Origin: the human T2T-CHM13v2.0 reference genome, Homo sapiens
Assembly (NCBI RefSeq): GCF_009914755.1
Contig: NC_060933.1
Length of the DNA stretch: 64,000 nucleotides
Reading direction: 5' to 3' (one strand)
The position numbers were made by a program, and so were the translations under genes. The notes beneath the pieces were generated by a model. It was not told the DNA's origin and searched no databases. It saw only the letters and a list, made by a program, of their open reading frames with translations. This document shows, piece after piece, positions 1 through 64,000 of this stretch. How positions within the stretch are numbered: the first letter of the stretch is position 1; each line of letters begins with the position of its first letter.

Positions 1-3000
1 AGGAGAGCCTCAGCGTCTCTGAAGAGCTTTGTGATTGCCAGACCTTACAGTGGAGAATGCAGTCACTGTTTGGGAAATCTAGACAGTGGGAGTAATTGGA
101 TCCCAGGATGACAGGAGCCAAAGGGTGGTACCAAAGTGAGAGTGGGTGTGGTTCCTGTAAGGGAGGCAGACTCAAGACAGCAATCAGAATCATCTCACTT
201 GTGCAGATTTATGGTGTTGGTTAGTTGAGCATGATGGTTCTAGAGGTGAAATACTCTGGAAGACTACTAAATTCTTACTTTCTCTGTATACATAAGGCTG
301 TTCTTGCATTGCTATAAAGAAATAGTTGAGACTGGGTAATTTATAAGGAAAGAAGTTTAATTAGCTCATGGTTCTACAAGGAAGCATGAGCACTGACATC
401 TGCTTCTGGAGAGGCCTCAGGATCATGGCGGAAGGCAAAGCAGGAGCTTCCATGTCACATGGTGAAAGCTGGAGCAAAAGAGAGAGAGTTAGGTGCCACA
501 CTTAAACAGCCAGATCTCATGAGAAGGCACCCACTGTCATGAGAACAGCACCAAGGGAATGGTGCCAAACCATTCATGAGAACTCCACCCCCATGATCCA
601 GTCATCTTCCACCAGGCCCCACCTCCAATACTGGGGATGACAGTTCAACCTGAGATTTGGCTGGGGATATATATCCAAACTGTATCACTGGGTAAGCAGA
701 AAATTCCTAGGTCAAGTGAATATAAGTTTAACCTAGACCAGAGTCACAACTCCTCAATCAATTCCCAGATTAGAGCCAGTTTATAGCCCCAGAACCCCCT
801 GGAGGGGAGGCCAAGTACTCTTGAGGAAGGAGCACCATACAATGCAAAAAAAATTACACTGTTAAACTTCCTCACAACTTCCCCAAAAGTAAGGTACCAT
901 TTAGCAGGGTAACTATGCAACGGGGAAAAGGAAATAATCAGACCTATTAGAAACTACTGGACACTGGCCCTGAACTGACACTAATTCCAGGACACCTAAA
1001 CCCCCTCTGTGGGTCACCAGTCAAAGTAAGGACTTATGGAGATCAGGTGATTCAGGGAGTTTTATCCCATGTCTGTCTCACAGTGGTCCCAGTGAGTCCC
1101 GAAATCCATCCTGTGCTTATTTCTTGTTTCCAGAATGCATGATTAGAATAGATATACTCAGAAGCTGGAAGAACCCTACATTGGTTCCTTAACTTGTGTA
1201 AGGGACAAGGGTTATTATGGTGAGATAGGCTAAATGGAAGCCGCTAGAACTGTCTCTGCCTTGGAAAGTAGTAAACCAAAGTTAGTACTGCATTCCTGGA
1301 GAGGTTGCAAACATTAATGCTACCATTAAGGATTTGAAATATGCAAGGGTGGTGATTCCCACCACATCCCCCATTCAATTCACCTATTTGAACTGTGCAG
1401 AAAACAAATGAATTTTGGAGAATGACAGATTACAGTAAGCTTAACTAGATAGTAACTCCAATTGCAGCTGCTGTATCAGATGTGGTTTCGTTGAATAAAT
1501 TAACACATCCTCTGATATGCAGCCATTGACATGACAAATGCTTTTTTTCCTCTGTATCTGTTCATAAGTCTCATTACAAGCAATTTTCTTTCAGCAGACA
1601 AGGCCAGCAATCCATCTTCGCTATCCTGCCTCACAGATATGTCAACTTTCTAGGCCGATGTTAAAATTTAGTTGGCAGGGATCTTGATTACCTTTTACTT
1701 CCACAAGATATTACTGGTCCGTTACACTGATGGCATTACTGGTAAGACATACATGTCAGGGAGTGGTTAATAAATCCAACTAAAATGCTGGGGCCTTCTA
1801 CCTCAGTACAATTTCGAGAGGTCCAGTGATGTTGGGCACATCAAGATATTCCTTTTAAGGTGATGTTGCTTCTGGTCTCTCCTACAATGAAAAAAAGAGA
1901 CTCAACACCCTGTGGACTTCTTTGGATTTTGGAGGCATCATACTCCTCATTTGCGTGTGTTACTCTGAGCCATCTACTGAGTGACCTAGAAAACTGCTGC
2001 TTTTGAGTGGGACCCAGAATAAGAGGAGGCTCTGTAGCAGTCCAGGCTGCTGTGCAAGCTTCTCTGCTGCTTGGGCCGTATGATCTAGCAGATCCAATGG
2101 TGCTTGAAGTGCCAGTGGCAGATAGGATACTGTTTGGAGACTTTGACAAGCCCTATAAGTGAGTAACAGCGCAGGGCCTTAGAATGTTGGAGCAAAGTCC
2201 TGCCATCTTCTGCGAATAACTCCTCTCCTTTTGAGAAACAACTCTTGGCCTGCTACTAGACCTTAGTAGTTACAGAACTCGTAACCCTGGGCCACCAAGT
2301 TGCCATGTGATCTGAGCTGCATGTGATGAGCTGGGTGTTATCTGATTCACCAAGCTATGAAGCTAGGCATGCAGAGGAGCACTCCAGCATCTAATGGAAG
2401 TGGTATACACATGATTAGGTCTGAGCAGGCTCTGAAGCACAAGTAAGTTACGTGAAAAAGTGACCCAAAAGCCCATGGTCCCCACATCTGCTACACTGAC
2501 CTTTCTCTCGCAGCCTGCACCTATGGTCCCATGGGGAGCTCCCCATTATCAGTTGACTAAAGAAGAGAAGACTTGGGCCTGGATTACAGAGGGTTTTGCA
2601 TAATATTCAGGAACCATCTGAAAGTGGATAGCTGCAGCACTGTAGCCCCTCTCTGGGACATCCCTGGACAGTGGTGAAGAGAAGTTGTCCCAGTGGACTC
2701 AACTTCAAATAGTGCACCAGGTTGTTCACTTTGCTTGGAAAGAACAAATGGCATAATGTGTAAACATAATTAGAAGATTGGTGACAAGGAAACCTGGGAA
2801 AGAGGTATGTGTGGGTGGACCTCTCTGAATGAGTGACAAAACCATGGTGATATTTGTGTCCCATGTGGGTGCTCACCAAAGGATGACCTCAGCAGAGAAG
2901 AATTTTAAAAATCAAGTGGATAGGATGACCCATTCTGTGGATACCTATCAGCCTCTTTCGCCAGCCACTTCTGTCATCTCCCAGTAGACTTAGGAACAAA

Positions 3001-4546
3001 GTATCCATAGTGGCAGGATGGAGACTTAGCCTACATGGACTCCCACTCACCAAGGCCAACCTGGCCATGGCCACTGTGAGGGTCCAGTATGCCTGCAACA
3101 CAGACCAACTCTGAATCCTTGATATGCACCTGGGGTAATAAGCCAGCTACCTGGTGACAGATTGATTACATTAGGCCACTTTCATCATGGAAAGGGCAGT
3201 GTTTTATTCTTACTGGAATAGACACTCTGGATATAGAATTGCCTTCCCTACATGCAATGTTTCTACCCAAGCTACCATCCATGGGCTTACGGAATGCTTT
3301 AACCACAGTCATTGTTTTCCATACAGCAGTGCTTCTGATCAGGGAATTCAGTTAACAGCAAAAGAAGTGCAGCAATGGGTCCATGTTCGTGGAATTCACC
3401 GACTTTACTATGTTTTCTACCATCCTGAAGTAGCTGGTTTGGTAGAATGATGAAATGGCCTTTTGCAGACTCAGTTACAGTGTCAGCCAGGTGGCAGTAC
3501 TGAGCTGGGGAAAGATTCCTCAGGAGTCTGTATGCTTTAAATCAGCATCCAAAATATGATGCTGTTTCTCCAAAAGGCAGAATTCACAGGTCCAGGAATC
3601 AAGGGAAGAAAGTGGGAGTGGTCTCACTCACGGTTATTCCTAGTGACCTACTAGCAAAATGTTTGCCTCTTGATCCTACAACTTTATGATCTGCTGGCCT
3701 AGAAGTCTGTTTCAAATGAAGGATTGCTTCCTCCAAGAGACACAACAGTGCCTTTTTAGAACTGGAAATTAAAACTGTTACCCAGTGGCTTTGGATTCCT
3801 CATGCCTGTAAATCAATAGGCAAGGAAGAGAGTTACTGGGCTAGTTCTGGTTATTGATCTTAACTGGCAAGGGGAACTTGGACTCGTACTTCCAAATGGA
3901 GATAAGGAAGGGTGTGTCTGCAATATATATACCCTTAGGGTGTCCTTGGGATTATAATATTCTGTACTTATGGTCAATGGAAAATGACAACCACCTAATC
4001 CAGGCAGGACAACTAATGGCCCAGACCCTTCAGGAATGAAGCCTTGGGTCATCCCAACAAGGAAATAATCACGACCAGCTGAGGTGCTTAGTGGAAGAAG
4101 TGAGGTGCTTAGTGGAAGAAGGTAGCTAGAAATACCAGCTATGACCACATGACCACTTACAGAAATCAAGATTGAAATTGTTATCAGCATTTCCTCCTTT
4201 TTTGTTATGAATACATGCAAATGTGTGTGGGTGCATTAAGCAAATATTATTGTTTTTCTGCTGTCTTATTCCCTTATAATTTAATGTAGGAGGTATTGAC
4301 TATATCATTGCATTTAAGTGTTGTTGATTTTATATTATAACATTTAAGTTACAGGATATCAAGGAGAAAAGTAAACATCATTCGAGGATTATACCTCCTT
4401 TTCTGGGGAAGGGGTAGGTGTGTCTTCAGTTGTACATGGGATGATGATATATTAGACAGAAGCATGGCCTTGCTATTTTCTTTATTTAGAGATTAAGTAT
4501 AGTTTAAGGAGATGTGCATGGATGCCAAGTTGACAAGAGGTGGACT
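1..4546 (+). mobile_element. ERV-L (HERV-L/ERVL-type) internal region: 3' gag, protease, RT, RNase H, integrase, dUTPase; decayed, runs off the window start
   Basis: Decayed translations include protease LLDTGPELTLIPG (~955-995), RT KWKPLEL...IKDLKYARVVIPTT (~1230-1365), degenerate YxDD as VRYTDG (~1717-1735), RNase H EEKTWAWITEG (~2560), integrase core in ORF 3187-3450 (SDQGIQLTAKEVQQW...YHPEVAGLVE), and a dUTPase-like stretch (~3690-3900). A PPT-like gacaagaggtggact precedes the LTR. Many stops and frameshifts. Confidence 0.93.
289..687 (-). mobile_element. MST (MaLR, MSTA/MSTB-like) solo LTR nested in ERV-L gag
   Basis: MST motifs gctataaagaaatagttgagactgggtaatttataag ... ccaaactgtatca. 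Gag sequence resumes at 693. Degenerate 5-bp TSD ctgta (284-288)/ctggg (688-692). Confidence 0.88.
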
Positions 4547-5090
4547 TGTGATGAATAATTTCATGTGGAAATTTGACGATGTCATGAGGTGCCCAGATAT
4601 TTAATGAAACGTTATCCCAGCTATGTCTGTGATGGTGCTTTTGGATGAAATTAACATTTGAATCAGTAGACTGAGTAAAGCGAGCTTCTCTCCCTAATGT
4701 GAGTAGCCCTTACTCAATCAGTTGAAGGCCTGAATAGAACTAAAATTACTCTGACCTTCCAGTAAGAAAGAGAAAACTCCTGCCTGGCTGTTTGAACTGG
4801 GTCATGACTTTTTTCTTGTCTTCAGACTAAACTGAAATATTGGCTCTTCTTGGATTTTGAGCCTGCCAGTTTTCAGACTGGAACTTTCACCATTGACTCT
4901 CGTGGTGCTCAGGCCTTCAGACTCAGACTGGAACTCTCCCATTGGCTCTCCTGGGTCTCCAGCTTGCCAACTGCAAACTTGACTTCTCAGCCTCCAGAAT
5001 TACATAAGCTAATTAGCTATAGTAAGTCTTTCTCGCTCTCCCTCTGTCTCTGCTATTGGTTCTGTTTCTCAGGATATTCCAGATAGTACA
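4547..5090 (+). mobile_element. MLT2-family 3' LTR of the ERV-L provirus
   Basis: TG...CA termini (tgtgatg...agtaca) directly after the PPT; MLT2 motifs gtgcccagatattt, ttgaatcagtagactgagtaaagc, ctattggttctgtttctc. Confidence 0.9.
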
Positions 5091-5306
5091 GTCACCTCTG
5101 GCTGAGAATTCCAACTTCTTCACTTTATAGATTATTCTTTCTCTATGATTCAAACATCCTAACTCATAAATAAGATTTATTTTCTCCCTCAATTTTCACC
5201 AAAAAAAGACACATATACATATAACCCATTAGTTTATTTTCAATAACCTTACAGAAGATATGGAGGTGTAACAAAAATTACTGTAAACATAAGCCTTATA
5301 TTCTTT

Positions 5307-5626
5307 CTTTTTTTTTTTTTTTTTGTTTTGTTTTCCTTTTTTTGAGATGGAGTTTCACTCTTGTTGCCCAGGCTGGAGTGCAGTGGCGCAATCTTGGCTC
5401 ACCACAACCTCCACCTCCCGGGTTGAAGCTATTCTCCTGCCTCAGCCTCCTGAGTAGCCGGGATTACAAGCATGTGCCATTACATCTGGCTAATTTTGTA
5501 TTTTTAGTAGAGATGGGGTTTCTTCACGTTGGTCAGGCTGGTCTCGAACTCCCAACCTCAGGTGATCCACCCGCCTCGGCCTCCCAAAGTGCCGGGATTA
5601 CAGGTGTGAGCCACTGCACCCAGGCC
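5307..5626 (-). mobile_element. Alu (AluSp-like)
   Basis: Full dimeric Alu with poly-T; perfect 16-bp TSD aagccttatattcttt at 5291-5306 and 5627-5642. Confidence 0.97.
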
Positions 5627-5979
5627 AAGCCTTATATTCTTTAAAAGTTAATTCCCCACTGCTTGGCCAGCTAATTCCCTCTGAGCTTTTCTGGCATGAT
5701 CCTGGCTCTCCTTCCTGCATCTCCCTCCTTCCCCTCCCTTCTCTTCTGTCTTTTCTCTTCTCAGGAGCAAAAACTAAATTGGTCTCCTTTTCTCACACAA
5801 GATAGTTTTGGTGCCCCCTTTGCTGATTTAACTCTTGCCAATGGACATAACTTTGAAGTTTCAATTTTATCCCAAGCAGCTCATCAAACTAGTACTTCAA
5901 CGTTAGGAATTCTTCTGTAATAGGAATTCTAGTGCCAGCTATTCAAGTTATAAACATCTCAATCTCTGTCACAATCAAA

Positions 5980-6075
5980 ATAACTGCCATTGACTGAGAA
6001 CTCATGCTCCAATCACTGTTATGATGTGCTTCACTGACATTCTCTCATGTTCTTACAGAAACACCACATAGTCAT
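5980..6075 (-). mobile_element. MIR fragment
   Basis: Degenerate match to the MIR core (taactgccattgactgagaactc...cactgttatg...cattctctcatgttcttacag). Confidence 0.4.
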
Positions 6076-6149
6076 GCTTTTTCTAACTGTGGCAGATGCT
6101 GCTGTGTTTCTAATCAATATCCATTTTCTTCTTCTTTTAAATTAAAGGG

Positions 6150-6553
6150 TGCTGCTCTATTCAGTCCCACTTTACTAGGCCTCTGCATTGCACCCCCCCA
6201 TACTATTGTTGGTAGCTAAGGGCTCACAAGTGCCCTGTTCTCTCCTGAGCACTTCTCCAGACTTAAGGGAGCTGCCTCACCTGGACAACCTGTAGCCAGT
6301 GACTGACTGACACATGGTATAAAGAGCTATTCCTCTAGCCTCAACGTCAGGCCAACTCTGTAATGCAATCCATGCTCCAAAACTCTGGGTGTCAGGCTGA
6401 GCCAGTCTTGTGTTGAGATCATCCTGGCTTAGGTAGATCTCACCCTTGTCTCACCCTACTTACTATTCCCCTCTCATAAGGTTATTCTCTCAAGAAAAGT
6501 TGCTCAATAATTGCTATTGCAGGCTCTGCTTCTATAGAACCCAACCTGACAGA
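6150..6553 (+). mobile_element. LTR16-family (ERVL) LTR
   Basis: Motifs agccagtgactgactgacac, aggccaactctgtaatgcaatccatgctcca, and 3' end aggctctgcttctatagaacccaacctgaca. Confidence 0.55.
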
Positions 6554-6786
6554 CTGAATGCGCTGCAGAAAAAACAATGAAGGCCATTAACAGAAGGAAA
6601 CCAATTAGGGTATCACTGGAGCCTGGGTGAGTGGTGACCTAACAAGAGCTCACTCCAAAATGGTAGCAGTGGACACAGACAGGAGTTGGATCAACCAGTT
6701 CATTTGTTTTCCATAATCATATTTTATTTTCTTTGTAGCAATTGTCACTCTCTGCTATTATAGCATTTTGTGTCTTCTAAAGTTTC

Positions 6787-7095
<309 letters not shown>

Positions 7096-9514
7096 TCCTT
7101 TAAAGTATTTTTAAATATTTACCTTGTTAAAAGTTTTTATCTTCCTTTAAAGAGACATAAGAATGAGGGTCTTTCTTAGGTACTATCATATTCTTTCTGC
7201 CCCTAAATCAGTGCTGGCAGACAACTCATGCAAAATACATATTTGTAAATAAGTGAATGAAAAATGAATGGAAGAAGAGTGATTGAGATTAGCTTGAGAC
7301 CTATGTGGGATTGAGGGAGCTGATTAGGTTATAAGTTGAGAGAGATCTAGAAATATCAAAAGAACTCTGGAGAATGATCTGTTTGGTATAATAAATTATA
7401 TACTGGGAACTCAGGAGAGATACTATAAGGCCTAAGACAGTATTTGGGTGACTAAGCCCTTCACTTTAAAAGCTCAGTGTAGTACTTTATGCAAAACCTT
7501 GAAACTTACCGTATTTCTTTTTGGCATTTTGGGTGATGCTTAAGAATGTTAAATAAGGAAAGACTCTTTGTGTTACCTGTACTGTGTGTCTATTAGAATT
7601 GTAACCTATTTCAGTTTTCGTCTCATCACCAACAAGCTTTTCAAAGTAGTAGAAACTACTTTTTCAGAAGGTGAAGTAATGCTGTTTTGTCCAGTGGGTG
7701 ATTACTTGCTGTGAATACTTAGTGATCATCTGGCTTGGAAACATGCGTAGGTGTGTATAATAAATGAGACCGCTACTACCTGTTAATTGTACTTTATAAT
7801 TGCAGTTTATCTCCTCTGTACACCTGCAGAGTCCTGGCTCATATCACAGAGAAAAGGTCGTTACTGTGGCTTGACTGAGAGAGCTCATTTATTAAAGCTC
7901 TAAGGGATTGTATTATCAACTTTGTCTCATGTCTTTCTACATTATCTAATATTCTCCATTCAGATGTACACAAAAAATATCCATCTTTTAATGCATAACT
8001 GATGTACATATATGCTGTTATTGTTATTGTTAAAGAACTGTAGTTATTTAAAGTTAGTAAAATTAAAGTTATTGTTATGGTTATGCTGTTAAGTTATTGA
8101 TGGTTAAATCAATAACTTTTAGGCAACAAATTGGTTGATCGCTTATTGTTGATTTTAGGCAGTTGCCAAGCAATATTAATGTCCTAACATTAAGATTAAT
8201 GGAGTGTATCATTCATTGACTTGATCATTCCCCTCCCATTTCTATTGCCCTGTCCCTTGGGGTGCTGGCATTGGGTTCGTATGCGTGCAATCGAATCTTT
8301 TCCGTGGCAGATGCTGAGGAGAAAGTCCTGACAGTGAATAGCCGTGTGTTTAGTCAGGTGTTTACATAGGCTCAAGTAAATGAGAATTTTATGGAAAGTC
8401 GATAACACATTTCAATACTTTCACATTCATTTTAGAAAAGTATAGTATGAGAAGAAGAGCTTCGACAAATATTGTGTCTAAAAAGCTAAAAACATCCTGA
8501 TCTTCGTAACCGAGTGGCTAACAAATAAACTAAAGAAACTCACACAACGCTCAGTTAAAGGAGTCAAAATAAACTGTCATAGAATACACATCATGATGAG
8601 GTCTTATTTAGCAATATTATACACCCTTTAATTGCATTTGTAATGTTGACTTAAATGGGAGAATACTGCATTCCTTTGCCTTTTCCTCTCTCTGAAGATT
8701 TTGAGAGAAGAAACAGAAGAAGTTGTAGAAAATCAGCTCTGCTTCCTTTTACTAATTGTGAATATAAGCTCACCGTACTCTGGAGTGAAAATAAAAACAA
8801 TGTTTTAGTTGATTGTATCTACCAATGCCACCTACTCCACATTCTTGCTTTAATTGATAGCTTATTTTAAGAAAACACTATGACTTGTTTGTAGAAAATG
8901 TACTTTAAGATCCCAGAAGCATTTAATTCCTCAGGAAAACTTATCAGGATGTCATATAATGATTAAAAAGACATTGAAAATCAGTAATTTTCATCAGCTG
9001 ATCTGCTTTCTTGGTATTTTATACTGTAATACCCTTTACTATATGTGATCTCTGAATAGATAAGTCAGCTTTCAATGCTCACAGTTTTTAACATAGAGTA
9101 TTTTTTTTAAACTTTGAGTATTGTATAGATTAGGGACAGTGACTTTCACTGAATGAAACTATACTTACTTCTGGTATAAAGAGAATATATACTCATTTAC
9201 ACATGCTCCACTTTGCACTACAGCTGAAGGACTCTGAAAGCACACCGCTCTGGGTTTTAGCTCGAGGGCATCCCATGGGTGGGTCACTGAGCAAAAGCAT
9301 TATAGGACATCCCGTTCTACAAGGAATGAGGACAAAGCCCAGGCTTTTCTGGAAAGTTCCTCTATATATCAAGATACTGCATTCTTAGCACATTCTACAG
9401 TTATTCTAAAACTGCAAGCCAGGAAATGGGGAAGGGGAGAAGAAAGCTGGGTCCGCTGAGGCCATCTAGGGGCCAGTCCTCCTCCAGAGGCCGTTAAATT
9501 GGTCCAGGAAAGAG

Positions 9515-9715
9515 AAAAATATGGCTTTGATCAGGGTGGTGACGATGGAGTTCTTAATCAGTGGTAGGGTTTTTGATAGGTTTTGTAAGTGTGATAGAAC
9601 CAATAAGATTTCTTTCCAGACTGGATGTAGAGTGTGAGAGAAGAAGAGTGGTGATCCCAAAGTCATTAGCTTGGGCACCAGATGGAATTGCCATCAACGG
9701 AGATTAAGGAAGAAT
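9515..9715 (-). mobile_element. L2 fragment
   Basis: Typical antisense L2 text (atggctttgatcagggtggt...gactggatgtagagtgtgagagaag...ggaattgccatcaac). Confidence 0.55.
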
Positions 9716-9820
9716 GATTTGTCCCTTAAATTGCACAGTTGTAGCAATAGATGAGTTTACTAGGAAATAAAACATGTGTTTGCAAAGGACTGGTCTATTT
9801 CCTTAAGAAAACAGAAACTA

Positions 9821-10172
<352 letters not shown>

Positions 10173-10592
10173 CTAGGACATTAAAGAACATGTAGGGCAA
10201 TACAAACCAAAAACGTAATAAGCATGCAATGCCCATATCCTCCACCCCAGTAAAATAATTCATGTATTCAGCTCGCATCCAAATTATTTATTATTATTAT
10301 TCTGCCAAAGTGTTTCACACAGGTTGCCATTTTAAATTTTGTTTTTGATGAAATGTCTGTTGAAATGCTCCTTTGGAGAAATGACTGTACTTTCTCTTGA
10401 TTCCTTGACTAAATTTTCACAGAATCGTTTGATCAGAAACTACATAGAAATGTGTTCACTATTATCCATTAGAGTTTATTAAGCAATGAAAGAAATGAAG
10501 GCATAACGATAAAACGTCTGCCCAAATTTCTGAGCAGTCACTTTCTCATTAGAGCTCTTGTATTTGGGGACTCTAATGTGGAAATACCGTGA

Positions 10593-11021
<429 letters not shown>

Positions 11022-11880
11022 CAGAAATTTTTTTTAATGGTGAATCTTAAATGGTGAATTTAGATAATAACCTAAGATAATTTTGTAGAAATGCAAAATT
11101 TGCAAAATAATTTCTGATCATAAAAGGAGGATAGGTGAAAGCTTATCCCAGGTGGTGTCTGACCTGCTTTGTATCTCTGGATTTTCACACTAGAGTGCAA
11201 TTATGTGGCATATCCACTCTGATTTTTGCAAGTTTAAGAAGTTACTTTAGACACATTGTAATGTTTCTTTAAGCATATTTCACTCCCATAAATGGGGTAA
11301 CAACATTCCATATTAAAGTTAGTAATATATTACAATTAAAGTGTCTAATTCTCAGATCCTTTGTAACACATGGGCTACAATAAATCACATACAAAAAAAG
11401 TCTTAAATTATTAGAATCTATTATGTAAAATGTGACTAAGAGAATCATGCTAGTTTTCAGTTTATTGCCTCTGATCTCCAAATGCAGTCTTCAATATATG
11501 TTCTGTACTAATGGACAGGCATCTTTAAGCATTTCTGCTTACCAGTAAGGATACCAGTAAGCAGAAAGAAGGCTGTTCTGCTCTTTCCAGCTGCTGCATG
11601 GCGGGCCAGCAGTGTGGGTATGAGAACATCTGGCGTCATTCTGCCCCAGCGACATGTTCAAAATACACCACCCCTCAGTCCTAGCCTGTCCTAGTGACCA
11701 CCTTCATGCAGCCCTCTTGAGAGAGACGCTATGTGGTCCAGGTCTCTTGCCCACACTGCCACCCTGATTCCCTCTGCCTGCTTGTCCCTACCTTCCAGAC
11801 TTGTCTTGTGAGGTCCCCCCGATGCAGCGGCCCTCCTGTCAGGGTTACCATATGCTCTAAGCTTTGTGCTGCACTGGCAT

Positions 11881-12464
11881 TGCAGGGAAGTTTACATTTT
11901 CCCCCTGAAGTTTTGATAATGTAAGCCTATAAAACAAACTGAAAATAGGCAGATTAACAGAAGAAAAGGCATACAAATTTATTAACATGCATATGGGCTT
12001 GGGTATCACATACAAAGTATTAAACTCAAAGCGAGGGTCAGATGGTTGAAGTTTGTATGCCATTTCGAGGCTACAGAAAGAATGGCAGCTCAGAGCACGG
12101 CCAAAACCAGGTTATGGTGGTAAATCAAGTTATGGTGGTGGGACACGTTATGGGAGGGAGAGAAGAGGAGGCCTGGCAGCAAAGCTGGTCTTGTTATGTA
12201 GCTGAAACCTCACAGGTAGCAGCCCTCTCAGAAAATAGATGGTAAATGTTTCTTTGAGAAGTTTAAAGGTGTCAGACTAGACTCAGATGAGGAAGGGCCC
12301 CAGAGAAACCTGGCTGTATCAAGGCAGATTCTCTATGGATGCAAACCTCCCTCCTGAGGAAAGACAGCTTTTCAGGGCTACTTCTATTTGCAGACCCTCT
12401 GAACAGCCATCTCAAAAGATGTCAAAGAAGGATATTTGGGGGTGAAATATTTTGATTTTCTTCA
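11881..12464 (-). mobile_element. MER34/MER39-group (ERV1) solo LTR
   Basis: Reverse strand begins tgaagaaaatcaaaaatatttcaccccc...tttgacatcttttgagatggctgttcagagggtctgcaaatagaagtagccctg; polyA-signal region near 11975-11985. Confidence 0.75.
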
Positions 12465-12898
12465 CAGGCATACATTTTACATGGCAGAATCATAATACAA
12501 GTATAATTAAATAAAACTAAAGTACAAGTATAATTAAAATGAATACCTAGTCCTATAACAGATACATTCCACAAAAATGTAATTATTAACACCAGGGGCA
12601 GTTATATTTCAAGCTCATGCTTCTCAGCTTGTCTGTTCTTGTAGCAGTGTAGGTCAAATCAGAAGATAAAAGCCATAGAGTGATTTCAACAGAAATTTAA
12701 TATAAAGAATTATGCCATGATAAAAGATTAACTATAGGATATGAGTGAACTCTATAAATTAATCTAGAGCTGATTACTCAAGGAAGAACGAACTTGGAAA
12801 GAGAAGCCCTTCCCCAAAGCTGTAGTTAAGACTTTATTGGAGAAGGTGTTTTATCCTACTGAATTACAGAGAAGTCTATCTGTTTACCTGGGTCAGAG

Positions 12899-13091
12899 CT
12901 GGCCTGCAGTCACAGGTGAAGCCGAGCTATGGATTGAATTGCAGCCCGTCCCAATTCATAGGTTAAATCCCTAACCTCCAATTTGGCTACACTGGAGATA
13001 CAGTCAAATTGTAGGTTAGGGATTTAACATATGAATTCGGACGGGCTGCAATTCAGTCCATAGCTCGGCTTCACCTGTGACTGCAGACCAG
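12899..13091. repeat. Long inverted repeat: 90-bp arms (12899-12988, 13002-13091), 13-nt spacer, 84/90 complementary
   Basis: Base-by-base alignment of the left arm with the reverse complement of the right arm gives 6 substitutions and no indels. Confidence 0.97.
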
Positions 13092-13603
13092 GTTAAGCCA
13101 AGCTATGGACTGAATTGCTATGACCTGAATTCATTTAGACTACATTTGGAAGTAATTAAAGTGACATTAGGTAATTAAAGTTACACCCCATCAGATTAGG
13201 TTGGGGCCCTAATCTGATAGGATTGGTGGCTTTTTATGAAGCCTATAAAACAAACTGATTATAGGCAGATTTTTTAAAGGCATACACATTTATTAATGTG
13301 CATATGGATTTGGGAGTCATATGCAAAGTATGAGGCTCAAAGCAGGGGTCAGATTGTTGAAGTTCTCTCTCCCTCTCTCTCTCTTTCTCTCTCCTTATAC
13401 ATACAGTTAAAGAAGGCCATGTGAGAACACAGCTAGAAGGTGACCATCTACAAGACAGGAAGAGATCCCTCACCAGAAACCAACTGGCCAAAACAACATA
13501 ACTTTGGACTTCCCAGCCTGCTGAACCATGAGAAAATAAATTTCTGTGGTTGAGGCCACCTAGTCTATGGTACTTTGTTATGGCAGTTCAAGGAAACATA
13601 TAT
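12926..13603 (+). mobile_element. MLT1A-like (MaLR) LTR, internally rearranged
   Basis: 5' gctatggattgaattg; mid gggccctaatctgataggattggtggc; 3' ggccatgtgagaacacagc...aataaatttctgtgg...gtctatggtactttgttatggcag. Confidence 0.8.
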
Positions 13604-13711
13604 AAGCAGGAAATAACTCTCTGGAATGAGGATGGGGTGCAGGTAAGCAATAGCGAGTGGCTGGGTGCCTGATATACAAAAGGAGTAAAGGTATACAAAC
13701 CTTTCCTTTGC

Positions 13712-14070
13712 TAAAGGAAACCAAAAAATTTCACCCCAAAACATATTTCTTTGATGTATCTTGAGGTGGCTATTCAGAAGGCCAGCAGACAGGAATAGTG
13801 CAGAAAAGCTGACTTTCGTGGAGTAGATTTGCATCTGTGGAGAAAATCTATATAGGTGAAATAAACAGCCAGGCTTTCTCTGAGATTCCCCTTCTGCAAC
13901 ATGGTATACAGGCTTCTGAACCCCACTAAGGTATTGACAATCACTCTGTGATTCTCTTTGTGCACACTAATAAACTTGCATGCCATTTCTCCTGTTAATT
14001 TACCTTTTTTGAGTTGATTTTTCAGCAAACCTTCAGAGGGCAAAGGGGAAGCTTTTCATTGGCCTCTACA
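13712..14070 (+). mobile_element. MER93/MER39-group LTR
   Basis: aaggaaaccaaaaaatttcaccccaaaa...; 3' end ttttcagcaaaccttcagagggcaaaggggaagc...ggcctctaca. Confidence 0.7.
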
Positions 14071-14812
14071 CCTGGTTTCCACTTGATTAATTGGCCTCCT
14101 GAAACTGCCCAGCTGTTCAAAATGATTTATGCATCTATGTGGCATGGATCACTTCACTACGTCCAGTACTAACCTAAGCAATGCAGGCTCTTGCCCATTC
14201 GAGATGAGACTCTAATAAAGCATGAACATTGTCTAAGCCACCTAAAACTTTCATAGAGAAGATAGTCATTGATTTCACATATTGGTTCACAGAAAAAAAG
14301 AATGGGACCATTATGTATAATTAACCTTACCATTATTATCATCTGAGAAGTCTTTTTCTATATTTTAAAGTAAATGTCAATTTAGATAGTGAGAACTATA
14401 AACTACATTAAGTTGAAATGAAAATGCTGACCATATGTTAATAACTTCATGTTAAGGAAATATATGCACTCACTGAGAGTCTACCATTTTATGACATCAT
14501 GAGCAATTAAATATTTTGAATTATTTTTCATTTTATATATATACTATTTGCATTTTTTGGTTTGCTTATATTCTCTTTATATACAACCCTCAAAATAAAA
14601 ATAATTTGGAAAGACATGAAGAAGAAACTACCTACCACCAAGAAACTACCACCAAGATATCAAAGATAAACAGAACCAATATTTTGCTGAGCAGTCTTCC
14701 ATGTATTTACATGTCCATACACATGGACTTAGGACTAAATAAATTGTCATTAGTGGAATCACACTGAATCCTTGCTAGATCATGCTAGGCCATGAGTGCA
14801 GGACTTATATAT

Positions 14813-15374
14813 TGAGAAATAAAGAGAATCCCAAGCCCCCCACTTGACTGAACAGACTTCCTCTTGGTCAAAGGAACCAGAGGTTTTTAAGGTTTCTCTA
14901 GAGAATGGCTAACCACCATTAGGCTTTCTTCCCTAAGGGTGAAGGCAGAAACCAGCCCTTTCAAAAGTCTTGCCCAGTGATTTCAACCAACTGCCTGACA
15001 CTTGTCCTCCTTCTTGCAGCTTTAACACAGAAACTGACCAGCATTCCTTCCCAGTAAGAGACCACCCACCACAGCATGGCTCTGGCTGGTCTACAAAGGC
15101 TGTGTACTAAGTGCCTTCATATCCTCCACTTCACCTTTTGATGTACAAGGCCTAACTGAAATACATTTAAATGCTATGTCTCCACCCCAAAGTGAACATG
15201 GGACACATGTTACATACACGTTAGCCTTTCTTATTCCTCCCTCCCTGGAAACACTTATTTTCTGCTCAGTTCAGAGGTTCAGAGTTTCTGCGTCCTGCCT
15301 GCAGGTTGTGGTAACCTGCTTTAGAAATAGAGCCCTCTTCCCAAATGTATGAACCATGATGCTTCAAGTGGACA
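14813..15374 (+). mobile_element. MER66-like LTR
   Basis: tgagaaataaa...aagccccccacttgactgaacagac start; tgtctccaccccaaagtgaacatgg; ends ttcaagtggaca. Confidence 0.7.
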
Positions 15375-16049
15375 GAATGATTTATGGACTTCCATAAGCA
15401 TGTGCATGGTGGGCTCACAGTATACATTTCTGGAATCACTGAGTAAATGCTATCGACAAACTGTATTTTTTCAGATTAATATTATGTCATGGAGACATCC
15501 CAATTCATCCAGGTGGCTGGCTAAGATAATTAACAACAACACCCAACTTTTGTAATTAGAAACACCTAGAGACACTAGATAATACATAACAATTCTCCTT
15601 TCCATTCTCTGTATTTAGAGTTTGGGGTGTTGATAGCATTGCAGATATCAGAGATAAAGCCTTTGACCTTTGTGATATAATGAATGGGAATAGAGATGCC
15701 TGCAACCAGCCAGCACATAGAAAATAGGGCACATTCAAACAGTAGACTGATTTTTTTAAAGAGAGAAAGGATAGGGAACTTTGCTATTCTCTAGGTGAAA
15801 ACAGAAATTTCTCCTTAGAAATAAAGCACTATACTTATTCCTTGCAGGTATTTAGAGACTAAATATACATAATCAGCTTTGTAAGTACTTAAAATGCTTA
15901 AAATAATACATTATTATAAAGTAAGAAGTAATAATAAAGTTCACCTTTATGCATATAAAAAGCCTCAATACATATGATGTAAAAGTTGACAAAATCATGA
16001 TAAGTGAACAGATATTCCAGAGAGACAGTTTAAAATACCTCTCTCACTG

Positions 16050-16213
16050 TGGGGAGGGGACAAGTTATTTAATGGATGTAGTTTCTGTTTCACAAGATGA
16101 AAAAGTTGTGGAGACTGGTTGTGTTCTGAATGCGAATACACTTAACACTACTGAATTGTATTTAAAAATGGTTAAAATTGTCATTTTATGTTGTATTTTG
16201 CCACAATTAAATA
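16050..16213 (+). mobile_element. L1M (L1MB-like) 3' end fragment
   Basis: gatgaaaaagttgtggagactgg...cttaacactactgaattgtatttaaaaatggttaaaatt...ccacaattaaa. Confidence 0.75.
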
Positions 16214-16299
16214 ATACTTCCCTCAGATACTGGTTGAGCAATAAACCAAAAACAAAATCTCAAAATAAGGATATTTGAAAACACTATTTATGAAAATTT

Positions 16300-17640
<1,341 letters not shown>

Positions 17641-17809
17641 AAGTCAAGAACAACTGAAGTTCAGCAGAACACCCTGAAGTCAAGATTTTGTCGTGTGTGT
17701 GTGTGTGTGAGAGTGTGTGTATATTTTTTATGTTCTGAGTCTGCATATTTTATTGTATACTTTATGGACATTTTCCCATGTCATTAAGTTAAGAGAAAAG
17801 CATTGATGA

Positions 17810-18090
17810 CTCATTCAACATATATTTAGCGAGTTGTTACCATGTGCAGTATAGTTTTCTAATTACTGGAGCTAGATGAATGAACGAAATAAAAACAAAA
17901 ATCTCTGCCTTCATGAAGATTCTATTCTGGGAAAGGCAGACCATAAACAAGAAAAATATAGTATATTAGACAGTGATGAGTGTTAAGAAGCAAAGTAAAA
18001 TAGAAGGCTAAAAAGCATTGGTCGGGGGAGTGAAAATTTTGAAGTTCAATATGTGAGTAAAGTTCTAACTGAATCAATCAGCCATACATA
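17810..18090 (-). mobile_element. L2 3' end fragment
   Basis: tcattcaacatatatttagcgag...accatgtgc...aaatctctgccttcatgaag pattern. Confidence 0.6.
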
Positions 18091-18227
18091 GGAATATTGT
18101 ACAATTCAATCATCTCTCCATGGTTCAATATTTAGGTATTTCTATACTTTGACCTTGTAATAAAAGAAAGTGAAAACTCTGTCACATGTCTTTGCCAGTG
18201 TCTCCAATTATTACCTCAGAAAGGTTT

Positions 18228-18310
18228 CTTTTTTTTTTTTAATCTTTTTAATTTTTTTCTTGAGACAGTCTTACTCTTGTCGACCAGTCTGTAATGCAGT
18301 GGCATGATCT
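18228..18310 (-). mobile_element. Severely 5'-truncated Alu (3' end only)
   Basis: Poly-T followed by gagacagtcttactcttgtcgaccagtctgtaatgcagtggcatgatct. Confidence 0.75.
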
Positions 18311-19336
18311 GAAGGAAGTTGCCAATGACAATAAGACAGTTCACTCAAATGTTACCTCTAGAGGCAGACAGTAATTCCTGCCACAAATATATTTTAAAAT
18401 CCTAAATTTATTGTTAAAGATCTGGTAATGGTTAGTACAGTAACAGAGATGGAAGGGGAAAGAAACATATCAATGAGAAGAGATGTTTTTCTATAAACAA
18501 TATAGACAAAGAGAATCAAATGTTCTGTTACATTAGACATCACAGCCACTCATGTAATCTCAATGTATGGTTCTATACGGAAAGAGCAGCTGATTTCGGA
18601 AAACACATCCCCCCAAAAAGCTGTCTAAAGCAGTAGAAAGGAAATCTTTGAGCCACCAAGTTGTAAACTGAAGAGCTCCCCAAAGGCTCATGACATACGA
18701 TACTGTATCTGGTCCTAAGTCCAGCAGCTTGCCACCTAAAAGCCAGAGTCAAGAGACATGGATGGGTGGAAGGAAAAAATGGTTTTAATCAAGGTGTGAG
18801 AGCGGCAGGAAGGAAGATAAAGAGAGTGGATGACTGAAGTATATTTTAAAAACTGAGGTCCTTAGTTACAATACCGTTGAGAGTGTGGGGGAATAAGGCT
18901 GGAGGGATGACCAGCTTCAAAGGAGGCTGCTCACAGGGTTCCCTATGTGAGCGCTGCAATCTGCAGTTATGTAACTTGGAGGATTAAGTGGGGCTGGAAA
19001 CAGGATTTATTGAATGTCTGTTTTAGTGTTTTAGGAGTGGTTGAAGACGGCCCCACATGTCCATTTCTGTAGAAAGGACAAAATGTTCATTTTCCGTAGA
19101 GGATAAAACAGAGAGTCTCTGGACTGGAGACCACTGAGACCAATTGAGGAAAGGGTACAATATTGAAAACAAAGCACACACTGAAAATTGAGATTCCCAG
19201 CTTTTCTCATTTCTAGCTTTTAGGATGCTGACAACAGGGCTTCCTTCCTCCAAAAAGAGAAAAAAATAAATCAATAAATATTCATCTGTGGGGATTAGAC
19301 CAGGTCAGTAAAGATAAGCCAAAAAATCCTGACATT

Positions 19337-19633
<297 letters not shown>

Positions 19634-20426
19634 TTAGGCATTTCCCCCAAAAATAGATCTAACAGCAAAATAATGGTCCTAGTGGTGAGTTTCTAACACT
19701 AAATAACTAGAGGGATTTCAGGGCAAGCATGTGGGGCTTTGACTAGTAAGTAAAGACTAGTAAGTAAACCCTGGATTTAAATCACAATGTGAGTTCTGGA
19801 GAGCTCTGAGCAGTGGAGAGATGGAAGGGGCTTCATGGGAGACTCATCCAGCCAGGAAAGAGAACTTTAGAAGGTTGAGCCTGAAAGCAGGGAGCTCACT
19901 GTGGAGGTGAGAGGGGTTGGGGGTCGGGGGGGGCAGGGGGGAGGGAGGGGAGGTTGGCATTCAGTCCACAGGGCCCCTGGGTTTTTCTGAACCTAGAGAC
20001 TTCCTAAAATATTTAGTATTCCTGGGATTAATGTCTATTACCTATTTTCTGAATGGCATGCTTTGTAGTTCTTCTTATAGGAAAGTTCTTGTTCATTATA
20101 AGACAATTACGAACTTCCTGAAACTCTAAAGAAAGCTGAATGTTGCAAAGTAAGCTCACGGCTGAAAATACTCTTCCATTTTCAACAACCTTGTTACAAA
20201 ACTCGGCAAAGAGCAGACTCTTAGTGAACACACAAAGGGGACCTGAATCAGGAGAAGCTCAGGCTCTCCCAGGAGCTCCCCTAAAGGGTTTAGGTCTCAG
20301 AGGAGCTTCCACAAAATGGAGTTCTCCTGGAAACAATCACTGACTAGTTGTTTTCTCTTAAAATATCAATTTCCTAACAGTAAGAGAAAAATTAAAACAC
20401 ATTTAAATTATATAGAGTTTATTTGA

Positions 20427-20931
<505 letters not shown>

Positions 20932-21964
20932 TGAAATTCATGCTTTTCATTTAAATTGTCAAATTTCTTGCCTTCAAGTTGTTCAGCATACATATTATTA
21001 TAATCCTTGTAGTATCTCTAGGGTCTATAATAATGTCCCATTTTATATTCTTGATATTGGTGATGTTTTCCTTTTGCTAGGTGTTTTGCAGTTTTTAATA
21101 ATCTTTTCAAAGCATCAGCTTTTGGCAGCACAGATTTTATTATTGGTCTGTGTTCCATTTCATTGGTTTTCATTTTATTTTTAATTTTTTCTATTTACTT
21201 TTGATGCTTAATATTTTATTTTCAAAGAGTTAAAATTTTATAAAAATCAAAGGTGCATATAAGGCTTTGACTTTAACAAATTAAAGCAAAATGAGATTTT
21301 TACAACTTCTTCAATGTTAATTTAGTAATAAAATGTTTTTTATTAGCCAAAATATTTCTGCTTTTTCCAAGATGAATGATTTCCCAATGAAGGAGCTTTG
21401 ATTCTAAGAAATTGTTCTTGTCTCTTCTTGACTAAGATTTTTAAATGATGAAATGAAGCACCATTCTTTAAATGTCTCATGTAATATTTGCTATAGACTG
21501 CTGATAATCTTTTAAAGCAGCTAAGGATGTTAAAATGCTGCCTTTGAGGTAACCAGCCATTTTACAGGTAATGTGATACTATTTGGTGTTTTAAAGATGT
21601 TAAAATTAATTTCAGTCCTTGAAAATATGTATATAGATACGTATATAATTTACATGAGAAAATAGCCTTGGTATTTCAAGAGGAAATACAAATTGTTGTG
21701 CCAAACTGTGCTGGGTTTATTATCTATATTCGAGTTATGAATTCATATTATTAAGGTCTTTTAATTCAAGAGATGAAGAAATAGTTTAAATATTTCACTC
21801 CAAGTGAATGGTCTGTCTCTTAGATGGTTAAAGAAATAGAATAGTTCTTCTCTACTTTTTATCATAGTGACTAATACTAGCAAAGCACTTCAGTCCTTCT
21901 CTAGGAAAATCACCTTGTTTTTCTACATGATTTGTCTCTCAGTTACGCACATGTTCTATTTCCC

Positions 21965-22114
21965 GGGCAGGGGTGGAAGGGGAGTTGCTCTGGAGAGACT
22001 CTGGTCTCACGGCAGACCCCGTGAGCAAGAAATAAACTTAGAGGAGGCCAGCCACTGAGATTTGGAGGGTTTATTTGCCATTACCGCACAGCCCATCTTA
22101 TCCTGGAAAATGTA
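21965..22114 (+). mobile_element. MLT1-type LTR 3' fragment
   Basis: gtgagcaagaaataaactt...gccactgagatttggagggttt...ccgcacagcccatcttatcctgg. Confidence 0.45.
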
Positions 22115-23778
22115 CCACATGAACACAAACATAAAAAACAAGACATTTTGTATTTTAAAAATATAACTCAAATTAAAAACAACAAGCTTTTATAACCTGA
22201 TGTGAGTATAATCATTTGCAAATATTACTGGAGATTGTGCCAGTGGCTGTAGTTGGGATGAGGGTCACAGTGCTGCAGAAATATGACCTGGACCTTGGGT
22301 CAGGAGAAATCTTTGGCCCTAAGACTCTTGGCCATCAGAGGCAACTGCAAAATCAAAGTGCACCAAATACTCCCATTCCTGCTGCACTTTGTGATGAGCT
22401 ATAGAAATTCAGAAAATGCCAGCCACCCAGGATGTTGGTTGGACCTTTGCCTTCAGAAGGTTTGCCCATCTGGGTCATCATAGAGGAGATGGTGGCTGGA
22501 CCGAGGCTCTGATAATCTGCTCCTAATGTTCATCTTTCTAGTGCAATGCCCATTCATCAGGACAAAGAGAGAAGGAGCCCTTTACTGCCTCTCCCTCCTG
22601 AGGGCTGCGGGCTGTTAGGGCTGGCCTCCATCCTCAATGCGGTGTGCAGGTTATTGTGGATGATCATCTTGGTACTGGGCCTCTCCTGCCTGCTGGGTCA
22701 GGCTTGGTGGATAAAGAGACTGGCTCACCACTGCAAGAGTCTTCTGGGCTGACATATGGTGAGTGAGGCATTTGATGGGTGCAATTCTGGTCTGCGGGAT
22801 TTATTGCCATAAGTTGGTCAGTGCTGCCTGGTGGTGAAGTGAAGCCATCCTTTGATGGCTTCATCCATTGCAGACATGATATTCTGTATCTTCTCTGGTG
22901 CTGACCCTCTTCATACCCTGCAACAAGTTCCAGAAGTGGAAACAGTAAAACATCTGCCTCTCTGTCACCACGTTTTTCTCTGTGATCATCTGAAGAGACT
23001 GTATGACATGAGCCTCTTCATCAGAGCTGAGCTGAGACAGGGAGACCTGTGAGGTCACCGCATTGTGCCCATCTTCCTATCATTAATGGGCAGGACTTTC
23101 TCATCTCCCTTTTTGTCTTCCATGTCTTCTTCAGTTTTCAGTGAGCCATCATTCCATCCTGCTGGCAAACACCCAGGAATGGAGGATATGGAGTTAGAAG
23201 AGTCAGTGCATGAACAGCAAGACCTTCCAGATGCATGAGCACAACGCAGCTCTCTGAATGGCACGATTTCCCTAAGGCGCTTTGGGAAAACTTACCTGAT
23301 TCTCCTCTTAGAAGAAACAGGTATCGGCCAACTGGGATAGTGGTGGTGCTCCACGATGAGACTATCCCAAATGCTACATCAAGTTACACTGGAAACAGCT
23401 CCAGTGAAAGACTTTAGCTCCATAAGGAGAACTTATTAGTGGGATACATAGCATGGTTCTTCCCTGGGAGTCTCTAACCTGGTCACCCCATTCGCACATT
23501 TAAAATTAGTTTACTAAAGACTGTGGGAATAAACCTTAGAAAACCAGTAGGTGCAGGAGAGGGGCTAAGGAAAGGGAGTTAGTTAAGGGTAAAAGAAACA
23601 ATCATTTGGACTCTCTCACACGCATTCTATTTCCTGGTTTTATCTTTTTTGGTGATGAAATCAATGATAGCTGAATAAGGCTCATGGCTGGAGGCTTGAA
23701 ATTCTAGATAAGAAATTTCATGCCAATTTTAGTACAACTGGATAGAAACACTAACACCAGGTGCCTCAAACTTCACCT

Positions 23779-23783
23779 ACACA

Positions 23784-23813
<30 letters not shown>
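23779..23813. repeat. (CA)n microsatellite
   Basis: acacacacacatacacacacacacacacacacac. Confidence 0.95.
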
Positions 23814-23814
<1 letters not shown>

Positions 23815-25679
23815 CAACTAGCTTACAATCCTTGCAACTAAAGCAAATCCAATTGCAGACAGTGCTGGACTCGCTGGAAAAGAGCTGGTGATTGTTTCTC
23901 CACTGGGTGTCAGAAAGAAGCAAATTTGCAGCCTTTGGGCTGGGCTGCTATTGGTTGATGGGTGTGGAGTCCCCTCCCAGGTCTCCTTTAGAAAAGCTTT
24001 GGATTCCAGGTATCACCTCGGACAGCATTTCTTCATAGAGGATGCTGTGGTTCCTTCTTACCTGATCACCTGTGGTAAGAAAGCCAAAGACTCCACCCTC
24101 TTCACCCCAGAACAGCCATAGAAATTCTCTGAGGCAGCAGGCTGACATTTCTAGTTAGCAGTTGCTTCTGCTTTGACTCAAGAAAGGTAAGTATTTCACT
24201 AGAGCTTATATTAGAAAATCTGGAGTTTGGAATTTTCTTGCTTTTCTTTCAGGGATGTGAGCACATACTACAGGAGAGCTGGCTTTGAAGCCTCTTAGGT
24301 TTGTTTTCGTACTCAGACCAAGCTGGGTCCCCTGAGCACTTTTGCATTGCTGGTAAGGAAGGCGAGCGCAAGCCTCTCTCTCACACACAGGTGGACTTCA
24401 TTGTGATGCTATAGAAATCTCCTAAAGGACGTAGTGGCAGGACATACCCAGTGTAGTAACACTACCCTTCACATTGGTCATTTTGGTATAATTTCGAAAC
24501 TCATACTAGTGTATTTAAGGCATTTTATAGTTATCAAGCAAATTTTACACTTTAATGCTAATAAATAATTTATCCTTCAAAATCTTATGTATACATGGGA
24601 TAGATTAAATATGTAAGAAAGCATGATATATGTATGCTGATCAACTATAATTAATCAGCACGTCTGACTAGACCTGAATATAGATAACCACTCATTTCAG
24701 CCATGAAGCTCCAGGTGGAGTAGAATTATGTGAAGAGCTTGCAGAAAAAGGATTTTGTTTGTTCAAATTCCTCTATTCAGCCAGATGCCAGCATTCATCT
24801 TGCATGCACGGTCTGGTCTTACTTTCATGGTTTTTGTCATGCCCTCCAGCCATCTTATCTGAGGGCGCTCTGGTGTTTCTTCCACCCTCAAGGCACGGTC
24901 ATGGACCCAGGTCAGGGCAAACTATAGCCTGCACATTCATAGCCATGTCCTTATCTGCATCATGGCCACCTTCACATAACACGAGTTAGGACACCTCTGC
25001 ATTTCTGTAATAACAGATCTCCCAGAACCCTCATTTTCTGGGCTTATACAGGTTGTTTAATATCCATCAAGTTAATTGAGTGAAATCAACTTTGACAACA
25101 GCCTTTGTCATCCATAGTGAGAGATAACTCAAGAGATACCATGTTTGATTTGGGTCCTTCCAGTTAAATTTCATTTTTACTTAAAAGCATGTGAAAGTAC
25201 TGGTTCATTTAACAAAAGTATCATCAACTAGTTTCCCCTGATCTCTCCAGGGCACCCAGATCCCAGGGCAGGGTCCTGCTCCCTTCCTTCTCTCCCCACC
25301 TACGGAGGCGCTCTCCTTTCCTTCTCCCTCTGCCTGGGGAGCTAGCCTGAGCACCACACTGAACTCCATCAGACCCCAAGAAAGAAACCAAGAATGGCAA
25401 CTGAAATTTGTCATGCTTGAAGCAGCACCTCCTGGAAGACCTATGAGTTTTGCTCAAGAAACTTTTGGGAACCAATAAAACTAAACTATAGTGATGAATA
25501 TATATACATATTTTTTGAGCGGGATAACATTGCCAGGAAACTTGAATGTTACTCTTCAAGTATGGGATGTAGGGGGTGCGTACAATACGCGGCAAGAAGG
25601 TGGATGCATTTATCTATGGACCACAGAGAATCCTCTTGTTACAAATTAGCAAAGCTTGGAGAATTTAAAAGATTGGTAC

Positions 25680-25978
25680 GGCCAGGCGCGGTGGCTCATG
25701 TCTGTCATCCCAGCACTTTGGTAGGCCGAGGCGGGCGGATCACGAGGTCAGGAGATCGAGACCATTCTGGCGAACACGGTGAAACCCTGTCTCTACTAAA
25801 AATACAAAAAAAAAAATTAGCCGGGCGTGGTGGCCGGGGCCTGTAGTCCCAGCTACTCGGGAGGCTGAGGCAGGAGAATGGTGTGAACCCCGGGAGGCGG
25901 AGCTTGCAGTGGGCCGAGATCGCGCCACTGCACTCCAGCCTGGGCGACAGCGAGACTCCATCTCAAAAAAAAAAAAAA
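25680..25978 (+). mobile_element. AluY
   Basis: CpG-rich AluY; TSD aaaagattggtac/aaaagatgtgtac. Confidence 0.96.
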
Positions 25979-27941
25979 AAAAGATGTGTACATTGTACCG
26001 AAGAAAGGGAGCGAAGAGTCAGAAGCTTTGCTACTGGTTGCCTTGGTGAGCAATAAAATTTATTTGGAGCACATGGAAACAGTAAAACCTGAAAAACACT
26101 TATGGTTTTGCCAGGAAAATGGTTTTAGTAGCCACTTTATCTCAGCCAAAACAGGAGACTGTCTTCCTGTATTTTCAGAAAGTTGCTAATGAAATCCTTG
26201 GACTCAAATTAAACAAAGCAGAAAAATAGAAGAGTCAGAGAGTGGTGAAGGCAGGTATTGGAAACTACAATCAGGCCCCCAGAACGGTGACTCTTCCTAC
26301 AAGCTCTATGTCTGCATCCGTGAGGGCATTTATTTTTAACTAATAGTTCTGGCTGCACCTCACCTCTGCGTGGGCCTGAGCATGTTTGGAAACTTGTTTT
26401 GCACGCAGCCATCTCTGTAGTTCAGTTAACACTTTCCTAGCTCACTTCATCATCAAGTGTTGCCTCACAGGCCAAAGGCAGCTCCTTGGACTGGTAAGAA
26501 TTCAATTTGGGGACCACAGTCTTTGAGTTCAAAATGGAAAGCTCATTCTCTGGAATTAGGCTGCTTCATCCAAAAAGAATACTGGCTCTCTTTGTATCCT
26601 CCCCTCTTTTCTCCTTCATGTAAATACACAAAATATTGAATGGCTGCATGAAAGATGAAAAGTGTCCGAGTCTTCATCATCAGCCAGGATTTTGCTACAG
26701 CAGCTTCATTGTCCTACCTGAACTTGTACATGGCAAATCATACTTCAGAATGCAAGCATTTAAACACAGAATATATTTTACCTACAGAAGGTCCTTTGCC
26801 ATTTTGAGTGAAAATATATAAACCTATGTCTAACTGAAAATGCTTGAAATAAAGTTGTAATCAAATTTCTTTTATTTTTTTAAAAAGAGCCTAAATTGTT
26901 TACGTCATAGCTTGTAAAAATAGTATCAGATATTGTATTTTTACTATTGTATGATGGTCACTATGTACTATGTAACATTCAGGTTAAATAGCTTTATGAA
27001 TTTTGATAAATGTTCCTCTGTAGCTCCACATGTAATTTCTCTTGCAAACTGTATAAGAATACTCCTAGAATGAGTTATGACAGATCGTTGGATCATTGTG
27101 GATCAGACCATACCTGATGTTCAGATATTTTTTCTTCCACAAATACATTTATTTAAATGACTTTTTAAAAGTGACATAAACTAATTGGGCACACTGTAAT
27201 TATCTCAGGCACCACTGCCTGAGAACTGATGTTTCTGCTGCTTTTCCCTTATCTTGACCTATTCTTCATGGTTACATGATAGTCATACACAGTATATGCC
27301 CTTGTTCATCTATAATTCAAGTGTATTCCTTTCTCTGGGCTAACATGGTTATTATTTTCTTTCCATTTGTTTTCAGAAAACAAATTTTATTTCATTACAA
27401 TGAACTGAGCATGTTTATTTATTTTAATAAGTTGTCCCTGTATAATTTTATTGTGCTACCTTTTTTATTATCCATGTCTTCAGAAAATATTATTTATTTA
27501 AGAAAGATACTCATAATACTGATGTATCATTATATTAATCTTTTTTGTAATCCAATCATTTTCTTTTATATTTCTTAAATAAACTACACTAGAATTATGT
27601 CACAAGTAAAGTTTTGTAGATCACCATCTTCTTACTGTTACTTTGTAACTGGGGAATTCTGAAATAACAATATTATTGTAGCTTATATTATTTTTCTGTT
27701 AATCAAAGATACATTTAATTAATTAGAATTTTTTCCTTTTTGTACTCAGCTTCTACCACTCTTCTATTTTGCATTAGAGAGTTCTTAAAGAAAGCTGTTG
27801 ATTGGATATAGTAAATAATTTAAAAATCAATGTTTAATATATAAAGTTTTTCTTACTAAAAAAAATCACCCAATTAAAAGTGGGCTAAAGATGGGAATGG
27901 ACATTTTGCAGAAATAAATAAACCACAAATGACCCATAAAA

Positions 27942-28252
27942 TTTTTTTTTTTTTTTGAGACCGAGTGTCACTCTGTCACCCAGGCTGGAGTACAGTGGCA
28001 CAAGTTCGGCTTACTGCAACCTCCACCTCCCAGGTTCAAGCAATTCTCATGCCTCAGGCTCTCGAGTAGCTAGGACTACAGGCACACACCACCACACCTG
28101 GCTAATTTTTGTTTCTGTTTTTGTTTTTGTTTTTAGTAGAGACAGGGGTTCCACCATGTCAGCCAGGCTGGTCTTGAACTGACCTCAAGTGATCCGCTGG
28201 CCTCGGCCTCCCAAAGTGCTGGGATTACGAGCGTGAGCCATCAGACCTGGCC
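27942..28252 (-). mobile_element. Alu (old AluS) abutting the 3' end of the RBPJ retrocopy
   Basis: Antisense Alu; TSD gacccataaa (27931-27940)/gacctataaa (28253-28262). Confidence 0.95.
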
Positions 28253-30435
28253 GACCTATAAACTCTTTTTTTTTTTCTTCTTATTCCTTGAAACTGCTCG
28301 TATTGCAAGTTTTTCATGGATGAAATATGGAATTGAGCAGATTCTTTTTTTCTACAAAATTATGGTATAAACTTGCTCAATTTTCTATCTTATTGCTAAT
28401 ACATCTTACAGGCACACAGTTTGTAAAGTAAACCCCTTAAGGGCTGAGTGCGTAGAGTGTGCTGCAAGGTACAAGAAATAAGCTAAAAGTGAGCATATAA
28501 ACCTACATCTGGACCAACACGGTACTGAATGCTGGAGTCTGAGCAAAGAATGAGTGATGAAAACAGCAAAGCTGGAAAAAAATGCTACTAATAATAATTT
28601 CTGAAAAGTCTATTAATGAAAATTTTTTCAAAATAGCCCAGGAAACCAGAAAGACAATGTTCTGTATGGAAACACTGTAGGAAGTTACAGTTTTGCATTC
28701 ATAAAGTACCGTGGCTCCTGTTTTATGAGACAGTAAAAGCTTACCACAATCTAGAGGTAGTTTTTACTCTAAGAAGGATGATTGTATTACTAGACTGTGC
28801 CGTATAATATTATGCACGTGGTTCTTGTACTAAATGTAGCCCAAAGAGTCTGCTGCAATTTTGAAGAATCCGAACAAAAGCATAACCGAAGTTCAGGAAT
28901 GAAAGCAAGGTACAACTGCCAAGTTTCGCATGCAAGGCCAACGTACAACCCTGAATGCAACCAAATCTCAGGTGAAAGGAAAAGAAACATTTTCTGAGTT
29001 AGGAGACATTTGTGGAGATGCTCAGTACTGGAGAAGAGAAAACAAAAAAGGCAGGGAAAAGAAAAATAAAAACACAAGTTACATTTGCATTTCATAATCT
29101 TACAACTATCTGTTTCTAAAGTACTGTCTTCCAGCTATTTTAGTTGATCATCTAATAAAAGCATCTTATGTTTTAAGATTACAATGATGTTCTGGCCTAG
29201 GCTACCCCCTCCAACACCCCCAAAAAGTAAAGTTAATAAAACATGCTTTTGCTGAGATCGTCCTCATTCTACCATAAGGGCACCATCTCCCAACTGGCAG
29301 CAGTTGCTTCTCATGATATTTTTGTCACTTGCCAACAAGGCAGAAAATACTCTGCTGGATGAAATCACTGGGAACATTCCAAGTTCAAAATTAAATGTTT
29401 AACTTATACGTAATACAAGTTATGTACAAGATCAGGAGCGGGGAAAAACCTGAACAAATCCTGGAACACACATAATGTATTTACGCTATGGGAAAAGGAG
29501 AGAGAACACTTCAAATATCAACATGTTCTGCACTATTAACTCATTTATGGCAAAATGGCCACACCAAATTGCATGTGAATGTTAGAACCTCTTGGATAAC
29601 CACTATAAATACTTTTTTTAAAAAAAAGGAAAATGCAGAAATAACTACCAACAGTGTCTGAGAAGAGAGACTAAGTTAACATACATTGCATGTGTTGCAG
29701 GCAAGGCAGAGGCAGCTTTTTAAAGCTTTTGCACAGACTTCACATAATCTTAAAAAAAAATGTAGGCCATCACAAGATTTGACTTGCTGAAATCCAAACA
29801 ATTTTGACTCACGAAAAGTCATAAGACTTCAGCTGGAAAAAAAAAAAGCTCTAGCCTCAGACCAAAAAAAAACTGGGAAGAACATGATAATTAAATTAAA
29901 CAAGCATGGCCAGGCTTGGAACCTGAATGTATTTTAAAGCAAAAGCTCAAAGGTGAGTGGGGAAGAGAACAACCTCTTTGGTGACAAGATGTACTATAAT
30001 ACCATGATATAAAAAAGGATATGGTGAATATGTGAAAATGTACCTTTTACTAAAGCTTATACAATATACAAGTTACGTGGTCCATAAAAACTATGTTAGA
30101 TTTATGTCTTCTAGTTTGTTCAACTTGTATTCCAGCCACATTATTTACTTCTTGCCAACTTAAACAAAACCAAACAAAAACCAACCAACCAACCAACAAA
30201 ACAGCTGAAAAAATTAATTTCCAGTAGTTTGTACATTTTGATGTTTTTTTTTGTTTTACTGTGGCTTCTGCATTTCAAATCGGCACTTGCAGATAGATAG
30301 TGGGGTTTTAGAATAGTATCACCTGGTATGAAAAGTTTTCCCAATAAACCACAAAAGACTGTTCATTTTTTTTTCCTTTTTTGTCAACTTTTTGCTGCAC
30401 TCAAGTCCGTTTGAGTCTTAGCAAAAAGACGGTAG

Positions 30436-31882
<1,447 letters not shown>

Positions 31883-32048
31883 GGTACCTCAAGAACATGT
31901 TAAGGTAAGTAACAGCTTGGAACATTTCAATGCACCTCAAAACACCTCAGCCAGTGTATCTGTATCATTCTCCTTCGTTCTGAAATAATAATGTTTCCAA
32001 AGAACCATAATGCTTCCATTTGAATGATAGTCTTATAATTTCAATGAC

Positions 32049-32151
32049 ATTCCAAAGGTTGTACAGGAAGCATGGCAGCATCTGCTTCTGGGGAGTCTTC
32101 AGGGGGCTTTTACTCGTGGCAGACAGCAAAGCAGGAGCAAGTAACTTACAT
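32049..32151 (-). mobile_element. MST (MSTA-like) LTR segment forming the 5' leader of the RBPJ retrocopy
   Basis: Minus strand reads atgtaagttacttgctcctgctttgc...ccccagaagcagatgctgccatgcttcctgtacaacctttggaa. Aligns to the MST LTR in this window (61630-61655) and stops at its GTGAG donor. Lies inside the retrocopy TSDs. Confidence 0.85.
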
Positions 32152-32199
32152 CCCCATAAACTCTTAAATGATTAGTAATCACAGACCATGATAACATAC

Positions 32200-33400
32200 T
32201 AATTTTTATGTACTGGAACAACTAAAATTAAGAGTCTGATAAGAGAAAGAAAATCCAACGTTACATGCCTCTGAATATGATTCAATAGGAAGCACACTGC
32301 ACCACCTTTGAAGTATTCTTGCCAAAAGAATATAAAACTAAAAGAACTTAAATCAACCTCTTGTTCTAACTATCAGTTTATATGTGTTAAATTATACCAT
32401 AAGGCTGCACTAAGCCAAACACAAAATGTGGGAAATTCTACAGGCGAATGACCTAGTTTTTTCTGCAAATACATGGAGTCAGGTGGGAAGAAGATATTGT
32501 GATCAATTGAAACTGTTAAAGTTAAAGAAAGAGGAAAGAAACATGAAAAGTGGCTTAAGAGTCAAAGATAGGTTTATTTTGGAGAATAAACCTGAGAGGG
32601 GCTTCTGGCCGATTTCGGTTAGGAACAGTCTCTCTTCCAGAGTAAGAGTATTTATTGGTGAGAGAGCTTATCACAGGCTTGGAATGTTTCTGTATGGGGG
32701 AGAAGCTCATGGCGGGGTTGGAATGTCTATGGTCAGAGGGGAGGTTTTCTTGGGGCTGACATCTCTCCAGCTGGAGGGGAGGTTATCTGGGGGCTGGCAT
32801 GTCTCTGGTCAGGGAGGGTTTATCCTATGGTTGGAATGTTTCTGGTTGGACATGTCATTTGTGGTTTATGGTCATGCTGACCTTAGCCATTAGGCTGATG
32901 CCCTTTGGATTTAGGTGGTTTTTGATCAAGGGGAACTTTAGAATGGTGGTACTTGTCCATGATGGCGATGCTCCTGCTCTGTCAAAAACCTCTGTCAACC
33001 AAATGCAGTGTGCGTGGACTTGTTTGTATTCTCACTGAAAAAGAGATCTATGAGACAATCATGAAAATCTGAATACCAAACATTAGATGATATTAAGGAA
33101 TTACTGTTAATTTATTTAGTTGTGTTAATGGTACTACTATCATGTATTTTAAAAGTCATTTCCCTTAAAGATACATAGCTATATATTTAAAAATGATATA
33201 ATATGATGTCTGGGGTTTGTGCTAAAATTATGCTTGAGTGTGTGTTTGTGGGAGGGATATATATGAAATTTTAAGACTACTCCATATATTTATAATTATT
33301 GAAGTAGAGTGTAAGGAATACATTGGGTTTTATTACTTTTGTCTCTACTTCCATGTATGTTTGAAAATTTTCATAATAAAAATTGTAAATAAAAGTCTAA
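32200..33400 (+). mobile_element. L1MC/ME-type 3' fragment, interrupted by an LTR
   Basis: gaagtattcttgccaaaa, aatgtgggaaattctacagg, ttagatgatattaaggaattactgttaatt, tatgtttgaaaattttcataataaaa. Confidence 0.7.
32514..32984 (-). mobile_element. LTR15-like (ERV1) solo LTR
   Basis: Reverse strand starts tgacagagcaggagcatcgccatc...ttctaaagttccccttgatcaaaaacc; TG...CA ends; TSD gaaac/aaaac. Confidence 0.85.
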
Positions 33401-33560
33401 TAAAAATCATAGTTTTAAAAATTAGGATGAAAAATCATAAATAACAAATAAGATCTAATAAAAATATTGTATAGTGTCATAGTGTAAAAGTATTTTATGA
33501 AGACACATATTGGTAATTATATTTTAAAACTCCTTAAATTGAAAAGTTCAACAACCATAC

Positions 33561-34298
33561 TGTAACCTCCTGATGGGTTCTTCCCGCCTGCTGCACAAAA
33601 AAAAATCAATTCACAGAGACCAGGGCATTGCAGTAAAGGAAGAATTTAATTGATGCGAAGCCAGCCACACCACACAGGAGGTGGAGTTATTAAATCAAAC
33701 TCATCAAAAGCTTGTAGGTTCGGGTTCTTTCAGAGGTAATTTGGGGGAAGTGATGAGGGTGGCTGGGCAATGGATGCCTTCTGCTGATTGCTTGGGGGGT
33801 GCAATCTTAACATGGGAAAAGATCCTGCTCTGTGCTGAATGGCTTCTGCTTCTGTATGGGGCCACATGAGCAGTTGGTGGGTTCAGAAGGCACCATAATT
33901 GGTGCCAAACACGCAAAATATCTGAAAGGCTATCTCAAAAGGCCAATCTTGGGTTCTACAGTCGTGATGTTATCTGCAGGAGTAATTGGAAAAGTTGCAT
34001 ATCTCGTGACCTCTGGAATAATGGCTGGCAGTCTTTTATGTCTACCCCTTTGCCGAATTCAGGCTCTTCTCCTCCTAGCCTGGTTGTCTCTCATTAGCTT
34101 TATAAAGGTGATTAAGTTTTGGAGAAGGAATATTATCATTTAAACTGTAAACTACATGTCTCCCAAAGCTAGCCCATCCTAAGCCTGGTAATAATTAAGG
34201 CAACATGAAGGTAAAATATAAGAGGGAAGTTGGCTATATTAGATCTTCCCCACTGCCATAATTTTCTCACTGTTATAATTATTGCAAATGCAGTTTCA
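33561..34298 (-). mobile_element. MER50-like (ERV1) solo LTR
   Basis: tgtaacc...gggttcttcccgcctgctgc start, gcaaatgcagtttca end; TSD atac/atat. Confidence 0.75.
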
Positions 34299-34967
34299 AT
34301 ATGAGTTGTTTTTCAATTCAACCTCTGGCTTTCTAATTAAAAATGATTAGTTAAACACATGTGCATCTTCTTCCTATTCTACCAACATCCTATTGAAATG
34401 ACCATGTGATGGACAAAAGAGAAGATATGTGTCCATGCTGAGAACAGGATGCAAAACCTTCAGCAGACTAGAGGGCAGGAGATGGGAACACACTGGGATG
34501 TGTAGCCTGAACGATGCAAAGAACAGTGTTGAGGGTGAGACAGAAACCCCTCACAAAAGAAAGACACAAACCTAGAATCCCAGGCATGCATCACAAGCAA
34601 CTGCAGTGCTATTAAAGGGCTGTTTATGGATCAGCTGGGCCAGTCAGCTTCCTTTCCTCCCATCCTGCAACTTCTGGCAGTAGCTGGCAGCAGTTATTTA
34701 AAAGAGACTAGCCAAGACGGTTCCTGAGTGAGTCCAACCACAGTCAGCCCAGGGCCAGACTCATGGCTCCCAATCTATGGTACTGAGGTTCATGTTCATT
34801 AATTACATTTCCAATGAAACAATAATTGCCTTTAGTAAACTACAGGAGCATAAGTAGAAACGATATTGTAGTAAATGTCTCATATCATTACTTCTGCCAG
34901 AAATACCTCTGCCCTTGCATTTTCAAAAGATATTTGCTGCATCCTTTTCTGAAATATATTTTTATAA

Positions 34968-35448
<481 letters not shown>

Positions 35449-35656
35449 TAAAAACTGTTAAGGCAACTTCCAAAATATATTCTACATAATAAGATTAATA
35501 AACAAGCAAAATAAATCAGTAAGAAAATCTAGCTTGGATTGGTATGGGTTAAAAAATAAACACATAAAATATATCATGATATTTATTTGGTCTAATATAG
35601 GCTTCCCCTGCCCCCCCCACCACCCCCAACCCCCTCCCCACCACCCCCAACCCCCT

Positions 35657-35855
35657 CCCAAGAGGACAGGGATGCCCGGGTCCGAAGCCATGGCTGGGCA
35701 GCTGCCCTTGCGCCTGGGACTGCAGGGCTCCCTCCCCACCAGCTCAGAAGCAGCCAGGGCTCCCGCGGGCTCCACAAAGCGCTCCCTGCGGCGCCTCCCC
35801 TGCTGCAGCCGGCATCTTGGCAGCAGCCTCTCCAGATGGGCCGCTGCGGCCATCA
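35657..35855 (-). mobile_element. MER52-like LTR 5' fragment (GC-rich)
   Basis: Reverse strand begins tgatggccgcagcggcccatctggagaggctgctgccaagatgccggctgcagc; truncated after ~200 bp. Confidence 0.75.
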
Positions 35856-36178
35856 ACACCACTCAAACCGGTAATGTGGCTCAGCCAGTTCTGCCATCCC
35901 ACCCAGGAACAGAAGGCAGCAAGAAAACCTCACTTTGATCCCCCTGTGATTCCATCTCCAACCTGACCAATCAGCACTCCCCACTTCCTGAGACCATGCC
36001 ATATTATCCTTAAAAACTCTGATCCCCAAACGCTCGGGGAGACTGATTTGAGCAATAATAAAACTCCAGTCTCCCGCCCAGCTGGCTCTGCAAGAATGAC
36101 TCTTTCTCTATTGCAATTCCCCTGTCTTGATAAATCAGCTCTGTCTAGGCAGGGGGCAAGGGGAACTTGGGCGGTTGT
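35856..36178 (+). mobile_element. LTR8-like LTR, 3' half
   Basis: ccacccaggaacagaaggcagcaag, ctgaccaatcagcactcccc, gagactgatttgagcaataataaaactccagtctccc, gcaattcccctgtcttgataaatc. Confidence 0.8.
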
Positions 36179-37194
36179 GTATATATATTAATATATTTGC
36201 ACTCACACACACAAATATATGTAATATTTGCAACTGGAAGTGGAACAGGACCTCCTAATACAGAGACGAGCTCCTGTAGCATCAGGAGTCAGCAGCTCCC
36301 TGCCAGGTGGAGCCTCCGTTGTGGTCATACTATTGAGGGGTCCCCCACCTGAACGCCAGTCCCCACCCCTGATTCAGCCATTTCGCAGATATTTATTCAG
36401 AAGTTCCAGGAACTATTCTAAGGGCATCAAGTGCTGTTCTTGTCACAGGCAAAGAAAGCCCCAAAGGGAAGGTGTCTCTTCCGGCGGTGCCTGCCCCACC
36501 TCCAAGCCTGGCACCTTTCGAAATTTATCTTAGGACATTTCCGACAGGTGTTGCTCTTCTTCAGCTTTGTCCTGGCATAATTTTGTCTCCCAGTAGCCTT
36601 CATTTTCTTCCTTCATTGATCCTACATGTGCTGTAGCTAACAGGAATTCCTCAGAGCTCGTAGCCTTTGGATAGTGTGGTTTCACCGTTGTCAACACTGA
36701 TATGTTTATCTATACTTTGAGCTTCGTGTAGTTTTTCATTAGGATTTTGTGAAATGCACAGGATGATGTAGGCTAGAATGATAGGTTCGATTAGCTATGT
36801 TCCTTGATAATTTCAAAGTAAGTTATATTTAAATAACCAAACTATTTAGATTTATGCTTCTATGATAAGACATTTCAGTATTTTTGAATCAAACCATTTT
36901 AAGGGTTTTTTTTTTTAATGAAACACTTATTTACTTAAAATTATTACATAACTCTCCCCTTGCATGCCACATTTTAGGCAAAATTAACAGCATATTCCTA
37001 AAACCCAGCTTACTAAATTGCTTCTCTTGATAGCTTTTTTTTTTTTTTAACCGAGGAAGAATTTCTGATTGGAAGCTTTAATTATAGTGGGTTATGTACT
37101 AGCCAAGGAAGGCAATAAATTGAAAATATGCTGTTTAATTTTGTTGTTGTTTGTTTGGCTGGAGAACACTACAGTTTTATTTCTATTCATAAAC

Positions 37195-37423
37195 CAGTGC
37201 TTCCCAACCAGGGCTGTTTTTGCCTCCAGGGAAGAAAATGTCTGGAGACATCTTGGGTTGTCAAAACTGGAGGTTGCTACTGGCACTTAGTGAGTACAGG
37301 CTATGGATGCTGCTAAGCATGCCATCTTGCACAGAACAGCCTGTACCCTCTCTTCTCCTCTGCAAGAAGAATTAAAAATTATCTGACTCAAAAGGTTAAG
37401 ACTGCTAAGATTAAGAAACCCTG
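37195..37423. mobile_element. MER20 (hAT-Charlie DNA transposon)
   Basis: cagtgcttcccaaccaggg...aatgtctggagacatcttgggttgtca...ggatgctgctaagcat...aagaaaccctg; TIR-like ends. Confidence 0.8.
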
Positions 37424-39593
37424 CCATCGACCAGTGGAAGTAAAAATTGTAAGGATTTATTATTTCAAATCTATACAGCTTTACCTCACGAGTTTTACTT
37501 TTTCTAATTCTCTTTAGGGAAGTTTCTCTTCCCTCTCATTTTCCAAACCAAGTTGTGATTTTTGGCATGAACTACTCCACCCCACCGCCCAGCTTCTGCG
37601 CTTTAAGATGTTGTGGATATGGGCTCCATGCTTGTAGTGGTGAACTTCGAGGCCTGTCACATGTCCTGCTACCCCAGACCACTCCATCACATGACCTGTG
37701 CATACACCTTACATCATTCTGAAATGCCCTTCACATATGCCCTCTTCCAGAATATAAAACATCTTCCTTGCATAAATACTTCCAAGGAAAAGCTGGCCAC
37801 ACTCTGACTACTTAAACCCCTTGAAGTTTTGTTCTATGAAAAACATAAATGGTGGTTCAGCTGGCAGCATCCTCAGTAACACTCTTGATATTTTCTATCC
37901 TCTAATTTTCTCCATCTGTTTGAGAGAACACACTTTGGGTTATCTGGGGTCTATGCCAAAGGAGGCATTGTGGATAAGTGTGACTCAGCCCTCCTCAACA
38001 AAAAATTACCTTTCAATTCAGGGCAGAAGCTTATGATATTGAAACTCATGTGGTTCCTCGAGAATCTCCTCAATACTCTTTCCCCATGAGCCAGGGGTGA
38101 GGGTAACTGGCAAAGCAATCAGGTCTTGGTGCCAACAAAATCCCATTTCATCCCTGAAATACAAGGCCCATCAGGACGTGACATCTGTCTGTATTACTTC
38201 CTACTATATAATCCCCAGTAACTAGAACAAAGCAGTTAAAAAATATTCAACGCAGTCAGAAATATATTTATCATATGCTGCTAAAAATACCCTCCATTTT
38301 CTAGCTCTCTAATCAGTTAATATGTGCACATTTAAACTACATCACAGCATTGGATTTGTTCTATCTGTCTGTGTGGACACAATTGTGCTGCTGACAATTT
38401 AGTCAAGTGTTTCATCTCTATGTAGACAACCGTCATGTAAGAATTAATGAGAATTTCCTAACGTGGTGGCAACTGGCAGCTATTGCTCTGAAAATTTCTA
38501 GCTCTGAAAAATTTTAGGCCAACATGTTTACAGTAATGTTTTAGTTTAAAGAGCTTGGAAATGGGGTTTCCTTGAATGTATTGGAATAAACCATGTATTT
38601 TATTCCCAGTTTTGGGAGACATCTGCTTTCCTTACGTTCCCCAGGCTACCACCATCCAAAAGCAGAAAAGCCATTTAGGGAACCAAGAGTTTTAGTCAAG
38701 CTATTTAACTGTCATCAGAAATGAAGAAAACAAATCACCTCTACAGCCTTCTGGGTTAATTTTTATGAGGTGGTTTGTCTTCATTCGGTGGAAAAGAATA
38801 ATCTTAACTTCAGGTCATTGGCAGGTCAATAAAAGCTCTAAAGCTAAATTTTCACCAAAATCTCAGTTGAGATAAGTAACATTTAAGGATTATTTGGAAG
38901 AATAGGCTCCACTGATTTCTGTAATAACCAGAGATTTAATACTGGATTAATCCAGACCATCATATAACTCCATACTCAAGCCATATTGTCTTGATTGCCC
39001 AAGAAATTGCTTTTAAGAAACTGTTATATATTTATTGTCCAAAACGTGTTTATTATAGGGTTATTGTTGAAGACAATGTCCCCTTTATCGCTTGGTGACT
39101 CCAATTAAAGGCCCCAATAAACATTGCTCTCAGACTTGATTTTGACAACAAAACCTGTCACATAAAATACTGAAAGTATGAATGTTAGAATTCTTTTTTA
39201 TTTCCGGGAAGCTGAGATACAAATACAGAACCAAAATTCAGTGACATAGATCTTTATCATATCTTGCATGGTCCTCTGAAATAGGAAGAAAACATTAAAT
39301 TTTAACTTTTGACTTTAGGGTAAAAAAATCACTTTTATACAAATCAAAAACAAACAAGAAAAGAACCCCATACAAATTATAAAGATAAAGGCCGACAAAA
39401 TTGACCATAATAAAATAAAATTTCTGTGCAACAAGACACTAGGAATAAAAGTTTGTAAGAAAAGCTAGTGGGAACAAAAAGATATTTACAACATTACTGA
39501 AGATATAAAGATTGATATCCAAAATAAAAACCTCTTATTAAAAAAGAAAGAAAAAGTAAATGAAAGTACAAACAGATTAAGAAGAGAAAACAT

Positions 39594-39908
<315 letters not shown>

Positions 39909-41902
39909 CTAACAAATGTATCTAAAGATTCTCAGACTCGTTAGTAGTCAAAAAAGTGTACATTATAGCAATGATGAGAGTGCAATTCTCTTTATCTGAA
40001 CTGGTAAACATAAAAAAGTCAGACAAAATCAAGCATTATTGAAGTGACGATAAGGGAGTTATCTGGTGATGCTGGTGGGAAGATACAGCGGCTGTGCGAG
40101 GTGATTCTACAACATGACTTACAGGCGAGTACTCATGCGCACCCTCTGCCCCAACAACCTGACAGCTCTTCCCCTGCCATCTTCCATGGTCCACACAAAC
40201 ATGCATGAGTGTGTCCTGGGCAGCTGCACCCTCACCTTTGTGCATCACAGCAGGGTCCACCTGCTCTGGGTCCTTATGACATGATGCTATTCTCAGTGTG
40301 CTGGTATGTTCCCGACACTGTACAATGGCTCCAATCAGCCCTACTGCTGCCTGGAACAAAGAGAAACTTTGGTTATATAGTGTGTATTTGCATAAAGACC
40401 GTTTTCAAAGAGCAAGAATAATATAAAAGAAATAAATTTGTGCCTGTATATAGACTCCCTAAAGCTGTCTCTGGCCTCCAGTTTAAAAACATCTAGAATC
40501 TAGCCAGGCCCTTGCCTTTCCTTGAAGCACACTTATCTGCCTAGAGTTAGGTGTAAATAATTTTCTTCTATTTCCCACCCCACGATTCTGAAGAACTGGC
40601 TCAAATGTACCCAAACTCTGGTACACATTTGTCAATGCTGCCTATTACAGGACAAAAAAAAAACTGATTATTTTCTTTCAGACCCTCATACACTTTCCAC
40701 ATTGAAAATGTGGGATATTCTGCATTTCCACAAGCAGTTCTTTCTCTGTTCTCTGTCTCTCTCCTATTGTTCTTGAAACCCCTACTCTCTCACTCTGTGA
40801 TTTGTCTAAATATAATAAAGATATAGGTACAAAAAATATTTTACTTTCCTCTTAATTCTACTATGAGAAGAAAGCATCAAGTTCAATGATAAAGGGCAGC
40901 TGGTAATTGAACTTAGGTGTAGAGAGAAAGACACTGGTAGGGATGAGGCAAACAAGAAAGTCTGTTTTCCATGTAAAGGGTGGAACAGTTTCTCAGCAAT
41001 TGCTGAGATCAAGGATAAGCCCTACAAGTTTGGGCAGGAAAGAGGACACCTATTACTCCGAGAGAATGCAGAAATCCCTCCGTTTTGTTGTTGTTTGTTT
41101 TCTCTGAGCCCTTGTGATCTGGCCCCCAAGAATTCCTGTGGTGGCAGCAGCAGGCAGTGCCTAGGAGAAACAAAACCCTCAGGCCAGGGCATCTTCCTCT
41201 CCAGTTGGTGCAGTAGTGATCCCAAGAGGGTGATGCAAACTTTTTAAAGTCTTTTCTCATTTTGCCACCTGTCGGCTCCAAACATGGGTGCAGCCATGAA
41301 ACACTGTAGCAGAGTACCGTAATCAAAGACCCAGCATTCTGGCCAGAAAACAGAAAAGAGGAGCTCCAGGGAACCAGAAAATATTGGAGACATTGTGGAG
41401 AGGAAGGAGTATGAGAAAGTGACACCATAAAGTTTTTAATGAACTGAGCGCATCCCCAAGCTGCATGTGTGTGGATCGGCTCCTAATTAGTTAACCAAAG
41501 ATTTTGAGAACGAAACTAGCAGATTATCATCCGACTTCCACACTGACCACCAGGACACATCTGAAGAAAACTGGAAAGGCTTTGAAAACTCAACTGATTG
41601 TTGGAACCACAGCTCACAAAACACAGATTGGAACTTGCAGCTTGAATATGACAAGGTCAATTGCTTCTAAAACAAAAACAGCATCCATCCGCCTAATATT
41701 TTGTGAGGACCCAGAGCCTCAAAACTGAATGTGCATGACACAATCCAAAATTACAAAAAAACAGATAAACTGCACCCCACATGAGAAAAGACAGTCAGTA
41801 CTAAGTAGCTACCAATACTGAGAAGAAAAATAAATTTGAATTACATCACAAGGATTTTAAAGCAGCTTTTATAAAAATGTTCCAACAAGTGGTCGCAAGC
41901 AC

Positions 41903-42195
41903 TTTTTTTTTTCCTTGGGACGGAGTCTCACACTGTCACCCAGGCAACAGTGCAGTGGCGCAATCTAGGCTCACTGCAACCTCGGCCTGCCGGGTTCAAA
42001 CGATTCTCCTGCCTCAGCCTACCAATGAGCTGGAACTACAAGCATGCGCCACCACGTCCAGCTAATTTTTGTATTTTTAGTAGAGAAGGGGTTTCACCAT
42101 GTTGGCCAGATGGTCTTGATCTCTTGACCTCATGATCTGCCCGCCTCGGCCTCCCAAAGTGTTGGGATTACAGGCGTGAGCCACCATGCCCGGTC
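41903..42195 (-). mobile_element. Alu (AluSc-like)
   Basis: TSD gcaagcactt/acaaacactt. Confidence 0.93.
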
Positions 42196-42666
42196 ACAAA
42201 CACTTGTATACCAATGGAAAACTAGAAGTATCAGAAAATAAATAGAAGATGTAAAAAGGAACAAAATGAATATATTAGGACCAAAAAATCCAATAACTGA
42301 CATACAAAATTCTAAGTAAGCTTTTTATTACAGTAAAACTAAAGAGGTAAGAATCTGTTATCGTGAATATAAATCAACAGGAATTATCTAATCTGAACAA
42401 TAGAGAGAAAGAAAGATGAAAAAGTCTCGATTAGAGCCTTAGAGACTTGAGGAACAATAACTAAAGTTCCAACATACATGTCATCTGAGTCTCAGAAGGA
42501 GAAAATGAAAAGGAGCGCAGTGCTGAAAGAATTTTGAAAACCTAACAGGAAAAATTACCCAAATTTGGCAAAAGGCAAACATTAATTGAACTAAAAGAAG
42601 AAATCAACAAATGTACAATTATGATTAGATAATTCAACACTCCTCTCTCGCTAATAATTAGTGAAC

Positions 42667-43190
42667 ATTTGAAATTAATTGATTGTAAGTTTGATTAATT
42701 CTGAGATTTTTAGCAGTATTGTTTATCACATATAATTAACAGATCATTTCTGTATAGCAAACAAAAATGCATTCTGAGCCACATGTAATAGTTCATCACA
42801 CAAAATGTTGAGTTAATGCCAGTCAGAATGTCTCTCTTCTTCCAGTACAGGGATTACAAAATAATGGCAAGACCTAAGGTCATGTATGCAGTGATTCACT
42901 AAGTACCTTAAATAATAGGACATGAGATTGCAAGCACAATGCAGTCACTATGAATGAGAAAATTATGTAAGAGCTCAAGTTCATGTGCTGAGGAGGCTTC
43001 TGAGAAGCCTTAAAGGATATCTGGCCAATTCAGCTGTTACTGGGTTAGACTATTAATTGTCTTATTGCCTTAACTCTCATCAAAAAAAGACTGCTCTGCA
43101 GGCTTTTTTTTTACTGTGGGCAAGTGATTAACAACACCCCAGCTAGAAAATTCTTCCTGATGTCTGTCCTGAGTCTCTCCTGATCTAACA
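42667..43190 (+). repeat. Direct duplication copy 1 (~525 bp; partner 44987-45819)
   Basis: Colinear high-identity match, e.g. identical catcacacaaaatgttgagttaatgccagtcagaatgtctctcttcttc and cagctgttactgggttagactattaattgtcttattgccttaactctcatc. Confidence 0.95.
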
Positions 43191-43829
43191 AGCAAGGGTA
43201 TACAAGAACTTATCAACTCCATCATCAATTACAAAAAAAATTAAGTTGTCATAAGCATAGTATACGATTTAAGGATTTACTAAAATGCAATGGTAGTCAA
43301 GCTATCAGAGGATGGAGGAACCTCCGTTTCACCATCTGGTTGTTCCTCTTTGTTCCCTTTAGGTGAGTCTGAGCCAAAAGACCCAACACTAATCACAATG
43401 CTTTGTCCATTTCAGTAGGCATAATTCCTTACAACAACAAATAAAATAATCCCTAAGCATTTATTTCATAAAATAAATGTATTAGATATTTTGGCCTCAC
43501 AAAAATAAGAGATAGAGTCTACTCAAAACAGTGTTTTGTGTATCATTTTCATAAATTTCAAATTAGAATGTAAAGTTTATCATATCTCTTCCATTTGTTA
43601 GGATAGTGTTAGTAACATTTATAAAATCATTTTCTTTCTCCTGTATTTATTTGACATAAAATGTGTCATTCTCTGAGAATATAAGATGAAATCATTCCAC
43701 AGAAGAATTACTTATATGCAGAGTTATTTATGTGTAATAGTACTCCATAAATTCCCTTTGAGGGCCTTTTTCCATTCAGCAAGAAGAATGTCTTGATGGT
43801 AGGCAAAATTGTACGTAAGTTAAAAGTAT

Positions 43830-44038
43830 GAAATTTGAATCAAGCTCTGCCATTGAATTGTCACGTGAACCTGGAACAACATAACCTCTCCCTGCCTTAG
43901 TTTCTCTATTTATATAATGGTAAGTATAATAAAACTATACTTCAAGGGCTTTTGCAAGCACTATATGAACCAATAGATCTAACACATTTAGAACGGTAAC
44001 TTGATATTTTAGGCACCTTGTAAGTTATTGTTATTATC
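43830..44038 (+). mobile_element. MIR
   Basis: tttgaatcaagctctgccattg...aacctctccctgccttagtttctctatttatataatgg...ttattgttattat. Confidence 0.75.
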
Positions 44039-44986
44039 TGCAATTGTATCTACCCAAAAGCTAGAATCCCTCTTCTTGGCCCCCACATTCCTATGACATG
44101 TCTATAAATATCTTGTAAATATATTTATTCATTTTATGCATGCATTTACTTGTATTCTGAATGCCTTTACATGTGCCAGGCATTGTCTAGGTGTTGGAGA
44201 AACTAAGACTGATTCAAAGGAGATATTTACTTGAAAGAAATAGCTGTAATGGTTATAATTTGCAGACAGGGAGAACCCTGTGAAAAAGAAAGTAATTAGA
44301 AAAATTCATTTTGAATATAAAGAGAAAAAACTTTTCTGAGTTCATAAAAGAATTCTTGATATCATCAACAATAAAGAGCATATGCTAATATTTATATTTC
44401 CTAACTATTCTACATACCTATATTTATATAGATTTCAGCTAACAATTGGGCTTTGGTTCTACTATGACATTTTGCTAAAAGCATTGATTATATAAGTTTG
44501 TGTTATATACAGTGTTTGCATGAGATAAAACTTTAAGACAAAAATATCTGCTCCAAAAAGTGCCTTGGTCTTGGTAGCTTATTCAAGACATTTATTTTAT
44601 ATTCTGCAGACTGTGAAACATCTGTTTATTAATGCAGCTTTATGATATGTTGTAAATTGCCTTAACATAAAATATGAAATTGCACACTCGAGCCCAGATT
44701 TTCTTTTCATCCCCTTGTGTTCAGCTTGGCAAAAGGCTGATACTGCCAGAAAAAGAAAGAAAACTTTGTTCAAAATTGAAGTTAATACTTTCTTGGAGAA
44801 ATAACTACTAACTAAAGACAAATACTTGATGAGACTATTTTAATGTATCTATTGTCCTTATTAGGTAGGATATAATTTCTTACTTTAACATATGATGATT
44901 TTATTTCAAAGCCATTCTGACTGAATGACTTTCAAGGTTATTTTGCAAATCATAATAATTTAAATACTTAAGGAAACTAGTCAAAA

Positions 44987-45819
<833 letters not shown>

Positions 45820-47209
45820 CGGTGTATTCCTAGTTCAGCTTCCCTCAGTAGAAACAAAGAAGAATTGCTTAAAAGGGAAATTATTCTATGGGTTTTGTTT
45901 CCACAACAAAACAGGAGATAATGTGCCCTATTTTGTAAAACAAATCATTTCATCGAAAACTCTCTTTGAAACCTCTACTCAGAGCTATGTTAAGTTGTTT
46001 AGTGACCTCAAGCACCAACACATGGACATGTCACCCATTCCCTACCACTAATAACAGCATTAAAATGTCATTTTGTCTTTAAAAGCAAATATATCCTGAA
46101 ACTAAACCCACTTCTTTGTAGATCTTCTGACTGTAAAATTCTGGCTAAGTTGATTCATTTATTCTCTGCCTCTTTCTTTTCCTCCCTCCCTTAGTTCCAG
46201 CTGTATTGCTGAGCCCTACGAAGGTGCTGTCCTGGGCTGCTGAGTTCTCCTGAGCTGCAGCAAGGATGGGCCAGACTCAGGGCAGGTACTGCCGAATGAC
46301 AGTGAGCCCTGCTTTCTGGGGGCTCCCTGTTTAATTAGGTGAGGCTGACTTTAGTCACATTATCACACCAGGGAACTGAGGCTCTCAGGCTGATGGAAAA
46401 TAGCAGGAGTCTACAGGATGGTTATATAAAGCGGCAGGACTGAAGGGTGAGGGAAGGCTGCCCTGAGACTTAACTGTTGAGCCTTGCAAGACAGGACAAG
46501 GACAGGATCAGCATAAAGAGGTGGGTGGAGGGTGGGTAGAGAATTCTAAACCAAGGTCAACAGAGTAGTTTTTGTGAAGAGAGGAAGCAGGGAGTGAATG
46601 AACAACTGAAAGAGGGCCCACAAGACTGGGATGCCAAGCAAGGGAGAGGAACAATGCCTGGCCCCACACTGGAGGGCACAGTGAACCAGGTTCCACTGGC
46701 CAAGAGTCACTCGTGTAGGTGTCTCTGAGCTAGGAGATGTGTACTAATTCCTAACAGGCAAGAGTTTAGGCCGGCATTGGCCATCAGAGAGGATGAAAGA
46801 AAAAATTTGTCTTATTTATGGAGCTAGCATAAGAGGAAGCTAGAGCTTTACTAAATGTGAAAATTTAAGTTGATGTATATTCTACATCCTGAACAACCAG
46901 TGACAAACTGATGTTCCAATATCTGTTTATACAGTGTGTGTGTTATCATTACACTGGCAAAATTGATGATATGTTTGCCTTATTTCAAATCACTAAGTTT
47001 TGTATTATGGTGATATACTCATACTGCTTTCTTATCAACTCAGAAATCCATTATACAAAATCCATTTTTTATGGCCATCTAAATCCTTTATTCAATACCA
47101 TCAGCCTGGGACATGTTAATATATTTCTGCTAGACATACCACCCAGACTTGAAATGCATAGGACACTAAGCACATAGTGGTAGCAGCATGTTTTCCTTTA
47201 ATAAAAAGA

Positions 47210-47955
47210 CATTATTTTTGGAGGCAGTTTTACATTTACAAGAAAATTGAGCAGACAATACAGAGAGTTCCTTAAACCCTCCCTAGCTCATCATACCTAT
47301 TATTAAGATATCTTGCATTCGTCTGGTGTATTTGTTACAATTAATGAGCCAATATTGATACATTATTATTATTAACTAAAATCAACAGTTTCATTAAGGT
47401 GTACTGTTTGTGTTGTACATTCTATGGGTTTGGAAAATGTGTAATGTCATATATCCACCATGACATTTTACAGAATGGTTTCACTGCCCTAAAAATCCCC
47501 TGTGTTCCACCTATTCATCCCTCCTTCTCCCTGCAAATCCCTGGCAACAACTGTGCTTTTCATTGTCTTCATCGTTCTGCCTTTTAAAGAATGTCATATA
47601 GTTCGGCTTACACAGTATGTACTCTTTTCAGATCGGCTTCTTTCACTTAGCGATGGGCATTTAAGGTTTTTTTTTTCCATGTCTACTCATAGTTAAATAG
47701 TGTGTACCTTTTTATCACTTAATAACATTCTATTGTATGAGTGTACCAGAGTTTGTTTATCCATTCACTTACTGAAGTTGCTTCCACCTTTGGGCAATTA
47801 TGAATAAAACTCCTATAAACATCAATGTGCAGATTTTTGTGTTGACCTCAGTTTTCCATACCTTTGGTTAAATGCCAAGACACAATTACTGGATCTTATG
47901 GTGACAATATACTTAGTTTTGTGAGAAACCACTTCCCTTCTAAAGTGGCTGTATG
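47210..47955 (-). mobile_element. L1MC/MD-type 3' fragment
   Basis: gcagttttacatttacaagaaaattgagcag, caattaatgagccaatattgatacattatt, gtttatccattcacttactgaag. Confidence 0.85.
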
Positions 47956-49086
47956 GGGCTGTATAGGAAATATTTGAATTAACATCCAAATCACACAATC
48001 TTTTTGTTACACTTTAAGCATTAAGAGATTCGTTGTCATAGTTACCTTGGGAGTTAGTTGCTTCTGAGGAGTTGACAAGGGCTCTCGGTAATGTGGTGCA
48101 TATTAACGTTAACAGGTTATATTAATGAATAAACAATGTATGAACTGTGAAATGTAAGACCATGCAGAGTATATTATTAATAAATAATAATGATTATGTA
48201 CTACGTATTTATCTTTTGACAGAGAGGTGCACAACAAAAACAAATGTTGATATTCTTGAAAATTTTGAAGTCAAGTCTCAACAATTAAATATAAATTTTG
48301 TCTTTCCATGTAAGTGATAGACTAATGAATCTACAGATTTGCAAGTTTATAAGCCGAAGTGAATGAGTGCCTCCTTCTGAAAATTATTATTGGGCTTATG
48401 AGTTTATAAGTGCATGCATTTCACCCTGGTTGGCCTAAGCTGGCAATTTCCTCCAAGTGGGCATATTAGGAATACCAAATGTCATGAACAGACTGCAAAG
48501 AGAGAGAGGAAGGGAACATTTAGCTTCTGACAGCTGAACCAAGAAAAGAGTCCAACCAAGTTTCCTGGGAAAGCTGCAGGTTACAAATATCAGATGACCA
48601 ATACCTAACTTCTCTTGTTTATTTTAATTCTTCTGTTTTAATAGACAATATTTCATTTTGACATTTTAAGGAACAATTCTGTGTCTCTGTTCTAGCCCCT
48701 GATGTTACCTTTGGAGACTAGGAGGAAGAGAGAGGGAGTAATTAATATAAGAACATATTTTTGAGTAAGAAGAATATGCATGAGTTAACATTTATTAATA
48801 TATTTTTATTAATCAAAATATATTCACAAGAAATTATTTATATTTAAGAATATGCTCAATAACATATATGTAAAATATATTATTCAGGAGTGCATTCTTA
48901 ATTCACATGTTCTTTGTGCCACATGTGTCCACTGATCTCTGTGGAAGATTCATAAAAACGATATGTAAGGTATCCAAATTGCTGAAAACCACAGACAATG
49001 AGAAAAATCTTGAAGGCACCTAGAGGAAAAATTAAGCATTTACATCAAGCATTTATCAATGAGAAGAATATATTCATCGGAAGAAT

Positions 49087-49463
49087 CGTATTAGTCCGTT
49101 CTCACGCTGCTAATAAAGGCATACTCGAGACTCGGTAATTTGTAAAAGGGAGTTTTAATTGACTCACAGTTCAGCATGGCTGGGGAGGCCTCAGGAAACT
49201 TAAAATCATGGCAGAAGGGGAAGCAAACATGTCCTTCTTCACATGATGGCAGAAAGGAGAAGTGCTGAGCAAACGGGGGAAAAGCTCCTTATAAAACCAT
49301 CAGTTCTCGCGAGAACTCACTCACTATTATGAGAACAGCAGCATGGAAGTAACCGCCCCCATGATTCAATTACCTCCCACTGGGTCCTTCCCACAACACA
49401 TGGGGATTATGGGAACTACAAGTTAAGATGAGATTTGGGTGGGGACACAGCCAAATCATATCA
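49087..49463 (-). mobile_element. THE1 (THE1C-like) solo LTR
   Basis: Canonical THE1 text; perfect 5-bp TSD agaat (49082-49086, 49464-49468). Confidence 0.95.
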
Positions 49464-50419
49464 AGAATATATTTTAAAAATAAATCATTTTATTCAAGAA
49501 TAAACTCATATAAATATGTTTATCTTTTGCACCATCAGTTTTTCCTTTTTTCTTTTAGCTTCCATCTGTCAAAGCAGAAAGCCAGGTCAGAGATAGACCA
49601 GCCATCCCTTCACATTTGCTGAGACTATGACACAAGAAAATTAGTCAACCTTAAATAGTTAGCAGAAACAAATTTAACAAAATAGTCATCAGCAAATTGG
49701 CCACTCAGCAAAGTGGCTTTGTCAGTGGACCTGGTCGAGACAGCTAGGACCTGCTGCCACAGAAACTGCCTTGGTCAGGTGAAACAACCCCACAGCAGTA
49801 AGTGTAGGTAGAAAATCAGGACTGAAGCAATTACACATGTTGTCATTGACCTTTCCATCTGCAGGGGATAATGCAATGAAACCCTGCCACCTTTCCACAG
49901 GCTAACTCTCAGAGGAATAAAAAAAAGTCATGTGCAGGTTGATTTGGGCTAACGAATGATCTTTCATCATTCAACTTTTGATGTTCAAAAGTGTATGTTA
50001 TTATATTTGTGCACATGTGAAATGAAAGAGAAAGGAGCTTGGACACATGAAAACCAAGGAAAGAAAAACCTAATTTGTTTTACTAATAAAGAATAACAGA
50101 AAAAAGGGTAATACCAATTTCACTTGCTTCTATGTCTCTTTTCTATGCCCTCAGGAAGTACAATTTACCACTTTGGGAAGCTTAGGAGGGAGCATCACTT
50201 AAGACCAGGAGTTCAAGACCAGCCTGGGCATCATATTGATGTCTCTTCTAAAAGCACTACTAATGCAATAAAATGTATTCTCGTTGAAAATTACATCTGC
50301 AGAGAATAAAACAGGAAAAAAACTGCTGTCTTTTCACACTCAATTGTTTATCTTCTGATCTGATTCATCTTGCCATTGTATGTTGCATATAAGTTGTAAT
50401 AAACTAAAATTGAACATAT

Positions 50420-50805
50420 TGTGGTACATATACACCGTGGAATAGTGGAATACTATGCAACTATAAAAAAGAATGAGATCATGTCCTTTTCAGGAACATG
50501 ATGAAGCTGGAGGCCATTATCCTTAGCAAACTAACACAGGAACTGAAAACAAAATACCGCATCTTCTCACCTACAAGTGGGAGTTAAACGATGAGAACAC
50601 ATGGATACATAGAGGGGAACGACATACACTGGGGCCTACCTGAGAGTGGAGGGTGGGAGGAGGGAAAGGGGTACAAAAAATAACTATTGGTTACTAGGCT
50701 TAATACCTGAGTGATGAAATAATCTGTACAACAAACCCCTATGACACGCGTTTACCTATATAACAAACCTGCACATGTAACCCAAACTTAAAATAAAAGT
50801 TTAAT
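50420..50805 (+). mobile_element. L1PA (L1PA13-like) 3' end, 5'-truncated
   Basis: tgtggtacatatacaccgtggaata...gaggccattatccttagcaaactaacacagg...aacaaacctgcacatgta...aaaataaaagtt. Confidence 0.92.
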
Positions 50806-50933
50806 ATATAAATATATATATAGTGGCATTTTGGACAGACATTTACATATAGAGATGCATGAATACATAGATCAATAGATGTATGTATTCACGGGTTATT
50901 ATGAATGCAAATATGCATTTAAAAACAGGGTTT

Positions 50934-51255
<322 letters not shown>

Positions 51256-52127
51256 CTATTGACACCAGCAGGAAGGCTTACTTTTTTATAGTAGGTATAT
51301 ATTTCAAACCATAGTCTTAGGTCTTGTGACATAGTTAAAGGAAACATCATATAAGAGCTCAGAGATGTAAAATAGAGCCATTTATGAGGTTTTGAGAACC
51401 TGTAATGATACATATATGTTAATTTCATTTAGGTTTTCTGCGTTTGGAACTGTGTACAGGTAAGATGCTCTAAGCTACCATATAGCAAACTTTAAATGAA
51501 AATTACCATTACACTTATTTAGCTCCAAATAATTTAATAACTATTACTGGGTTGTTACTAGAAAGAAAAACAGCGCACTGTAATAGTTAATGAAGTAAAG
51601 CAGTCCCAATCAAATCTTGCATTGCCCTGACTCGTGTTTTGCTAAAGGAGAGGGAGAGGCATTTTGTTGCATTTCCAGCTGTCTTCCTGGGGAAACAGAA
51701 CACATTTGGAGAATGTGTTCCCCTTTGTTAATTGTGACACATGTGTCCAGTGACCCCCGATGAAGAAATCTTAAAGTGATATGGAATGTGTTCAAATAGC
51801 TGAAAACCAGAGACAAAGAGAAATCAACACAAAAACTGAAAATCTCTCATTTTTCTCAAAAGAGAAACATCTTGAGGAAGCTAGAGGCAAAAAGACATTA
51901 TCAAACAAGAAACAAGGTTAAGAATGGGAGCTGACTTCATATCAGAAACCATGCAAGCAAGAAATGAAGTGACACTTTTGAAGTCATAAAAGAATTCTTA
52001 AAAACCTATCAACCCAGAATTCTATAACCATTGAAAAATTCTTTAAATATTTGTTAATTACTCTGGTGATTTTGAATTAAGGTGAAGTTGAATTCCCCTC
52101 ATGTGGCTTGCAAGTTAGTCTTGTTTT

Positions 52128-52430
52128 TGTGGTTTGGGTTTTTGTTTTTGAGATAAGGTCTTCCTCTGTCATCCAGGCCGAAGTGCATTGGCACAATCAC
52201 AGCTCACTGCAACCCCAACATCCCAGACTCAAGTGATCCTCCCACCTCAGCCTCCCACATTGCTGAGACTACAGGTGCACTCCACCACACCTGGCTAATT
52301 TTTGTACCTTTGTAGAGATGGGGTTTCACCATGTTGTCCAGGCTGGTTTTGAACTTCTGGGCTCAAGCAATCTGCCCACCTTGGTCTCTCAAAGTCCTGG
52401 AATTACAGACATGAGCCACTGTGCCCAGTC
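52128..52430 (-). mobile_element. AluJ
   Basis: cacagctcactgc, ctcaagtgatcctcccacctcag, gggctcaagcaatc J-type diagnostics. Confidence 0.92.
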
Positions 52431-52459
52431 TTGCAGGTTGGTCTTAATGACTGACTTTT

Positions 52460-53350
52460 AAGAAATGGAATATGGAAAAGTAAAAACTGTAATTTTGTAG
52501 TGGAGGAAACCATCAAGTCACCAACATAGCCAAGTAATCAAGGTTAACATCAACAATGAAAAGTCATATGGCTACCTCACACCACCGTGACACAATGGGA
52601 AGGTCACTTCAACTATGTGAAATTCTTCCTCAAAATTTACAACCCCACTTTAATCAAGAGAAAACATCAGATGAACCCAAATCATTTGATGCACATTCTA
52701 AAAAATATCTGGTCAGTGGTCTTCAAAGTGTCAAAGCTAGGAAAGACAGAGAGATTGTCCCTAATTGAAGTCGACTAAGGAGACATGAAGACTAAACACA
52801 ATATGAGATCCTTGATGGTACCTGGGAACAAAGAGAAGAAATTAGTTAAAAACAAAAACAAAAACAAACTGGTGAAATGTGGGCCGGGCACGGTGGCTCA
52901 CTCCTGTAATCCCAGCACTTTGGGAGGCCAAGGCAGGTGGATCACCTGAGGTCAGGAGTCTGAGACCATCCTGGCCAGCATGGTGAAATCCCATCTCTAA
53001 TAAAAATGCAAAAATTAGCCGGATGTGGTGTTGGGCACCTGTCATCCCAGCTGCTCGGGTGGCTGAGGAATGAAAATCACTTGAAACCAGGAGGTTGAGG
53101 TTACAGTGAGCCAAGATCGCACCACTGCACTCCAGCCTAGGCATTAGAGTAAGACTTCCTCTCAAGAATGAAAAACTGGTTAAATATAGCCTGTCATTTA
53201 GGTAATAGTATTGTACAATGTTAATTTCTTATTTTTAATAAATGTGCCATGGTAACGTAAGAGGTTAACATCAGAAGAAACTAAGTGAAGAGTGTATAGA
53301 AACTGTCTTTACCATCTTTGCAACTCTATGTAAATCTAAAATTATTCCAG
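52460..53350 (+). mobile_element. L1MC-type 3' fragment interrupted by an AluSx
   Basis: ccaagtaatcaaggttaacatca, gactaaggagacatgaagactaaa, tttgcaactctatgtaaatctaaaattattcca. Confidence 0.75.
52882..53170 (+). mobile_element. AluSx
   Basis: TSD aaactggtgaaatgtg/aaactggttaaatata. Confidence 0.94.
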
Positions 53351-53351
53351 A

Positions 53352-58519
<5,168 letters not shown>

Positions 58520-60369
58520 TGCAGCTCACATTTTTAATTTGCTCAGAGTTTTCTTCTCTTTGGATGCATATTTATTGTCTCTGCTTCTTTTTCTTTTTCA
58601 GAATTTTTAGATTTGTGTAAATTTCCTCTATCGATTACCACGTCACTTTTATTTTCCATCCCATCTTTGTCTCTTAATATTTTTGCTCTGAGACTTGAAA
58701 TGGTCCATCTTTTCCTTTGCCGGTCTCCAAGCCCTCCTCTAGCCCTGAGGTAGGAAAGCCCACAATAGCTCTCCTACCACTCTCAGGCCTTCATCTGCCT
58801 GCTGACGGTCCAAAAACGTCTTGCTTCAGGAGCACAGGTTGGAGTTAGAAGTGAAATTAGAGTCAAATTAGAAGATTTTAAACTATTATTTCCCCAGAAC
58901 CGCACAGAATCGGCAGCTACATTAAATTTCTTACCCACAGAGCTGATTTTAGAAATACATAACTGCAGACATTTTTAATGGTGACTGTCCCGTTAAAAGG
59001 TAATAGGGATGCATGTGTCCCCATTAAAGGACTTGCCTTGTTCCATTAAAAGGTAATGGGGATGCATGTGTGTGTGTGTACATGTGTGTGGGTTATTATC
59101 CACCAAAAAGCAGCAAAAGTTTTTTATATATATTTTAAAGAAAATAATAGAAGCGTTTTGTCATGCTATACTTAGAATTCTTAACATCATAACTCTTATT
59201 ACAATGTATGTTTTAAGATTAAAAAACGGTATTATTTAAGGTGGAAAACCTTGGTAAATGACATTCTATTTATAATATATATTTTATATTCATAATTATG
59301 TTATACTCTTATATGCAATATTGAACACTAATATAATTTGTTTCATGGTACACCTGGCACGTAATTCTCTCATATCTTGGAGATGGTTCACATACATTTT
59401 TCTAATTCTGTCCTGACTAGTCTTCCTATTAACTGTTTAAAGAACTTTATACTCCACTATGGAAATCCTTCTTTTTAATAAATAAATGTGCTTTATGTAA
59501 TATTTCCATAAATAGTTTTAAATTACACCTGGACCATGACTCATACAGAAATATGTACATACACACATATCTATATATTTATATGTATAAACATATGTAC
59601 ACATATCTATATACAGAAATGTATTTCTATCTGTCTTTCCTATTGGATGTCTTGAAACTCCATCTTTGGGTTCCTTTCTTTTAACTTAAAACCTATTTTT
59701 CCTACTAAAATGTAATGAAAAAAATAAAACCAACTGGGAGAACTAATAGTTGGCATTTTCTTACTAATTTATGCCTCAGTGGGACAATATTTTATCAACT
59801 CTTAGCATGGAAAAACAAATACACTTTGGTTTTGACAGAAAAAAAGGAGAAAAAACATTAAGCATCTCAGGCAAGAAAGGGATGGGAAAAGCGTGATTTG
59901 GGTGAAGCTAAGTAGTGAAGTAAATGTCACATGGTAGCCTAAGAAGCTGAGGACAATTTTCACTTGCATGACAATTTTTAGTAGAGTTGCTTAGTCACTT
60001 CAAAAACAGATTTAATACATTTTTTCTCTTAAAAAATCTACAGCAAGAAATCCAGAAACCAATACAATTTCTATCATTTCAATCCAGAATTCTTTCAATT
60101 GTTTCAGGTTATGGAGGCATTGGCCCATAAAATATTTTGCTTGATAATGTTTTCCAAAAAGGGAAATCTTTTCTGCTCTCATCAACAACAAAATGTCTGG
60201 AAGAAAAAGGAAATATTAAGGAATAAAAATTTGGCTGAAGAGCCTCTCTACTTAAAGGAATGAAAGGTGTTTCAAAAAGTTACTAACAATAAGCACAAAA
60301 ACAATTAAACATTAAATATAGAAACAAAAGAAATATTTCATGATTTTCTGTAGCTCTTATTGGCAATCA

Positions 60370-61010
60370 AAAACCAGAAAACAAAAGCAGCAGGGGGGAA
60401 TGCAAGAATAAATGAAGTGCAGAGAAAGGGCAAACATGAGTAAATAGTAATGAAAGCTTTTTAAATCTACAATAATAATAATATCTTGTAGAAATATAAA
60501 ATGCAATAAAAAAGTGTATTACAACAATGGCACAAGGGTGAGAGATACACAAATACATGGAAGTAAACTTGTAAGGATCTTGCATTCTTTGGGAAGTGGC
60601 CAAAGTACTAATAACTTAAGAGAACATATTGTGATCTTGAGGGAAATGACTAAAAGTTTCATTACAGCTGCAAAGCTAATACAGGAGATTCATAGCCAAC
60701 AATTGGAAATTACCCAAAAATTCATCAATAAAAGAATGGATAAACAAATCCATTGTATGAATTCCATTCATATAATGGAAGAGTACATAACAGTGGAAAG
60801 GAATGAACTAAAAATATCTACCAAAAATTGGAGGAATATCAAAACATTTTGCTAAGGAAAATGAGCAAGACACAAGATGACATACTGTATGATTCCATTT
60901 ATATGTTCAAGAAAAGGCAAAACTAATCAATGGTGATAAGAGATTGTTTTGGAAAGGACACAGGAAACTTCCTAGGTAATGGAAATGTTCTATATGTTGA
61001 TCTGAATGAG
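60370..61010 (+). mobile_element. Old L1 (L1MC/ME) fragments
   Basis: attcatagccaacaattggaaattacccaaa...gaatggataaacaa; catactgtatgattccatttatatg...ggaaatgttctatatgttgatctg. Confidence 0.7.
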
Positions 61011-61240
61011 GGTAAAGAGAGAGAAGGAGGAAGAGAGAAAGAGAGTCATTGAATAATACTGAAGATCTGAGCTAAGAGTCCTTAATGGATATACAAATAT
61101 TAAAAGGAGCCTTCTTAAATTGTACCACACACTTTAACCTGGATTCATAAAGCATCAAAAGTAGAAGGGATATAGAGGGATCATTTATTCCAATCTCCTC
61201 AATTTTACAGATGAAAAAACAGACACAGAAGAATAGTTGC

Positions 61241-63892
<2,652 letters not shown>

Positions 63893-64000
63893 GATACCTT
63901 GTCACAGTCTATGGTGCAACTTGTAAATGGAAGAGCCAGTGCTAGGATCCAGTTATCTTGTATCCACTGCAGCACTTGCTCAGAACCATTTTTTATGAAA

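What the first reader, a model, noticed from the sequence alone, without database searches (positions are those of the whole stretch)
31880..32165. RBPJ retrocopy appears to record an MST-LTR-initiated, spliced germline RBPJ mRNA
Seen: the retrocopy TSD (cctataaactctt 28255-28267 / cccataaactctt 32153-32165) lies outside a ~100-nt MST LTR segment (32151-32049), and an old L1 fragment is continuous across the whole insert. The LTR piece was therefore part of the reverse-transcribed RNA rather than flanking DNA. It is in sense orientation with RBPJ and covers only the LTR part downstream of the promoter. Its similarity to the MST LTR elsewhere in this window (minus strand atgcttcctgtacagcctgtggaact|gtgagtc, 61655-61623) ends within 2 nt of the GTGAG splice donor, then continues into ~165 nt of unique 5' UTR and ATG GCA TGG ATT AAA AGG (MAWIKR isoform). 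Established: MaLR LTRs (MT in mouse; MST/THE1/MLT in primates) act as promoters and first exons in oocytes and early embryos using this internal donor, and heritable retrocopies require germline or early-embryo expression. Inference: an MST LTR upstream of parental RBPJ drove an alternative germline isoform of the Notch effector, which L1 machinery captured.
Basis: partly seen in the sequence, partly recalled or inferred. Interest (0 to 1): 0.88.

Follow-up and report, generated by a model that had tools for sequence, protein, structure and literature searches.

The report
RBPJ pseudogene preserving an LTR-derived first exon
This dead copy of the Notch-pathway gene RBPJ was made from an old messenger RNA whose first exon came from a retroviral-type repeat (LTR) upstream of the real gene, so it is a tidy fossil of an LTR-started RBPJ transcript, which is a well-known kind of event.

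Summary
RBPJP6 is an L1-type processed pseudogene on the minus strand, 28268-32152, with a 13-nt target-site duplication (12 of 13 match). Its first 104 nt (32151-32048) are MaLR/MST-like LTR sequence lying inside the duplication.

The LTR part maps best to a sense-strand 391-bp solo LTR at chr4:26,299,394-26,299,784. That LTR is 4.3 kb upstream of a CpG island and 47.7 kb upstream of the MAWIKR exon. In the parent, the LTR match ends exactly at a GT (CC|GTGAGC) and the exon follows an AG.

Whole-segment identity alone does not single out this LTR (93/104 against 94/105 for a rival copy). Location, a rare shared 18-mer (7 genome hits against 118 for the usual form) and the kept GT donor do.

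Initiation inside the LTR is likely but only inferred. The copy starts 42 nt past a TATA-like box, after one untemplated G.

Present-day oocyte activity is not shown: RBPJ is absent from one published human oocyte list of LTR-initiated transcripts. I could not see gene annotation for chr4.

Verdict: a real, correctly read, fairly ordinary new example of a known kind, roughly 30-55 million years old. Interest 0.35.

The parts
32153..32165 (-). 5' copy of the target-site duplication (aagagtttatggg), part of an old L1
   Evidence: matches 28267-28255 in 12 of 13 positions; invariant in all 4 chr9 copies
32152..32152 (-). one extra G between the TSD and the cDNA, templated neither by the target (t) nor by the parental LTR (c)
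   Evidence: reading it as a reverse-transcribed cap G is an inference from recalled literature
32048..32151 (-). 104-nt first exon derived from a MaLR (MST-like) LTR; corresponds to positions 210-313 of the 391-bp parental solo LTR
   Evidence: 90/104 identical to chr4 LTR (window copy), 93/104 for the less decayed paralog
31866..32047 (-). copy of the RBPJ alternative exon carrying the MAWIKR start (ATG at 31882-31880); 182 nt against 183 nt in the parent
   Evidence: 12 mismatches in 184 aligned
30436..31865 (-). rest of the RBPJ coding region, intronless and disabled by many stops and frame shifts
   Evidence: 10 parental exon hits on chr4, contiguous in the copy; translation full of stops
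28277..30435 (-). copy of the RBPJ 3'UTR, lacking 1.7 kb of the present parental 3'UTR (break between 28536 and 28535)
28268..28276 (-). remnant of the poly(A) tail
28255..28267 (-). 3' copy of the target-site duplication (aagagtttatagg)
27942..28252 (-). Alu inserted 2 nt after the 3' TSD. Its own duplication (28262-28253 / 27940-27931) overlaps the retrocopy's. It is not part of the retrocopy but explains why the 3' flank looks interrupted

Best explanation
Proposed sequence of events: roughly 30-55 million years ago, in a cell of the germ line or early embryo, L1 machinery reverse-transcribed a spliced, polyadenylated RBPJ mRNA. It inserted the copy into an old L1 on what is now chr9. Segmental duplication later made four copies.

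That mRNA began inside a sense-oriented solo MaLR (MST-like) LTR lying 4.3 kb upstream of the CpG island of the RBPJ locus. It ran 104 nt to the LTR's own GT donor. It was then spliced over 47.7 kb, past the CpG island, to the acceptor of the alternative exon carrying the MAWIKR start codon, and from there through the normal RBPJ exons to the distal poly(A) site.

Shown here:
- The LTR piece lies inside the TSD.
- The LTR-to-exon junction falls on a GT and an AG in the parent.
- The parental LTR exists, on the right strand.

Inferred:
- Transcription started in the LTR, so the LTR acted as promoter rather than only as exon.
- The expressing cell type.
- The date.
For: Retrocopy hallmarks:
- A 13-nt TSD (12 of 13 match), an A-run, and 10 chr4 coding-exon hits that are contiguous in the copy.
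- Flanks colinear with L1 copies across the empty site in 2 of 4 test loci.

Split hit and splice sites:
- The split hit falls in the RBPJ locus. The chr4 LTR is the best non-self hit in two searches (about 950 and 1027 first-look candidates, 40 scored each).
- The parental LTR is a 391-bp solo LTR with a 5-bp duplication, gtttc.
- The LTR match ends at ggaacc|gtgagc. The exon follows ...ttaag| and precedes |gtatgc.

Features that single out this LTR:
- The copy and the RBPJ-locus LTR share 4 states that are rare among 25 other family copies. One of them is seen in 0 of 25.
- The 18-mer holding two of those states occurs 7 times in the genome: the 4 retrocopies, the RBPJ LTR and 2 others. The usual form occurs 118 times.
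- Only 7 of 26 family copies still have GT at the donor. The RBPJ-locus LTR does. The rival by identity (chr4:38.36 Mb) reads AT.

Evidence that transcription started in the LTR:
- The 5' end lies 42 nt past a TATA-like tttaaaag, preceded by one untemplated G.
- Franke et al. 2017 (PMC5538554, passages read) state that ERVL/MaLR LTRs carry a promoter, start site and often a splice donor near the 3' end, but no acceptor.
Against: - Identity over the full 104 nt does not favour the RBPJ-locus LTR: 93/104 against 94/105 for chr4:38.36 Mb. In the rare-state test another copy (L055) also scored 4.
- The last LTR-derived base disagrees with the parent. It is G in the two less decayed copies and C in the parental LTR.
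- The 5' end is about 17-20 nt further from the TATA-like box than the usual spacing (spacing recalled). A slightly truncated copy, or a start elsewhere, is therefore possible.
- RBPJ is not among the human oocyte LTR-initiated units in Supplementary Data 3 of PMC6102241 (0 occurrences).
- The predicted 270-nt leader holds 8 upstream ATGs, so the mRNA may be poorly translated.
- CpG retention in the parental LTR is only mildly high: 6, where the median of 24 copies is 2.5. Twenty of 25 copies have fewer, 2 have the same number and 3 have more.
- I saw no transcript data and no annotation of the chr4 locus.
Confidence: 0.78

Rival explanations
1. The LTR was only an exon, not the promoter. The source mRNA began at a more distal promoter, used the LTR region as an internal or extended exon, and the retrocopy is 5'-truncated within it.
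For: L1-made copies are often 5'-truncated (established knowledge). The start lies further from the TATA-like box than the usual spacing. No transcript data were seen.
Against: MaLR LTRs are described as lacking splice acceptors (PMC5538554). By eye, no AG with a good pyrimidine tract lies upstream of the start in the LTR. The nearest good one (ctaag|) lies inside the copied part. An untemplated G sits at the 5' end. The start falls downstream of the LTR's TATA-like box in sense orientation.
Confidence: 0.16
2. The LTR piece did not come from the RBPJ locus. Either the reverse transcriptase switched templates from RBPJ mRNA to an unrelated LTR-containing RNA, or an LTR fragment was already at the target site.
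For: A different family copy (chr4:38.36 Mb) is as similar over the 104 nt (94/105). Chimeric retrocopies made by template switching exist (recalled).
Against: The junction coincides with an exon's first base after AG on one side and with the family's donor position on the other. The rival copy now lacks GT there. The LTR piece is inside the TSD, and the flanks are colinear L1. The rare 18-mer is shared with the RBPJ-locus LTR. The chance that one of the two best of about 1000 candidates lies on the right strand within 100 kb upstream of the exon is of the order of 3 in 100,000 (my arithmetic from genome size).
Confidence: 0.04

Closest known systems
LTR-initiated chimeric transcripts from MaLR/ERVL LTRs in oocytes and early embryos (Franke et al. 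2017, PMC5538554; Brind'Amour et al. 2018, PMC6102241)
   Same: A sense-oriented solo LTR upstream of a gene, a first exon of about 100 nt ending at the LTR's internal GT donor near its 3' end, and splicing to a genic acceptor tens of kb away.
   Different: Here the evidence is a fossil cDNA, not RNA data. The tissue is unknown, and RBPJ is absent from the one human oocyte list I could search.
Processed pseudogenes as records of past splice variants (Shemesh et al. 2006, PNAS 103:1364; seen only as a reference-list entry in PMC5470649; content recalled)
   Same: A retrocopy preserves an alternative 5' exon structure of its parent.
   Different: The preserved exon is transposon-derived and carries likely promoter information. 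I do not know whether RBPJ was among their cases.
THE1B LTRs acting as exon 1 of fusion transcripts, for example a THE1B element 42 kb upstream of DNAJC5B (PMC11805910, passages read)
   Same: A primate MaLR LTR serves as a distant first exon for a host gene.
   Different: Those transcripts are somatic, disease-associated and seen directly in RNA-seq. This case is ancient and heritable.
Mouse oocyte MT2B1-initiated unit overlapping Rbpj in sense (PMC6102241 Supplementary Data 1, one row seen)
   Same: An ERVL-class LTR drives sense transcription of the same gene in the germ line.
   Different: A different LTR family, a different (intragenic) position and an independent insertion in rodents.

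Membership tests
L1-mediated processed pseudogene | Exons joined without introns | tested here: met
   10 separate chr4 exon hits are contiguous in the copy; the LTR exon and the MAWIKR exon are joined at GT/AG positions.
L1-mediated processed pseudogene | 3' poly(A) tract at the parental polyadenylation site | tested here: met
   the A-run at 28276-28268 follows the copy of the parental aataaa region (L030 about 1750).
L1-mediated processed pseudogene | Target-site duplication with a TT|AAAA-like nick site | tested here: met
   a 13-nt duplication, 12 of 13 identical, at target ...cattt|aagag. The consensus nick site is recalled.
LTR-initiated chimeric transcript (LTR as alternative promoter and first exon) | LTR upstream of the gene in sense orientation | tested here: met
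   chr4:26299394-26299784 on the + strand, 4.3 kb upstream of the CpG island and 47.7 kb upstream of the next exon.
LTR-initiated chimeric transcript (LTR as alternative promoter and first exon) | Splicing from the LTR's own donor to a genic acceptor | tested here: met
   the match ends at cc|gtgagc and the exon starts after ag. One base (the last of the exon) differs.
LTR-initiated chimeric transcript (LTR as alternative promoter and first exon) | Transcription start inside the LTR | tested here: inconclusive
   The copy starts at LTR position 210, 42 nt after the tttaaaag at 161-168, preceded by an untemplated G. A truncated longer transcript is not excluded.
LTR-initiated chimeric transcript (LTR as alternative promoter and first exon) | Direct transcript evidence (RNA-seq junctions, CAGE) | not testable with these tools
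   No expression data are held. RBPJ has 0 occurrences in the human oocyte list of PMC6102241. The supplements of PMC13233917 were only partly readable.
MST subfamily of MaLR LTRs | Solo-LTR anatomy: TG start, 5-bp duplication, length near 400 bp | tested here: met
   391 bp, starts tg, ends ...ata, flanked by gtttc on both sides.
MST subfamily of MaLR LTRs | Best match to the MST consensus rather than THE1 or MLT | not testable with these tools
No repeat library is held. Genome copies found are 69-84% identical to the full LTR.
Chimeric retrocopy by template switching | Junction unrelated to splice sites | tested here: not met
   The junction falls on a donor and an acceptor.

The most novel reading that the evidence does not exclude
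The chr4 LTR may be a long-maintained germ-line or early-embryo promoter of RBPJ in anthropoid primates. It would have been active when the retrocopy was made and may still be usable. It keeps a TATA-like box and a GT donor that sits in a CpG and has decayed in 19 of 26 relatives. Its own poly(A) signal position is altered. A separate ERVL LTR drives Rbpj in mouse oocytes. Together these would mean repeated, independent LTR capture of the Notch effector for maternal or early embryonic expression.
Probability: 0.15. Interest if true: 0.6.

Novelty: new member of a known kind. Interest (0 to 1): 0.35.

Why it matters
- It gives a dated, sequence-level record that an LTR supplied a first exon, and probably a promoter, to RBPJ, the DNA-binding effector of Notch signalling, in cells that contribute to the germ line of early anthropoids.
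- It points to one specific LTR that can be checked in oocyte, embryo, testis and placenta data.
- It shows that retrocopy 5' ends can be mined for transposon-derived first exons.
- It does not change how LTR co-option or retroposition is understood. The leader with 8 upstream ATGs makes a protein-level role uncertain.

Tried and rejected
- Ranking by identity alone. A semi-global alignment of the 104 nt put chr4:38.36 Mb one match ahead of the RBPJ-locus LTR, so I turned to rare shared states, an 18-mer count and donor integrity. My first identity script was faulty and its numbers are discarded. The first rare-state run mis-oriented minus-strand loci and was redone.
- CpG retention as a sign of long-term germ-line hypomethylation of the parental LTR: only weakly high. 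Not used as support.
- A 16-of-20 resemblance between the retrocopy's 5' flank and the LTR's TATA region in alignment A1. I judged it coincidence, because that flank is the duplicated L1 target.
- Reading the 1.7-kb gap in the 3'UTR as an intron: rejected, because the parental ends read at...tg.
- Literature searches for an LTR-RBPJ isoform or for described RBPJ pseudogenes. Nothing relevant appeared in the listings, and two candidate papers checked by passage were irrelevant. The older papers on the human RBPJ gene and its pseudogenes that I recall did not appear in these searches, and I did not look them up by id.
- Shemesh et al. 2006 is not held.

Full report
**What is in the window**

Read on the minus strand, the sequence runs as follows:
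- old repeat DNA;
- aagagtttatggg (32165-32153);
- a single g (32152);
- 104 nt of LTR-like sequence (32151-32048);
- 182 nt that end in ATG GCA TGG ATT AAA AG (32047-31866);
- the rest of an RBPJ reading frame, full of stops when translated;
- a long 3'UTR;
- an A-run (28276-28268);
- aagagtttatagg (28267-28255).

The two 13-mers agree in 12 of 13 positions. This is the anatomy of an L1-made processed pseudogene, and the LTR-like piece lies inside the duplication.

**Is the flank really one old element cut in two?**

Two nucleotides after the 3' duplication an Alu begins (28252-27942). After its A-tail the sequence resumes with tttatgggtc atttgtgg. So the same target was duplicated a second time by the Alu.

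I joined the 5' flank to the DNA beyond the Alu in a script and aligned the result to four repeat copies that the flanks had found elsewhere.
- Two (L021, L022) align colinearly across the join, at low identity and with gaps. L021 reads like L1 ORF2.
- One (L016) crosses only weakly.
- One (L015) stops short.

Both flanks otherwise occur only in four chr9 places, each holding the retrocopy. The genome therefore has no empty paralog. The continuity claim is supported, though not strongly.

**The parental locus**

A search of the window's own genome with 31880-32165 returned:
- the four chr9 copies: two at 100% (one being the window itself) and two at 97%;
- chr4:26347445-26347614 (+) for query bases 118-286 (93%);
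- chr4:26299603-26299694 (+) for bases 15-106 (91%). This was the best of 35 LTR-type hits. About 950 first-look candidates were found and 40 scored.

The rest of the coding region maps exon by exon to chr4:26.37-26.42 Mb. No other RBPJ retrocopy was found.

The chr4 LTR is a 391-bp solo element (chr4:26299394-26299784). It starts with tg and is flanked by gtttc on both sides. A CpG island lies at chr4:26,304,000-26,307,000, 4.3 kb downstream. From memory, RBPJ's main promoter is a CpG island. I could not see the chr4 annotation.

**The junction**

- In the parent, the stretch matching the copy ends ...gcggaacc and is followed by gtgagcc.
- The next exon is preceded by ...tttttaag and followed by gtatgc.
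- The window copy reads ggaatg|tcattg. The two paralogs at 78.40 and 39.75 Mb read ggaacg|tcattg, so the window copy has lost a CpG there.
- One base remains unexplained: the last LTR-derived base is G in the copies and C in the parental LTR.

I take this to be a substitution. No canonical alternative splice explains it.

**Is the RBPJ-locus LTR really the source?**

Identity alone does not say so. Over all 104 nt the less decayed paralog matches it at 93/104, and a copy at chr4:38.36 Mb at 94/105. Repeating the genome search with that paralog again ranked the RBPJ-locus LTR first among non-self hits, but narrowly.

Three other lines favour it:
- Rare shared states. Among 26 family copies, the retrocopy and the RBPJ-locus LTR share four states carried by at most 3 of the other 25, one of them by none. 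Another copy (L055) also scores four, mostly at sites that look like retained CpGs.
- A rare 18-mer. The 18-mer spanning two of those states occurs 7 times in 3.1 Gb: the four retrocopies, the RBPJ LTR and two others. The form usual in the family occurs 118 times.
- Donor integrity. The donor GT sits in a CpG. Only 7 of 26 copies still read GT there (an eighth does if one shifted alignment is counted). The RBPJ-locus LTR does, and the chr4:38.36 Mb copy reads AT.

Location adds to this. One of the two best of about a thousand candidates lies on the right strand within 50 kb of the exon it is joined to. By my arithmetic from genome size, that is of the order of 3 in 100,000 by chance.

**Promoter or only exon?**

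- The copy starts at LTR position 210, 42 nt beyond a tttaaaag at 161-168.
- The extra G at the 5' end matches neither target nor parent. Extra Gs at the 5' ends of full-length L1-type insertions have been ascribed to copying of the cap (recalled, not checked).
- Franke et al. 2017 (PMC5538554, passages read) state that ERVL/MaLR LTRs carry a promoter, a start site, a poly(A) site and often a donor at a conserved place near the 3' end, but no acceptor. They also state that donors are lost with age, which fits the 7 of 26 count.
- In the parental LTR, the position where 17 of 26 relatives read aatta (the family's poly(A) signal region, by recall) reads aatga. That would favour read-through and splicing.

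I put initiation in the LTR at about four in five, given that the exon was in the mRNA.

**What the mRNA would encode**

Joined in silico from the present parental sequence, the leader is 270 nt with 8 upstream ATGs, 3 of them in the LTR exon. The MAWIKR N-terminus is a known alternative RBPJ N-terminus (recalled names: aPCR-3, RBP-2N). Efficient translation from this leader is doubtful.

**Age**

- The copy differs from the parent by 7.3% in 1880 aligned 3'UTR bases, 6.5% in the MAWIKR exon, and 8.7% (window copy, 92 aligned) to 10.6% (93/104) in the LTR exon.
- With recalled primate neutral rates, and allowing for a constrained parental UTR, this gives roughly 30-55 million years.
- The two pairs of chr9 copies differ by 1.5-2.1% between pairs and 0.1-0.3% within pairs. 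They are therefore later segmental duplications of one insertion.

**Present-day activity and prior knowledge**

Six literature searches found no description of an LTR-derived RBPJ exon or of these pseudogenes.

In Brind'Amour et al. 2018 (PMC6102241; 4 spreadsheet supplements searched, 3 PDF supplements unreadable):
- the human oocyte list has no RBPJ entry;
- the mouse list has an MT2B1-initiated unit overlapping Rbpj in sense.

Supplements of PMC13233917 were only partly readable: one file was unread and one was cut at 4 million characters. They showed no RBPJ entry.

Whether RefSeq or GENCODE already models this first exon is open. If so, the isoform is known and the retrocopy merely dates it.

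**Verdict**

What is there is a new, well-supported example of two familiar things combined: an LTR-supplied first exon, and a processed pseudogene that fossilised it. It is neat and checkable but not surprising to a specialist.

Noticed in passing
window 27931-28267: The same L1-endonuclease target was used twice. An Alu (28252-27942, minus strand) sits 2 nt after the retrocopy's 3' duplication. Its own duplication (tttataggtc at 28262-28253, tttatgggtc at 27940-27931) overlaps it. The order of the two insertions cannot be told from this sequence.
   Followed up: partly
window 28535-28536; parent chr4:26417909-26419619: The retrocopy's 3'UTR lacks 1.7 kb of the present parental 3'UTR. The parental ends read at...tg, so this is not a canonical intron. 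All four chr9 copies share the gap. A deletion at or after retroposition, or an odd processing event, remain open.
   Followed up: partly
window 30436-32236 (RefSeq RBPJP6): The annotated pseudogene span does not match the insertion. It omits about 2.2 kb of copied 3'UTR (28268-30435) and runs 71 nt past the 5' duplication into the old L1.
   Followed up: yes
L035-L060 (26 family LTR copies), donor region: The family's splice-donor GT lies in a CpG (ccgtgag). Nineteen of 26 copies have lost the GT, mostly to ccatgag. Methylation decay therefore disables this donor quickly, and the RBPJ-locus copy is among the minority that kept it.
   Followed up: partly
PMC6102241 Supplementary Data 1 (mouse), row chr5:53624500-53657400: In mouse oocytes an MT2B1 (ERVL) LTR is listed as initiating a sense unit overlapping Rbpj. 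This is an independent LTR-Rbpj link in another order of mammals.
   Followed up: no
window 32146-32165 against L006:1449-1469: The retrocopy's 5' flank (tcatttaagagtttatgggg) resembles the parental LTR's TATA region (tcatttaaaagtatgtggca) at 16 of 20 positions. I judged this chance, because the flank is the duplicated L1 target.
   Followed up: partly
chr9: 39.75, 40.93, 44.05 (window) and 78.40 Mb: There are four copies of the whole insertion with its flanks, in two pairs. The pairs differ by 1.5-2.1% from each other and by 0.1-0.3% within a pair. They lie on both sides of the chr9 centromere region, consistent with pericentromeric segmental duplication.
   Followed up: partly
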